Position numbers and translations under genes: made by a program
In this document: positions 1 through 64,000 of the stretch, in pieces
Numbering within the stretch: the first letter of the stretch is position 1
Layout: every line of letters begins with the position of its first letter
Origin: an uncultured Actinomycetota bacterium
Lineage (GTDB): Bacteria; Actinomycetota; Actinomycetes; Actinomycetales; CAVURS01
Reading direction: 5' to 3'
Length of the DNA: 64,000 bases
Assembly: GCA_963743975.1 (NCBI GenBank)
Contig: CAVURS010000005.1
Coordinates: 497,351-561,350, forward strand
Notes under the pieces: generated by a model
The model's input: the letters and a program-made list of their open reading frames with translations, nothing else
The model's database searches: none
What the model was told of the DNA's origin: nothing

Positions 1-554
1 AGGACGTCGGGGTCCACGAAGCCGTCGGTGCCGTGGACGGCCGCTCGTCGCTCGCCGGCCACCCGGCACCGGCCGACGTCGCCCAGCACCGGGCGGCCGT
101 CCAGATGCAGCAGCACGTTCCCGGGAGAGACGTCCGCGTGGGTGACGCCCATCCGGTGCAGCTCCGCGAGACCCGTCGCCACCGCGGTGGTCACCGTGAC
201 GACCTCGCCGGGCAACAGGTGGCCGCGGGCCCGGACGACGCGGGCGAGGTTCCCGCCACCGGCCAGCTCCAGCACGAGCACCGTGCGCCCGTCCGGCAGG
301 TCGAGGTCGTCGCACCGGCGGACGACATGGGGGTGCGACAGCGCCCGCAGCAGCGCGACCTCGCCCGCGCCCACCCGGTCGAGCGACTCCTCGATCGTCA
401 GCACCTTGAGGGCGACCTGGGTCCGGTCGGCCAGCGCGAGCGCGGACCAGACCTGGCTCGTGCTGCCGGTCCCGAGCCGCTGGCCCACGAGGTAGCCCGG
501 CACCGCGGGCGGCTCCTCCCGGACCGGGACCCCGGTCGCCGCTGCCTGCCCCAT
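1..554 (-). CDS. Ser/Thr protein kinase, N-terminal part (runs off the window edge)
   Basis: Manual minus-strand translation from ATG 554: Gly loop LGTGSTSQVW, VALKV, catalytic loop LHRMGVTHADVSPGNVLL, DVG (DFG-like), GTDGFVDPD. Not in the ORF track because it has no stop in the window. Confidence 0.85.
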   Translation of the reverse strand, partial: MGQAAATGVPVREEPPAVPGYLVGQRLGTGSTSQVWSALALADRTQVALKVLTIEESLDRVGAGEVALLRALSHPHVVRRCDDLDLPDGRTVLVLELAGGGNLARVVRARGHLLPGEVVTVTTAVATGLAELHRMGVTHADVSPGNVLLHLDGRPVLGDVGRCRVAGERRAAVHGTDGFVDPDV

Positions 555-630
555 GGTCGAACCCAACCGCAACCCGGCGGCTCGCCGCTCCGGCTGTCCA
601 CAGCCTCGGCGCGTCACTAGGGTCGACGGC

Positions 631-1368
631 GTGCCGGCCGACTCCCCCACGATCCTGGCCACGTCCGGCGGATACCGCCCGGGCACGCGCAGCCGGCTGC
701 GGTTCGACCGGCTGGTCCACCACGCCGTCGAGCTGTCCGGGGTCGACGGACGGGCACCGCGCATCTGTCCACGTCGGCACCGCGCTCGGGGATCAGCGAT
801 CGTTCAACGCCGAGCTGGACGAGGCGGCCCGGCTGGACGGCTTCGACCTGAGCCACCTGAACCTGTTCCCCATGCCCAGCGTCGACGACGTCGAGGGGCA
901 CCTGATGGAGCAGGACGTCGTCTGGGTCAACGGCGGCTCGGTGGTCAACCTGCTCGCGGTCTGGCGGGCGCACGGCCTGGACGCGATCTTCCCCCGGGTG
1001 TGGGCAGGCCGGCGTCGTGCTGGCCGGGGTCAGTGCCGGGTCGATCTGCTGGTTCCGCGGTGGCACGACGGACTCGTTCCGGCCCCGGCTCGACCCGGTG
1101 ACCAACGGCCTGGCGCTATTGCCGTACGACAATGGTGTGCACTTCGACTCGGAGGACCGGCGCCGCCCGCTCGTGCACGAGCTCGTCGCCGACGGCACGC
1201 TCGGCGAGACCCACTGCACCGACGACGGGGTCGGGCTGCGTCTACCGCGGGCACCGAGCTGGTCGAGGCCGTCACCGAGCGCGCCGGCAAGGGCGCCTAC
1301 GTCGTACGTCGCGACGGCGACCAGGCCGTCGAGGAGCGCTGGAGCCCCGGCTGCTCCCTGCGCCGTAG
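631..1368 (+). CDS. Peptidase E (S51, class I glutamine amidotransferase-like); several indels
   Basis: Fragments in different frames join into PTILATSGG...DVVWVNGGSVVNLLAVW...GVSAGSICWF...NGVHFDSE...DDGVGL, with the nucleophile motif GxSAG. Confidence 0.85.
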
Positions 1369-1399
1369 CCCGACGACGCCCCGGCTCGCAGGTGCCCGC

Positions 1400-3871
1400 C
1401 CGGGGTCCGACCTGCAGGCTCGGCCGGTCTGGTCCCGGCTGCTGGGCGTGCGCGAGCTTGCTCGGCCACCAGATCCGCCGGCCGATGTCGTAGGACAGCG
1501 CCGGCACGAGCAGCGACCGGACGATGAACGTGTCCATCAGCACGCCGAAGGCGACCGCGAAGCCGATCTCGGCCAGGAACACGATCGGCAGCACGCCCAG
1601 CACGGCGAAGGTCGACGCGAGCACGATGCCGGCCGACGTGATGACCCCGCCGGTCACCGAAAGGCCCACGCAGCACACCGGATCTGGTGCCGAACTGCAG
1701 CGTCTCCTCGCGCACCCGGGTCATCAGGAAGATGTTGTAGTCGATCCCGAGCGCGACCAGGAAGATGAACGCGAAGAGCGGGAACGACGGGTCGGCGTTG
1801 GCGAAGTGGAAGACGTGGTTGAACACCACCGAGCAGACGCCGAGGGTGGCGGTGAACGACAGGACCACGGTCGCGATCAGCAGCAACGGAGCCAGCATCG
1901 CTCGCAGCAGGATCATCAGCACGATCAGGATGACGACGAGCACCAGCGGGATGATGACCCGGCTGTCGCGCGCGGAGGCGTCCAGGGTGTCCAGCTGGAT
2001 GGCGGCCTGGCCACCGACCTCGGCGTGCGGCACCGGGGATCGCATGCACGGCCGTCCGCAGCGCCTTGATCGCGTCGTACGCCGGCTTGCTGTCGTACGA
2101 GGACGTGAGCTGCGCGTTGATGACCGTGCGGCCGCCGATCGGAGCGACGCGTCGAGCAGTCGGGCAGGCAGCCGTCCGGGCCGGCCGTCGAGTGCTGCAC
2201 CGCCGGCCGTGTGGCCGCCGCGGCGAGCTTGGCGTAGTCGGGCTGGACGCAGACCGCACCGGGACCGGTCGCCACGCCCTTGACCTTCGCCGCCGCCGCG
2301 ATGACCGCCGCCTGCTGGCTGGCGTCGCGTGGTGATCACGGCCGGCGTGCCCGCCCCCTGGTCGAACTTCGCGTCGTAGATCCGTTGCCCCACCAGCGCG
2401 TCCGGGGTGTTCGTGAACGAGTCCGTGATGGGCAGGCCGTTGGTGCGCAGGCCCGGGACCAGCGCCACGAACGCCAGCAGGATGACGGCGGTGACCGCCC
2501 AGAACCGCCGCGGGGTGACGGCCGACCGCAGGCGGCGACCCGGCCCCACAGGCCATGGGTGGCGATGTCGACGGCGTGGTCGACGTGCGGCGTGCGCGGC
2601 CAGAAGATCCAGCGCCCGGCCGGGATCCGAGCGAACCACGGCAGGTGCCTCCCGGCCGCTGACCGCAGCGCCCGCCGGCGAGCCGAGCCGCGAGAGCCGG
2701 CGAACGACGCCACGACGGCCAGGAAGCCGATGAGGAGCCGAGCGCCCGAGCGATGGCCGAGCCGAGCACGGCGCGCACGGCGGCCCGCGACGACGGCGGT
2801 CACCAGCGACGCTCGGGGAAGAGCAGGGCGACCGGCAGGAAGAACAGCATCATGAACAGCGTGCTCGCGATCCCGATCGCGCAGACCGGGCCGAGCCCAC
2901 GGTTGGAGTTCAGCTCGCTGACGAGCAGGCAGAGCAGACCGATGACGACGGTGCAGGCCGAGGCGAAGATCGGCCGGCGCGGCACCGCGCCAGGCCCGGA
3001 TCATCGCGTCGACGCGGTCGTCGTACTCGTGCAGCTCCTCGCGATACCGGCTGATCAGCAGGAGGGCATAGTCCGTGCCCGCACCGATCACGAGGACGGA
3101 CAGGATGCCCTGGCTCTGGCCGTTCAGCGTGATGACGTCGTTCTTGGCCAGGACGTAGATGACGATCGAGGACAGTCCGAGGGCGAGCGCGGCGCTGAAC
3201 AGCGGGAAGACCCACACGACCGGGCTGCGGTAGACCAGCAGCAGCAGGACGATCACGACGACGCCCGGCGATGCCGAGCAGCTTGCCGTCGATGCCCTGG
3301 AACGCGTCGATGAACGCGACCAGCAGCCCGCCGGCGCCCGCGCTGTGGGCGACCAGCCCGGCCGGGTTGCCGGTCTGGGCGATCTTGATGACCGCCTTCT
3401 CGTTGTCGCTCAGCTCGGGTCCGGTCAGGTCGGTCCCGCCGCGCGAGGCGACGAGCGGGACGGACAGGGAGGCGGTGCGTGCCGTCCTGGGAGTACCTGC
3501 GGCTGCCCGAGCTGGGTGCGAGTCGACGCCGGGGAGCTGCGGCGATCTTGGCCCGGTCGGCCGCGACCTTGGCCTTGTCGCTCGGCGGTCAGACCGCCGG
3601 CGCGCTGGTAGACGAGGAAGCCGGGGATGTTCTGGACCGTGATGAACTTGTCGGACTCGTTGGCCACCTTGGTGGACTCGGCCGACGACGGCAGGAACGC
3701 GGAGTTGTCGTTCTTCTGGACGTCGCTGAGCTTGCCCTCGAAGCTGCCGCCGATCCCGCCGAGCAGGAAGGCCACGACGGCGAGCAGCGGCGAACGCCGG
3801 CAGGAAGCGCGGCCGGGTCGGCTTGGGCGGCGAGGCACGGCAGTGGCGGGCGCGGACGTGTCGTGCGTCAT
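1400..3871 (-). CDS. MMPL (RND superfamily) transporter; multiple indels, 3' end uncertain
   Basis: Motifs FLPSSAEST, GAGTDYALLLISRYREEL, ALGIDYNIFLMTRVREE, GGVITSAGIVLASTF and DTFIVRSLLVPAL spread over ORFs 3425-4198, 2910-3932, 2336-3256, 1272-2639 and 617-1678. Confidence 0.9.
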
Positions 3872-3975
3872 GCTGCGGGCTCCCCTGAGTCGGCGGTGGC
3901 CGGCTGACGATGCGGGCACCAGCATGCCGCACCGGTCCGACAGGCGCTCCGGCCCACCGGCGTAGCCTGGACCGC

Positions 3976-4641
3976 GTGCTGGAGATCCTGCGGGCCTGGC
4001 GTCGTCCCCTACCTCGAGGCCTGGGACCAGCAGCGCGAGGTCCACGCTGCCGTCGTCTCGGGCGAGCGCCCGGACACCCTGATCCTGCTGGAGCACCCCG
4101 CCGTCTACACCGCGGGCAAGCGCACCGAGCCGCACGAGCGGCCGTTCGACGGGACGCCCGTGGTCGACGTCGACCGCGGGGGCAAGATCACCTGGCACGG
4201 GCCCGGGTCAGATCACCGGCTACCCGATCGTGCGGCTGCCGGAGCCGGTCGACGTCGTGGGCCACGTGCGCCGGCTGGAGACCGCGCATGATCGCGGTCT
4301 GCGCCGACCTCGGGCGTCGACGGCCGGCCGGGTCGAGGGCCGTAGCGGGGCCTGGATCCGGCCGACGGGCACGGGCCCGGACCGCAAGATCGGCGCGATC
4401 GGGATCCGGGTCGCCCAGGGCGTGACGATGCACGGGTTCGCACTGAACTGCGACTGCGACCTCAGCGCGTTCGAGACGTTCGTGCCGTGCGGCATCGCCG
4501 ATGCCGGCGTGACCTCGCTGAGCGCCGAGCTGGGGCGGGACGTGCGCGGTCGCGGAGGCGATGCCGTACGTCGAGCGCCGGATGACCGAGGTGCTGGACC
4601 TCGCGGGCGTCAGCCCGCGTCGTGCTCCCGCGCCTGCGTGA
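3976..4641 (+). CDS. lipB: Lipoyl(octanoyl) transferase LipB; indels
   Basis: [43 protein letters not shown] and [13 protein letters not shown]; lies near lipA. Confidence 0.92.
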
Positions 4642-4763
4642 CCAGGCCGAGCACCAGCCCGGCGACCAGGCCGATCGACCGAGGACATCGCGGTCGCGCG
4701 CATCACCGGGTGCGAGTAGACCGGCGCCGTCGTCCCGGTCCCCGTCAGGTTGATGGTGCTCAT
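4610..4763 (-). CDS. Putative small membrane protein (~50 aa after correcting one indel)
   Basis: SD AAGGGAGG precedes ATG 4763. Removing one base near 4677 gives [50 protein letters not shown]. Confidence 0.5.
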
Positions 4764-4935
4764 CGGGCGCCTCCCTTGCGGCCCGGCGGGCCTGATGCCC
4801 GCATCACGCCATGACTATCGGCAGGGGATGGCCCGGCGCTTGAGCCCTTGTGCCCGGGAGGCGACCATTTCCTGAACGATCGCCCGAAACATCCGCTCCG
4901 GCGTTCGTCCGAACGTGCACGGCGAGGCGCCCGGC

Positions 4936-5885
4936 CTACCGCAGCTGCGGCAGCACCTCCGCCGCGACCAGGTCCAGGTGGTCGAGGTCGGCAAGGCCGT
5001 TGAGCTGCAGGTAGAACCGGGTGGCACCGGCCTCGGCCAGCCGGCCGAAGCGGTCGACCAGCTCGGCCGGCGAGCCGGCGAAGGCCTCGGCCGCGCGCAG
5101 GGCGTCCGGGGTGCTGCCCGCCTCGGCGGCCCGCCGGGTCAGGTCGGCGTCGGACGTGCCGCAGCACACGATGTGCATGAAGGAGTACACGAGACTGTCC
5201 GGCTCGCGGCCGATCGCCGTGCACGCGGCGCGCACCCGGCCGTACACCTCGGCCACCTCCGTCGCGGGGACGAAGTTGACGTTGAACTCGCTGGCGAACT
5301 GCGCGGCCAGGGCCGGCGTACGCCGCCGCCCGTGGCCGCCGACGATGACCGGCAACGGCGACTGGACCGGCTTCGGCAGCGCCGGTGCGTCGACCAGGCG
5401 GTAGTGCTGGCCGGTGAAGTCGAACCGCTCGCCGGTGGGGGTCGACCACAGCCCCGTGACGATCGCCAGCTGCTCCTCCAGCCGGTCGAACCGCTCGTGG
5501 ACGTCGGGGAACGGGATCCCGTACGCCTCGTGCTCGGCCGCGAACCAGCCGGCCCCGAGCCCGAGCTCGACCCGGCCCTGCGACATGTCGTCGACGTTGG
5601 CGACCTGCACGGCGAGCAGGCCGGGGTGGCGGAACGTCGCCGACGTCACGAGCGTCCCCAGTCGCAGCGTCGACGGTCTCCCGTGCGATCCCGGCCAGCG
5701 TCGTCCACGCGTCGCTCGGCCCGGGCAGGCCGCTCGCGCCGTCCTCGGCGTACTCCCCCATCGCGAGGAAGTGGTCGGAACGGAAGAACCCCTCGAAGCC
5801 CAGGCTCTCGGCGTGCTGCGCGACGGTGAGCAGGTCGGTCGTACGACGCGCCCTGTTGCGGTTCGACCATGATGCGGAAGTCCAT
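4936..5885 (-). CDS. LLM-class, probably F420-dependent oxidoreductase (Rv1855c-like); indels
   Basis: [60 protein letters not shown] and PALPKPVQ. Confidence 0.88.
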
Positions 5886-5955
5886 GGGAGTGACCCTATG
5901 GGCGACCCACCCGGCCGCCTGCGGCCGGCTGCACCCGCGGGCTTACCCTGGAGGG

Positions 5956-6969
5956 GTGAGCGTCGCACCCGAAGGACGGCGGATGCTGCGGGTGGAGGCC
6001 CGCAACGCCGAGACCCCGATCGAGCGCAAGCCGTCCTGGATCAAGACCAAGGCGACGATGGGCCCGGAGTACTCCGAGCTGCACGCGCTGGTGAAGCGCG
6101 AGGGCCTGCACACGGTCTGCCAGGAAGCCGGCTGCCCCAACATCTTCGAGTGCTGGGAGGACCGCGAGGCGACCTTCCTCATCGGCGGCGAGCAGTGCAC
6201 CCGGCGCTGCGACTTCTGCCAGATCGACACCGGCCGTCCGGAGCCGCTGGACCGTGACGAGCCCCGGCGGGTGGCGACCAGCGTCCAGGCCATGGGGCTG
6301 CGCTACGCGACGATCACCGGTGTCGCCCGGGACGACCTCGAGGACGAGGGCGCCTGGCTCTACGCCGAGACCATCCGCCAGGTCCACGCGCTGAACCCGG
6401 GCACCGGCGTGGAGATCCTGGTGCCGGACTTCTCCGGTCGCCCCGAGCTGCTGCAGCAGGTGTTCGACGCGGCACCCGAGGTCTTCGCCCACAACGTCGA
6501 GACCGTGCCCCGGATCTTCAAGCGGATCCGGCCCGCCTTCCGGTACGACCGCTCGCTCGACGTGATCAGCCAGGGGCGCGCGGCCGGCCTGGTGACCAAG
6601 TCCAACCTGATCCTGGGCATGGGTGAGACACGCGAGGAGGTCAGCGTCGCGCTGCGCGACCTGCACGACGCCGGGACCGACCTGCTGACGATCACGCAGT
6701 ACCTCCGCCCGAGCCCCCGCCACCACCCCGTGGACCGCTGGGTCAAGCCCGAGGAGTTCGTGGAGCTCTCCGCCGAGGCCGAGGCCCTGGGCTTCGCCGG
6801 CGTGATGGCCGGGCCGCTGGTCCGCTCGTCGTACCGGGCCGGTCGGCTCTGGGCGCAGGCGATGACCCGGCGCGGGCAGCAGATCCCCGAGCAGCTCGCG
6901 CACCTGGCCGAGCAGGGCAGCGCCCGGCAGGAGGCGGCCAGCCTGATGGCTGCCCGCCCCGCGGTCTGA
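5956..6969 (+). CDS. lipA: Lipoyl synthase
   Basis: [12 protein letters not shown] and radical-SAM motif CTRRCDFC, C-terminal VRSSY; GTG start after GGAGG. Confidence 0.97.
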
Positions 6970-7009
6970 GCGAGACGACGGGGCGCCCCGGAGCCGTATC
7001 CTGAGCGGC

Positions 7010-7768
7010 ATGGCGCGCGCGGACAGGTCGGCGAAGAGGGCAGCGAAGGCGGCCGGCACGGCCGATGCGGCCACGGAGAAGAAGCCGGGACGCTTCGCGC
7101 AGATCCGGCAGACCTACCTCGCCGCCCGCCGGCTGGACCCGGCGATCACCTGGTGGATGCTGGGCGTGTCCCTGGCCGTCGTCGTCGTCTTCACGCTGGT
7201 CGGCCTGCTCATCCACCACTGGCTGTACTTCCTCATCATCAGCATCCCGCTCGCCGTGCTCGGCGCGGTGATCGTCCTGGCCCGCCGGGCCGAGCGCGCG
7301 GCGTACCGCCAGCTGGAGGGCCAGGCGGGCGCGTCGGGTGCCGCCCTCAGTGCCCTGCGCCGGGGTTGGTACTACGAGCAGGAGCCGGTCGCGGCCGAGG
7401 CCACCCGTCCCGGTGACCTGCACAGCGCGGCCCTGGTGTTCCGCGCGATCGGGCGGCCCGGCGTCGTCCTGGTGGCCGAGGGGCCGCGGTCGAGGGCGGC
7501 CCGCCTCGTGGAGTCCGAGCGCAAGCGGGTCAACCGGGTGGCTCCCAACGTCCCCGTCCACGTGCTGCGCACGGGCGACGGCGAGGACGAGGTGCCGGTG
7601 CACCGGCTGGCCAAGAAGCTGGGCCGGATGCGGCCGGAGCTGACCAAGCCCGAGGTGGACGCGGTGAACAAGCGGCTCAAGGCGCTCGGCGGGGTCAAGA
7701 TGCCGGTGCCCAAGGGCATGGACCCCTCCCGGGCCCGGCCGGACCGCCGGGCCATGCGCGGCCGCTGA
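7010..7768 (+). CDS. DUF4191 family membrane protein
   Basis: Two TM helices, AAYRQLEGQAGA, GRPGVVLVAEG and PVPKGMDP; canonical position between lipA and RDD/glnA. Confidence 0.9.
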   Translation: MARADRSAKRAAKAAGTADAATEKKPGRFAQIRQTYLAARRLDPAITWWMLGVSLAVVVVFTLVGLLIHHWLYFLIISIPLAVLGAVIVLARRAERAAYRQLEGQAGASGAALSALRRGWYYEQEPVAAEATRPGDLHSAALVFRAIGRPGVVLVAEGPRSRAARLVESERKRVNRVAPNVPVHVLRTGDGEDEVPVHRLAKKLGRMRPELTKPEVDAVNKRLKALGGVKMPVPKGMDPSRARPDRRAMRGR

Positions 7769-7795
7769 CCGCCCCGCTCTTCCTGACCGTCCCGG

Positions 7796-7820
7796 CCGGT
7801 GCAACGTGCACCGGATCTTT
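7796..7820 (+). terminator. Hairpin downstream of the DUF4191 gene
   Basis: CCGGTGCA-ACG-TGCACCGG followed by ATCTTT. Confidence 0.45.
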
Positions 7821-7867
7821 GCGTCGCGGTCATCGCGGGGAAACATCGCCGGAGTTGTCTGGACGGC

Positions 7868-8080
7868 ATGCAGACCACGCGCCATCTCCGGCTCGTCACG
7901 GCTCTCGGGCGTCATCTCGATGCGGCCGTGTGCGCCGGGTCCATCGCGAACGCGGCTCGCTCGGTCCGCGCTGACGAGGAGCGCGCGGGTCAGCGGAGGG
8001 AGGCGTTCGCCGCGGTCGGCGCGGTGACCGCCCTCCAGGAGCTGACGTCCGCGCGGAGCGCGCCCCGCCGGACCGGCTGA
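7868..8080 (+). CDS. Hypothetical protein (70 aa)
   Basis: ATG 7868, fills the intergenic gap, GC-rich third codon positions; no recognisable motif. Confidence 0.5.
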   Translation: MQTTRHLRLVTALGRHLDAAVCAGSIANAARSVRADEERAGQRREAFAAVGAVTALQELTSARSAPRRTG

Positions 8081-8084
8081 GGCC

Positions 8085-8132
8085 AACCTCGCCGGTGGCG
8101 ACCCTCGCTGGTGGCGACCCTCGCTGGTGGCG
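8085..8132. repeat. 3 x 16-bp tandem repeat (ACCCTCGCTGGTGGCG)
   Basis: Units at 8085 (2 mismatches), 8101 and 8117 (identical), between convergent genes. Confidence 0.85.
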
Positions 8133-8155
8133 GACCGCGCCGCAGCGCGCGTCGC

Positions 8156-8620
8156 CTAGATCCGGACCAGCACCGTGCCGGGCACCCGGTCGTGCACGCC
8201 GCGCTGGTCGCGGTCCCAGATGAGCGCCGGGACGGCGAGGCAGAGCAGCAGGGTGCGGACGAAGGCGAGGAACGGTCCGGGCAGGCCGCCCTGCAGGCGG
8301 TGCACCTGGAGCCGGAACAGCCGATGACCCACGGTGAACCCCACCGTCCCGACCAGCAGGAGGTTCTCCGCGGCGAAGACCAGGAGCGGGATGAAGGTCC
8401 GGCCGCCGGAGTTCGGTCCGGTCAGGGAGTAGCCGAAGAAGCCGGCGATCAGGTCGCACAGCACGAAGTCGACGACGATGGCGCCGATGCGGCGGCCGAA
8501 CCGGGCCACCGAGCCCGGGCCGTCGGCCGGCAGTCCCAGCCGGACGCCCGGGGGCTGGGCGTCGGGGTTGAGACTTCCGGGCCCTTGCAGCCAGGAGCCG
8601 ATGTCACGGCGGTCGACCAT
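8156..8620 (-). CDS. RDD family membrane protein
   Basis: MVDRRDIGSWLQGP, LGLPADGPGSVARFGRRIGAIVVD and DRDQRGVHDR; divergent from glnA as is usual in Actinobacteria. Confidence 0.92.
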   Translation of the reverse strand: MVDRRDIGSWLQGPGSLNPDAQPPGVRLGLPADGPGSVARFGRRIGAIVVDFVLCDLIAGFFGYSLTGPNSGGRTFIPLLVFAAENLLLVGTVGFTVGHRLFRLQVHRLQGGLPGPFLAFVRTLLLCLAVPALIWDRDQRGVHDRVPGTVLVRI

Positions 8621-8688
8621 GACGGCCAGGCTACTGGGCCGATGAGGGGTGCCCCGATTCATCTGGACGTCACGACGAGGGGGCCCTG

Positions 8689-8726
8689 GTAACAGCGCCG
8701 AAACATCCGGGACACTGTGCCGACAC
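8689..8726 (+). promoter_or_regulatory. GlnR box upstream of glnA
   Basis: GTAAC-n6-GAAAC-n6-GACAC-n6-GACAC, matching the actinobacterial GTnAC-n6-GaAAC tandem consensus. Confidence 0.85.
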
Positions 8727-8785
8727 CGCGGTTTCCTAGCGTGCAACCGGCGAGCGGCATCGGGCCCTTGCCTGGAGGAGGTTGG

Positions 8786-10210
8786 ATGTTCACCCACGCC
8801 GATGAGGTCCTGAAGTTCATCAAGGACCAGGACGTGAAGTTCGTCGATGTCCGCTTCTGCGACCTGCCCGGCGTCATGCAGCACTTCAACGTGCCGGCCG
8901 AGTCGGTGGGTGCGGAGTTCTTCACCGAGGGCCAGATGTTCGACGGGTCCTCGATCCGCGGCTTCCAGGCGATCCACGAGTCCGACATGAAGCTGATCCC
9001 GGACCTGTCCACCGCGTACCTCGACCCGTTCCGCGCCGAGACGACGCTCAACATCAACATGGGCATCGTCGACCCCTACACCGACGAGCCGTACAGCCGG
9101 GACCCGCGCCAGGTGGCCGCCAAGGCCGAGGCCTACATGCAGTCGACGGGCATCGCCGACACGGCGTTCTTCGCCCCCGAGGCCGAGTTCTACATCTTCG
9201 ACGACGTGCGGTTCGAGACCAAGCAGAACGCCGGCTACTACTACATCGACTCGATCGAGGCGGCCTGGAACACCGGCCGGGTCGAGGAGGGTGGCAACCT
9301 CGGCCACAAGACGCCGTACAAGGGCGGGTACTTCCCGGTGCCGCCGGTCGACCACTACGCGGACCTGCGCGACCAGATCGTCCTGGCCCTCGAGGCGCTC
9401 GGCCTGCAGGTCGAGCGCTCGCACCACGAGGTCGGCACGGCCGGACAGGCCGAGATCAACTACCGGTTCGACACCCTGGCCAAGTCGGCCGACAAGGTCA
9501 TGCTCTTCAAGTACGTCGTGAAGTCGGTGGCTCACGCCCACGGCAAGACCGCGACGTTCATGCCGAAACCGTTGTTCGGTGACAACGGATCGGGCATGCA
9601 CTGTCACCAGTCGCTCTGGAAGGACGGCGAGCCGCTGTTCTTCGACGAGGCCGGCTACGGCGGGCTGTCCGACATCGCGCGCTGGTACATCGGCGGCCTG
9701 CTCAAGCACGCGCCCTCGCTGCTGGCGTTCACCAACCCGACGGTCAACTCCTACCACCGGCTGGTGCCGGGCTTCGAGGCCCCGGTCAACCTGGTCTACT
9801 CGGCCCGCAACCGCTCGGCCTGCGTCCGGATCCCGGTCACCGGCTCGAACCCGAAGGCCAAGCGGATCGAGTTCCGCGTGCCCGACCCGTCGAGCAACCC
9901 GTACCTCGCGTTCTCGGCGATGCTGATGGCCGGCCTGGACGGCATCAAGAACCGGATCGAGCCGCCGGACCCGATCGACAAGGACCTCTACGAGCTGCCG
10001 CCGGAGGAGCACGCGTCGATCCAGCAGGTGCCGGGCTCGCTGCCCGAGGTGCTCGACGCCCTCGAGGCGGACAGCGAGTACCTCACCGAGGGCAACGTGT
10101 TCGCCCCCGACCTGATCGAGACGTGGATCGACTACAAGCGGACCTACGAGGTCGACCCGATCCGGCTGCGTCCGCACCCGCACGAGTTCGAGCTCTACTA
10201 CGACATCTAG
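8786..10210 (+). CDS. glnA: Glutamine synthetase type I (GSI-beta)
   Basis: [49 protein letters not shown] and adenylylation site [11 protein letters not shown]; SD GGAGG. Confidence 0.98.
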
Positions 10211-10351
10211 GCGATAAAGGGCCGCTGACCTGCGGAAAACGCTGTCAGCCTCTCACTGTCCGATATTTGTCCGAACGAGGGGCACGGCGAGCGGAGGTCC
10301 GGCCGGGCAGCGGGGGCTCACCCCGACGCTTATCCCTGCCGCGGGGTAGCC

Positions 10352-10599
10352 CTACCAGCGGTGGTCGGTGGTGGCGCTCGCCCGCATTTCACGGCGCTGC
10401 ATGGCGTGCTCGGCGAACTCTGGACCAGCCAGAGTGGCGATCACGAAGGCGGCGAGCCCGGCCCCTTCGATCGCTCCGCGGACGCTGTCGATGTTGAGGC
10501 CGCCGCCCGCGACCGCGCTGCCAGGAGCACCGCAGCAGTGAGCACCCACGGGGCGACGTCACGCGCCTCGTCGCGCGCGGCTGTCTGCTCGCTCCCCAC
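10352..10599 (-). CDS. Putative small membrane protein; one indel
   Basis: Joining ORFs 10441-10710 and 10352-10549 gives VGSEQTAARDEARDVAPWVLTAAVLLAA/VAGGGLNIDSVRGAIEGAGLAAFVIATLAGPEF...DHRW*, with two hydrophobic segments. Confidence 0.4.
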
Positions 10600-10719
10600 C
10601 CCCTGCGAGTCGGCAGGCCCGCGCCCGGTCTCACCTCGCGGTCGACCGGATCCCCCTTTTGGGTGTGCCACGCCGCGCCGGCGACGTGTAAAAGTCCCGC
10701 GTGCAACCACAGCAGGACG

Positions 10720-10965
10720 GTGCGCCCGCCGGGGCGGGCCGACGAGCTGGACCAGGCCCGCGAGGAGATCCAGCAGCTCCGGGACGCGCTCGTCTCCCGC
10801 CAGATGATCGGTGCCGCCCAGGGCATGCTCATGCTCAGGTACGGCCTGGACCTGGACCGGGCCTTCGACTACCTCGCCCGCCGCTCACAGACGGACAACA
10901 TCAAGCTACGGATGGTCGCCGAAATCGTCATCGCCGAGCTGACGGCCGTCGGCTGGCCGTCGTGA
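10720..10965 (+). CDS. Stand-alone ANTAR-domain RNA-binding protein
   Basis: Coiled coil followed by LRDALVSRQMIGAAQGMLMLRYGLDLDRAFDYLARRSQTDNIKLRMVAE, a classic ANTAR pattern; start uncertain. Confidence 0.88.
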   Translation: MRPPGRADELDQAREEIQQLRDALVSRQMIGAAQGMLMLRYGLDLDRAFDYLARRSQTDNIKLRMVAEIVIAELTAVGWPS

Positions 10966-11156
10966 CCGTCCGCGTGACCTGGGTCGGCGGGAGCTGGTTC
11001 CTGGAGGTCGACGGGGACCAGCACCTCGTCGAAGGGGACCGGCGGTGGCTCGACGCTTGGCTGGCCGACTGGGGCGGGACCCGAGCGGACCTGGACTTTG
11101 GAGGTTCGCGGGCTCTGGAGCAGCGGTTCGTCAGCGAGTTTGGTCCCACAAGCTAG
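10962..11156 (+). CDS. Hypothetical Trp-rich protein (64 aa)
   Basis: GTGA overlap with the ANTAR stop; VTVRVTWVGGSWFLEVDGDQHLVEGDRRWLDAWLADWGG. Confidence 0.6.
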   Translation: MTVRVTWVGGSWFLEVDGDQHLVEGDRRWLDAWLADWGGTRADLDFGGSRALEQRFVSEFGPTS

Positions 11157-11355
11157 CCAGACAATACGCCTGGTCGTCCCTTCGGAACGGTGGCCGGGGT
11201 GCGCGTCTCGGCGCCGGCTGACAGCGTGGAGCTGCAGGCACGTCGCAGGCCAGCCACCGGTGGCCTCAAGCCAAGAGGGCGTTCAAACGCTGGCCCGTCG
11301 GCAGCGCTGCACGGCTGGCCCCCAGGTTGTTGTCCTGGGGGCCAGTCCCCGCGGG

Positions 11356-11697
11356 TCAGGGCGCGTCGAGGAAGCTGACCTTGTCGGCCAGGCCGACGAC
11401 GCGTAGCAGCTCGACGACCCATCGGTTCGGGGGCGCGACCGTCACGGGCAGGTAGTGGTGCATGGCGGAGACGAAGTTGACCAGGGTGGAGTCGCAGAAC
11501 CTCAGGCCGGCCACGTCCAGGACGATCAGCGAAGAGGTGGTGGGCAGGCTCAGGAGGAGCTGGCCGAACTCTTCAGCCATGGCCAGGTCGATGTCGCCTT
11601 CGAGCCGCACGGTGGTCCGGTTGCCCTCTGTGGTGGTCAAGATGCCGCCGAGGGGCGTGCCATCCCAGGGCTGGAAGTTGCTGCTGTCCGTGCTCAT
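11356..11697 (-). CDS. STAS-domain protein (anti-anti-sigma-like)
   Basis: VRLEGDIDL, VLDVAGLRFCDST (conserved phospho-Ser motif) and LLRVVGL. Confidence 0.88.
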   Translation of the reverse strand: MSTDSSNFQPWDGTPLGGILTTTEGNRTTVRLEGDIDLAMAEEFGQLLLSLPTTSSLIVLDVAGLRFCDSTLVNFVSAMHHYLPVTVAPPNRWVVELLRVVGLADKVSFLDAP

Positions 11698-11858
11698 GGC
11701 GTCCGCCTACTCCGAGGCGAGCGGTCCAAGGCCGGAGGCTAGCTAGGCGCTAAGAGGAGTGAGCCACTCGGAATCATGCCGACAATCGGCTGCATCCACC
11801 CCCAACTATCGCACACATCACCGGACCTCCGGCCCGATGAGGCCGCTGATCCTGAGGC

Positions 11859-11896
11859 AAACGACGCCCCGCCCACCGGAGTGGACGGGGCGCCGT
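11859..11896 (-). terminator. Intrinsic terminator-like hairpin
   Basis: 16-bp stem with a 4-nt loop. The two imperfect pairs are G-U only on the minus strand, where a short U run follows. Confidence 0.7.
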
Positions 11897-12112
11897 ACGC
11901 CCAGTCGGTGGGCCTAGTCGGATGCTTCCTGGCGGTGCGCCCACGGGTCATCCTCATGGCGTCCTCGGTGATCGACTGATGTTCGTCTGGCGTGCGGCAG
12001 AGCACGGGGAACGTGCGACCCGTCGGTACTGGCGGGCAGGGCTGATCGGGGCGCTCACCGAGCACACGCCCGGACCTAGGGCACCCGTCAAGCGAGCGTC
12101 GTGCGCCCGCAG

Positions 12113-12643
12113 TCAGTCGCAGGCCTCCTCAGCCTCGATCTTGGCCAGGGCTCTCTTCCAGCCCAGCTTGTAGTCGGCCCTGTCGTCCTGCGTCGGTTGC
12201 CAACGCCATTGGCTGTCCTCGTACACGATGTCGTAGGCGCCCTGAATCATGCCCAAGCCGATCCGGGCCACTGCAGGTGAAGCGGTGGCGAGCCTGACAT
12301 TCGACACCTTGATGGGGATCGGGCCATCCGGATGACAGCCGCGGATCAACCTGACGTAGTCCCCCTGGGAGATCGCGTCCTGCCCGGCGGCCGTCCACAG
12401 TTCCCAGGCTCCGGCGATGTCGTCGGCGGCCCAGCGAGCGGTCTCTTCCTTCGCCAGCTTGGTGGCTGCGGCAAGTGTCTGCGGCTCCGCCGTCACAGTC
12501 GGCGCGGGTGTCGCGGTGGTGCTCGGCGTGGGCGGGGGGACGTGCGCGGTGGCAGGCGACGATCCGACTGAGCTGCCGCCACTCGAGCGGCTCGAGATCA
12601 GGTACAGGACGGCGATTGCCGGGACCGCCCGCATGCGCATCAT
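12113..12643 (-). CDS. Secreted or lipoprotein-like hypothetical protein
   Basis: Signal-like N-terminus, Pro/Thr linker, then a domain with GAWELW and VYEDSQWRWQP and two Cys. Confidence 0.65.
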   Translation of the reverse strand: MMRMRAVPAIAVLYLISSRSSGGSSVGSSPATAHVPPPTPSTTATPAPTVTAEPQTLAAATKLAKEETARWAADDIAGAWELWTAAGQDAISQGDYVRLIRGCHPDGPIPIKVSNVRLATASPAVARIGLGMIQGAYDIVYEDSQWRWQPTQDDRADYKLGWKRALAKIEAEEACD

Positions 12644-12754
12644 GGCGCGACCGTATGGGGCCAGCGCGCCGGTCACAGGCCAACGTCATAGACGACCTGT
12701 CCTTTCTCCGACGTAGGCTCGGCGGCTCTGGTGTCGCTTGCGGAGGTGGTCCGG

Positions 12755-13290
12755 GTGCGCAAAGTCGTCGTGTACGAGCTGATGTCCCTCGACGGCGTGG
12801 CCGAGCGCCCCGACGAGTTCTTCGACTGGGACGACGAGATGGACGCCAACCTGGGCGCCGTCATCGCGAGCCAGGACGCCGTCATCCTCGGGCGGCGGAG
12901 CTACGACGAATGGGCCGGCTACTGGCCCGACAGCGACATCGAGCCGTTCGCGACGTTCATCAACAGCGTCGCGAAGTACGTCGCGACCTCCCGACCCGCT
13001 CGACTCGTGAGTGGGCCAGCACGACCGTGGTCGACGGCGAGCTGGTCGACTTCGTGACAGCACTGAAGAACGAGCCTGGAGGCGACATCGGAGTGCATGC
13101 GAGCATCTCCGTCGCGCGGGCCTTGCTCGCCGCCGGCGTCGTGGACGAGCTCCGTCTGGTGGTCGCACCGACCGTCGTGGGCTCCGGGGGCAAGCTGTTC
13201 GACGGCGCGCCGGCCACGCGCCTGGAGCTGACCGGTGCCTCGACGTCTCCGCGTGGATTCCTGCTCCTCGACTACTCCGTCCGCGCGTAG
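12755..13290 (+). CDS. Dihydrofolate reductase / RibD C-terminal family protein; one indel
   Basis: MSLDGVAE, ILGRRSYDEW, KYVATS, then GGDIGVHASISVA, VDELRLVVAPTVVGSGGKLF. Confidence 0.88.
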
Positions 13291-13332
13291 TTCGGCGCGC
13301 GCACCTCGCCTCGGCCCCCCTACGGTGCCTGG

Positions 13333-14025
13333 GTGATCTCGGGTCGACGCTGGCGCCTGCAGCGGCTGACCCGCGCCGTGGTCTACGCCGTCGTCGTCGC
13401 CGTCCCGATCGGCGTCCTCGCCCTGCTGATCCGCACCAGGTTCGGCCCTCTGGTGACCCTGGACCAGAACGTCATCGTCCGGGCCACCGACTTCACCCGG
13501 CCCCGTCCCTGGCTCCGCTCCCTGGCGAGCGGGTGGCAGGCGATCAGCCAGCCGTGGGTGGTCTACCTGGTGGTGGGGCTGCCAGCCTGCGCGGTGGCGT
13601 GGTTCCGCTTTCACCTGCACACGCGCGCCCTGTGGGCATTGGCCACGATGGCCACCGGCTGGACCATCGCCTCGGTCCTGAAGGCGCTGGTGCAGCGGGC
13701 CCGGCCGGTCGTCGAGAACCCGTTCGACGTCCACACCGGGTACTCCTTCCCATCCGGCCACTCGACGAACAACGCCATCGTGGTCACGGTCATCCTCGTG
13801 CTGCTGCATCCGGTGCTGAACGAGAGAGCCCGACGTGCGCTGCTCGCCGTCGGCGTGGTCTGGGTGCTGGTGACCTGTGCTGACCGGGTCCTCCTGGGTG
13901 CCCACTTCCCCTCCGACGTGGTGGCCGGAGTGGTCCTGGGCTGTGGCATCTGCCTGGCGTCGTACGCCGGCTACACCGACTGGAGCCCACCATCACCTAC
14001 CGACTCCACGAAAGGGGTCCTTTGA
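13333..14025 (+). CDS. PAP2 family lipid phosphatase
   Basis: KALVQRARP, YSFPSGHS and RVLLGAHFPSDV; multiple TM helices. Confidence 0.92.
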   Translation: MISGRRWRLQRLTRAVVYAVVVAVPIGVLALLIRTRFGPLVTLDQNVIVRATDFTRPRPWLRSLASGWQAISQPWVVYLVVGLPACAVAWFRFHLHTRALWALATMATGWTIASVLKALVQRARPVVENPFDVHTGYSFPSGHSTNNAIVVTVILVLLHPVLNERARRALLAVGVVWVLVTCADRVLLGAHFPSDVVAGVVLGCGICLASYAGYTDWSPPSPTDSTKGVL

Positions 14026-14732
14026 TGGCCTACCTGACCCGATGGCAGGACGACCGGTCCCGTCCCACCGCTCGTGAGGCCGCGCGCGACCTCGGGGTGC
14101 GAGCACTGGCGCCCACGGCCGTGTGGTGGCTGGTGGTCCTCGCCTTCGGCTGGGCTCTCGCGGACGGGCCGTTGAAGCACATGGGTCGCAGCGAGGAGGC
14201 GCTCAACAGGAGTCTCGCCGCTCGGCGCACGTCGGTCTTCAACGACATCACGTTGTTCTTCTCGTGGACCGGCGCCACGGTGAGCATCGTCGGCGTCTGC
14301 ATCGTCACGATGGCCGTCATCTGGTGGCGGACCCGACGCTGGTGGTTCACCGTCGTGCCACTGATCGCCATCTCGCTCCAGGGCATCGTCTTCTTCTTCA
14401 CGACGCTGCTGATCGATCGGCAGCGCCCCGACGTCGTCAAGCTCGACCACTCACCTCCGACGTCCAGCTACCCCAGCGGCCACAGCGGCGCAGCCACCGG
14501 GCTGTACGTCACGCTTGCGCTGCTGGCCCTGCAGATCCGGCGACCGGTGCTGCGCGTCCTCACGGTGACGATCTGCCTCCTCGTCCCTCTGCTCGTCGCC
14601 TCGGCCCGCCTCTACCGCGGGATGCACCACCTCACCGACGTCTCCGTGGCCATCCTCAACGGCCTGATCGCCGCCCTCCTCGCCTGGGCCTGGCTGCGGC
14701 GTCGCCCGGCCGGCGAGGAGACGCGTCGGTGA
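14025..14732 (+). CDS. PAP2 family lipid phosphatase
   Basis: DRQRP, SSYPSGHS and ARLYRGMHHLTDV; TGATG coupling to the previous gene. Confidence 0.92.
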   Translation: MAYLTRWQDDRSRPTAREAARDLGVRALAPTAVWWLVVLAFGWALADGPLKHMGRSEEALNRSLAARRTSVFNDITLFFSWTGATVSIVGVCIVTMAVIWWRTRRWWFTVVPLIAISLQGIVFFFTTLLIDRQRPDVVKLDHSPPTSSYPSGHSGAATGLYVTLALLALQIRRPVLRVLTVTICLLVPLLVASARLYRGMHHLTDVSVAILNGLIAALLAWAWLRRRPAGEETRR

Positions 14733-15652
14733 TCACGGTCGTCGTGAACCCCATCAAGGTCGACGTCGACGAGGCCCGCGAGGTCCTGACCACGGCCGCC
14801 GCTTCCGCAGGTCTGGCCGCGCCGCGCCTGGTCGAGACGACCGAGGACGACCCCGGGTTCGGCCAAACCACCCAGGCCCTCGCAGACGGCACCGAGCTGG
14901 TGTGCGCCCTCGGCGGGGACGGCACGGTGCGGGCCGTCGCCCAGGTGCTGGCCGGGACCGCCGTACCGCTCGGTCTGCTGCCCGGAGGAACGGGAAACCT
15001 GTTGGCGCGCAACATCGGCGGCGGTGTCGACTCGCTCGCCGACGCGGCCGGCATAGCGTTCACCGGCCGCGACCGCACGATCGATGTCGGCTGGATGATC
15101 ATCGACCCGCGCGAGCACCAGCGCAGCGGCGTTCCGGAGCGGGCGGAGAACGTGCACTGCTTCACGGTCATGGCAGGGGTCGGGTTCGATGCCCAGATGA
15201 TGGCCGACGCCCCGGAGGGCGTGAAGGACAAGGCCGGCTGGGCGGCGTACGTCGCCAGCGGTGGCAAGCACCTGACCGACCCGCCGTTCTCGGTCGACCT
15301 CGTCGTGGACGGCCGGGCCGCTACGACGGGCACGGCGAGGACCGTGGTCGTGGGCAACTGCGGCGAGCTGACCGGTGGCATGGTCCTGCTGCCCGATGCC
15401 GTCGTCGACGACGGCCGGCTGGACGTGGCCAGCGTCAGCCCGGAGAGCCTGAGCCAGTGGATCGGCGTCGCGGCCAGGGTGCTGGGCAAGAAGGACGACG
15501 GCCACTCGCTCGAGCGGATCAGCGGTGAGGACATCACCGTGCGGGTCGACCCACCGCAGCTGTGCGAGGTCGACGGTGACGTGCTCACCGAGGCCGGGGA
15601 GATCCGCTTCGTCGTCCACCCGCGCTCGCTGATCGTCCGGGTCCTGGACTGA
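14729..15652 (+). CDS. Diacylglycerol/lipid kinase family protein
   Basis: VVVNP, GGDGTV, LPGGTGNLLARN, GVGFDA, DDGRLDV and EVDGD; GTGA overlap. Confidence 0.93.
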   Translation: MITVVVNPIKVDVDEAREVLTTAAASAGLAAPRLVETTEDDPGFGQTTQALADGTELVCALGGDGTVRAVAQVLAGTAVPLGLLPGGTGNLLARNIGGGVDSLADAAGIAFTGRDRTIDVGWMIIDPREHQRSGVPERAENVHCFTVMAGVGFDAQMMADAPEGVKDKAGWAAYVASGGKHLTDPPFSVDLVVDGRAATTGTARTVVVGNCGELTGGMVLLPDAVVDDGRLDVASVSPESLSQWIGVAARVLGKKDDGHSLERISGEDITVRVDPPQLCEVDGDVLTEAGEIRFVVHPRSLIVRVLD

Positions 15653-15721
15653 CCCCGGCACCACGATCGAGCCGTCCTCAGCCGACGGACAGCACGGCGA
15701 CGCTCGAGACCATGACACCAC

Positions 15722-16024
15722 TCAGCTGGGCGGCGGTGGTTCGTCCACCTCGCGCGCCGGCTCGCGCACCTGCTCGCCTACCGGTTCGCGCAGGTCGACC
15801 GCGTCGTCGCCGCTCGGATCGGTGAGGTCGACGACCTCGAGGACGTCGGGCTGCTTCGAGCGGATCCGCTCCAGCGCCTGGCCGCGCACCCACTCGCGCT
15901 GGGCCTGGTCCTCGTGCTCGCGATGGTGGCGCGGCTTGGCGGCGTGCAGGAGGCGGCCGACGAACAGGCAGGCCAGGCAGGCGAAGACTCCGAGGCCCAC
16001 CCCGAGCCACGCCCCTGTGTTCAC
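15722..16024 (-). CDS. Hypothetical single-TM protein
   Basis: N-terminal TM AWLGVGLGVFACLACLFVG and an acidic tail; start uncertain. Confidence 0.55.
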   Translation of the reverse strand: MNTGAWLGVGLGVFACLACLFVGRLLHAAKPRHHREHEDQAQREWVRGQALERIRSKQPDVLEVVDLTDPSGDDAVDLREPVGEQVREPAREVDEPPPPS

Positions 16025-16102
16025 GACGCCCGCCGTGTCACGTGACCCAGCATGTCCCTCTCCAGCCGCTCCAGCCACTCCTCGTGGGCGGCCTTCGCCC
16101 GC

Positions 16103-16186
16103 GTTTGGCCGTCGAAACCGGGTTGCCACCCCTGAAAACCCGCACCGGACTCCGGTCTCGACGGCCAAACCCGGAGTCGACGGCCA
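16103..16186. repeat. 19-bp inverted repeat element with a partial third arm (REP/MITE-like or terminator)
   Basis: GTTTGGCCGTCGAAACCGG (16103-16121) and CCGGTCTCGACGGCCAAAC (16152-16170), one mismatch, 30-bp spacer; CCGGAGTCGACGGCCA follows. Confidence 0.75.
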
Positions 16187-16201
16187 GGACCAGGGGTGGG
16201 G

Positions 16202-16876
16202 CTAGTGGTCGCCGGGGACGCCGTAGGACGGGGCGGCGGTGGGGTTCAGGGCGCGCTGGACGTAGTCGTCGGCCTGGTCCCGCCAGAGCTCCCACAGCCG
16301 GCCGAGCTCCGCCACGGGCTGCTCGGACCAGTCGACCCGCAGGTCGGTGACCGGCCAGGCCACCCGGTCCACGACGAGCAGCCCCGCGGAGTGGATCGGG
16401 CCCGCCTCTCCCCCGGCGGCCAGCCCCGCCCGCAGCGCGCCGACGAGCCGTGCGCCGAGCGGCATCTGCGGCTCGGCCCGGAAGCCCTCGACCACGGCGG
16501 CCAGCACACCCTCGTCCGCCAGCAGGTTGCCCGCGGCGGAGCAGCCCACGCCGCGCGCCGTGCCGAAGACACCGAGGGACTGCGAGCCGGAGTACGACGC
16601 CGTGCTCCCGTGCGCGTCGACCAGGCTCAGCTGGCGGTACGCGATGTACGGCGCGGACGCGACCACCTCGTCGAGCGCCTCCTGCGCCGTCCGGCCGTCC
16701 GCGAGGAGGTCGAGCAGCCGCGGGCCGAGCGAGGGGTCGGTGACGTTCTGCGTCGACACCGCGCCGACCCCGGCCCGGGCCCAGGCGCAGCGAGCGGCCA
16801 CCGCCGGGCTGGACGACGTGACCGCGACGCCCAGCTGTCCGGTCCGCTCGCAGCGGCCGGCGACGGAGAAGGTCAC
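16202..16876 (-). CDS. DUF1028 family protein (Ntn-hydrolase-like)
   Basis: Begins (M)TFSVAGRC, then GVAVTSSSPAVAARC, GAVSTQN, AAGNLL, SAGLLVV, DLRVDW and PSYGVPGD; GTGA overlap. Confidence 0.92.
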   Translation of the reverse strand: MTFSVAGRCERTGQLGVAVTSSSPAVAARCAWARAGVGAVSTQNVTDPSLGPRLLDLLADGRTAQEALDEVVASAPYIAYRQLSLVDAHGSTASYSGSQSLGVFGTARGVGCSAAGNLLADEGVLAAVVEGFRAEPQMPLGARLVGALRAGLAAGGEAGPIHSAGLLVVDRVAWPVTDLRVDWSEQPVAELGRLWELWRDQADDYVQRALNPTAAPSYGVPGDH

Positions 16877-17301
16877 GAGCGCACGGCCGTCGCCGTGACC
16901 TCGACCAGCCACTCGGGGCGGGCCAGGGCCGAGACGACGACTCCGGTGAAGACCGGGAAGACGCCGCGCAGCCGCTCGCCCAGGACGCCGTACACCGCCT
17001 CCCGGTGCCGGATGTCGGTGAGGTAGACCGTGCAGGAGACGATGTGCTCCCTCGTCGCGCCGGCCTCGGCCAGCAGCGTCTCGATGTTGTCCACCACCCG
17101 GTGCGCCTGGCCCGCGGGGTCGCCGACAGCCACGGACTCGCGGGTGTCGAGGTCCTGCGCCACCTGCCCGCGCAGGTAGACCGTGTCACCGGCCACCACG
17201 GCCTGGCACAGGTCGTTGGACAGCCGCTGCTCCGGGTAGGTCTCGGCGGTGTTGAACGGCCGGATCCGGCGATGGCCACCCACCACCAGCGGCTCGCTCA
17301 C
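16873..17301 (-). CDS. Rid (YjgF/YER057c/UK114) family protein lacking the catalytic Arg
   Basis: RIRPFNTAETYPEQRLSNDLCQAV, VYLRGQV and ALARPEWLVEVTATA; FPVFTG stands where RidA has PAR(S/T). Confidence 0.92.
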   Translation of the reverse strand: MSEPLVVGGHRRIRPFNTAETYPEQRLSNDLCQAVVAGDTVYLRGQVAQDLDTRESVAVGDPAGQAHRVVDNIETLLAEAGATREHIVSCTVYLTDIRHREAVYGVLGERLRGVFPVFTGVVVSALARPEWLVEVTATAVRS

Positions 17302-18752
17302 GAGGTCGCCCCGAGCGGCGCGTCCAGGCGGGCCGACCTGCTCATCCGCTCGACGGCCGGGCCGAAGTCGTAGTTGTTGTAGACCGCGAGCAGGTGTGAG
17401 AACGGCGGTGACTGCGCGAACAGCTGGAAGGTCAGCCGGTGGCCGGCGTAGTCGGAGTTCAGCAGGTCCCGCGCGTAGGTCAGCATCCGCCGGCGGCGCT
17501 CCGCGTCGACGTCACCGACCCGGAAGAACTTCTGCAGCCACTCGCCCGCCTCCGGGTCCTGGAACATCGCATGGCTCGGCACGAGGCTGATCTGGCAGCC
17601 GCAGAGGTCGCGGACCAGGTGCATGATCTCGGGCAGTCGCGAGCAGGCGTGCACCCGGCCGGAGTAGAGCAACGCCTGGTTGGGCATGGTCAGCCCGCTC
17701 GGGCTCTCCTCGGCCAGCTCGACGGCGGCGGTGAGGTGCGCTCGGATGCCCTCGCGGTAGCAGGCGACCTGCGCGATCTTCTCCCGAACCCCTTGGTGCA
17801 TCTTGGTTCCGGTCTGCTGGGCGTTGGCGTAGACCAGGCCCAGCATCAGGTCGGCGAAGCGCAGGTGCCGCTGCACGAACGCGTACATGCTGTAGCGGTG
17901 CAGGGTCGATCGGATGAAGGCCGCCGCCTTCGTGTGCCGGTAGAAGAAGACGTTCTCCCAGGGGATCTCCACGTCGTCGAAGACGATCATCGTGTCGACC
18001 TCGTCGAACCGGTTGCTCAACGGGTAGTCGGCGTCGGGCAGGCGGCCCGCGAACCCCGAGCGGCACAGGTGCCGCACGCCGGGAGCGCCCATGTCGGCCA
18101 GGAACCCCACCGCGTAGTCGGAGAGCGCGTCGTTCCCCCAGTCACCGATCGTCGGCTTCACGAACGCCTGGTTCGCGTACGCCGCGGCCGTCTCGAACTT
18201 CGCGCCGCGGACCACGATGCCGCTGTCCGTCTCCTTGACCACGTGCAGCAGCACGTCCGGGTCCTGGTCACGGGGGTGCTTGCTCCGGTCGCCCTTGGGG
18301 TCGGTGTTGGCCGAGACGTGGAAGGGGTCGGCCAGCTGGGCGCGCCGCACGTGCCGGCGGATGTTCTCGGAGAACGTCGGGTCGATCTCGTCGAGGACGT
18401 CCTGGCCGTCGACGAGCGACCACATCTCACCGACCGTCTCGTCCCCCACCCGGGTCACGACACCACCCAGGTCGTCGAAGACCGTCTCCACGGCCCGGTG
18501 CTTGGCCCGCCAGTCCTCCCGCGACGACGGCGGCTTGCTGCCGATCGCACACGTCTCGCCGCTCTCCTCGTCGACGTAGGTCATGGCCGCGGCGGTCGCG
18601 CTCTCGTGCGCGAGGTCGAAGATCCGGGCCCGCGCCTGGACGATCGGCCGGAAGGCCGGATGGGTGGTGACGTCCTCGACCCGCTCGCCGTCGATCCACA
18701 CCTCCCGGCCGTCGGCGAGGGACTCCTGGTACTGCGCACCCGTGCGGATCAT
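17298..18752 (-). CDS. HpaB / 4-hydroxyphenylacetate 3-hydroxylase family flavin monooxygenase, oxygenase component
   Basis: MIRTGAQYQESLADGREVWIDGERVEDVTTHPAF, TDPKGDRS, GIVVRGAK and YPLSNRFDEVDTMIVFDDVEIPWENVF. Confidence 0.92.
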   Translation of the reverse strand: MIRTGAQYQESLADGREVWIDGERVEDVTTHPAFRPIVQARARIFDLAHESATAAAMTYVDEESGETCAIGSKPPSSREDWRAKHRAVETVFDDLGGVVTRVGDETVGEMWSLVDGQDVLDEIDPTFSENIRRHVRRAQLADPFHVSANTDPKGDRSKHPRDQDPDVLLHVVKETDSGIVVRGAKFETAAAYANQAFVKPTIGDWGNDALSDYAVGFLADMGAPGVRHLCRSGFAGRLPDADYPLSNRFDEVDTMIVFDDVEIPWENVFFYRHTKAAAFIRSTLHRYSMYAFVQRHLRFADLMLGLVYANAQQTGTKMHQGVREKIAQVACYREGIRAHLTAAVELAEESPSGLTMPNQALLYSGRVHACSRLPEIMHLVRDLCGCQISLVPSHAMFQDPEAGEWLQKFFRVGDVDAERRRRMLTYARDLLNSDYAGHRLTFQLFAQSPPFSHLLAVYNNYDFGPAVERMSRSARLDAPLGATS

Positions 18753-19387
18753 CGTCGTGCCTTCCTGGTGGTCAGGTCGCGGGGACCGATCGGCACGCCG
18801 GTGGCCAGCTGCAGGTAGGACAGGATGTTGCGCCGCGCGCCGTCCGGGTCCACGTGGGCGTTGCGGCCGACCAGGTGCAGGCCGTACGCGTCCTCGAGGG
18901 CGACGGCGTTCGCGGCCACCAGCTCGACGTCCGCCCGGTCCGTGCTGAAGACGCCGGCCTCACGTCCCGAGCGCAGGACCTGGACGTACAGCGAGACCTC
19001 CCGGTCGTACAGGCCGGTCATGAGGGCGGCGTGGGTCCGGCTGCGGGCCGCGTGCAGGTGCATCTCGTAGAGCACGCGGCACAGCTCGTCGTCGGAGCGG
19101 TCCGGTATGCCGTGCTCGACCAGCGCGACGAGCTCGGACACGGGGTCGGGGGCGCGCTCCACCGCGGCGAGCCGGCGCCAGTAGAAGCGGTCGACCGCGT
19201 CCTGGTGCACGTCGGTGAGGAGCTCTCCGAAGTCCGGGTAGTAGTAGCTCACCAGGCCGGCGGAGAGGTCGGCCTCCTCGGCCACATCCTTGACCCGCAC
19301 GCCGTTCAGCCCACGCCGCAGGATCGCCCGCCCGGCCGCCGCGACCAGGTCCTGCTTGCGCGCGGTCTGTTCCTTGGGCCGGGACAT
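18749..19387 (-). CDS. TetR family regulator (BetI-like C-terminus)
   Basis: HTH VRVKDVAEEADLSAGLVSYYY; ATGA overlap with the monooxygenase. Confidence 0.92.
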   Translation of the reverse strand: MSRPKEQTARKQDLVAAAGRAILRRGLNGVRVKDVAEEADLSAGLVSYYYPDFGELLTDVHQDAVDRFYWRRLAAVERAPDPVSELVALVEHGIPDRSDDELCRVLYEMHLHAARSRTHAALMTGLYDREVSLYVQVLRSGREAGVFSTDRADVELVAANAVALEDAYGLHLVGRNAHVDPDGARRNILSYLQLATGVPIGPRDLTTRKARR

Positions 19388-19394
19388 GGGCTCA

Positions 19395-19417
19395 TTATTG
19401 ACGCCGTCGACGAATAA
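19395..19417. promoter_or_regulatory. Candidate TetR operator
   Basis: TTATT-n13-AATAA dyad, AT-rich in a GC-rich background, 7 bp upstream of the tetR ATG in the divergent intergenic region. Confidence 0.55.
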
Positions 19418-19536
19418 CTGACAAGCCCTGCAGCGTTCTTTTTCAGCCGCACCGCGGGATACTTTGCGCTGGACGGGAAAGAACGAGAACGCGCAGCCGA
19501 CGCAGGACGACCGCACCCAGGCGAGAGGCACACCTC

Positions 19537-21489
19537 ATGGCGCAGCACCCCCTCGACCGGCTCACGGCCGACGAGATCGCCGAGAACCGGCGGATCCTCG
19601 ACGCGGACGGCCTGGTGGGACCGGCCACCCGCTTCCCGCTCGTGCTGCTGGCCGAGCCCGGGAAGCACGAGGTGCTCTCCTGGGCGGACGGCGATCCGGT
19701 CCCGCGGACGGTCCGCACGGTGCTGCTGGACCGGGCCACCGGCGAGGTGAGCGAGGTGGTCACGTCGCTGACCGACGCGACGGTGGTGAGCCGGCGCCGC
19801 GTGGACGTGGCCACCGAGGGGCAGCCGCCGATCATGGCCGAGGAGTTCACGCTGGTCGAGGAGATCCTCTGGGCCGACGACGCCTGGTGCGCGGCCATGC
19901 GGCGGCGCGGCCTGGACGACCCCCGCCGGATCCGGATCTCCGCCCTCAGCGCCGGCTCGTTCGACCTGCCCGGCGAGGCCGGCCGGCGCCTGGTCCGCTG
20001 CCTGTCCTTCCTGCAGCTGGGCGACGACGACAACGTCTGGGCCCACCCGATCGACGGCGTGGTGGCGTACGTCGACCTGATCACCCGCGAGGTGACCGAG
20101 CTCGTCGACTCGGGAGTGTTCGACGTGCCGCGCACCCCGGCCGACTACCACCGGCCCGACCCGGACCGGCCGGCCCGCACGACCCAGCGGCCGATCGAGA
20201 TCAGCCAGCCCGAGGGTCCCAGCTTCACCGTCCGCGACGACGTGGTGGAGTGGGAGCGCTGGCAGCTGCGGATCGGCTTCGACCAGGTCGAGGGACTGAC
20301 CCTGCACCAGATCGGCTTCCGGGACGGGGAGCGGCTCCGGCCGATCGTCTACCGGGCCTCGGTGGCCGAGATGGTCGTCCCGTACGGCGATCCCTCACCC
20401 GTCCGGTTCTGGCAGAACTACTTCGACGCCGGGGAGTACTCGCTGGGCAAGGACGCCAACGCGCTCGAGCTGGGCTGCGACTGCCTCGGGGAGATCCACT
20501 ACCTCGACGCCACCCTCGCCGACGACGACGGCCACCCGCGCGCGGTCCGCAATGCCATCTGCCTGCACGAGGAGGACTTCGGGGTGCTCTGGAAGCACAC
20601 CGACCCCTACAACGGCTCGGTCTCCACGCGGCGGCAGCGACGCCTGGTCGTCTCGTTCTTCATCACGGTCGGCAACTACGACTACGGCTTCTCCTGGTAC
20701 CTCTACCTGGACGGCACCATCGAGCTCGAGTGCAAGGCCACCGGCGTGGTCTTCGCGTCGGCGTACCCCGGCCCCTCGCCCGACGGGACGCCGTACCCCT
20801 GGGCCAGCGAGGTGGCCCCGGGGGTCGGTGCGCCGTACCACCAGCACCTGTTCTCGGCCCGGCTGGACATGATGGTCGACGGGGTGGGCAACGCGGTCGA
20901 CGAGGTGGACGCCGTGCGGGTGCCGGCCGGCCCGGACAACCCCTACGGCAACGCCTTCAGCCGCCGGTCGACCCGGCTGCGACGGGAGTCGGAGGCCGCC
21001 CGCTCGGCCGACGGCTCGGTCGCGCGCACCTGGCACATCAGCAACCCGGGCCGGCGGAACGCCCTGGGCCGTCCGGTCGCCTATGCGCTGTACCCCGAGG
21101 GCCAGCCGACCCTCCTGGCGGCCGACGGCTCGTCGATCGCCCGCCGGGCGGCGTTCACGACCCGGCACCTGTGGGTGACCGCGCAGGACGACCGACAGCG
21201 TTATCCGGCAGGTGATTTCGTCAACCAGAGCGTCGGGGACGCCGGCATCGACTCGTGGGTCACGGCCGACCGGGACATCGACGGGACCGACATCGTGGTC
21301 TGGCACACGTTCGGGCTGACACATTTCCCGCGGCCGGAGGACTGGCCGATCATGCCGGTGGACTCCACCGGTTTCGTCCTCAAGCCGCACGGCTTCTTCG
21401 ACGAGAACCCGGCCCTGGACGTGCCCGAGCCGGCCGCCGCGCACCGGCCCGGCGAGGCCGGCCCGGGCTGCTGCGGAGACGACCGCTGA
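19537..21489 (+). CDS. Copper-containing primary amine oxidase (TPQ); Arthrobacter histamine/phenylethylamine oxidase-like
   Basis: TVGNYDYGF (TPQ consensus), catalytic Asp in YFDAGEY, Cu ligands HQH and THFPRPEDWPIMP, LGCDCLG; no signal peptide. Confidence 0.96.
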   Translation: MAQHPLDRLTADEIAENRRILDADGLVGPATRFPLVLLAEPGKHEVLSWADGDPVPRTVRTVLLDRATGEVSEVVTSLTDATVVSRRRVDVATEGQPPIMAEEFTLVEEILWADDAWCAAMRRRGLDDPRRIRISALSAGSFDLPGEAGRRLVRCLSFLQLGDDDNVWAHPIDGVVAYVDLITREVTELVDSGVFDVPRTPADYHRPDPDRPARTTQRPIEISQPEGPSFTVRDDVVEWERWQLRIGFDQVEGLTLHQIGFRDGERLRPIVYRASVAEMVVPYGDPSPVRFWQNYFDAGEYSLGKDANALELGCDCLGEIHYLDATLADDDGHPRAVRNAICLHEEDFGVLWKHTDPYNGSVSTRRQRRLVVSFFITVGNYDYGFSWYLYLDGTIELECKATGVVFASAYPGPSPDGTPYPWASEVAPGVGAPYHQHLFSARLDMMVDGVGNAVDEVDAVRVPAGPDNPYGNAFSRRSTRLRRESEAARSADGSVARTWHISNPGRRNALGRPVAYALYPEGQPTLLAADGSSIARRAAFTTRHLWVTAQDDRQRYPAGDFVNQSVGDAGIDSWVTADRDIDGTDIVVWHTFGLTHFPRPEDWPIMPVDSTGFVLKPHGFFDENPALDVPEPAAAHRPGEAGPGCCGDDR

Positions 21490-21575
21490 CCGGACTCGCG
21501 GCAAACGCGTGCCACGGAGCGTGACGAGGACTACCGTGGGTAGTGCGCCGCAGACAAGGGGTTGCGCGCGGCGCT

Positions 21576-21621
21576 GACGGCGTCACGCTCGTCGCTTCGG
21601 AGGGATGAGCGCGGCGCCGTC
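21576..21621. terminator. Long hairpin between convergent genes
   Basis: 21-bp stem (two mismatches, two G-U pairs) with loop TCGG. Confidence 0.65.
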
Positions 21622-21631
21622 CCCACGTCGG

Positions 21632-21934
21632 TCAGCCGACGGAGACCTGCTGCTTGTCGAACGCGACGTAGCCGCTGTAGTCCTGCCCGACCCGGTCGAA
21701 GGACGCGGGGTACGGCTCCGGGTAGCTCCACGCCGCGTCGTGGTGCACCTGCCCCGCCACCGACACGTCGTGGTACTGGCAGACGCCCTTCCAGGGGCAG
21801 GTGTACGGCGTGGGGCTGTCGCTGAAGGCCTCGGCGGTCAGCGACGAGGGCGGGAAGTAGTAGTTCCCCTCGATCGTGATCAGCTCGTCCTCGGGCGCGT
21901 CCGCGACGACCGTGCCGTCGATGGTTGCTTGCAT
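21632..21934 (-). CDS. DUF427 family protein
   Basis: IEGNYYFP, TCPWKG, AAWSYPEP and GYVAF; SD AAGGAG. Confidence 0.92.
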   Translation of the reverse strand: MQATIDGTVVADAPEDELITIEGNYYFPPSSLTAEAFSDSPTPYTCPWKGVCQYHDVSVAGQVHHDAAWSYPEPYPASFDRVGQDYSGYVAFDKQQVSVG

Positions 21935-22019
21935 CGGCTTCTCCTTGCTGCATCGGTGACGTGGGCTGTCGACGGGGTCAACACCCGCCGCGGGCCGATC
22001 CCTTCCCGGCCCGCCTTGG

Positions 22020-23003
22020 TCAGGACGGGCTGGCCTCCCTCAGGGCCGGCAGCAGCTCCTTCTCGGCGAAGGACAGGAACTCCGTCTGGGTCTCCCCGCC
22101 GACCTGGACGAGAGCGATGTCGGTGAAGCCCGCCTCCCAGTAGGCGCTGACCGCCTCGACGATCGGCTCGACGTCCGGCCCGCACGGGATCGAGGAGGCG
22201 ACGTCCTCCGGGCGGACGAACTGGGAGGCCGCAGCGAAGCCGGCCGTCGTCGGCAGGTCGGCGTTGACCGACCAGCCGCCACCGAACCACCGGAACTGCT
22301 CGTGCGCCCGGCGGACCGCCTCGTCCTTGTCCGGGCCCCAGGAGACGGGGATCTGACCGATCTTGCGCGAGCTCGCGGCCTTCGCGCCGGCCGCCTCGTC
22401 CCACTTCGCGACCAGCTCCTCGTCCGGCTCGACGGCGATCAGGTGCTGAGCCCGGGGGGCGAGCTCGGACACCGAGCGGTCGCCGGAGACCGCGACCGCG
22501 ATGGGCACCCGCTGCTCCGGCTGGTCCCAGAGCCGGGCCGACTCGACCCGGAAGTGCCGGCCGACGTAGCGGAACAGGCCGCCGTCGAAGAGGCCGGAGA
22601 TGATCTCCACCGCCTCGTCGAGCATCTCGTGGCGCTCGTTCACGGACGGCCAGCGCTGGCCCACCACGTGCTCGTTGAGGTTCTCCCCCGCACCCAGCCC
22701 GAGCGTGAACCGGCCCTCGGACAGCACCTGGATGGTGGCGGCCTTCTGGGCCACCACGGCCGGGTGGTAGCGCATCGAGGGGCAGGTGACGTACGTCATC
22801 AGCTCGACCTGCTCGGTGACCTGGGTGACAGCCCCCAGCACGGCCCACGCGTACGGAGCGTGGCCCTGTGCCTCGAGCCACGGCGAGTAGTGGTCGCTGG
22901 ACACCTCGAAGGAGAAGCCGGCCTCCTCGGCCCGCGCCGCGTCGCGGACGAGCCAGCGCGGGTCGGACTGCTCGGTCATCAACGTGTAGCCGAAGTTGGT
23001 CAC
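22020..23003 (-). CDS. LLM-class F420-dependent oxidoreductase (G6PDH/Fgd-like family)
   Basis: FGYTLMTEQ, SSDHYSPW, VTCPSMRYHPAVVAQKAAT and GLGAGENLNEH. Confidence 0.92.
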   Translation of the reverse strand: MTNFGYTLMTEQSDPRWLVRDAARAEEAGFSFEVSSDHYSPWLEAQGHAPYAWAVLGAVTQVTEQVELMTYVTCPSMRYHPAVVAQKAATIQVLSEGRFTLGLGAGENLNEHVVGQRWPSVNERHEMLDEAVEIISGLFDGGLFRYVGRHFRVESARLWDQPEQRVPIAVAVSGDRSVSELAPRAQHLIAVEPDEELVAKWDEAAGAKAASSRKIGQIPVSWGPDKDEAVRRAHEQFRWFGGGWSVNADLPTTAGFAAASQFVRPEDVASSIPCGPDVEPIVEAVSAYWEAGFTDIALVQVGGETQTEFLSFAEKELLPALREASPS

Positions 23004-23063
23004 GGCTCCAACGGTTTCATCGGTCGCGACCGCCCGCGACCGGAGAACCCCTTCGGCAGCAGG

Positions 23064-23486
23064 TCAGCCCTGGGCGGCGGGAGGGTCGACCGGCCCGTCG
23101 GCCGGCGGCTGGGCCGCCGGGTCGTACCCGGGCGCCGCGACGTCGTCGGCCGCGGTCGCGTTCGGGTCGAGCTTGGCCGCGCGCTCCTGCAGCCGCTGGG
23201 CCTCCTCGTGCTCGCTGTTGGCCCGCGCGAGGTGCTCCTCCGCCTCCTTCTCGCGGGCGCTGGCGCTGAGCTGGGCCTCGGCCCGCTCCCGCCGGGCCCG
23301 CGCGGTCTGCTCCTCGGCAGCGGCCTGGGCGGCGTCCGCGTTCAGCGAGCGCTCCCGGGCCTCCCGCAGGTGTTCCTGCGCCTGGGCCTGCTTGCGACCG
23401 GTCGCGGCACGGGTCCGTGGCAGCACCACGGCCACCACGATGAGGGCGATGACGACGACGACGATGATCACGATGACAGCGGTCAT
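23064..23486 (-). CDS. Membrane-anchored coiled-coil hypothetical protein
   Basis: Very hydrophobic N-terminus followed by an Ala/Glu/Arg-rich helix; SD GGAGG. Confidence 0.75.
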   Translation of the reverse strand: MTAVIVIIVVVVIALIVVAVVLPRTRAATGRKQAQAQEHLREARERSLNADAAQAAAEEQTARARRERAEAQLSASAREKEAEEHLARANSEHEEAQRLQERAAKLDPNATAADDVAAPGYDPAAQPPADGPVDPPAAQG

Positions 23487-23603
23487 GAGAACCTCCGGCG
23501 CCCGACGCTAGCCGGGCCCACGCCGTCCCACCATTCGAGCCGACGCCCGGTGCGCCCGGCCGCCGGCTCGCGAGGCGGCCCGCCCAGCCTCAGACTCGGT
23601 CGG

Positions 23604-24287
23604 ATGGTCACCCCTTCGCACAGCCCGATCGACACGGCGATCTTCGACGTGGACGGCACCCTGGTCGACACCAACTACCACCACGCGATCGCATGGTTCC
23701 GGGCCTTTCGCCGGTTCGACATCACGGTGCCGGTCTGGCGCATCCACCGCACGCTCGGCATGGGCGGCGACCACCTGGTGAGCGAGGTGACGGACGAGGA
23801 CACCGAGCGCCGGTGCGGCGAGGACCTGCGATCCGCGTGGACCGAGGAGTACGACCGGATCGTCGACGAGGTGGTGCCGTTCGCGGGAGCCCACGAGCTG
23901 CTGCAGGCGGTGCGGGACAGGGGCTTGCGGGTGGTGCTGGCCAGCTCCGGTGAGCAGAAGCACGTCGACCACTACCTCGACCTGCTCGATGCCCGGTCCG
24001 TGGTCGAGGCGTGGACGACCTCCGACGACGTCGACTCGACCAAGCCCGACCCGGACCTCGTGCACGTCGCCCTGGAGAAGGTGGGCGGCAGCTCCGGCGT
24101 CATGGTCGGCGACTCCACCTGGGACTTCGTCGCGGCGCGGCGGGCGGGAGTCCACTCACTGGCCATCCAGACCGGTGGGTTCTCGGTCGAGGAGCTGCGC
24201 GAGGCCGGCGCCGAGCAGGTGTTCGACTCCCTCGTGGAGCTGCGGGAGCGCCTGGACGACACCCGGCTGTCCGGCCCCCGGGGCTGA
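23604..24287 (+). CDS. HAD family hydrolase
   Basis: FDVDGTLVDT, LASS, KPDPD and MVGDSTWD. Confidence 0.92.
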   Translation: MVTPSHSPIDTAIFDVDGTLVDTNYHHAIAWFRAFRRFDITVPVWRIHRTLGMGGDHLVSEVTDEDTERRCGEDLRSAWTEEYDRIVDEVVPFAGAHELLQAVRDRGLRVVLASSGEQKHVDHYLDLLDARSVVEAWTTSDDVDSTKPDPDLVHVALEKVGGSSGVMVGDSTWDFVAARRAGVHSLAIQTGGFSVEELREAGAEQVFDSLVELRERLDDTRLSGPRG

Positions 24288-24299
24288 GCCGGCCGGCGG

Positions 24300-24713
24300 T
24301 CAGCTCGGCGTCGCCTGCTGGGACAGCCGCACGGTGTTGCCGGAGGGGTCGCGGAAGGCGCAGTCGCGGGCGCCCCAGCCCTGGTCCATCGGCTCCTGGA
24401 GCACCTCGGCGCCGGTGGCCTGCACCTTCTCGAAGTCGGCGTCCACATCGGCGCTGCGGAAGAAGATCGGCGGCAGCGAGCCCTTGGTCATCAGGGCCTC
24501 CATCGTGTCGCCGTCCTCCGCCGAGCGGCCCGCGTGCGGGTGGGTCAGCACGATCTGCACGTCCGGCTGGCGCGGCGGGGAGAGGGTCAGCCAGCGGAAG
24601 TCGCCGGCCGCGACGTCGTTGGTCAGTGTGAGCCCGAGCGTGTCCCGGTAGAAGGCCAGCGCGAGGTCGGCGTCGTGCACGGTGACGAACGTGGTCAGCA
24701 GTGTGAGGTCCAT
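24300..24713 (-). CDS. VOC/glyoxalase family protein
   Basis: ALAFYRDTLG, RWLTL and EPMDQGWGARDCAFRDPSGN. Confidence 0.92.
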   Translation of the reverse strand: MDLTLLTTFVTVHDADLALAFYRDTLGLTLTNDVAAGDFRWLTLSPPRQPDVQIVLTHPHAGRSAEDGDTMEALMTKGSLPPIFFRSADVDADFEKVQATGAEVLQEPMDQGWGARDCAFRDPSGNTVRLSQQATPS

Positions 24714-24730
24714 GCCGATGACGCTAGAGG

Positions 24731-25153
24731 TCAGGACGGCCGGGTGGCTTCTTCGTTCCTGCGCGGTCTGAGCTGGGCCATGCTGACGCACCCGGGCAGT
24801 CCCGCCAGCGGTGTGTGGTCGCGAGCGCGGTACGCCGCCGGAGACTCACCCACGAGCTCGCTGAACCGGGTGCTGAACGAACCGAGCGACGTGCAGCCGA
24901 CCCGCAGGCAGACCTCGGTCACGGACAGGTCCCCCCGCCGCAGCAGGGCCATCGCCCGCTCGATCCGCCGGGTCATCAGGTAGGCGTACGGCGTCTCGCC
25001 GTACGCCGCGCGGAACTGCCGCGAGAAGTGCCCGGGCGACATGTACGCCGCCTGGGCCAGCGAGGGCACGTCCAGGGGCCGGGCGTAGTCGCGGTCCATC
25101 AGGTCGCGGGCCCGCCGCAGGTGGGTCAGCGTGACGAGGTCCTCGGGCCGCAC
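24731..25153 (-). CDS. Short AraC family regulator
   Basis: [28 protein letters not shown] and [13 protein letters not shown]; typical AraC-VOC pair. Confidence 0.92.
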
Positions 25154-25162
25154 GAGCCCACG

Positions 25163-28100
25163 CTACGAGGCGTAGAAGACGCGGTCCACCACGGCGCGGG
25201 CCCGGCGGCTCAGCCGGAGGTAGTCGTCCTCCGCCTGCTGCCCGTGCCCCGGCGGGTACCCCACGATGCGGGCGATGCCGTCGCGGTCGCGGCTGTCCCC
25301 GGGCAGGGCGTCGACCGGCCGCCCACGCCAGAGCACCGCGGCGTTGCGCCACTTCGACGCGAGCGTCCAGGCCTCGGCCAGGACCGAGCCGTCCGCGGGC
25401 GCGAGCAGCCCGGCGTCGACCGCGGCGGCCAGGGCCGGCAGGGTGCCCGGTCGTCCGCAGCGCCTCGACCTCGGCGGCGTGCCGGAGCTGGATCAGCTGC
25501 ACGGTCCACTCCACGTCCGCGAGGCCACCCCGGCCCAGCTTGAAGTGACGGCTGGGATCGGCCCCCTTCGGCAGCCGCTCGGCCTCGACCCGCGCCTTGA
25601 TCCGCCGGATCTCCCGGACGTCGCCGGGCCGCAGCCCGCGCTCGGGCCAGCGAATCGGCTCGATCAGCTGCTCGAAGGCCTTGCGCAGCGCCGCGTCCCC
25701 GGCCACGGCCCGGGCCCGCAGCAGGGCCTGCGACTCCCACACCAGCGACCAGCGCTCGTAGTAGATGCGATAGGACTCCAGGCTGCGCACCAGCGGGCCG
25801 TTCTTGCCCTCGGGCCGCAGTCCCACGTCGAGCTCGATCGCCGGGTCCGGTCCCGGACGCCGACAGCAGGCGGCGCAGCTCCTGGACGGCGGCCGTCGCG
25901 CCCTCCTGGGCCTCCTGGTCGTCCGCCCCCGGCACCGGGTCGTAGACGAACACGACGTCGGCGTCGCTGCCGTAGCCGAGCTCGGCCCCGCCGAAGCGGC
26001 CCATCCCGATGACCGCGACCCGGGCCGGCAGCGGGCGACCCGTCTGCTCCTCGGCGGTCCGGATCGCGAGCTCGAGCGCGCCCTCCACCATGGCCGCGGC
26101 GATGTCGGTCAGGGCCGAGCCGACCTGCTGAAGGCTCGCCACGCCCACGAGGTCGGCCACCGCCGTGCGGAACAGCTCCCGGCGGCGGACGGCCCGGGCC
26201 CCTTCGAGGGCCTGCTCGGGCTGCCCCTCGTGCCGGCCGACCGCGGTGCGGACCTCGGCCACCAGCGCCTCGGCTTCGCGGGCGCGCAGCCCGCTGTCGT
26301 CACCGAGGATCAGCGCGGCTTCCGGCGCCCGCTGCAGCAGGTCCGCGGCGTAGCGGCTGCGGGACAGCACGTGGGCCAGCCGCTCGGCCGCCGAGCCGCT
26401 GTCGCGCAGCATCCGCAGGTACCAGTGGCTGCCACCCAGCGCCTCGCTGACCCGCCGGAAGGCGAGCAGCCCGGCGTCCGGGTCGGCCTCGTCGGCGAAC
26501 CAGCCGAGCATCACGGGAAGCAGCGTCCGCTGCATCGCGGCCCGCCGGCTCACTCCCTCCGTGAGCGCGGCGATGTGGCGCAGGGCGCCCGCCGTGTCGC
26601 GAAAACCCAACGCCGACAGGCGTTCTCGGGCCGCCTCGGGCGTGAGCCGGGTCTCGTCGGGGCTCAGCCGGGCCACGGCGGCGAGCAGCGGGCGGTAGAA
26701 GATGCGCTCGTGCAGGCGGCGCACCTCGCGGGCCTGACGCTGCCACTGGCCGAGCACCGAGTGGGCCGGGTTGGCCCGGTGCCCCATGCTGCGGCCGAGC
26801 CAGCGCAGATCGTCCTCCGACGTCGGCATGAGGTGCGTCCGGCGCAGCCGGTGCACCTGCACCCGGTGCTCCAGGCACCGCAGCACCCGGTACGCCGCGT
26901 CCAGGCCCGCCGCGTCGTCGCGGGCGACGTACCCACCCGCCGCCAGCGCGGCGAGCGCGTCCAGGGTCGTGCGGCTGCGCAGGCTCTCGTCGGTCCGCCC
27001 GTGGACCAGCTGGAGGAGCTGCACGCTGAACTCGACGTCGCGCAGTCCGCCCTTGCCGAGCTTGAGCTGGCGGTCGGCCTGGTCCGCGGGCACGTGCTCC
27101 TCGACCCGGCGCCGCATGGCCTGCACGTCGGCCACGAAGTCCGGGCGCTGGGCCGCCGACCAGACCATCGGGGACACGGCCTCGACGTACGCCTCGCCCA
27201 GCGCGAGGTCACCGGCGACCGGACGGGCCTTGAGCAGGGCCTGGAACTCCCAGGTGCTGGCCCACCGCTGGTAGTACGCCACGTGGCTGGCCAGGGTACG
27301 CACCAGCGGGCCGTTCTTGCCCTCGGGCCGCAGCGCGGCGTCGACCGGCCACAGCGTGCCCTCGGCGGTGGCGGCCGAGCAGGCCCGCATCATCGCGGTG
27401 GCCAGGAACGTCGCGGACTCCAGGGCCGCCCGCTCGTCACCGCCCTCGGGAGCCTCGGCGACGAACACCACGTCGACGTCGGAGACGTAGTTCAGCTCGT
27501 GACCGCCCGTCTTGCCCATGCCGATGACCGCCAGGCGGCACGGCGCGGCCCCCGGCGGCTGCTCGGCCCGCGCGACCGCCAGCGCCGCACCCAGGGCGGC
27601 CTGGGCCAGGTCGGCCAGCTCCCCCGCCACCTCGGGCAGGTCGTGAGGGGGGTCCGAGCTGTGCAGGTCGCGACCGGCGAGAGCCAGCAGGCGGCGCCGG
27701 TACGCCCGGCGCAGGGCGTCGTAGCCGGCCGCGCCGGGGCGACCGACCGGCTCGGCCGCCGTCGGGATCGGCGCCGACCGCCTGTCAGCAGCTCGTGGTC
27801 CAGCTCTGCCTGCGAGCACGGCTCCCCGAGCTCCAGGGCGGTCCAGTCCCCGGGGTGCCGGGCCAGGTGCTCGCCCAGCGCGACCGACGTGCCGAGCACG
27901 GCCATCAGGCGGTCGCGGACCGGACCTCCGGTCCGCACGACTGCGCGCCAGCCGGGCCGGGTGGGCCGGGTGGCTCTCCCGTTCGAGGGCGTCGTCGCGG
28001 TCGCTGGAGCGGGCCAGCGACTCCATCAGGCGGACCAGCCCGAGCAGCGCCTGGTCGGGCTGCGGGACGCTGGACAGCGCCGCCAGCAGGCCGTCGTCGA

Positions 28101-28248
28101 AGACGTCCTCCAGGGGGTCGACCAGGCCGGACAGCGCCGGATCGGCCAGCAGGCGCTCGGCCCGGGCCGGATCGCGAAAGCCCAGCCGGGCCAGCTGGCC
28201 GGCGAGGGAGGACTCGCGCTGTCGGGGCATGGCCGAGCGCGTCGTCAC
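25163..28248 (-). CDS. glnE: Glutamine synthetase adenylyltransferase / adenylyl-removing enzyme; indels
   Basis: Two NTase domains ([16 protein letters not shown]; [16 protein letters not shown]), each with [12 protein letters not shown] and W(E)xQALL; adjacent to glnA2. Confidence 0.95.
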
Positions 28249-29585
28249 AGCACCGGGAGGTAGCGCTCCAGCTCGAACGGCGTCACCTGGGCGCGGTACT
28301 CCAGCCACTCGGCCCGCTTGTTGCGCAGCACGAAGTCGAAGACGTGCTCCCCCAGCGTCTCGGCGACCAGCTCGCTGTCCTCCATCCGCCGGATCGCCTG
28401 CGACAGGTTGGTCGGCAGCGGCTCGATGCCCATGGCCCGGCGCTCGGAGTCGGTGAGGCTCCACACGTCGTCCTCGGCCTCGTCCGGGAGCTCGTAGCCC
28501 TCCTCGACGCCCTTGAGCCCCGCGGCGAGCATGACCGCGAAGGCGAGGTAGGGGTTGCACGCGGCGTCGACCGAGCGGATCTCGGCCCGAGTGGACTGGC
28601 CCTTGGCCGGCTTGTACATCGGCACGCGGACCAGGGCCGAGCGGTTGTTGTGCCCCCAGCAGACGTACGCCGGCGCCTCGCCGCCACCCCAGAGCCGCGT
28701 GTAGGAGTTGACCCACTGGTTGGTGATGGCGGTGAACTCGCCGGCATGGCGCAGCAGCCCGGCGATGAAGTGCCGACCGGTCTTGCTCAGCTGGTAGGCT
28801 CGCGCCGTTCTCGTGGAAGACGTTGCGGTCCCCCTCGAACAGGCTCATGTGTGTGTGCATGCCGGAGCCGGGGTGGTCCCGGAAGGGCTTGGGCATGAAG
28901 GTCGCGTAGACGCCCTGCTCGAGCGCGACCTCCTTGATCACGGTGCGGAAGGTCATGATGTTGTCCGCCGTGGTGAGCGCGTCGGCGTACCGCAGGTCGA
29001 TCTCGTTCTGACCGGGCGCGCCCTCGTGGTGGCTGAACTCCACCGAGATCCCCATCGACTCCAGCATGGTGATCGCAGCCCGCCGGAAGTCGTGCGTCGT
29101 CGCCGTGCGGCACGTGGTCGAAGTAGCCGGCCCGGTCCACCGGCACCGGCGGCTCACCGGGCTTGAACCCCTGCTCGAGGACGAAGAACTCGATCTCCGG
29201 GTGGGTGTAGAAGGTGAAGCCGAGGTCCGCGGCCTTGGCCAGCGCGCGCTTCAGCACGAACCGCGGGTCGGCCAGGCTGGGCGTGCCGTCGGGCAGGTGG
29301 ATGTCGCAGAACATCCGCGCCGTACCGGGGTTCTCCCCGCGCCACGGGCAGCACCTGGAACGTCGAGGAGTCGGGCCGGGCCAGCATGTCCGACTCGTAG
29401 ACCCGGGCGAAGCCCTCGATCGAGCTGCCGTCGAAGCCGATGCCCTCGGCGAACGCACCCTCGAGCTCGGCCGGCGCCACGGCGACCGACTTCAGCGTGC
29501 CGAGCACGTCGGAGAACCACAGCCGCACGAAGCGGATGTCGCGCTCCTCGATGGTGCGGAGCACGAACTCCTGCTGCCTGTCCAT
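28245..29585 (-). CDS. glnA2: Glutamine synthetase-like protein GlnA2; indels
   Basis: MDRQQEFVLRTIEERDIRFVRLWF, FDGSSIEGF, SHHEGAPGQNEID, TFMPKP and NPYLAF. Confidence 0.93.
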
Positions 29586-29656
29586 GGCGCACAGCCTGCC
29601 AGCCCGGACCAGGCGGCGACGACATCCCCCCGCCGAGCGGCCGATAGCGTCCCGGC

Positions 29657-30526
29657 GTGAGCGAGGCCTTCTTCCGACAGCTCGACCCGGCGGCCGGGAC
29701 CTTCCTGGCCACGCAGGCCTGCGTCGGCCCGTGGTCGCCGTCGGCGCAGCACGGCGGCCCCCCGTCGGCCCTGCTGGTCCGGCAGGCCGAGATCCAGGCC
29801 GAGATCCAGGCCGAGATCCAGGCCGGCCAGCCGGCCGGCCTCGGTGCCGGCCTGGCGGCGTACCGGGTGGCCGTGGAGTTCCTCGGCCCGGTGCCGGTCG
29901 GGGAGGTGGAGGTCAGCTCACGGGTGGTGCGCGCGGGGCGGTCCGTCGTCCTCGTCGAGGGCCGGCTGAGCGCGGACGGCCGGCCCTGCCTGCAGGCCCG
30001 CACCTGGCTGGTCCGCCGCGCGGCGGCCGGGCCCACGCCGGTGGTCGACGGCGACGACCCGGCCGTGCCCGGCCCCGACCGCCTCCCGTCCGACGAGTCC
30101 TGGACCTTCCCCTACGCCCGGCACGTCGAGTGGCGGCCGGTCAGCACCGACGGCTTCGGCCCGCACGACGCCGGCCCGGCCCGGGTGTGGGCCCGGCCCC
30201 GGGTCCCGCTCGTCGCGCCAGTGCCGAGTGACGACGCCCGCGGTGCCCACCCCGGTGCCGGGGTGATGAGCGGGCTGCAGCGGGCGGCCCTGGTCGGCGA
30301 CTCCGGCAGCGGGGTGTCGTCCGTGCTGTCCTGGGACGAGTGGTCGTTCGTCAACATCGACCTCGACATCCACCTGCTGCGGCAGGTCCGTGGGGACTGG
30401 CTGCTGCTGGACGCCACGACCCGGACCGGGCCGGACGGCACCGGCCTGGCGACCACGACGTTCCGGGACTCCGGCGGCGTGGTGGGCACCGGCTCCCAGA
30501 CGCTGGTGGTCTCACCCCGGGCCTAG
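29657..30526 (+). CDS. Thioesterase family protein (double hotdog)
   Basis: GPWSPSAQHGGPPSALL, VEFLGPVP, DSGSGVS and FVNIDLDIHLLR. Confidence 0.9.
   Translation: MSEAFFRQLDPAAGTFLATQACVGPWSPSAQHGGPPSALLVRQAEIQAEIQAEIQAGQPAGLGAGLAAYRVAVEFLGPVPVGEVEVSSRVVRAGRSVVLVEGRLSADGRPCLQARTWLVRRAAAGPTPVVDGDDPAVPGPDRLPSDESWTFPYARHVEWRPVSTDGFGPHDAGPARVWARPRVPLVAPVPSDDARGAHPGAGVMSGLQRAALVGDSGSGVSSVLSWDEWSFVNIDLDIHLLRQVRGDWLLLDATTRTGPDGTGLATTTFRDSGGVVGTGSQTLVVSPRA
29783..29825 (+). repeat. In-frame 12-bp tandem repeat (CAGGCCGAGATC x3.6)
   Basis: Encodes QAEIQAEIQAEIQA within the thioesterase. Confidence 0.9.
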
Positions 30527-30536
30527 GCTGGGAAAC

Positions 30537-32324
30537 GTGCCCCAGCTGCGCGTCGCGCTCGCCCAGGTCAACGCCACGGTCGGTGACCTCGCAGGCAACG
30601 CGGCCCGGATCCGGGAGTGGTCGGCCGCGGCGGCCGCCCGGGGCGCGCACCTGGTCGCCTTCCCCGAGATGTACCTCACGGGATACCCGGTCGAGGACCT
30701 CGCCCTGCGCCGCTCGTTCGTCGACGCCTCGGTCCAGGCGCTGCACCGGCTGGCCGCCGACCTCCAGCAGGACGGCCTGGGCGACCTGCCGGTCGTGGTC
30801 GGCTACCTCGACCACGCGCGGGGCCGGGACGCGGAGCTGGCCGAGCTCACCGAGGAGGGCGAGCGCAGCGAGGACGGCAGCACGGGCGTCCCCAAGGGCA
30901 TGCCCCAGGACTGCGCCGCGGTCCTGTACGGCGGGCAGGTCGTCGCCCGGTACGCCAAGCACCACCTGCCGAACTACGGGGTGTTCGACGAGTTCCGGAT
31001 CTTCGTGCCCGGGCACGAGCTGATGGTCGTCCGCGTCCGCGGGGTGGACGTGGCGATCGCGGTCTGCGAGGACCTCTGGCAGGACGGCGGCCCGGTGGCC
31101 AAGACCCGCGACGCCGGAGCCGAGCTGCTGCTCGTCGTCAACGCCTCGCCGTACGAGCGGAACAAGGACGACACCCGGCTCGCGCTGACGTCCCGCCGGG
31201 CCCGGGAGGCGGGCTGCACCCTGGCCTACGTCAACCTGGTCGGCGGCCAGGACGAGCTGGTGTTCGACGGTGACTCCCTGGTGGTCGACGTCCGCGGGGA
31301 GGTCCTGGCCCGCGGTCCGCAGTTCCAGGAGGACCTGCTCGTCGTCGACCTCGAGCTGAAGACCTCGACCGTGGACCCGGTGGACCCGCCGCACGGCGTC
31401 CAGCACGTGACGGTCTCCGAGGGCGAGCTGGGACCCTTCCCGCCCCTGCCGCCCAGCCTGTCCCGGCCGCTCGAGGAGACGGCGGAGGTCTACCAGGCGC
31501 TGACCCTGGGCCTGGGTGACTACGTGCGCAAGAACGGCTTCCGGTCGGTCGCCCTCGGCCTGTCCGGCGGGATCGACTCGGCACTCGTCGCCGTCCTGGC
31601 GGCGGACGCGATCGGCGGTGAGAACGTCGTCGGCGTCTCGATGCCCAGCGGCTACTCCAGCCCCGGCAGCCGCGACGACGCGGAGGACCTGGCCCGCCGG
31701 ATCGGGGCGCAGTACCGCGTCGAGCCGATCGGCGACCTGGTCGACGCGTTCCTCGGCCAGCTGCACTTCACCGGCATCGCCGAGGAGAACCTCCAGGCCC
31801 GCGTCCGCGGCGTGATCCTCATGGGCATCGGCAACTCCGAGGGCCACCTGGTGCTGGCCACCAGCAACAAGAGCGAGCTCGCCGTGGGCTACTCCACGCT
31901 CTACGGCGACTCCGTCGGTGGCTTCGCCCCGCTCAAGGACGTGCGCAAGACGCTGGTGTGGGAGCTGGCCCGGTGGCGCAACGCCGAGGCGCTGCGGCAG
32001 GGCCGGACCCAGCCCATCCCCGAGAGCTCGATCGTCAAGCCGCCCTCGGCCGAGCTGCGCCCCGGCCAGACCGACCAGGACAGCCTGCCGTCCTACGACG
32101 TGCTCGATCCCGTGCTGGAGGCCTACGTCGAGCGGGCGATGGGCCGCTCCGAGCTGCTGGAGGCCGGGTTCGACGCGGCGGTGGTCGACCACGTCGTCAC
32201 GCTCGTCGACCGGGCCGAGTGGAAGCGGCGCCAGTTCGCGCCGGGCACCAAGATCTCGCCGCTGGCCTTCGGCCGGGACCGGCGGCTGCCGGTCACCAGC
32301 CGATGGCGTGAGCACGAGTCCTGA
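30537..32324 (+). CDS. nadE: Glutamine-dependent NAD+ synthetase
   Basis: Nitrilase triad ([22 protein letters not shown]) plus synthetase motifs [22 protein letters not shown] and [13 protein letters not shown]. Confidence 0.96.
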
Positions 32325-32355
32325 CCTGACAGACCGACCACCGCACCGATCGGAG

Positions 32356-33240
32356 ATGGCGATGAGCCAGAGCACGGGCCCGGCCGAGCAGCCGGCGCCG
32401 TACGGGACGGGCCCGATCGCGGGCGGTGGTCGCTCCCCCGGCCGCCGGCGGGTCCGCATCCCGCAGCTGCAGGCCATGAAGGAGCGCGGCGAGCGGTGGG
32501 CGATGCTCACCGCCTACGAGCAGTACGCGGCCGAGATCTTCGACGAGGCCGGCATCCCGGTGCTGCTCGTGGGTGACTCGGCGGGCAACAACGTGTTCGC
32601 GTACGAGACGACGATCCCGGTCACGGTCGACCAGATGCTCATGCTGGTGGCCGCCGTCTCCCGCAGCGCGAAGCACTCGCTCGTCGTCGGTGACCTGCCG
32701 TTCGGGTCCTACCAGGCCTCACCGCAGCAGGCGGTCGAGACGGCGACCCGCTTCATGAAGGAGGGCGGCGCCCACGCCGTGAAGCTCGAGGGCGGCCGGC
32801 AGGTGGTGCCGCAGGTGGCGGCGCTCACGGCGGCCGGCATCCCGGTGATGGCGCACATCGGCTTCACGCCCCAGAGCGAGCACGCGATCGGCGGCTACCG
32901 GATCCAGGGCCGCGGCGAGCAGGCGCAACGGCTGATCGACGACGCCCGGGCGCTGGAGGAGGCTGGGGCCTTCGCCGTGGTCATGGAGATGGTGCCGGCC
33001 GACGTCGCGGAGCAGGTGACCAAGGCCCTGCGGATACCGACCATCGGCATCGGCGCCGGGCCGCACTGCGACGCGCAGGTGCTCGTCTGGTCGGACATGG
33101 CCGGCCTGCGCGGCGGCCGGATGGCCCACTTCGTCAAGCAGTACGCCGACCTGCGCGGCACGCTGCTGGCGGCGGCGAAGGCCTATGCCGAGGAGGTCGG
33201 CTCGGGGGCGTTCCCCACGGCCGAGCAGAGCTTCGACTGA
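32356..33240 (+). CDS. panB: 3-methyl-2-oxobutanoate hydroxymethyltransferase
   Basis: MLTAYE, LLVGDS, DLPFGSY, VKLEGG, HIGFTPQ and PTIGIGAG. Confidence 0.96.
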
Positions 33241-33271
33241 CCCGCAGGGGGCACCGGATAGCGTCGTGTCC

Positions 33272-34274
33272 ATGAGTGAGCTGACGGTCGGTTACGCCGC
33301 GATGCTGGAGCAGTTCCCGCCGGGTGAGGCGGTGGCGTTGACCGCGTACGCCGAGGAGCACGGGTTCTCCGGCTGCATGGCGGCCGACCACTTCCAGCCG
33401 TGGGTTCCGCAGCAGGGGCAGGCGTCGTTCGTGTGGAACGTGCTGACCGCGGTCGGTGAGCGGACGCGGGGCGACCTGGGTCCGGGAGTGACCTGCCCGT
33501 CGTTCCGGTTCCATCCGGCGATCGTGGCCCAGGCCGCGGCGACGCTGGAGGCGATGTACCCCGGCCGGTCCTGGCTCGGCCTGGGGTCCGGCGAGGCGCT
33601 CAACGAGCACGTCGTCGCCGGGTACTGGCCGGAGGCGGGCGAGCGCTCGCTGCGGATGTTCGAGGCGGTCGAGCTGATCAAGAAGCTGTTCGATGCCTCG
33701 GTGGCGGGCAAGGAGATCAAGCACGCCGGGCCGGTACTTCACGATGGAGACGACCCGGCTGTGGACCATGCCGGAGACGCCGCCGCCGGTGCTGGTGGCC
33801 ACGGCCGGACCGATCAACGCCAAGAAGACCGGGAAGTTCGCCGACGGGATCATCACCGTGGGCGCGCCGCTGGAGAAGATCGGCGGCCTGTTCGACCGGT
33901 TCGCCGAGGGCGCCCGCGAGGCCGGCAAGGACCCCGACGCGATGCCCCGGATCCTGCAGCTGCACCTGTCCTGGGCCGACACCGACGAGCAGGCCCTGAC
34001 CAACGCGATGACCGAGTGGCCCAACGGCGGCATGAAGTTCGGCAAGGCCGACATCCGCTCGCCCCACGACTTCGCCGCGATGGCCCAGCTGGTGCGCCCC
34101 GAGGACTTCGAGGGACGGCTGGTCATCTCCGCCGACCCCGACGTGCACCGCGCGTACATCCAGCGGTTCGTCGACCTCGGCTTCGACCGGGTCTACCTGC
34201 ACAACGTCGGCCGCAACCAGCGCGAGTGGATCGAGGTCTTCGGCCGCGAGGTGCTCCCCAAGCTGCACCGCTGA
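33272..34274 (+). CDS. LLM-class F420-dependent oxidoreductase (G6PDH-like family); one indel
   Basis: GYAAMLEQF, ADHFQPW, GVTCPSFRFHPAIVAQ and GSGEALNEH; continues in ORF 33693-34274. Confidence 0.9.
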
Positions 34275-34319
34275 CGTGTCCGGCTGAAGCCGGGAGCCGC
34301 CGCTGCCGATAGGCAGCAC

Positions 34320-34874
34320 GTGGACGGTCACCAGGTCGAGCGGCTGCGGGCCGCGCTGCGCGGCACCGCGTGGTGGGCCCGAGCCGCCGGGCTCGGCGCG
34401 GCCGTCCGCCGGACCGGCGCACCCGGTGGCCTGCTGGTCGTCGGGACGCCCGGGGACGAGCCCTGGCACTTCACGGCCCACCTGGACGACCAGGCCCGCT
34501 GGTCCGGTCTCGGGCAGCTGCGGCCGACCCTGGTCCGCTGGGCCCCGCCGCCCGGCGCGCCACCCCACCTGGCGGTGGGTCTGGACCGCCTGCAGGCGGC
34601 GACGCGCGGGGAGACGGTCGTCGTGGTGGCCCCCGAGACGGCGCCCGAGGGGCTGCTGGAGCGGATCGCCGACGCGCGACGGGTGGGCGCCACCGTGGTC
34701 TCGCTCGACACGGGCGACCCCGACCTCGGCGACCTGGCGCACGAGCGGTTCGTGGTCGGCCCGAGCGGCCTGGCCCTCCCCCGCGGCGTCAGCGGCCTCG
34801 GCGCCGGGCTGGAGGTCGCGCAGCACCTGGTGACGAGCGCCGCCGGCGCCGACGACCGGGTCCGGTCACGCTGA
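34320..34874 (+). CDS. Hypothetical protein, possibly SIS-like alpha/beta fold
   Basis: LLVVGTP...EPWHFTAHL...LLERIADARRVGATVVSLD...LEVAQHLV. Confidence 0.7.
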   Translation: MDGHQVERLRAALRGTAWWARAAGLGAAVRRTGAPGGLLVVGTPGDEPWHFTAHLDDQARWSGLGQLRPTLVRWAPPPGAPPHLAVGLDRLQAATRGETVVVVAPETAPEGLLERIADARRVGATVVSLDTGDPDLGDLAHERFVVGPSGLALPRGVSGLGAGLEVAQHLVTSAAGADDRVRSR

Positions 34875-34905
34875 CGTCGTCGGAACGCGACGGGCCGACG
34901 ACGGC

Positions 34906-35100
34906 TCAGGAGGGCTGCTGGCCTCGCTTCTCCCACTCCGCGTCCTCGCGCTCCCACTTCTCGTTGCGCTCGCGGGCGATCTCCAGGGCGCGGGCCGCGT
35001 CCTCCTTGGTCTTGTACGGACCGAGGATGTCGCGGTTGGGGCCGTGGTCGTCGTCCGGCTCGACCTGACCTGTCTTGACGTTGTACCACCACTGGTCCAT
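34906..35100 (-). CDS. Small conserved actinobacterial protein divergent from map
   Basis: WWYNVKTGQVE...LGPYKTKEDAARALEIARERNEKWERED. Confidence 0.85.
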   Translation of the reverse strand: MDQWWYNVKTGQVEPDDDHGPNRDILGPYKTKEDAARALEIARERNEKWEREDAEWEKRGQQPS

Positions 35101-35228
35101 GCCGCATTCTGACGCGGCTCGGGTCGAGCGCACCACCCGAGCGCCGCGGTCCTCGCAGCCGGCCGTCGGACCGGACCTCTGACGGGCCCAGGCGGCCCTC
35201 CCGGCCCGGCCTGCCTAGACTCCGGACC

Positions 35229-36094
35229 ATGCCTCTGATCTACGGCAGCGTCGCGCCAGGGGTCGTGTCGCCCCGGCGGCCGGTGCCGGCGAGCATCGCG
35301 CGGCCGGAGTACGTCGACCGGCCCGCGCCCGAGGCTGTACACCGGGCCGGAGGTCAAGGACGCCGAGACGATCGAGAAGATGCGCCTCGCCGGCCGGATC
35401 GCCGCGCAGGCGATGGCCGCGGCCGCGGACGCGATCGCGCCCGGCGTGACGACCGACGAGCTCGACCGCGTCGGGTCACGAGTTCCTGCTCGACCACGGC
35501 GCCTACCCGTCGACCCTGGGCTACAAGGGCTTTCCCAAGTCGCTGTGCACGAGCGTCAACGAGGTGGTCTGCCACGGCATCCCGGACGACCGGGAGCTGC
35601 AGGACGGCGACATCGTCAACATCGACATCACCGCCTTCGTCGACGGGGTCCACGGCGACACCGACGCGACATACCTCGTCGGCGACGTCGACGAGGAGTC
35701 CCGGCTGCTCGTGGAGCGCACCCACGAGGCGATGATGCGCGGGATCAGAGCCGTGCGGCCCGGCCGGGAGATGAACGTGATCGGCCGCGTCATCGAGTCC
35801 TACGCCAAGCGCTTCGGGTACGGCGTGGTCCGTGACTTCACCGGGCACGGCATCGGCCGGGCGTTCCACTCGGGCTTGATCGTGCCGCACTACGACGCCG
35901 CGCCCGGCTACGCCACCCTCATCGAGGAGGGCATGACGTTCACCATCGAGCCGATGCTCAACCTCGGCACCGCGGCCTGGGACATGTGGGACGACGGCTG
36001 GACGGTGGTCACGAAGGACCGCCGCCGGTCGGCCCAGTTCGAGCACACCCTCCTCGTCACCGCCACCGGCGCCGAGATCCTCACCACGCCCTAG
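35229..36094 (+). CDS. map: Methionine aminopeptidase type I; indels
   Basis: [41 protein letters not shown] and SAQFEHT. Confidence 0.95.
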
Positions 36095-36124
36095 CCCGAC
36101 TGCAGCCCAGCGAAGGACACGCAC

Positions 36125-36883
36125 ATGGACCACGAGATCGGGCTCGGCATCGACATCGGCGGCAGCGGCATCAAGGGCGCGCCGGTCAACCTGCAGACCG
36201 GGGAGCTGGAGTCCGACCGCCTGCGCGTGGACACCCCGAAGCCGTCCACGCCGGACGCGGTCGCCGACGTGGTCGCCGAGATCGTCGACCACTTCAGCGG
36301 GCATGCCGACGGCCGGCCGGTCGGCGTGACGATCCCGGCCGTGGTCAAGTCGGGCGTCGTGCGCACGGCGGCCAACATCGACCAGAGCTGGATCGGGGCC
36401 AACGGCGCGGCGCTGCTCTCCGAGCGGGTGCACCGCCCGGTGCACCTGATGAACGACGCCGACGCGGCCGGCTTGGCCGAGGCGCGGTACGGCGCGGCGA
36501 GGGCCACCAAGGGCCTGGTCTTCATGGCGACGCTGGGCACGGGCATCGGATCGGCTCTGCTGTACGACGGGACGCTCATCCCCAACGCCGAGCTCGGCCA
36601 CCTCGAGATCGACGGGCACGACGCGGAGAAGCGCGCCGCCTCCAGCATCAAGGAGCAGGAGGGGCTGTCCTGGGAGGTCTGGGCCGAGCGGCTGCAGCAG
36701 TACTTCAGCCGGATCGAGGACCTGCTGTGGCCGGACCTGATCGTCGTCGGCGGAGGCGTCAGCAAGAAGGCCGACAAGTTCCTGCCGCTGCTGCACCTGC
36801 GCGCGCCGATCGTCGCCGCCCAGCTCATGAACAGCGCGGGGATCGTGGGAGCGGCCCGGCTGGCCCACGAGCGCCAGCTCTGA
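36125..36883 (+). CDS. ppgK: Polyphosphate glucokinase (ROK family)
   Basis: [44 protein letters not shown] and AGIVGAA. Confidence 0.93.
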
Positions 36884-36910
36884 ACCTGCCCCCGTCGCCC
36901 TGAGCGCGGC

Positions 36911-39523
36911 TCAGGGGCTCGTCGGCCGACGCGGCCGCAGCAGCAGGTCGGCCACGGCCGCCGTCCACCCGGTCTGGTGCTCGGCCCCGAGGCCGGCGCC
37001 GGTGTCGCCGTCGAAGTACTCGTGGAACCACAGCTGTCCGCTCCACCGCGGATCGTCGTCCAGCCGGGTGCGGCCCGCGTTCACCGGCCGGTGCCCGTCC
37101 GGACCCCGGCGGAACAGCCCGGTCACGTCAGCGGACAGCCGTTCGAGCCAGGCCGACAGCGGCAGCGGGCCGCCGCCGGGAGCCGTCACCTCGACGTCGT
37201 GGAACCGCGCGTGCTGGCGCAGCCCGTCGACCAGCAGCAGGTTCGCCGGCATCCACACGGGTCCACGCCAGTTGGAGTTGCCGCCGTACAGCCGGGTGGT
37301 CGACTCGGCCGGCTCGTAGTCGGCCGTCGCCACGACACCGTCGAGCTCGATCCGCACGGGGTCGGTCGCGTGCACCCGGGACAGCGACCGCACGCCGTGC
37401 CCGGACCAGAACTCCGCGGGGTCGACGACCCGAGCCAGGATGCGCACCAGCCGCTCTTGGTTGACCAAGGACAACAGTCGCTGCCCGCGCTCGTTCGCGG
37501 CGCTGACGCACCCGGCCAGGTCCGGCCGCTTGCGCAGGAAGGTGGCCAGCCGGGCGCTGAACGACGGGAGCCGGGCGATGACGTCCTGGTCCAGGACCGC
37601 CGTGGCGACGAGAGGCATCAGGCCGACGAACGACCGCGCGCGGATCGGCACCCGCTCGCCCGCTGCCGAGAGCAGCTGGTCGTAGTAGAAGCCGTCCGCC
37701 TCGTCCCAGAGGCCGTGCCGCTCCAGCGCGTCCGCGATCAGGGCGAAGTGCTCGAAGAACGTGACCGCGAGGTCCTCGTACGTCGGGTCGGTCCCGGCCA
37801 GCTGGACCGCGATGTTGAGCATGCCGAGGCAGTACAGCCCCATCCACGCGGTGGCGTCGGCCTGGGCCAGGGACTGACCGGGCGGCAGGTGTGAGCGGTC
37901 GATCGGCCCGATGTTGTCCAGCCCGAGGAAACCGCCGGTGAAGATGTTGTCGCCCAGCGTGTCCTCGCGGTTCGTCCACCACGTGACGTTGAGCAGCAGC
38001 TTGTGGAACACCCGGGTCAGGAAGTCGACGTCGCCCCGCCCGTCCAGGCTGAAGACCCGCAGGGCGGCCCAGGCCTGCACCGGCGGGTTCACGTCGTCGA
38101 ACGCCCACTCGTAGGCGGGCAGCTGGCCGTTCGGATGCTGGTACCAGTCGCGCTCCAGCAGCAGGAGCTGCTGCTTGGCCAGCCCCGGATCGACGTGGGC
38201 GAGGGCCACCGCATGGAAGGCCAGGTCCCAGGCGGCGAACCAGGGGTACTCCCAGGTGTCCGGCATCACGATCACGTCGTGCGCGTCCAGGTGCTGCCAG
38301 CGCACGTTGCGGCCCCACAGCCGCTCCACCGGCGGTCGCGGGCCGGCCGGGTCGCCGAACATCCACGTCCGCACGTCGTAGTGGTAGAACTGCTCGCTCC
38401 ACAGCAGTCCGGACAGGGCCTGCCGGGCGATCCCCTGGCCCTCGGCGTCGAGCCCCGACAACCCGGGGACGCCGGCCCAGAACGCCGACGCCTCCGCCTC
38501 GCGCCGGCTCAGCACCCGGGTGAACTCGTCCCCCAGGTCCCCGGGCTCGCCTCCCGCGCACAGCCGGACGCGCACCTCTGCCGTGCCACCGGCCGGCACG
38601 GAGAGCTGGTGCCAGACAGCGGCTTTCGTGCCGCGGGCCCCCGGGTTGACCGACCCGCTGCCGGCCACCACGTGGTCGTTGATCCCGTCCTTGGGGTACG
38701 CCGACCGGCCGGGCACGCCGTACAGGCGTACGCTGTTAGTTTCGTTGTCACAGAACAATGGTGTGGTGTGCGGGTCGGCCACGTCGTACGTCAGCGTCAT
38801 CGGTCCGAGCCGCTCGTGCGTGAGGACCAACGTGCCGTTCGTGCCCTGGGAGATCGACGGCACGGCCGCATCGGCCGCACCCCACGCCCAGGTGTTGCGG
38901 AACCACACCTGGGGCAGCACGTGCACCGTGGCCGGTTCCGGCCCGGCGTTGGTCACGCTCACCAGCAGGCAGATGTCGTCCGGCGCCGCCTTGGCGTAGC
39001 TGACGTCGACGACCCAGTAGCGGTCGTCGTCGAACACGCCGGTGTCGAGCAGCTCGAACTCCGGCACGTCCTGGCCGCGTCGCGCGTTCTCCGCCACCAG
39101 CTCGTCGTACGGGAACGCCCGTTGCGGGTAGTGGTAGCGCCACCGCAGCCACGAGTGGGTCGGCGTCGCGTCGAGGTGCCAGTAGCACTCCTTGACGTCC
39201 TCCCCGTGGTTGCCCTCGGGCCCGGTCAGCCCGAACGGCCGCTCCTTCAGGATCGGGTCCTCGCCGTTCCACAGGCCCAGCCCGAGACACAGCAGCTGGT
39301 CCCGGTCGCAGACGGCGGCCAGGCCGTCCTCGTTCCAGCGGTACGTGCGGGACCGGGCGTGGTCGTGCGGGAAGAACGTCCACGCCTCACCGTCCGCGGA
39401 GTAGTCCTCGCGGACCGTGCCCCACGCGCGGGCGGCCACGAACGGCCCCCAGCGACGCCACCCACCGGCGTCGGCGCCGGCCAGCCGGTCGCGCTCCGGG
39501 TCCCCGGCACCGCCGGTGCTCAC
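36911..39523 (-). CDS. MGH1-like glycoside hydrolase (GH63-related glucosidase)
   Basis: [51 protein letters not shown] and [22 protein letters not shown]. Confidence 0.92.
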
Positions 39524-39538
39524 GTCGGCCGCTCCTGC

Positions 39539-39961
39539 TCAGCCCGGCGCCCGCACCTGGAACGCCGCCTGCCAGGTGTCCTGGCCCTCGCCGTCGATCT
39601 CCAGCCGCCAGACGTAGCCGCCGGGACGCAGGGCCAGTCCGGGCGCGATGGAGACGGACAGGGCCACGTCCAGCGGCATGCCGAGCGGGACACCGGCGGG
39701 GCGCCCGGTCTCGAAGTCGCTCTCGATCCGGACCTCGCCCCCGTCCGGGCCGTCGGGCTGGACGGGGCGGCCGTCCTCGTCGATCAGCGTGAGCACCGCG
39801 TGATGGGTCTCGTTGGCCAGGTCCCAGGGGACCTTGATGAAGACCACCACGGCCTGGGCGGGCAACGGGGTGACCGTGACCGTCCAGCCGAGGCCGAGCG
39901 CGTGGATCTTGCCCTCGGAGCTTCGTTGGGCCGCATCGGCCAGCAGGATGTGTGCCTCCAC
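39539..39961 (-). CDS. Hypothetical protein (DUF6941-like)
   Basis: LLADAAQ..GKIHALGLGW...VPW...PGGYVWRLEIDG. Confidence 0.75.
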   Translation of the reverse strand: MEAHILLADAAQRSSEGKIHALGLGWTVTVTPLPAQAVVVFIKVPWDLANETHHAVLTLIDEDGRPVQPDGPDGGEVRIESDFETGRPAGVPLGMPLDVALSVSIAPGLALRPGGYVWRLEIDGEGQDTWQAAFQVRAPG

Positions 39962-39989
39962 GCGGACAGTCTGACCTACCGGCTCCGCC

Positions 39990-40247
39990 CTACGCCGAGC
40001 GACCGAGACCCCGGCGCAGCAGCTCGTCGTGCAGCCGCCGGCGCTCGCGCCGGAGCTGGCGGGTCTGCCGGTCGGTGCCGATCGGCCGACCCGCCAGCTG
40101 GGCGTCCAGCGCCTCGATCCGCGCCGAGATCTGGTCGCTGTCCAGGGCCCGCCCGGGACCCGGCCGGCCCGGGATCAGCGCGAGCGCCACGGTGACGAAC
40201 GCCGTGAGCGGGATGACGGCGATCAGGACGTAGGCCAGCGGGGTCAC
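39990..40247 (-). CDS. Small membrane protein
   Basis: N-terminal TM helix followed by a basic coiled coil. Confidence 0.6.
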   Translation of the reverse strand: MTPLAYVLIAVIPLTAFVTVALALIPGRPGPGRALDSDQISARIEALDAQLAGRPIGTDRQTRQLRRERRRLHDELLRRGLGRSA

Positions 40248-40308
40248 CGGTCGACCCTCGCACGCCCGCCTGAACCGTTCGCACGAGGGTCGTTTGCTAC
40301 GGTTCGCG

Positions 40309-41247
40309 ATGATGATCACCGCTGACGGTCTCACCAAGCGGTACGGCGAGGTCACCGCCCTCGACGGGCTGAGCGTCGAGCTCCAGCCCGGGATCGTCGG
40401 GCTCGTCGGCGCCAACGGTGCCGGGAAGTCCACGCTGATCAAGATCCTGCTGGGCCTCCTGCCGGCCACGGCCGGGCGGGCCGAGGTCCTCGGGCTGGAC
40501 GTCCGCGCCGACGGCGCCCGGATCCGCCAGCTCGTGGGTTACATGCCCGAGCACGACTGCCTGCCGCCGGACGTGTCGGCCACCGAGTTCGTCCTGCACA
40601 TGGCCCGGATGTCGGGCCTGCCCATGGCGGCGGCGCGGCAGCGCACGGCCGACACGCTGCGCCACGTCGGGCTGTACGAGGAGCGGTACCGCGCGGTGGG
40701 TGGCTACTCGACGGGCATGAAGCAGCGGGTCAAGCTGGCCCAGGCACTCGTCCACGACCCCGGCCTGGTGCTGCTGGACGAGCCCACGAACGGTCTCGAC
40801 CCTGCCGGCCGGGACCAGATGCTCGCCCTGCTGCGCCGGGTGGGCACCGACTTCGGCATCCCGATGCTGGTCACGTCGCACCTGCTCGGCGAGCTGGAAC
40901 AGATCTGCGACCACGTCGTCGTCATCGACGGCGGCCGGCTGCTGCGCTCGTCCGCGACGGCCGACGTCACCTCGGCCAGCGGGATCATCGCGGTCGAGGT
41001 CGACGAACGGCTGGACGCCCTGGCCGCCGCGCTCGTCCGGGCCGGGCTGGTCGTGCACCCGGCCGGCCGGCAGGTGGAGGTGGAGCTCGTCGACGACGCG
41101 ACGTACGACGTGGTGCGGGACACCGTCGTCGACCTGGGCGTGGGGCTGCTCCGGATGGAGCGCCGCCGGCACCGGATGGCCGAGATCTTCCGGGCCGACC
41201 CGAGCCTCGACGTGACCGGGAGGGGGCCGGATGTCGCAGCCAGCTGA
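40309..41247 (+). CDS. ABC transporter ATP-binding protein
   Basis: GANGAGKST, YSTGMKQR, LLDEP and TSH. Confidence 0.95.
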   Translation: MMITADGLTKRYGEVTALDGLSVELQPGIVGLVGANGAGKSTLIKILLGLLPATAGRAEVLGLDVRADGARIRQLVGYMPEHDCLPPDVSATEFVLHMARMSGLPMAAARQRTADTLRHVGLYEERYRAVGGYSTGMKQRVKLAQALVHDPGLVLLDEPTNGLDPAGRDQMLALLRRVGTDFGIPMLVTSHLLGELEQICDHVVVIDGGRLLRSSATADVTSASGIIAVEVDERLDALAAALVRAGLVVHPAGRQVEVELVDDATYDVVRDTVVDLGVGLLRMERRRHRMAEIFRADPSLDVTGRGPDVAAS

Positions 41248-42119
41248 GACCGGTGTCATCCACGACATCGGCTTCCGGCGGTACGACGGACCCCGTCTGG
41301 GCCGGGCGTACCTGCTGCGCTCGCTCTACGTCGAGAGCCTCAAGGGGGCCTACGGCCTGGGCCGCTCGGCCAAGTCGAAGGTGATGCCGATCCTGCTGCT
41401 GGTCGTCGTCGTGCTCCCCGCGCTGATCATCGCGCTGGTCGCCGGGCTGACGCACGCGAGCACGCTCCCGCTGGCCTACACGAGCTACGTCATCGACCTC
41501 AGCACGGCGATCTCGGTCTTCGTCGCGGCGCAGAGCCCGGCCAGCGTCTCCCGCGACCTGCGGTTCAAGGTGATGCCGCTCTACTTCTCCCGGCCGCTGA
41601 GCCGGAGCGACTACGTGCTGGCCAAGTTCGCCGCCATGGCCACCGCCCTCTACGTGCTGATGGCGCTGCCCCTGCTCGCGCTGTACCTGGGCGCGCTGCT
41701 GGGCAAGCTGCCCTTCTGGGCGCAGACCCGCGGGGTGCTCACCGGGCTGGCCGGCGCGGTCCTCCTGGCCCTGGTGCTGGCCGCCATCGGGCTCGCTCGT
41801 CGCCTCCCTCACGCCCCGGCGCGGCTTCGGCGTCGCCGCGATCGTCGTCGTCCTGCTGGTGCTGTCGCTGGTGGGGGGCATCCTGCAGGGGCTGACCCTC
41901 GACGCCGGGCACCCAGGGGCGGCCGGCTACTTCGGCATGGTCTCGCCGTTCATCCTCGTGGACGGCGTCCAGGTCTGGCTGTTCGGGGCGAAGCCCAGCT
42001 CGCCGGCCGGACCGCCCGGCACCCTCGGCGGCGTGGTCTTCCTGGTCGTGAGCCTGGCCGTCGTGGCCGGCTGCTATGCCGTGCTGCAGCTGCGCTACCG
42101 CAAGGTGGCCGCCTCGTGA
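41231..42119 (+). CDS. ABC-2 type permease; one indel near 41795
   Basis: IHDIGFRRYDG, LYFSRPL and multiple TM helices; C-terminus lies in ORF 41859-42119. Confidence 0.88.
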
Positions 42120-43030
42120 GCGCCTCGCTGGTCCTGGACGGGGTGAGCCGCTGGTACGGCAACGTCGTCGCGGTCAACGACGTCTCGATGACGATCGGCC
42201 CGGGCGTCACCGGTCTCCTGGGCCCGAACGGAGCCGGCAAGTCGACGCTGATCCACCTGATGAGCGGCTTCCTGGCGCCGTCGTCCGGCTCGGTCACGCT
42301 CGGGGGCGAGCCCACCTGGCACAACGAGCCGATCTACCGCCGGATCGGTCTGGTCCCCGAGCGCGAGGCGATGTACGACGGCGTCACCGGCTGGGACTTC
42401 GTCGTCGCCAACGCGAAGCTGCAGGGCCTTCCCGACGCGCAGGCCGCCAGCCGCTCGGCCATCGCGACGGTGGACATGCTCGATGCCAAGGACCGGGACA
42501 TCTCGACGTACTCCAAGGGGATGAAGCAGCGGATCAAGATGGCGACCGCGCTGGTTCACGACCCGGAGGTGCTGCTGCTCGACGAGCCGTTCAACGGCAT
42601 GGATCCGCGCCAGCGCCTGCAGCTGATGGACCTGCTCGTGGCGCTGGGGCACGACGGGCGGGTCGTGCTGTTCAGCTCGCACATCCTGGAGGAGGTCGAG
42701 CAGATCGCGGCGAACATCGAGGTCATGGTGGCCGGCCGGCACGCCGCCTCCGGGGACTTCCGCGAGATCCGGCGGCTGATGACCGAACGGCCGCACGAGT
42801 ACACCATCCGCTCCAGCGACGACCGGGCCCTGGCCGCCGCGCTGATCGCCGAGGGCTCGACCTCCGGGGTCCAGCTCGGCGACGGTGAGCTGAGCGTGCA
42901 GGCCTCGGACTACGCGCGCTTCGCGCACCGGCTGCCCGTCCTCGCTCGCGCGCAGGGTGTCCGGCTGTTCGAGGTCTCCCCCGCCGACGAGTCCCTCGAG
43001 AAGGTCTTCTCCTACCTGGTGTCGCGATGA
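42116..43030 (+). CDS. ABC transporter ATP-binding protein
   Basis: GPNGAGKST, YSKGMKQR, LLDEP and SSH; GTGA overlap. Confidence 0.95.
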   Translation: MSASLVLDGVSRWYGNVVAVNDVSMTIGPGVTGLLGPNGAGKSTLIHLMSGFLAPSSGSVTLGGEPTWHNEPIYRRIGLVPEREAMYDGVTGWDFVVANAKLQGLPDAQAASRSAIATVDMLDAKDRDISTYSKGMKQRIKMATALVHDPEVLLLDEPFNGMDPRQRLQLMDLLVALGHDGRVVLFSSHILEEVEQIAANIEVMVAGRHAASGDFREIRRLMTERPHEYTIRSSDDRALAAALIAEGSTSGVQLGDGELSVQASDYARFAHRLPVLARAQGVRLFEVSPADESLEKVFSYLVSR

Positions 43031-43755
43031 ACCCCACCGTGCTGCGGCTCACCTGGCGGAGCCTGCTCGGCCGGCGACGGGCCCTGCTGCTGATGACCTT
43101 GCCGGTGATCCTCGTCCTGCTGGCCGTTGCCGTCCGGCTGGTGCACGGCGAGGACACCACGGCCGCCGTGAACCTGCTGAACGCCTTCTCGATCGGCTTC
43201 CTGGCGCCGCTGATCTGTCTGATCGCGGGCACCGGCGCGATCGGACCGGAGATCGACGACGGCTCGATCGTGTACCTGCTGGCGAAGCCCCTCAGCCGGT
43301 ACGTCATCGTCAACAGCAAGCTCGCCGTGGCCATCGCCGTCTCGACGCTGTTCGCCGCCGTACCAACGCTTCTCGCCGGTCTGATCGTCGCCGGCGGAGC
43401 CTCGCACGTCGCGATCGCGTACGCCGTCGGCGTCCTGGTCGCCGGTGTCGCGTACGGCGCCCTGTTCCTGCTGCTGGCGATCGTGACCCGCAACGCGGTG
43501 GTGATCGGCCTGCTGTACGCGATCGTGTGGGAGACGGTGGTCGGCGGCTACGTGCCCGGTGCCCAGGCGCTCAGCGTCCAGCAGTGGTCGCTCGCGCTGA
43601 CCCGACGCATCGTCGGCAGTGGTGCCGATGACGTGGGAGTGACCGCGGCCGTCGGCGTGCCCACCGGGCTCGTCCTCCTGGTCGTGGTGACCGTGGCCGG
43701 CACCGTCTACGCCGGCCGGCGGCTGCGCAGCATCCGGTTCACCAGCGAGCAGTAG
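43027..43755 (+). CDS. ABC-2 type permease
   Basis: EIDDGSIVYLLAKPLSR and about six TM helices; ATGA overlap. Confidence 0.9.
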   Translation: MNPTVLRLTWRSLLGRRRALLLMTLPVILVLLAVAVRLVHGEDTTAAVNLLNAFSIGFLAPLICLIAGTGAIGPEIDDGSIVYLLAKPLSRYVIVNSKLAVAIAVSTLFAAVPTLLAGLIVAGGASHVAIAYAVGVLVAGVAYGALFLLLAIVTRNAVVIGLLYAIVWETVVGGYVPGAQALSVQQWSLALTRRIVGSGADDVGVTAAVGVPTGLVLLVVVTVAGTVYAGRRLRSIRFTSEQ

Positions 43756-43767
43756 GCCCCCGCTCGC

Positions 43768-44655
43768 CTAGACCGTCAGCGCGTCGTGCATCGCCCGAAC
43801 GTGCTCCGGCGTCGAGCCGCAACACGCCCCGATCAGGTCGATGCCGGTGTCGTGCAGCCGGATGGCGTGCTCGGCCAGCTCCTGGGGCGGGGCGTCGTAC
43901 TCGAAGTGGTCGCCCACCAGCTGCGGCAGACCGGCGTTGGTCTGGGCGATGAGCAGGAGTCCCTCCGGGCGGGCGCTGACCAGGGCGGCGGCGATCGTCT
44001 CCATCTCCTCCGGCCCGCGACCGCAGTTCGCCCCGACGGCGTCGACGCCGATCGCGCTCAGGGCCTCGACGGCCCGCCCGGGAGACACGCCCATCATCGA
44101 GTGCAGGTTCGTGTCGAAGCTCAGCGTCGCGATGACCGGCAGGTCGGGCGCCACGCGACGCGCCGCCTCGACCGCCGCCGTGACCTCCCCGAGGTCGCTC
44201 ATGGTCTCGATGAGCACGACGTCGATGCCCCCCGCGACCAGTGCACGCAGCTGCTCCTCGAAGATCTCCCGAGCCTCGTCGGGGGTCATCGTCCCCATCG
44301 GCTCGAGCAGCTCCCCGGTCGGTCCGAGGTCACCGGCGACCAGCAGCCCGTGTGCGTCGGCGACCTGCCGGGCGATCCGCGCCGCCGCCTCGTTCAGCTC
44401 GCTCACCCGCTCCCCTGCGCCCTGCAGGTCCAGGCGGGGCCGGGTGCCACCGAACGTGTTGGTGGTCAGGAACGTGGCTCCGGCCGCGGCGTACTGCTCG
44501 TGGATCTCCCGGACCGCATCCGGACGCTCGACGTTCCACAGCTCGCCGCTGCCACCGTCCTCCAGCCCCCGCTCCTGGAGGAGCGTGCCCATCCCGCCGT
44601 CGAACAGGACGAGGTCGCGGCCCTCGAGCAGGCGGGAGAGTCGGTTCTCGGTCAC
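43768..44655 (-). CDS. Stand-alone homocysteine S-methyltransferase domain protein
   Basis: DGGMGT, TNTFG, IETMSD, Zn ligands GANCG and GACCG, NAGLP. Confidence 0.93.
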   Translation of the reverse strand: MTENRLSRLLEGRDLVLFDGGMGTLLQERGLEDGGSGELWNVERPDAVREIHEQYAAAGATFLTTNTFGGTRPRLDLQGAGERVSELNEAAARIARQVADAHGLLVAGDLGPTGELLEPMGTMTPDEAREIFEEQLRALVAGGIDVVLIETMSDLGEVTAAVEAARRVAPDLPVIATLSFDTNLHSMMGVSPGRAVEALSAIGVDAVGANCGRGPEEMETIAAALVSARPEGLLLIAQTNAGLPQLVGDHFEYDAPPQELAEHAIRLHDTGIDLIGACCGSTPEHVRAMHDALTV

Positions 44656-44776
44656 CTGCGCGATGCTATCCGCCGGGTCCCACTGCCCCTCGCACCACGC
44701 GCGACCACCGCTCGCCCAACGCTGTCAGAGGCGGCCTCCATCATCGTCGGAAAGACGGCATCTCTGGAGGAAAAGG

Positions 44777-45208
44777 ATGAAGCTTCTGGTCGCCACCGAC
44801 CTCACGCAGGGCTTCGCACCGAACGACTTCCACGCCTGCGTCGAGGGCGAGCTCGTGATGATGCAGGAGCCCTGCGCCATCGACCGGTCGGACCCCGACG
44901 GCGGCTGTGGCTGCGGCCGGGCGTTCGCCGGGCTCAGCTCCCACCGGGCCACGACGACCGCGCTCGTCAGGGACCTCGACCTGTCCCTGTCCGACGTGCG
45001 CGCAGCAGTCCTGGGCTACCTGGAGTCGGCCGGCTGGCTGACCCTGGTCACCGAGCAGGACCGTCGCCGGCTGGTCGACGAGGTCACCACCTCGCTCGTC
45101 CTCATGGGCGACGACTACCCCGAGGGCACGGTCCTCACCCGCCGGCTCGACTACCTGGTGCCCCGGCCCCGGCCACCGTTCCGGGCGTCGTACCGTGCCG
45201 CGGGCTGA
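44777..45208 (+). CDS. Cys-rich conserved actinobacterial hypothetical protein (DUF7715-like)
   Basis: MKLLVAT..TQG...NDF..CVEGELV...DPDGGCGCGRAFAGLSSHRATTTA; SD GGAGG. Confidence 0.8.
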   Translation: MKLLVATDLTQGFAPNDFHACVEGELVMMQEPCAIDRSDPDGGCGCGRAFAGLSSHRATTTALVRDLDLSLSDVRAAVLGYLESAGWLTLVTEQDRRRLVDEVTTSLVLMGDDYPEGTVLTRRLDYLVPRPRPPFRASYRAAG

Positions 45209-45218
45209 GCCCCGCCGG

Positions 45219-45485
45219 TCAGCAGTCCGGCAGGTGATCCAGGCTGTTGGCCAGCACCGACTCCGGGCCGGAGCGGATCGTCCTCACCCCGCAGTAGCAG
45301 TCGTACGACCGGACGGAGGCGACCCGCCCGGCCCCGGAGGTGAAGTAGGAGTCCCCCTGGCTGATCCGGAAGCGCACGGTCTCGACCGTCTGCACCCGCC
45401 CGTCGCTCAGACCCACGGACAGGACGTGCTGGTGGCCGTCCGCGCTCGGTCGCGACCGGCTCGCACAGGTGATCTCGTGCGCCAT
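45219..45485 (-). CDS. DUF3892-like small protein
   Basis: ITC...HQHV...I..GDSYFT...IRS......NSLDHLPDC C-terminal pattern. Confidence 0.7.
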   Translation of the reverse strand: MAHEITCASRSRPSADGHQHVLSVGLSDGRVQTVETVRFRISQGDSYFTSGAGRVASVRSYDCYCGVRTIRSGPESVLANSLDHLPDC

Positions 45486-45531
45486 GGCGAGCATCATCGC
45501 GCCGGAGCCGGGCGCGGGCCACCGACTGGGT

Positions 45532-45938
45532 GCGGATGAGCCGGTCTGTACGCCGGGTCCTGTCCCCGAGCGCGGTCGCCCGCACCCGGGTGGCGGCCAT
45601 CCATCTCGGCGTGCCGTTGCCGACACGCTCTAGCGACCTACCCGCACGCTCGGGCGGGCCGCCCTCGAACGCGTGCTGTCTGGTCTTGCTCCAGGTGGGG
45701 TTTACCGAGCCGTGCCGGTCACCCGGCACGCTGGTGGTCTCTTACACCACCGTTTCACCCTTACCGCAGCCTGCCTCGCGACCGGCTGCGGCGGTCTGTT
45801 CTCTGTGGCACTGTCCCGCGGGTCACCCCGGGTGGGCGTTACCCACCACCTTGCCCTACGGAGCCCGGACGTTCCTCGGCATCGCCCCGCCGGTCTCCCG
45901 GCACAGCGCTGACGCGGCCGCCCGACCGACTCATCCGC
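45532..45938 (-). ncRNA. rnpB: RNase P RNA, type A
   Basis: Minus strand has the P1 pairing GCGGATGAGTCGGTC / GACCGGCTCATCCGC and conserved segments GAGGAACGTCCGGGCTC, AGTGCCACAGA, GGTAAGGGTGAAACGGTGGTGTAAGAGACCACC, GGTAAACCCCAC and GACAGGACCCGGCGTA; -10 TACGCT upstream. Confidence 0.96.
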
Positions 45939-46046
45939 AGAAGGCAGCGTAGTGGTCGGGCGGCCGTGCCCGGGTCGAAGTTCGGAGCGAATACACAGGC
46001 AGCCCCGCTGGCAAGACCCACACCAAGTCCTTACCGTTGCTTTTCG

Positions 46047-47303
46047 ATGACACCCTCGACATCACCTCCGCTGTCCACGCCATCGACCCTTTCCAGGCCG
46101 GAGCCGGCCCTTCCCGGGCCGCTCCCCGCCGGGTCGGTCCTGGCCCATGTCGGCATCCACAAGACCGGGACGACCGCCCTCCAGTCGGTCCTGGCCCTCC
46201 AGCGAGAGACCCTGCGTGAGCACGGCGTGCTCTACCCCGGCCACGCGGAGAACCACCACCGGCCGGCGATGGCCCTGTCGGGGACACGCTGGGGAGCGGT
46301 GGAGAGGGAGGGCCGGCCGGTCCCCGCCGAGCTCTGGTCCGACCTGGTGGCCGAGGTCCGCGGCTGCGGTGACCGCGTGGTCATCAGCAGCGAGTTCTTC
46401 GGCGACGTCCGTGGCGCGCACGGCGAGCAGCTGCGCGACGACCTCGGCCCGGACCGGGTGCACGTGGTCCTGGGCGTCCGCCCCTTGCCGCTCGTCCTCG
46501 CCTCCGCCTGGCAACAGACCCTGAAGCGGGGCCGCCGGCACACCTTCGACCACTGGCTGCAACGGGTCTACCTCGGCTCCCGGGAGGGCAACCCCCGCGC
46601 GTTCTGGAGCCGGTACAGCTACGGCGCCGCCGTCCGCCGCTGGAGCGAGTGGGTCGGCCCGGAGCGCGTCAACGTCGTCGTCCTCGACGACGACGACCAC
46701 ACCTGGCAGCCGCGCGCGTTCGAGGCGCTGCTCGGGCTGCCCTCCGGCGTGATCACCGGTGTCGAGCCGGCCCGCCTCAACCGCAGCCTCACGGCCGCCG
46801 AGGCCGAGGGGCTGCGCCGGACCAACGAGCTGAGCGCCACCTTCCTCGAGTGGCCGCTGTACGAGCCGCTGGTGCGCAACGGCGGCGTGCTGCGGATGGT
46901 GGAGAACCGCACGGTCGACCCGGCCGAGGACCGCATCGCCGTCCCCGACTGGGCCGTGCAGCACGCCGTCGACGAGGGACGCACGGCCGTCGAGGAGATC
47001 AGCGCGTCCGGGGTCCGGGTCATCGGCCGGCTCGAGCTGCTGGGACAGGTCCCGCGGCGGATGGCCGAGCGTCCGCTGTCCGCCGAGGAGGCCACGGCGG
47101 TGAACCGGCCGCCGAGCGTCCCGCTCGAGGCGTTCGCGCAGGCGCTGGCGGGCACGCTGGCCGCGTCCGTGACGCACGGAGTGCGCCCGACACAGCCCTC
47201 CGGACCCGAAGGCGAGCTGATCAAGGACACGTCGGCTCCCGACCTCGTCCGCGTGCTGGCCGATCGGGTCAAGCGGCGGATCGCGAGGCGGCTGCACCGC
47301 TGA
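46047..47303 (+). CDS. Sulfotransferase-like P-loop protein
   Basis: HVGIHKTGTTALQ, VISSEFF, R......SAWQQ and NRSL. Confidence 0.75.
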   Translation: MTPSTSPPLSTPSTLSRPEPALPGPLPAGSVLAHVGIHKTGTTALQSVLALQRETLREHGVLYPGHAENHHRPAMALSGTRWGAVEREGRPVPAELWSDLVAEVRGCGDRVVISSEFFGDVRGAHGEQLRDDLGPDRVHVVLGVRPLPLVLASAWQQTLKRGRRHTFDHWLQRVYLGSREGNPRAFWSRYSYGAAVRRWSEWVGPERVNVVVLDDDDHTWQPRAFEALLGLPSGVITGVEPARLNRSLTAAEAEGLRRTNELSATFLEWPLYEPLVRNGGVLRMVENRTVDPAEDRIAVPDWAVQHAVDEGRTAVEEISASGVRVIGRLELLGQVPRRMAERPLSAEEATAVNRPPSVPLEAFAQALAGTLAASVTHGVRPTQPSGPEGELIKDTSAPDLVRVLADRVKRRIARRLHR

Positions 47304-47318
47304 GCCGCCCCAGGCGGC

Positions 47319-48767
47319 TCAGGCCGGCGCGAACCGGACCGTCCGCGTGGCCACGTCGGCGACGACGAGCCGGACACTGATCGACGTCCCGAGCTCGACC
47401 GGCCCCGTGACCGCGGCCAGCACCGCGGGGTCGGCGATCTGCACCAGGCCGTCGCCGTCGTGGTGGACGTCGACGACGACCGCCGGGAACGTCGCTCCGA
47501 CGTGCGGCGCGAGCACCGCGGCCTCCACGGCATCGGTCGACGCCCGCTCCAGCTCCCCGGCGACGCGGTCGGACTCGGCCATGACGGCCGGCAGGCTGGG
47601 CAGCGCCTCTCGCGCCCACGACGGCACCTCCACGCCGCGGCACAGCGCCTCGCAGACCACCAGCCCGAACCGGTCGACCAGCCGGCGCAGCGGGGCGGTG
47701 ACGTGGGCGTACGGCGCCGCGACCGCTGCGTGCTCCGAGCGCTCCGGCATGTCACCCACGAACGGCGTGTACCCGGCACCGCGGAAGAGCACGGCCGCCT
47801 CGTGCACGATGGCCAGCGAGCGCGGGTCGCTGCGGTCCAGCGTGCGCAGGAACGCGCCGTACGACAGCTCGGCCGGCCAGCGGGCACCGAGCGCCGCGGC
47901 CTGGCGGTGGAACCGGGCCAGCGCAAAGCGGTCCGGCCCGGGCATCGTTCGCAGCACGCCCACCTGGCCGCCGAGCATCATGTCCGCGGCCACCATCCCC
48001 GTCAGCAGCGAGATCTGGGCGTTCCAGTCCTCGACCGGGAGGGCCGGGCGGAAGCGCAGCCGGTACGCGCCGTCCTCCAGCCGCACCTCCTGCTGCGGGA
48101 TGGGCAGGCTCGCGCCCCCGCGGGCCTGCTCCAGCGCCAGCCGTCGCTCCCCGATCTCCTTCAGCACCGCGAAGCGCTCGTCCACCGAGTCCGCGTCGAG
48201 CGCGGACTGGACCTGGCCGTAGTCCAGCCGGTCGACGCTGCGCACCATCGCCAGGCGCACCTCGGCGTCGACGTCCTCGCCGTCGGCGTCCAGCGCGATG
48301 TCCCAGACGTACGCCGGGCGCACCTGGCCGGGCAGCAGGCTCGCCGCCCCCTCGCTGAGCACGCCGGGATGCAGCAGCACCCGCTGGTCGGGTGCGTAGA
48401 GGGTCTGCCCGCGACGCCGGGCCTCGACATCGACCGGGCCCCCGACCGGCACGAACGCGGGCAGGTCGGCGATCGCGTAGCGGACCCGGTAGCCGCGCGG
48501 TGTCCGCTCCAGGTGCATCGCCTGGTCCAGGTCCTTCGAGCCCGGCGGGTCGATGGTGAAGAACGGGACGTCGGTCAGGTCGGTCACCGGGAGCACGGGA
48601 TGGGCGGCGGCCTCGGCCGCGGCGGCGGCGACCTCGGGCGGGAAGTCCTGCGGGATCTCCAGCTCGGCGCGGATCCTGGCGAACGCCCCGGCGAGCAGCC
48701 CGGACGGGACCGAGCCGCTGTCTGCCGCTTCGGGCGCCCGCGGCATCGTGATCATCCGCAGCGGCAT
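47319..48767 (-). CDS. RNB-domain (RNase II/R family) ribonuclease
   Basis: FTIDPPGSKDLDQAM, YAIAD, RRGQTLY and YAHVTAPLRRLVDR. Confidence 0.93.
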   Translation of the reverse strand: MPLRMITMPRAPEAADSGSVPSGLLAGAFARIRAELEIPQDFPPEVAAAAAEAAAHPVLPVTDLTDVPFFTIDPPGSKDLDQAMHLERTPRGYRVRYAIADLPAFVPVGGPVDVEARRRGQTLYAPDQRVLLHPGVLSEGAASLLPGQVRPAYVWDIALDADGEDVDAEVRLAMVRSVDRLDYGQVQSALDADSVDERFAVLKEIGERRLALEQARGGASLPIPQQEVRLEDGAYRLRFRPALPVEDWNAQISLLTGMVAADMMLGGQVGVLRTMPGPDRFALARFHRQAAALGARWPAELSYGAFLRTLDRSDPRSLAIVHEAAVLFRGAGYTPFVGDMPERSEHAAVAAPYAHVTAPLRRLVDRFGLVVCEALCRGVEVPSWAREALPSLPAVMAESDRVAGELERASTDAVEAAVLAPHVGATFPAVVVDVHHDGDGLVQIADPAVLAAVTGPVELGTSISVRLVVADVATRTVRFAPA

Positions 48768-48829
48768 GGGGCAACCCTACGCAGGGTCCGGGGACGCCGC
48801 CGGGGCGTCGCACCCCTAGCCTGCTCATC

Positions 48830-49610
48830 GTGCTCGTCCTCCTGCCGCCCTCGGAGGGCAAGGCACCGCCGCCCCGGCGCGGCGCCGGCCTGGACCTCGG
48901 CCGGCTGTCCTTCCCCGCGCTGACGCCGGCCCGCGAGCAGCTGCTGGACCTGCTGGCCGCGACCAGTGAGCGTCCCGATGCGCTGACCCGGCTCGGTGTC
49001 GGCGAGTCACTGCGGTCGGAGGTCGTCGCCAACACCCGCCTGCGCACGACACCGGCCCGGCCGGCCTCGACGGTCTTCACCGGGGTGCTGTACGAGGCCC
49101 TCGACCCGGCCGGCCTCGACCCGGCGGCCCGTCGCCGGGCGGCCCGCGACGTCGTGGTGTTCTCGGCCCTGTGGGGCGCGCTGCGGCTGGGTGACCGCAT
49201 CCCGCCGTACCGGCTGCCGGTCACCGCCGAGCTGCCCGGTCTCGGGCCCCTGGCCGCCTGGTGGCGGCCCCGGCTGCGCGAGCCGCTGGACGACGCCGCG
49301 CGGCGCGGGCTCGTCGTCGACTGCCGGTCCTCCGGGCTACGCCGCGATGTGGACACCGTCCGTCGAGGAGGCCGAGCGCTGGGTCAGCGTCCGCGTCCTG
49401 CGCGAGGTGGCGGGCCGGCGCAGCGTGGTCTCCCACCTGGCGAAGCTCACCCGTGGGTCCGTGGCGCGGCACCTGCTCTCCTCGGGACGGACCCCCCGCA
49501 CGCCGGAGCAGCTGGCCGACGTGGCCGGTCGTCATCTCCCCGTGGAGCTGACCGAGCCGGTCCGCCGCGGGCGGCCATGGACCCTCGACGTCGTGCTGAG
49601 CGAGGGCTGA
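48830..49610 (+). CDS. yaaA: Peroxide stress protein YaaA family; one indel
   Basis: LLPPSEGK, FTGVLYEAL, SALWG, PPYRL, DCRS..Y and VSHLAKLTRG. Confidence 0.88.
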
Positions 49611-49613
49611 CCG

Positions 49614-50769
49614 ATGTGGTGGGCGTCCCTCGTCGCTGCCGCTCTGGCGCTGGCCACCCGGCTGCTCCCGGTCGGTGACGCGGGCAGCATCCTGCGCCGG
49701 ATCGGGCCGGTGCTGCTGTTCCTCGTGGCGATCACCGTGGTGGCCCAGCTGGCCCAGAGCGCCGGGGTCTTCGACGCTGCGGCCCGCCTCGCGGCACGCG
49801 CCGGCCGCGGCCGCACCTGGGCCCTGTGGCTGCTGATGGTGCTGATCGCCACGATCTCCACGATCGTCCTGTCGCTCGACACCACCGCGGTGCTGCTGAC
49901 CCCCGTGGCGCTGGCTCTCGCCGTCCAGGTGCGGCGTCTCCCCCGCGCTGTTCGCGATGACGACGGTCTGGCTGGCCAACACCGCCTCCCTGTTGCTCCC
50001 GGTGTCGAACCTGACCAATCTGCTGGCGCTGCACCGTTTTCAGGCGCTCGGGCTGAGCCTCGCCGACTACGTCTCGATCACCTGGCTGCCGGCCCTGGTG
50101 TCGGTGCTCGTCACGGTGGCCGTGCTCGCGCTGATGTTCCGGCGCGACCTGTCCGGCCGGTACCTCCCCGCCGAGCCGCTGGTCGTCCCCGACCGCGTGC
50201 TGCTCTGGTCCGCCGCCGCGGTCTGCCTGGCGCTGGGGCCCGCCTTCGCCACCGGGATCCAGCCCGCGTGGCCCGCCACGGTCGCGGCCGTCCTGCTCGT
50301 GGCCCTGTTCGCCGTACGCCGCCCGTCCGACCTGCACGCCTCGCACGTGCCCTGGCGGCTCGTCCTGCTCGTCGTCGGCCTGTTCCTCGTCGTGCAGACC
50401 CTGCAGGTGCACGGGCTCCCGGACCAGCTGTCCCGCGTCGCGGGCGCCGGCGAGACCTGGCCCGACCACCTCCGGCTGACCGCGACCGGGGCGGTGAGCG
50501 CGAACGTCGTGGACAACCTGCCGGCCTACCTCGCCCTGGAGCCGGTCGCCGACGGCTCCCCGGGTCGCCTGGTCGCCCTGCTGATCGGCGTGAACTGCGG
50601 CCCGCTGCTGACCCTCTGGGCCTCGCTGGCCACGCTCCTGTGGCGGGAGCGTTGTGCGGCGGCCGGTGTCGAGGTCTCGGCCCGGCGGTTCCTGGTCCGG
50701 GGCGCGGTGCTGGTGCCGATCGTCCTGGTGGCGACGACGGCCGCCCTCTCCCTGAGCCTCACGACCTAG
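49614..50769 (+). CDS. ArsB/NhaD (ion transporter superfamily) permease; one indel
   Basis: LSLDTTAVLLTPV, ANTASLLLPVSNLTN, NLPAYLAL and GVNCGP...SLATLLW. Confidence 0.88.
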
Positions 50770-50815
50770 GCCCCTCACGACCAGGCCCGCGGCGAGACCC
50801 CGGGTCACGACGTCC

Positions 50816-52062
50816 TCAGACCGCAGCCAGCGCCTGCTCGAGGTCGGCCAGCAGGTCCGCCGGGTCCTCGAGCCCGACCGAGATGCGCACGACGCCGTCG
50901 GTGATGCCGATCGCCAGCCGGGCCTGCGGGCCCGAGCCGCCGGTGGGTGGTCGTCGCCGGGTGGGTGATGAGGGACTTGGAGTCGCCGAGGTTGTTGGAG
51001 ATGTCGATGATCTGGAGCGCGTCGAGCAGCCGGAACGCCTCGCTCTTGCCGCCGTCCAGCTCGAGGGTGACGACCGTGCCGCCCGCCGCCATCTGCTTCT
51101 CGGCCAGGGCGCGTTGCGGGTGCGAGTCGAGGAAGGGGTAGCGGACCGGTCGAGATCTTCGGGTGCCGTTCCAGCCACTCGGCCACGATCCGCAGCGCGG
51201 ACGACGCTGGCCTTGTCCACCCGCATGCTCAAGGTCTCCAGGCCCTTGGTCAGCACCCAGGCGTTGAACGGGCTCATCGAGGGCCCGGTGTGGCGCATCA
51301 GGTTCTGCACCGGCTCCCGGATGAACTCCTCGGGCCCGAGGATGGCACCCCCGAGGGTGCGCCCCTGTCCGTCGATGTGCTTGGTGGTGGAGTAGACGAC
51401 GATGTCCGCGCCGAGGTCCATCGGTCGCTGCAGGACGGGGGTGGCGAAGACGTTGTCGACGACCACCTGGGCGCCGGCCGCGTGCGCCAGCTCGCAGACC
51501 GCCGCGCACGTCGACGATCTCCTGCATGGGGTTCGACGGCGACTCGAAGAACACCGCCGTGGTCGGGACGGAGAGCGCCTCACGCCACTGGTCCAGGTCG
51601 GCGCCGTCGACGAACACCGACTCGCACCCCCCAGCGCGGCAGGATCTCGTCGAGGATGACGAAGCACGAGCCGAACAGGCTCCGCGCCGCGACGACCCGG
51701 TCGCCGTTGCCGAGCAGCGCCGCCAGTGCCGTGAAGACGGCGGCCATGCCGGTGGCCGTCGCGAAGCACGCCGGCGCTCCCTCGATCAGGCGCAGCCGCT
51801 CCTCGAACGTGGCGACCGTCGGGTTGCCGTACCGCGAGTAGACGTACCGCTCGATGTCGCCCGCGAACGCCGCCTCCGCCTCGGCCGCGCTGCCGTAGAC
51901 GTAGCCCGAGGTGAGGAACAGCGCCTCGGCCGTCTCGTCGAAACGGCTGCGCTGCAGGCCGCCACGTACGGCGATCGTGTCCGGGCGCCAGGAGGCCGTC
52001 GGCGTTTCGGGGTTCGAGCCGCCGGGCGAACCTGCCCCCGCGTCGCCCGGGTGATCGCTCAT
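50816..52062 (-). CDS. metZ: O-succinylhomoserine sulfhydrylase; indels
   Basis: ETAEALFLTSGYVY, YSRYGNPT, ESPSNP, VDNVFATP, PLP Lys in STTKHIDGQGR, SNNLGDSKS and RISVGLE. Confidence 0.92.
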
Positions 52063-52442
52063 CGCCGGCGCCACGGCAGGGAGCTGCGCTGCCAGCCGCC
52101 GGCTCCTTCGAAGCCTTCGAGCACGTTGTACGCCGGCCCGATGCCGGCCGCGGTCGCGGCGTGGGCCGCGGCCACGCTGCGGACGCCCGAACGGCAGAGC
52201 ATCACGACCTCCGCCCCCTCGGGCACGGCCGCAGCGAGCTCGGCCAGGAAGTCGGGGTTGGGCTCGCGCCGCGGGCCGCGCTGCCACTCGAGGAACACCA
52301 CGTCCTTGCCGGCGTCGGCCAGGTCGGGGACGCCGACCTGGTCCCACTCCTCCTGGGTCCGCACGTCTACGAGCACGACGTCGGACCGCTCGCGCAGGCG
52401 CTCGTACGCCTCGGCCGGCGTGAGGTCCCCCGCGTAGCTCAC
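52059..52442 (-). CDS. Rhodanese-like sulfurtransferase
   Basis: SYAGDLTP, LVDVRTQEEW, active-site loop CRSGVRS and YNVLEGFEG. Confidence 0.92.
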   Translation of the reverse strand: MSYAGDLTPAEAYERLRERSDVVLVDVRTQEEWDQVGVPDLADAGKDVVFLEWQRGPRREPNPDFLAELAAAVPEGAEVVMLCRSGVRSVAAAHAATAAGIGPAYNVLEGFEGAGGWQRSSLPWRRR

Positions 52443-53155
52443 GAGCCGAAGCCCAGCACGCGCGGGTCGACCAGGGCCTGCGCCACGACGACGCGCTCCC
52501 CCTCGATGGCGATCGCCGGGTTGCCGTGCAGCTGGTACCCGTCGGCGAGCGCCGCGCTCACCCGGTCGCAGAACGCGGCGTCGTCGGGGCCGGTGAGCAG
52601 GCGGTACGCCGGCCGCGGGCTGGTGTCGACGGGTGCGGGTTCGATCGTCTCGCTCATGGGCGCGGTGCTCTCCTTCGACTCCGGCTCGGACGGCGGCTCG
52701 GTCGCTCCAGCGTAGGCAGGCCGGGTCCGCTGCCACTCCTTGCCTCGGGCGGCCAGGTCCATCGCCGCGTTGGCCAGGCGGTCCGCGGCGGCGTTCAGCG
52801 CCCTCGGTACCCACTCGTACCGCACCTGCTCGGCGGGCAGCACGGCGCGGGCCTCGAGCGCCAGCCGGCGCATGTCCTCGTGCTTGATCTTCCAGCGGCC
52901 GGACATCTGCTCCACCACGAGCTTGGAGTCCATCCGCACCTCGACGTCGGCGGTGGGGTCGATGGCCCGGGCCATGAGCAGCCCCGAGACCAGCCCGGAG
53001 TACTCGGCCACGTTGTTGGTCGTGGACCCGAGGTACCGCGCGTCCTCGTCCAGCAGCTCGCCGGTGTCGGCATCCCGGACGAGCGCGCCGTACGCCGCCG
53101 GACCGGGATTGCCGCGCGACCCGCCGTCGGCCTCGACGAGCAGCCGGCGGCTCAC
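52439..53155 (-). CDS. RNase HI domain fused to a C-terminal DUF1737-like domain
   Basis: EADGGSRGNPGPA, TNNVAEYSG, MDSKLVVEQMSG, WVPRALNAAAD, then YRLLTGPDDAAFCDRVSAALADGYQLHGNP...VAQALV. Confidence 0.88.
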   Translation of the reverse strand: MSRRLLVEADGGSRGNPGPAAYGALVRDADTGELLDEDARYLGSTTNNVAEYSGLVSGLLMARAIDPTADVEVRMDSKLVVEQMSGRWKIKHEDMRRLALEARAVLPAEQVRYEWVPRALNAAADRLANAAMDLAARGKEWQRTRPAYAGATEPPSEPESKESTAPMSETIEPAPVDTSPRPAYRLLTGPDDAAFCDRVSAALADGYQLHGNPAIAIEGERVVVAQALVDPRVLGFGS

Positions 53156-53892
53156 AGCCCGGACTCGGGCACGCGGACCAGGATCCGGCGGCACTCCTCA
53201 CAACGCAGGACCTCGTCCTCGGGAGCGTTGCGGATGCGGGCCAGGTCGGTCGGGGTGAGCTCCAGCCGGCAGCCCTCGCACCGTCCTTGGTGCAGCTTGG
53301 CCGCGCCGACGCCGGAGCTGTTGGCCCGGATCTTCTCGTAGAGCGCGACCAGCTCGGCCGGCAGCCGGCCGGTGAGGTCGTCGCGGCCGGCCTGCGCGGC
53401 CGTCCTCTCCTCGTCGAGCGCCGCCAGCGCCGCGTCGCGGTCGGCGACGAGGGTGGCGAGCCGGTCGGCCACCGAGTCCTGCTCGGCGCGCAGCGAGGCG
53501 GCCCGCTCGGTGGCGGACTCCAGCCGCTCCATGACCTCGAGCTCGACGTCCTCGAGGTCACTCTGCCGCCGGGCCAGCGTGGCCAGCTCGTGCTGGAGGT
53601 GCTCCAGGTCCTTGTGCGAGGCCTGTCCGGAGTCCAGCCGTCCCTGGTCGCGTGCGGCCCGCTGCCGGACCAGCTCGACGTCACCCTCGGCCTTGACCAG
53701 CTCGCGGCCGATGTCGGTCTGCTCGGTCTCGGCGACGACGATGTCGTCGCGCAGCCGGCTGAGGTGCTGCTCGAGCTCGGCGACCTGCGCATGCTGCGGG
53801 AGCGTGGCGCGCCGGTGGGCGATCTGGTCGATCCGGGTGTCCAGGCCTTGCAGGTCGAGCAGGAGCCGCTGGTCGCTGGGCGAGGCGTTCAG
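53152..53892 (-). CDS. Coiled-coil / C4 zinc-ribbon protein (Rv2229c-like), probable CTG start
   Basis: NASPSDQRLLLDLQ, long coiled coil, CEGC...CEECRRILVR. Confidence 0.92.
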   Translation of the reverse strand: MNASPSDQRLLLDLQGLDTRIDQIAHRRATLPQHAQVAELEQHLSRLRDDIVVAETEQTDIGRELVKAEGDVELVRQRAARDQGRLDSGQASHKDLEHLQHELATLARRQSDLEDVELEVMERLESATERAASLRAEQDSVADRLATLVADRDAALAALDEERTAAQAGRDDLTGRLPAELVALYEKIRANSSGVGAAKLHQGRCEGCRLELTPTDLARIRNAPEDEVLRCEECRRILVRVPESGL

Positions 53893-54779
53893 GCCGGTCC
53901 TCCTCGGCTGGGGACGTGCATGGTCCACGGGTCGGTCCGCGTCGTCGACACGCGTACCTCCACCGTAGTCTGCACGCTTCCCAGCGCGGAGATCACCCGG
54001 TCCGCGCAGCCGGCCAGCCACGGCCACTCGCTGGCCCAGTGCGAGACGTCGACCAGCCACGGCGGCCCGTCCGACTCCTCGCGGGCCTCCAGCGCGGGGT
54101 GGTGGCGCAGGTCGGCCGTGACGAACGCGTCCGCGCCGCTACGGCGTACGGCGTCGAACAGGTCGTCGCCCGCGCCTCCGCACACGGCCACCCGCCGGAC
54201 GCGACCGACCTCGGGACCGGACGCACGCACGCCCTGGACCGTCGGCGGCAGGGCGCCGGCGACGATGAGCGCCAGCTCGTGCAGGGTCACGGTCGTGGGC
54301 AGGTTCCCCACCCGGCCGATCCCGGTCGGGCCGTCGGCGTCGTCGTCGCCGCCGTCCTCGCCGTCGCCCACCAGTGGCCTCAGGTCCTCCAGGCCGATGA
54401 CCCGGGCCAGGGCGTCCGAGACGCCCGGCGCCGCGGCGTCCGCGTTCGTGTGGGCGACGAACAGCCCACACCCGGCGCCCAGCAGCTCATGGACGACCCG
54501 CCCCTTGGCAGTCGTCGCGGCCACGCCATGGACCCCACGCAGGAACAGCGGATGGTGGGTGACGAGCAGCTGGGCGCCGTACTCCTTGGCCTCCTCGACC
54601 ACCGCCAGCGTGGGGTCGATGGCGAACAGGATGCGTCGGACCGGGGTCGCCGGGTCGCCGCACACCAGCCCGACCGCGTCCCAGTCGGCGGCGGTGGCGG
54701 GCGGGTAGATCCGCTCGAGCTCGGCGACGACATCGCCGACGGTGAGCTCACCGGAGGTCTCAGGGGTCTGCACGATCAC
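53889..54779 (-). CDS. Nif3-like dinuclear metal centre protein
   Basis: WDAVGL, THHPL, HTNAD, GIGRVG, VCGGAG, TADLRHH and HWASE. Confidence 0.94.
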   Translation of the reverse strand: MIVQTPETSGELTVGDVVAELERIYPPATAADWDAVGLVCGDPATPVRRILFAIDPTLAVVEEAKEYGAQLLVTHHPLFLRGVHGVAATTAKGRVVHELLGAGCGLFVAHTNADAAAPGVSDALARVIGLEDLRPLVGDGEDGGDDDADGPTGIGRVGNLPTTVTLHELALIVAGALPPTVQGVRASGPEVGRVRRVAVCGGAGDDLFDAVRRSGADAFVTADLRHHPALEAREESDGPPWLVDVSHWASEWPWLAGCADRVISALGSVQTTVEVRVSTTRTDPWTMHVPSRGGPA

Positions 54780-55040
54780 GCACCGTAGAACACTGAATGC
54801 GTGAAGTCACGATTACAGCCACCGTGTCGTCCACGCCCGGGGGCGGGCAGCCCAGCTGTCGGGCCGCGCACGGACACCTGCCAATCTGCCGGCCGGTCCG
54901 GATCGCTCCGGGCAGGGGGGCCGAGACGAAGGCTGTTCGGCCGTCAATCTGGCACCCGGGCCTTGCAATCTGCTGAACGATGGCGCCGCCTTGCGGACCG
55001 TGATTATCTGAGCACGGCTTGTAGGCAGGGGAGCACGGAC

Positions 55041-55634
55041 ATGTCACGTCACACACCCATCGGGATCCCACGGGCAGTCGCCGTCACCGGACTCACCGCC
55101 GCCCTCGTCTCCGGGACGACCATCCAGCCCGCCGGTGCCGCCGTCAGCGACCGACCGGACCTGGCGGCCCGCTTCGTGGCCGCCGTCAGCGCCGAGCGCG
55201 CGGCCAACCACCGGCCGCGGCTGTCGGTCAGCCAGCGACTGACCGCGGTCGCCCGGCGCTGGGCCGCCCGGATGGCGGCGCGCAACCTCCTGGCCCACGA
55301 TCCCGGTCTGGCCGGGCAGGTGCGGGGGTGGCACTACCTCGGCGAGAACGTCGGCGTCGGGCCCTCCGTCGCCAGCCTCGCCGCGGCCTTCTGGGCTTCG
55401 CCCGAACACCGCTCGAACATCCTCGACCGGCACTACACCGAGGTCGGCGTGGCTGTCGTCGAGGTGGACGGCAGGCTCTGGGTGGCCCAGGAGTACGAAC
55501 GGCCGTACGACGAGGGCAACCGCTCGGCAGTGACCGCCGGAGCTCCCGGGAACCGGCGCTCGAGCCTGCGGCCGACCCGGAACGCCCGGGCGCGGGGTCT
55601 CCTGCCACCCAGCCGCTGCCCGCTGGCGATGTGA
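55041..55634 (+). CDS. Secreted CAP (SCP) domain protein
   Basis: Signal peptide ending AGA, then GENVG, SPEHRSNIL and YTEVGVAV; SD GGAG. Confidence 0.88.
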   Translation: MSRHTPIGIPRAVAVTGLTAALVSGTTIQPAGAAVSDRPDLAARFVAAVSAERAANHRPRLSVSQRLTAVARRWAARMAARNLLAHDPGLAGQVRGWHYLGENVGVGPSVASLAAAFWASPEHRSNILDRHYTEVGVAVVEVDGRLWVAQEYERPYDEGNRSAVTAGAPGNRRSSLRPTRNARARGLLPPSRCPLAM

Positions 55635-55711
55635 CCGGCGGGCGCCTGCGTCACCGACGACTGCGCACCCGGGTGATCTGCCGAAAGTCCACGGGTGTGG
55701 TCGTCGGCCAG

Positions 55712-56533
55712 TCAGCCGGACGCCGGGGGGATGAGCTCGGACAGGGTGCTGAACCTGACACCGACGTCCTTCCAGTGAGCCAGAGCCTGCGGTAGCGCCG
55801 CGATCTCGGTCCGGCGCCGACGGAGCAGCACCGGGTCGGGGTGCCCCACGAACGAGGATCGGCCGATGCCGTCGTGCAGATCCACGACGTCACCGGCGCC
55901 GGTCAGGGCGGTCAGATGCTGCACGACACCGGTGCTGTCCCCGTCCGCGACCTCCGTGCCGCGTTCCACCGACCACAGCGCCAGGTCCTGCGCACCGGCC
56001 GCGGCGGCGAGCAGCGTGGCCGAGGTGACCTCTCCCCGCGGCGGCCGGTACCAGCGAGGGCGCCGGCCCGTGACCGCCTCCAGGGCGTCGGCGCCCCGCA
56101 GCAGGGACTCTCGCACCTGGATCGCGCTGGACCTCGCGGCACTGCGGTGGTCATAGCTGTGGTTGGCCAGCTCGTGCCCGGCATCGCGGACCTGTCGAGC
56201 CAGGTCCGGGTGCCGCTCGACCAGGGTCCCGATCGCGAAGAACGTGGCCCGCACCTCGAACCGGGCCAGGACCGCCAGCACCTGCGCGGTGAACTGGAGC
56301 GTGGGCCCGTCGTCGAAGGTCAGGGCGACCGCACCGGCCGAGCGGGGCGCCGACCAGATCGTGCGGACCTGGCCGCGAACCTCCGCCGGCGACAGGCTCG
56401 ACGCCGGTACCGAGTCGCCGGTCGGGGCCGACCTCTCCTCGTCGGCACCCCAGGTCATCGCGCCCCCCGCCGTGCCCCCGGCCAGCACCCACGGGATCCC
56501 GGCGAGCACCGACCGTCGCGACAGCCCAGCCAT
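55712..56533 (-). CDS. Polysaccharide deacetylase (CE4/NodB) with a Tat-like signal
   Basis: SRRSVL, ALTFDDGP, ATFF, NHSYDH, YRPPRG and LHDG. Confidence 0.92.
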   Translation of the reverse strand: MAGLSRRSVLAGIPWVLAGGTAGGAMTWGADEERSAPTGDSVPASSLSPAEVRGQVRTIWSAPRSAGAVALTFDDGPTLQFTAQVLAVLARFEVRATFFAIGTLVERHPDLARQVRDAGHELANHSYDHRSAARSSAIQVRESLLRGADALEAVTGRRPRWYRPPRGEVTSATLLAAAAGAQDLALWSVERGTEVADGDSTGVVQHLTALTGAGDVVDLHDGIGRSSFVGHPDPVLLRRRRTEIAALPQALAHWKDVGVRFSTLSELIPPASG

Positions 56534-56688
56534 CCGCTCCCCCTCACCGATACCTCGGCCGGAGGGTACCGCCGCGGTACGCCGACTGGCTCGGACCGGC
56601 AGCAGAAGGGGGCACGGCGGGCTACCCTGCAGCCAACGAGGGTCGCGCCCTACGACGGCGCATCCCGGGTGGATCTGTGGAGGTCACC

Positions 56689-56889
56689 GTGAAGAGGCTC
56701 CGCTCAACGCTCTGGGCGGTACCGCGAGCGATCGGCCACGGCGTTCGCCGCGTCTTCTCCCTCATCCGCGATGACGACGACGTCCGCGAGCTCTACGGAG
56801 ACAACCCCAACGGACTCACCGACGACCAGCGTCTCGCGGCCGGCAGCATGGCGGCCGGCATCGTCAGCCCGTCCGGGCTGGGGGTCTAG
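56689..56889 (+). CDS. Small hypothetical protein
   Basis: SD GGAGG before GTG 56689; followed by a palindromic hairpin. Confidence 0.6.
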   Translation: MKRLRSTLWAVPRAIGHGVRRVFSLIRDDDDVRELYGDNPNGLTDDQRLAAGSMAAGIVSPSGLGV

Positions 56890-56897
56890 TCCGCCGC

Positions 56898-56923
56898 GCG
56901 GGTGCGGAGTACTCCGCACCCGC
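56898..56923. terminator. Perfect 26-bp palindrome between the small ORF and the tRNA 3' end
   Basis: GCGGGTGCGGAGTACTCCGCACCCGC equals its own reverse complement. Confidence 0.7.
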
Positions 56924-56930
56924 AGCTTCG

Positions 56931-57006
56931 TGGTGGGCCCGGCCGGGTTCGAACCGACGACACCCGCGGTGTAAACGCGGTGCTCTACCAGCTGAGCTAC
57001 AGGCCC
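56931..57006 (-). tRNA. tRNA-Val(TAC)
   Basis: GGGCCTGTAGCTCAGCTGGTAGAGCACCGCGTTTACACCGCGGGTGTCGTCGGTTCGAACCCGGCCGGGCCCACCA: cloverleaf, TAC anticodon, encoded CCA. Confidence 0.98.
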
Positions 57007-57013
57007 AGGTCCG

Positions 57014-57514
57014 CTACGCGGCCGCCAGAGCGGCGTGGTAGCCGGCCAGGTCGCGTGCCTGTCCGATGGCGTTGACGACGCTCCAGCGCACGACGCCGTC
57101 CGGACCCACGAGGAACGAACCCCGCGACGCGGCGCCGAGCTTGTCGTTGAACACGCCGTACGCCTGCGCCACCTCGCCGTGCGGCCAGAAGTCGGACAGC
57201 AGCGGGAACTGGTAGCCCTCGGCCTCGGCGAACGCCCGAAGCGTCTGCACGGAGTCGCAGGAGACGGCCAGCACCTGCACCGCGTCGTTCTGGAACCGGT
57301 CCAGGTCGTCGCGGATCTCGCACAGCTCCCCGGTGCAGATGCCGGAGAAGGCGAACGGGTAGAACACCACCACGACGGACTTGCGGCCACGGAACCCGCT
57401 CAACGAGATGGGCTCGCCGTGCTGGCTGCGCAAGGAGAAGTCCGGCGCGACCTGCCCCGGTTCCGGGGGCCGCGCAGCACTGTCGTCGCCCGGGCCGGCC
57501 AGTGTCTCGGTCAT
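57014..57514 (-). CDS. ahpE: Peroxiredoxin (AhpE-like)
   Basis: FYPFAFSGICTGELC and FPLLSDFWPHG; ATGA overlap with the DUF3052 gene. Confidence 0.88.
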   Translation of the reverse strand: MTETLAGPGDDSAARPPEPGQVAPDFSLRSQHGEPISLSGFRGRKSVVVVFYPFAFSGICTGELCEIRDDLDRFQNDAVQVLAVSCDSVQTLRAFAEAEGYQFPLLSDFWPHGEVAQAYGVFNDKLGAASRGSFLVGPDGVVRWSVVNAIGQARDLAGYHAALAAA

Positions 57515-57963
57515 CGGCGTCCGCCCTTGGGAGCGACCAGCCGGGTGGCGATCCAGTCCGGGCCGGCCGACAGGCTGGTCGTCGCGTGCAGGCCGGCCGT
57601 CAGGGCCGCCTCCTCGACGTCGCTGGCCTGGACGTGGCCGTCCCGTCCGCTCTTCGGGATCAGCAGGATCACCACGCCCCGTTCGGCCAGGTTGGTCAGG
57701 ACGTCCACCAGGGCGTCGACCAGGTCCCCGTCCTCGTCGCGCCACCAGAGGACGGCGACGTCGGCGACGTCGTCGCTCGCCTCGCCGTCCCCGAGCTCGG
57801 AGCCGACGGTGTCCTCGATGCCGCCCCGGAGCTGCTCGTCGACGTCGCTGTCGTAGCCGAACTCGTGGACCACCTGGCCCGGCTGCACTCCCAGCCGACC
57901 GGCCAGCCCCCCGGATCCAGGGCCAGCGGTGCTGGTCGACGAAGCCTCTGTTCCCTGCTCCAC
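57511..57963 (-). CDS. DUF3052 family protein
   Basis: EFGYDSDVD, LWWRDEDGDLVDAL and PKSGR; conserved near aceE. Confidence 0.9.
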   Translation of the reverse strand: MEQGTEASSTSTAGPGSGGLAGRLGVQPGQVVHEFGYDSDVDEQLRGGIEDTVGSELGDGEASDDVADVAVLWWRDEDGDLVDALVDVLTNLAERGVVILLIPKSGRDGHVQASDVEEAALTAGLHATTSLSAGPDWIATRLVAPKGGRR

Positions 57964-58068
57964 ACGCTGTAGTCCACTAGAGGCGGCTCACGAAGGCAAG
58001 CGCTCGGGCGCCGTGCGTGATCGGCAGGCCTACTGTTGAGGCATGCGTACGCGAGCCGGAGGCTGACC

Positions 58069-58916
58069 GTGGGACGGGTCACCGCGCGCAGTCCGGCGCT
58101 GCGGATCGAGCTCACGCCGGACGGTCCGCGGTCCACCAGCCGCCCGGACACGCTGACCGTCGAGGAGCCGCTGGAGATCCGCGTCGGAGGCCGAGCGCTC
58201 TCGGTCACGATGCGCACGCCCGGCGACGACTTCGACCTCGCGCTGGGGTTCCTGCTCACCGAGGGGCTGATCCGAGTCGGCCGACGACGTCGCCCGGCTG
58301 ATGCACTGCCTGGACAGCGGCGAGGACGGCCGCCCGACGTACAACGTCGTCGACGTGACGCTGGCCGCCGGCGTGCCGCCGCCGGACGTCTCGCTGGAGC
58401 GCTCCTTCTACACGACCTCCTCGTGCGGCGTCTGCGGCAAGGCGAGCATCGACGCGGTCCGGACGCGCGTCGCGCGTACGACGTCGCACGGCGCCCTGCC
58501 GCCGCTGTCGAGCCGGAGGTGCTGGCGGCCCTGCCCGGACTCGCTGCGCGCCGCGCAGAAGGTCTTCGACCGGACCGGCGGCCTGCACGCGGCCGGGCTG
58601 TTCACCGCCGACGGCGAGCTGCTCGTCGTGCGCGAGGACGTCGGCCGGCACAACGCCGTCGACAAGGTCGTCGGCTGGGCCGCGCGCGCAGGGGCTGCTG
58701 CCGCTGTCGCGAGAGCGTGCTGATGGTCAGCGGCCGCGCGTCGTTCGAGCTGACCCAGAAGGCGAGCATGGCCGGGATCCCCGTCCTGGCCGCGGTCTCC
58801 GCCCCCTCGCACCTGGCGGTCGAGCTGGCCGAGGAGGCGGGCTGACGCTCGTCGGCTTCCTGCGGCCGCCGACGCATGACGGTCTACGCCGGGCCAGCGC
58901 CTGGTGGCACGACTGA
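58069..58916 (+). CDS. fdhD: Formate dehydrogenase accessory sulfurtransferase; indels
   Basis: [48 protein letters not shown] and SAPS. Confidence 0.92.
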
Positions 58917-58976
58917 ACCGACACCGCTGGTGCAGGATGGACGCAACGAGGTACGGTCCGAGGGAAGGGATGGCAC

Positions 58977-61721
58977 GTGGCCGGACGTGAAGAGCTCGGT
59001 CCGATCCTCAACGGGATCCCGAGCCAGCTCCCGGACATCGACCCCGAGGAGACCCAGGAGTGGCTCGAGTCGCTCGACGGCGTCGTCGACGAGCGGGGCC
59101 GCACGCGCGCGCGCTACCTGATGCTCGAAGCTGATCCAGCGCGCCCGCGAGCGCCAGGTCGGCGTCCCGAGCGTGACGCGCGACCGACTACATCAACACG
59201 ATCCCGCCCGAGGACGAGCCGTGGTTCCCCGGTGACGAGGAGGTCGAGCGCCGCTACCGCGCCTGGCTGCGGTGGAACGCCGCGATCATGGTCCACCGCG
59301 CCCAGCGGCCCGGCATCGGTGTCGGCGGGCACATCTCGTCCTACGCCTCGTCGGCGACGCTCTACGAGGTCGGCTTCAACCACTTCTTCCGCGGCAAGGA
59401 CGCCGAGGGCGGCGGCGACCAGGTCTACATCCAGGGCCACGCCTCCCCCGGCATCTACGCTCGCGCCTACCTCGAGGGCCGGCTGACCGAGGACCAGCTG
59501 GACGGCTTCCGCCAGGAGCGTCTCGCACCCCGGTGGCGGCCTGCCGTCGTACCCGCACCCGCGGCTGATGCCGGACTTCTGGGAGTTCCCGACCGTCTCG
59601 ATGGGCCTGGGCCCGATGAACGCGATCTACCAGGCGCAGTTCAACAAGTACCTGCAGGCGCGCGGCATCAAGGACACCAGCCGAGCAGCACGTCTGGGCC
59701 TTCCTCGGCGACGGCGAGATGGACGAGCCGGAGAGCCGTGGCCTGCTGCACGTGGCGGCGTTCGAGGAGCTCGACAACCTGACGTTCGTCATCAACTGCA
59801 ACCTGCAGCGGCTCGACGGGCCGGTCCGCGGCAACGGCAAGATCATCCAGGAGCTCGAGGCCGAGTTCCGCGGCGCGGGCTGGAACGTCATCAAGGTCGA
59901 TCTGGGGCCGCGAGTGGGACCCGTTGCTGGCGGCCGACCGCGACGGCGCCCTCGTCCACCTGATGAACTCCACGCCGGACGGCGACTACCAGACCTTCCG
60001 GGCCAACGACGGCGCGTACATCAAGGAGCACTTCTTCGGGCGTGACCCGCGCACCGCGCAAGATGGTCGAGAACATGAGCGACCACGACGTGTGGCGGCT
60101 CAAGCGCGGCGGTCACGACTACCGGAAGGTCTACGCGGCGTACAAGTCGGCGATGGAGCACACCGGCCAGCCGACCGTGATCCTGGCCCAGACCATCAAG
60201 GGCTACGGCCTCGGCCCGCACTTCGCCGGCCGCAACGCCACCCACCAGATGAAGAAGCTGACGCCGGAGGACCTGCACCTGCTCCGGGACAGCCTCAAGA
60301 TCCCGATCAGCGACGAGGACCTGGACCGCGACCCCTACCAGCCGCCGTACTACCGGCCGGACGACGACGACGAGACGCTGCGCTACCTGCGCGACCGGCG
60401 CTCGCGGCTCGGCGGCGGCGTCCCCTCCCGGCGGGTGGGCGGCACGTCGCTGAAGCTGCCCGAGGACTCGGCGTACGAGGTGACCCGCCGCGGCTCGGGC
60501 AAGCAGCAGGTGGCGACGACCATGGCGTTCGTACGGCTGCTGCGAGATCTGATGCGGGACAAGGACTTCGGGCCGCGCGTCGTGCCGATCATCCCGGACG
60601 AGGCGCGCACGTTCGGCATGGACTCGTTCTTCCCGACGGCCAAGATCTACAACCCGCACGGGCAGAAGTACCTGTCGGTCGATGCCGACCTGATGCTGGC
60701 CTACAAGGAGTCGACGTCAGGGCAGATCCTGCACGTCGGCATCAACGAGGGCGGCTCGGTTGCGGCGTTCACGGCCGCGGGGACGTCGTACGCGACGCAC
60801 GGCGAGCCGATGGTGCCGATCTACACCTTCTACTCGATGTTCGGCTTCCAGCGGACGGCCGACAGCATCTGGGCGGCCTCCGACCAGATGGCGCGCGGGT
60901 TCCTCATCGGTGCCACCGCCGGCCGGACCACCCTGACCGGCGAGGGCCTGCAGCACAGCGACGGCCACTCGCCGCTCTACGCCGCGACCAACCCGGCCGT
61001 CGTCGCCTACGACCCGGCGTACGCGTACGAGATCGGCCACATCGTCAAGGACGGCCTGCGACGCATGTACGGCGAGTCGCCGGAGAACGTCATCTACTAC
61101 CTCACCGTCTACAACGAGCCGAACGTGCAGCCGCCGCAGCCGGAGGACCTCGACGTCGAGGGCGTCCTGAGGGGCATGTACCTGCTCTCCCGCGGCCGCG
61201 ACGAGGGGCCCCGCGTGCAGCTGCTCGCCTCGCGGCGTCGGTGTGCCGTGGGCGCTGGAGGCCCAGGAGCTGCTGGCGCAGGACTTCGGGGTCGCGGCGG
61301 ACGTCTGGAGCGTCACGTCGTGGAACGAGCTGCGGCGCGACGGCCTGGACTGCGACGAGCAGGCGTTCCTGCACCCGCAGGGCGAGCAGCGCACGCCGTA
61401 CGTCACCCGGCGGCTGTCCGAGCGCCGGGCCCGGTCGTCGCCGTCAGCGACTACATGCGCCAGGTGCCGGACCAGATCCGGCAGTGGGTGCCCGGGCGAC
61501 TACGCCACGCTCGGCGCGGACGGGTTCGGCGTGTCCGACACCCGGCCCGGCGACCCGGCGGCACTTCCACATCGACGGGCCGTCGATCGCCGTCCGGGCG
61601 CTGCAGATGCTGGCTCGTCGCGGCGAGGTGGACCCGTCGGCCCCGCGCCGAGCGGCCGAGCAGTACCGGCTGCTCGACGTCACCGCCGGGCACCAGCGGG
61701 AACTCCGGCGGCGAGGCCTAG
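58977..61721 (+). CDS. aceE: Pyruvate dehydrogenase E1, homodimeric type; many indels
   Basis: [72 protein letters not shown] and YSMFGFQR. Confidence 0.96.
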
Positions 61722-61725
61722 CGGG

Positions 61726-62415
61726 TCAGTGCGAGCTGGCGGACCGGCTGGGCTTGGCCTTGGCGATCTGCCGCTCCAGGTCGGCCGCCATGGGCGCCGT
61801 GCTCGCGGTGTCCGGGTTGAGCAGCAGCGCGGCGCGGTGCCGGCGGGCGTCGCCCAGCCGACCGGCGGCGAGCGCGGCCAGGACCATCTCCCGGCCGACC
61901 TCGGGCTTGTGCTCGGCCGGGCGCCAGTGCCCGGTGCCCAGGCTGAGCGCGGCATCGTTGAGACCGGCCTCGCGCAGGACGATCAGGCCCTCGAGCAGGG
62001 CCTGGCCGCTCGGGTCGCGGTCGCTGGCGATCGACAGCCGGCGGACGGCGCCGTCGAGGTCGTCGGCCACCGAGAGCCGGGCCAGCTCGATGAGCGGGAA
62101 CCAGGCGCGCGGGCTGTGCGCCAGCTCCTCGGCAAGCGCCCAGACCGCGTCGTCGGCGCCGGTGGCCCGCGACGGCGGGCGTGGTGGTCGACGGGGCGCC
62201 GGGCCCGTGACCCTGCGACGGCGTGGCGGCGCACGATCTCGGCCAGCTCGGCGAAGGCGACGGCGTCGTTGGGGTCGGCGGACGAGCCGCGCGCGCAGCG
62301 CACCCTCCTCACCGCCCTCGGCCCGGCGGACCCGCGGTCCCTTGCGCTCTGGGAGGGACGTACGGGGCCGGGTCACCTCGGACACCCGGCGACGTAGTCG
62401 GTCCAGGAACGACAT
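61726..62415 (-). CDS. Hypothetical helical-repeat (TPR-like) protein; indels
   Basis: [27 protein letters not shown] and [11 protein letters not shown]; SD GAAGGG. Confidence 0.7.
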
Positions 62416-62625
62416 GTCACCCTTCCTGGCGGTAGCAACGGCGTCCCACTCAAGGGTCCCTCGCAGGGGGAGGGCTGCTTCCAGCCGTGACCACGGTAAC
62501 CCACCGTCACTCCGATCGCCTCCCCTCGAAGGCCGGGTCCGGCACCGGCGACCGGCGCCGAATCGAGGTCACGGACCGGCAACGGCGCCGGCCTGCCGTT
62601 GTCGCCAGCCGACAACTACGCTGCG

Positions 62626-63899
62626 GTGGTGCCCAGTGCCCGGGTCGCCGGCGAACCCCCTGTCCCGCCGGAGCCGGCGGCGCCCACCGGGGGCCACCGC
62701 GGGCCGAGCGACGCGACCCGGCGCCGGGTCGAGCAGGGCGTGGGGAGCCTGTCGACGGCCGCCGTGGCGCGGATGGAGGAGCGGCTCCCCTGGTACCGCG
62801 CCATGAGCGCGGAGGACCGCTCGTGGGTCGGCCTGGTCGCCCAGGCCGGCATCGGCGCGTTCGTCGCCTGGTTCCGCGACCCGGACGCCGAGCTGCAGGT
62901 GCCGCCGGACGTCTTCGGCACCGCACCCCGCGAGCTGGTCCGCTCGGTCAGCCTGGGGGCGACCCTGGAGATGGTGCGCACGGTCGTCGACATCGTCGAG
63001 GAGCAGGTCACGACCATGGCCGCCCCCGGCGACGAGGACGCCCTGCGTGAGGCGGTGCTGCGCTACTCGCGAGAGGTCGCCTTCGCCGCCGCGCACGTCT
63101 ACGCCGAGGCCGCCGAGTCGCGCGGGGCGTGGGACGCCCGCCTGGAGTCGCTCGTGCTCGACGCCGTGCTGCGCGGCGAGGCCGACGAGTCCCTGCAGTC
63201 GCGCGCGACCGCCCTGGGCTGGGGCGCGATCGACCAGGTGGCCGTGCTCGCCGGCCTCACGCCGCCCCTGCCGGTGCAGGAGGCGGTGGACGGCCTGCGG
63301 CGCGCGGCCCGGCACCGCGGCCTGGAGCTGCTCGCCGGCGTCCAGGGCGACCGGCTGGTGGCGATCATCGGCCCGGTCACCGACCCCCTGGCCGACGCGG
63401 GAGCCGTGGTCGGACCGCTTCGCCGACGGGCCGGTCGTCGTCGGACCCGCCGTGCCCCACCTGTACGCCGCCGGGCGGCTCGGCCCGGGCCGCGCTGTCC
63501 GGGCTGGTCGCCGTACGGGCCTGGGCCGAGGCGCCGCGTCCGGTGCTGGCCGACGACCTGCTGCCCGAGCGCGTGCTGGCCGGCGACGGTGCGGCCCGTC
63601 GGGCCCTGGTCGACCGGATCTACCGCCCGCTGGAGCAGGCCGGAGGAGCGCTGCTGGACACCGCGACGGCGTACGTCGACTCCGGAAGCGCCCTGGAGTC
63701 GACCGCGCGGATCCTGTTCGTCCATCCCAACACCGTGCGGTACCGGCTGCGCCGGGTCACCGAGATCACCGGGTACGACCCGACCGACCCCCGGGAGGGA
63801 TTCGTGCTGCGCAGCGCCCTCGCGCTGGGCCGGCTGGCGTCCGCTCCACCCCGTCCGGGGCGGCTGCGGGAGCCCGACCCCGCGCCCCAGGCTTTGTAG
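62626..63899 (+). CDS. fasR: PucR/CdaR family regulator of fatty-acid synthesis (FasR/MabR-like); indels
   Basis: [32 protein letters not shown] and C-terminal [15 protein letters not shown]; directly upstream of fabD. Confidence 0.88.
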
Positions 63900-63912
63900 G
63901 AAACCTCCATAA
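63893..63912. promoter_or_regulatory. Candidate FasR/MabR-type site
   Basis: TTTGT-AGGAAACCT-CCATAA resembles the TTTGT-n9-ACAAA dyad (right arm degenerate) upstream of fabD. Confidence 0.45.
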
Positions 63913-63977
63913 CCACCGTGCAGAGTTCGTCCGCGTCCCCCACCGTCTCAGCTGCTCGCGCCCGGAAGGCTTGACCC

Positions 63978-64000
63978 GTGCTCGTCATCGTCTGCCCCGG
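63978..64000 (+). CDS. fabD: Malonyl-CoA:ACP transacylase, first codons only
   Basis: (M)LVIVCP.. N-terminus and position after fasR. Confidence 0.75.

Follow-up and report, generated by a model that had tools for sequence, protein, structure and literature searches.

Histamine catabolic systems and organisation of the locus

The closest described systems are the hinFLHG genes of Pseudomonas putida U and Pseudomonas aeruginosa (PA5393-PA5390). According to PMC6467879 and PMC8231116, this operon encodes an FAD monooxygenase (HinF, EC 1.14.13.5), an enamine deaminase (HinL), an amidase (HinH) and an amidase of EC 3.5.1.8 (HinG), in agreement with the roles and the operon given in the preliminary description. 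A copper amine (histamine) oxidase associated with hin genes has been proposed earlier for Brevibacterium (PMC6467879). The locus compared with these systems here lies in a window of 64,000 nucleotides, the whole stretch of DNA that was analysed, and comprises the following features:

16202-16876, minus strand: DUF1028 gene (224 aa; PF06267, 226.8 bits, profile positions 1-193 of 193)
16873-17301, minus strand: Rid (YjgF/RidA) gene (142 aa; PF01042, 73.8 bits)
17298-18752, minus strand: HpaB-family oxygenase gene (484 aa; HpaB_N, 285.4 bits; HpaB_C, 176.6 bits)
18749-19387, minus strand: tetR, first gene of the operon (212 aa; TetR_N, 24.1 bits, cut-off 24)
19388-19536, no strand: intergenic region separating the divergent tetR and oxidase genes (149 bp)
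19537-21489, plus strand: TPQ copper amine oxidase gene (650 aa; PF01179, 514.4 bits; N2 and N3 domains)

Families were assigned by means of Pfam and NCBIfam profile searches. The five genes were found where they had been placed initially, with the oxidase gene on the plus strand divergent from a tetR > HpaB > Rid > DUF1028 operon (19387-16202, minus strand), and the 4-nt stop/start overlaps reported for this operon were read from the sequence at all three junctions: ATGA between tetR and hpaB (18749-18752), GTGA between hpaB and rid (17298-17301) and GTGA between rid and the DUF1028 gene (16873-16876). The longest open reading frames of the DUF1028 gene and tetR begin upstream of the chosen starts (16912 and 19531, respectively). 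The tetR start, an ATG at 19387, was picked by reading the sequence, and the GTG at 16876 gives the DUF1028 protein the N-terminus MTFS, as in four relatives and PDB 2imh. The profile matches run end to end, indicating that none of the five genes contains a frameshift and that the locus is indel-free, as had been claimed. Other genes of the same assembly are broken across frames, which makes the intactness of the locus noteworthy. Since the gene combination is found again in other genomes, it does not represent a chance juxtaposition. No aldehyde dehydrogenase, flavin reductase, M20 deformylase or transporter is encoded at the locus.

The oxygenase > Rid > DUF1028 order is common to the locus and Pseudomonas hinFLHG, but the oxygenase of the locus is a two-component enzyme of the HpaB family, unrelated to HinF, and the M20 deformylase (HinG) is missing. 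Where the Pseudomonas hin genes encode a LysR regulator (HinK) and an aminotransferase (HinC), the locus has a TetR protein and an oxidase, respectively. Sequence comparison suggests that the locus is probably a histamine/imidazole-4-acetate catabolic unit, which employs the Hin chemistry with HinF replaced by the HpaB-family two-component oxygenase. This apparent oxygenase swap in the known imidazole-acetate route recurs across many soil bacteria, and provides a functional lead for the DUF1028 family.

Rid and DUF1028 proteins of HpaB-type and FMO-type clusters

An FMO-Rid-DUF1028-M20 order, often followed by an aspartate ammonia-lyase, is present in the FMO-type (hinFLHG-like) clusters of Burkholderia, Pseudonocardia, Arthrobacter, Streptomyces and Mycolicibacterium arabiense. 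The Rid protein of the locus shares 63% identity with those of Paracoccus (HpaB-type) and Pseudonocardia (FMO-type) clusters and 53% with that of a Burkholderia FMO-type cluster, while the DUF1028 protein is 53% identical to its equivalents in FMO-type clusters and 52-61% identical to those of proteobacterial and actinobacterial hin-like clusters. The latter protein spans the full length of PF06267, has Thr as the residue following the initiator Met and matches PDB 2imh (68.3 bits; Ntn-hydrolase fold). On sequence criteria, both proteins were shown to be orthologous to those of the FMO-type clusters. Gene order and the published annotations, with the FMO-type cluster proteins as the ones compared, point to Rid as the counterpart of HinL, and DUF1028 would by gene order and annotation correspond to HinH.

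HpaB-linked and FMO-linked rows interleave in the DUF1028 tree, where at least three label changes are forced by well-supported branches. This interleaving and the homology of Rid and DUF1028 uphold the initial view that the gene order has been kept with an HpaB clade instead of the FMO. The expected mutual exclusion of the two oxygenases was also observed, with an FMO in 0/80 HpaB loci surveyed. Three complete HpaB-type genomes encode no close HinF-like FMO (best match 35% identity), where FMO orthologs are mostly 66-88% identical across phyla. An FMO was found neither at the locus nor, with Pseudonocardia and Burkholderia queries, in the 53% of the host assembly searched, and a HinG-like M20 was likewise absent from this 53% (best match 33% identity). 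A plasmid collection yielded 256 records with DUF1028 and 236 with the FMO, the genus counts of which matched, as well as 15 with the HpaB clade. Rid-DUF1028-M20 genes are also found on Pantoea and Klebsiella plasmids without an adjacent oxygenase gene.

Actinobacterial clusters which combine an oxidase with FMO-type hin genes encode a HinF-like FMO, an aldehyde dehydrogenase, an M20 hydrolase and an aspartase, all of which are lacking at the locus. On the plasmid of Arthrobacter sp. ERGS1:01 (L099), a copper amine oxidase gene and tetR adjoin the Rid-DUF1028 operon, as observed here, but the two TetR proteins are not orthologous (24% identity, over a 68-residue N-terminal alignment only). The system had been put forward as undescribed; the pairing of a copper amine oxidase with hin genes in actinobacteria, however, goes back to the Brevibacterium proposal mentioned above. 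The variant is also not specifically actinobacterial, as had been supposed, but occurs in at least four phyla, including Chloroflexota, Pseudomonadota and Bacillota.

The HpaB-family oxygenase and its genomic neighbourhoods

The oxygenase covers both HpaB profiles at near full length (HpaB_N, 1-269 of 270; HpaB_C, 6-200 of 202) and shares its fold family with Thermus thermophilus HpaB (PDB 2yyg) and the chlorophenol/nitrophenol monooxygenases. The closest solved structure is that of T. thermophilus HpaB (201.7 bits), in which Thr198 and Arg100 correspond to Thr201 and Arg101 of the oxygenase, so that the Arg of the Arg/Tyr/His triad is kept. This triad, including Tyr104 and His142, is one that we take to be phenol-binding. 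The Tyr104 position is occupied by E105 (205/206 clade rows, one gap) and the His142 position by S147 (206/206 rows). The oxygenase also scores below the equivalog cut-offs for 4-hydroxyphenylacetate (4-HPA) hydroxylases (TIGR02309, 246.4 versus 480.2; TIGR02310, 167.4 versus 885.2). The sub-cut-off scores and the Tyr to Glu and His to Ser replacements thus speak against a true 4-HPA hydroxylase, and the initial separation of the enzyme from this group holds at the sequence level. Public sources label the clade as 4-hydroxyphenylacetate 3-monooxygenase, which is most likely a mis-annotation. We propose that the oxygenase is a reduced-flavin-dependent imidazole-4-acetate monooxygenase acting in HinF's stead.

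Enterobacterial tyramine catabolism pairs an amine oxidase with HpaB. This pairing, the public name of the clade and the 780-bit match of the oxidase to a phenylethylamine oxidase would be in keeping with a tyramine or phenylethylamine pathway, with the HpaB protein as a true 4-hydroxyphenylacetate 3-hydroxylase and Rid and DUF1028 as unrelated passengers. Such a pathway is very improbable, given that the oxygenase falls under both equivalog cut-offs, matches its nearest solved HpaB at 201.7 bits only and has Glu and Ser at the two triad positions, invariant across the 206 aligned clade members apart from the gap at Glu. Furthermore, Rid is translationally coupled to the oxygenase and is kept in 66/69 loci, and the annotated neighbour clusters (the ten most recurrent and ten of the next nineteen, without clusters 9 and 11) contain no ring-cleavage dioxygenase. 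The neighbours are, in contrast to those of HpaB systems, imidazole-catabolism hydrolases.

The neighbourhoods were surveyed in the best 80 of 587 oxygenase relatives (66-83% identical); these loci are the closest relatives and many are kin, and the counts are accordingly not independent. Downstream counts were restricted to the 69 loci whose downstream flank extends for 2.5 kb or more; in 66 of these, Rid lies 3' of the oxygenase in the same orientation. DUF1028 is present in 42 of the 69 and a HutI-type amidohydrolase in 24, with both in none and neither in three. The amidohydrolase of L021 scores 325 bits on the NCBIfam hutI (imidazolonepropionase) model, for which the equivalog cut-off is 298, and those of the remaining 23 loci are 70-89% identical to it. 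As this HutI equivalog is encoded between the oxygenase and Rid in the very loci that lack DUF1028, an imidazolone is indicated as the product of the oxygenase. The closest relatives, L015, L016, L022 and L082 (oxygenase 81-83% identical), show the arrangement TetR <> histamine dehydrogenase > HpaB > Rid > DUF1028. Against the Nocardioides simplex histamine dehydrogenase (PDB 3k30), the dehydrogenases of L015 and L054 score 1116 and 1027 bits, respectively; that of L015 reaches 473 bits against trimethylamine dehydrogenase. Overall, a histamine dehydrogenase is encoded in 6/80 loci and a class-III aminotransferase in 20/80, although many of the latter share only 27-36% identity with the reference sequence. 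Any amine-deaminating gene is present in 35/80 loci, and in 27 of the 51 flanked by 5 kb or more on either side; the other 24 of these well-flanked loci have none within 10 kb. An M20 hydrolase is encoded in 37/80 loci. The Mycolicibacterium loci have the order AA-permease > HpaB > Rid > DUF1028 > M20 > aspartate ammonia-lyase, with an M20 69-72% and an aspartase 58-61% identical to their counterparts in the FMO-type cluster of Pseudonocardia, and an aspartate ammonia-lyase is encoded last in the Mycolicibacterium, Aminobacter and FMO-type clusters alike. A flavin reductase adjoins the orthologous oxygenase in Bacillus badius, Aminobacter, Paracoccus, G083, G056, L086 and L087, and the host assembly encodes one distant homolog (31% identity, C2:226826-227320). 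The Bacillus badius cluster also includes a deacetylase-like gene.

Some of these features could also be explained if the oxygenase acted on a related acid with an imidazole or other N-heterocyclic ring, for example imidazole-propionate, an N-acetylhistamine-derived acid or a pyrrole carboxylate, with the oxidase feeding in another biogenic amine. The HutI equivalog of 24 loci would also fit imidazole-propionate, the Bacillus badius deacetylase-like gene and the Pantoea and Klebsiella plasmids without an adjacent oxygenase would be compatible with such a substrate, and the oxidase is nearest to phenylethylamine oxidase among solved structures. This alternative is nevertheless considered unlikely, as the closest relatives carry a histamine dehydrogenase ortholog directly 5' of the oxygenase gene, the Mycolicibacterium, Aminobacter and FMO-type clusters end in aspartate ammonia-lyase and not in a glutamate-pathway enzyme, and the Rid and DUF1028 proteins have orthologs in FMO-type clusters with the published hinFLHG order. 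Histamine, which had been preferred over tyramine and phenylethylamine from the outset, thus appears to be favoured by the dehydrogenase linkage, by the replacement of DUF1028 with HutI and by the linkage of an aspartase in several clusters.

Amine oxidase, proposed route and control region

The oxidase possesses the catalytic, N2 and N3 domains of a TPQ copper amine oxidase and scores 882 bits against NCBIfam PRK11504 (cut-off 651). Its nearest relative among solved structures in the PDB is the Arthrobacter globiformis phenylethylamine oxidase (780 bits). It is 56% identical to an uncharacterised oxidase encoded beside a plasmid-borne hin cluster of the FMO type in Arthrobacter, and the alignment of these two revealed the NYD, HQH and C-terminal His motifs, presumably the TPQ-precursor and copper-ligand sites. 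Eleven further HpaB loci encode a copper amine oxidase of another lineage (43-47% identical), mostly directly after DUF1028. An ortholog of the N. simplex histamine dehydrogenase was not found in the 53% of the host assembly searched, and the oxidase gene lies in the corresponding place.

The operon might degrade imidazole-4-acetate with the divergent oxidase as a functionally unrelated chance neighbour. The oxidase gene is indeed on the opposite strand, its lineage differs from that of the oxidases linked to the Gaiellales-type loci (43-47% identity), and the closest relatives use a histamine dehydrogenase instead. We regard this as improbable, however, in view of the operon-linked amine oxidases of the 11 other loci and the linked amine oxidase of the Arthrobacter FMO-type cluster, and because the 149-bp divergent region common to both units, with the adjoining tetR, suggests their co-regulation.

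In the histamine/imidazole-4-acetate route favoured here, the copper amine oxidase is proposed to convert histamine to imidazole-4-acetaldehyde, which an unlinked aldehyde dehydrogenase would oxidise to imidazole-4-acetate (ImAA). Using reduced flavin from a reductase encoded elsewhere, the HpaB-clade oxygenase would then hydroxylate the ImAA ring to yield imidazolone-acetate, a step suggested by the gene context and the active-site changes. The imidazolone ring may be opened by DUF1028 to N-formimidoyl-aspartate, a role suggested by the HutI equivalog that fills its place in other loci. HutI of histidine utilisation differs in that its substrate is imidazolone-propionate and not the imidazolone-acetate expected here, for which the locus encodes the Ntn-hydrolase-fold DUF1028 protein instead. 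Rid could subsequently act at an imine or formimino step to give N-formyl-aspartate, and deformylation to aspartate would require an M20 (HinG-like) enzyme encoded away from the locus.

The 149-bp region presumably carries both promoters and a TetR operator, and TetR probably represses both divergent units in the absence of histamine and ImAA. Neither an inverted repeat (seed 6) nor a sigma-70-like promoter was found in this region. The tetR product matches TetR_C_6 at 26.6 bits, just below the cut-off of 27, and its homologs (38-41% identical) are encoded divergently from the histamine dehydrogenase-HpaB operons of L015, L016, L022 and L082. A short intergenic stretch of the locus resembles, in a comparison made by eye only, a conserved motif located 5' of the histamine dehydrogenase genes in these four loci.

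The five-gene locus and its surroundings

The preliminary description of this stretch proposed a candidate locus for the catabolism of histamine and imidazole-4-acetate (ImAA), in which an HpaB-type oxygenase occupies the place of the flavin monooxygenase HinF. The ORF list, Pfam and NCBIfam annotations confirm that all five genes are intact.

Genes of the locus, with coordinates in the window
16202-16876, minus strand: DUF1028 protein (PF06267, 226.8 bits, profile positions 1-193 of 193)
16873-17301, minus strand: Rid protein (PF01042, 73.8 bits)
17298-18752, minus strand: HpaB-family oxygenase (HpaB_N, 285.4 bits; HpaB_C, 176.6 bits)
18749-19387, minus strand: TetR regulator (TetR_N, 24.1 bits against a cut-off of 24)
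19537-21489, plus strand: copper amine oxidase (PF01179, 514.4 bits; PRK11504, 882 bits against a cut-off of 651)

The 4-nt overlaps reported at the three minus-strand junctions can be read directly from the sequence (ATGA at 18749-18752, GTGA at 17298-17301 and GTGA at 16873-16876). Translation of the DUF1028 gene from the GTG at 16876 yields the N-terminus MTFS, which is common to its relatives and PDB 2imh. The flanking genes are unrelated: the locus is bordered on one side by genes for a pair of PAP2 phosphatases and for a lipid kinase, and on the other by those for a luciferase-like oxidoreductase and a HAD hydrolase. Pfam and neighbour annotation hence give the locus no aldehyde dehydrogenase and no flavin reductase, nor an M20 hydrolase or a transporter. 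No close M20 homolog was found in the genome assembly, which is 53% complete. Further along the window a very long minus-strand ORF (25210-29157, 1315 aa) is set in DNA with a G+C content of about 76%.

The copper amine oxidase scores 780 bits to a phenylethylamine oxidase of solved structure and is 56% identical to an Arthrobacter oxidase linked to hin-type genes. Within the 149-bp region between tetR and the oxidase gene, neither an inverted repeat (seed 6) nor a sigma-70-like promoter was detected. The TetR protein is likely a repressor of both divergent units. In the four loci with the closest oxygenase relatives (L015, L016, L022 and L082), a conserved motif with short inverted arms and an 8-nt gap occurs just 5' of the histamine dehydrogenase start, and an A/T-containing stretch upstream of the oxidase (window 19450-19500) resembles it on comparison by eye. 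The motif could represent a -10 element or a TetR operator.

Two stretches outside the window in the same assembly (G000) match their families in pieces. A second DUF1028-like stretch (G000:C5:448535-449005, loci L002-L004) matches the Pfam profile in three pieces in different frames and is either a frameshifted paralog or the product of an assembly indel, while an aspartate ammonia-lyase-like gene (G000:C2:262416-263793) is recovered in three or four tblastn pieces. In contrast to the intact locus, other parts of the assembly seem to contain indels or pseudogenes.

The oxygenase clade and its gene neighbourhoods

Many relatives of the oxygenase at 72-91% identity are present in the protein database, all under generic names. 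The protein does not look like a genuine 4-hydroxyphenylacetate (4-HPA) hydroxylase. The oxygenase scores 246.4 and 167.4 bits against the two NCBIfam 4-HPA hydroxylase equivalogs, under their cut-offs of 480.2 and 885.2. Its best solved relative is the HpaB of T. thermophilus (201.7 bits), of which Arg100 is kept as Arg101, whereas Tyr104 and His142, which we take to bind and deprotonate the phenol, are replaced by Glu105 and Ser147; across a 206-row alignment of the clade the former is present in 205 rows with one gap and the latter in 206/206. Finally, no ring-cleavage dioxygenase is found among the neighbour clusters that were annotated, namely the ten commonest and ten from the nineteen ranked after them, clusters 9 and 11 being outside this set. 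Reading the protein as a 4-hydroxybutyryl-CoA dehydratase was rejected, given scores of just 103-113 bits to those enzymes.

A scan with one genome per species gave 587 oxygenase relatives. The 80 best loci, with oxygenases at 66-83% identity, were retained; they were chosen as the closest relatives and are kin to one another. They derive mostly from soil Actinomycetota assemblies, along with Mycolicibacterium peregrinum, M. houstonense, Mycobacterium sp. 21AC1, Enteractinococcus and Thermomicrobiales/Chloroflexota. As third-position-GC gene calling under-called the neighbours (Rid in 44/79 and DUF1028 in 18/79 loci), they were instead counted with tblastn, using reference proteins of the window and of annotated loci. 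In 69 loci the sequence extends at least 2.5 kb beyond the 3' end of the oxygenase gene, and 66 of these have Rid downstream on the same strand. DUF1028 is next in 42/69, and in 24/69 an amidohydrolase gene is placed between those for the oxygenase and Rid. DUF1028 and this amidohydrolase never occur together (0/69), and three loci (L029, L040 and L080) have neither. The amidohydrolase in L021 scores 325 bits on the NCBIfam hutI model (imidazolonepropionase), against an equivalog cut-off of 298, and the remaining 23 amidohydrolases share 70-89% identity with that protein.

Three types of amine-deaminating gene occur in the 80 loci: a copper amine oxidase (11 loci, 43-47% identical to that of the window and usually right after DUF1028), an enzyme of the histamine dehydrogenase type (6 loci) and a class-III aminotransferase (20 loci, many only 27-36% identical to the reference). 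At least one is encoded in 35/80 loci and in 27 of the 51 flanked by 5 kb or more on each side, leaving 24 of these 51 with no linked deaminating enzyme. M20 is present in 37 of the 80 loci, aspartase in five and aldehyde dehydrogenase in six. In L015, L016, L022 and L082, where the oxygenase is 81-83% and the TetR protein 38-41% identical to those of the window, TetR is divergent from a dehydrogenase followed by HpaB, Rid and DUF1028 (and in some an amidohydrolase). The L015 dehydrogenase scores 1116 bits to the histamine dehydrogenase of Nocardioides simplex (PDB 3k30), 831 to a second histamine dehydrogenase and 473 to trimethylamine dehydrogenase; the corresponding scores for the dehydrogenase of locus L054 are 1027, 868 and 550 bits. 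In the Mycolicibacterium loci and genome G111, a LysR gene is divergent from an amino acid permease gene followed by HpaB, Rid, DUF1028, M20 and aspartase, the last two being 69-72% and 58-61% identical to those of a Pseudonocardia cluster with a HinF-like monooxygenase.

In L015 (12560-14200) and L022 (9304-10980), the position after DUF1028, taken by M20 in other clusters, holds a gene for a 546-558 aa Amidohydro_3 protein, which may be an alternative last hydrolase; this position is empty in the window. In L021 (14202-14801) and 13 other Solirubrobacterales-type loci, a DUF1989 gene (urea-amidolyase-associated family) lies on the opposite strand just after M20.

Two oxygenases on a shared Rid-DUF1028 backbone

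Two papers (PMC8231116, PMC6467879) describe the Pseudomonas pathway, in which HinC/HinD take histamine to ImAA and HinFLHG (PA5393-PA5390) convert ImAA to aspartate. The enzymes comprise an FAD monooxygenase (HinF, EC 1.14.13.5), an enamine deaminase (HinL), two amidases (HinH and HinG, the latter EC 3.5.1.8) and an aspartate ammonia-lyase (HinI). PMC6467879 already proposes that in Brevibacterium, an actinobacterium, Hin homologs receive their substrate from a copper histamine oxidase. Exactly the order HinF-like monooxygenase (FMO), RidA, DUF1028 and M20 is found in a Burkholderia multivorans plasmid record, in a Pseudonocardia plasmid record, where aspartate ammonia-lyase follows, and in Arthrobacter sp. 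ERGS1:01, whose record adds aldehyde dehydrogenase, primary-amine oxidase, TetR and LysR regulators and aspartase; the order also occurs in Streptomyces and Mycolicibacterium arabiense. These clusters are taken as the hinFLHG type, and their gene order suggests that HinH is a DUF1028 member. The single Pseudomonas plasmid match is fragmented and unannotated where matched.

The window Rid shares 63% identity with its counterparts in the HpaB-type cluster of Paracoccus and the FMO-type cluster of Pseudonocardia. The window DUF1028 shares 59% identity with the Paracoccus protein and 53% with those of Pseudonocardia and Burkholderia. Each query matches solely this locus in the 53% complete assembly. 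Among 400 other Actinomycetota genomes sampled, three alone (G111, G083 and G056) have a full-length DUF1028 ortholog at 44% identity or more, and oxygenase orthologs at 56% or more are confined to these three as well. A paralog type at 36-44% identity is present in 57 further genomes of this sample, a tally that includes the unpublished G088 and G391, both of which carry only this distant type and support no conclusion here. Since three carriers are too few for a co-occurrence test, linkage was assessed with the 80 loci and plasmid records.

None of the 80 HpaB loci encodes a HinF-like FMO. DUF1028 is found by tblastn in 256 plasmid records, and the FMO occurs in 236, with mirrored genus counts (FMO/DUF1028: Klebsiella 105/105, Acetobacter 15/15, Pantoea 14/14, Leisingera 12/12, Paraburkholderia 10/10, Burkholderia 8/8). 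Oxygenase orthologs (51-67% identity) are encoded in 15 plasmid or chromid records, none of which is among the 60 FMO records listed of the 236, and three complete HpaB-type genomes have no close FMO (best match 35%, against 66-88% for most other FMO records listed). A maximum-likelihood tree was built from 55 DUF1028 proteins (48 HpaB-linked, five FMO-linked and two from Pantoea and Klebsiella), leaving out ORFs outside 200-260 aa and dropping L011 and L013 as duplicates of L104 and L103. With the five FMO rows chosen by hand, at least three changes between HpaB and FMO labels are forced on well-supported branches. The HpaB-type G083 protein is sister to that of M. arabiense (FMO type; support 99/97), and the HpaB-type Enteractinococcus protein falls inside the Arthrobacter/Pseudonocardia/Streptomyces FMO group (98/94). 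Judged by sequence comparison, the two oxygenases appear interchangeable on the Rid-DUF1028 backbone.

Outside the Actinomycetota, Paracoccus ferrooxidans and P. aminophilus have an ABC transporter beside HpaB, RidA, DUF1028, an ArgE-type M20 and LysR, with HutD further on. In Aminobacter sp. MSH1, HutD is followed at some distance by a flavin reductase, HpaB, RidA and DUF1028, with M20 and aspartate ammonia-lyase nearby. The Bacillus badius order is flavin reductase, HpaB, an FAD-synthetase-like gene, RidA, DUF1028, permeases, aminotransferase and aldehyde dehydrogenase. Flavin reductase homologs also adjoin the cluster in genomes G083 and G056 and loci L086 and L087, and in Paracoccus one forms part of a fusion ORF, all of which suggests that the clade works as a two-component system. 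This fusion ORF (L005:10053-11222 and L098:13950-15122, on Paracoccus plasmids), annotated as hypothetical or 'LysR substrate-binding domain', joins an N-terminal half resembling flavin reductases (46-47% identical to that of Aminobacter) to a LysR-substrate-like half, and may be a reductase-sensor fusion. On B. badius pPM400 (L096), the FAD-synthetase-family gene separates the oxygenase from RidA. Downstream there is a gene resembling class II histone deacetylases, the product of which might admit N-acetylated amines to the pathway.

A proposed route for imidazole-4-acetate

The copper oxidase would convert histamine to imidazole-4-acetaldehyde, which an unlinked aldehyde dehydrogenase would oxidise to ImAA. 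The HpaB-clade oxygenase, supplied with reduced flavin, would then hydroxylate the ring to give imidazolone-acetate. Ring opening is provisionally assigned to DUF1028, because the HutI equivalog fills its slot in 24 loci, and Rid would resolve a formimino or imine step. An M20 deformylase would release aspartate and aspartase would yield fumarate, both enzymes being absent from the locus. All substrates along this route are inferred. The HutI equivalog would also fit imidazole-propionate in place of ImAA, but the aspartase linkage favours the acetate.

The locus is best read as a variant of the known histamine pathway; the variant is widespread and, on this reading, systematically mis-annotated. 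On balance, it is more likely than not that the HpaB clade is an unrecognised two-component, reduced-flavin ImAA monooxygenase that has, in several independent events across at least four phyla, taken the place of HinF, an unrelated FAD enzyme, on a conserved Rid-DUF1028 backbone, and that DUF1028 is an imidazolone-acetate ring hydrolase, isofunctional with the HutI paralog found instead of it in loci of the Solirubrobacterales type. Among the full texts searched, which include few subscription journals, none describes such an oxygenase for ImAA or a part for DUF1028 in histamine catabolism.

If correct, this reading would extend the HpaB family to imidazole substrates, with the clade as its first member to act on such a ring, and would add a second, non-homologous gene for EC 1.14.13.5-type chemistry. 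It would also correct a widespread label, as hundreds of soil and marine genomes carry the clade as 4-hydroxyphenylacetate 3-hydroxylase. The mutual exclusivity of DUF1028 and the HutI equivalog provides a concrete lead to the function of a long-standing domain of unknown function. Histamine and ImAA catabolism would be modular, with three amine-deaminating enzymes, two oxygenases and two ring hydrolases variously combined. The pathway seems to be frequent among uncultured soil members of the Actinomycetota and Chloroflexota, which bears on the prediction of biogenic-amine turnover from metagenomes.

A further arrangement, RidA-DUF1028-ArgE followed by an ABC ATPase, a quinone oxidoreductase, a GST and a dehydroquinase, is found on Klebsiella pneumoniae plasmid NZ_CP057068.1 (L008). 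This arrangement recurs on many conjugative Klebsiella and E. coli plasmids, and the Klebsiella records with DUF1028 and those with the HinF-like FMO both number 105, which points to a hin-like module on clinical plasmids.
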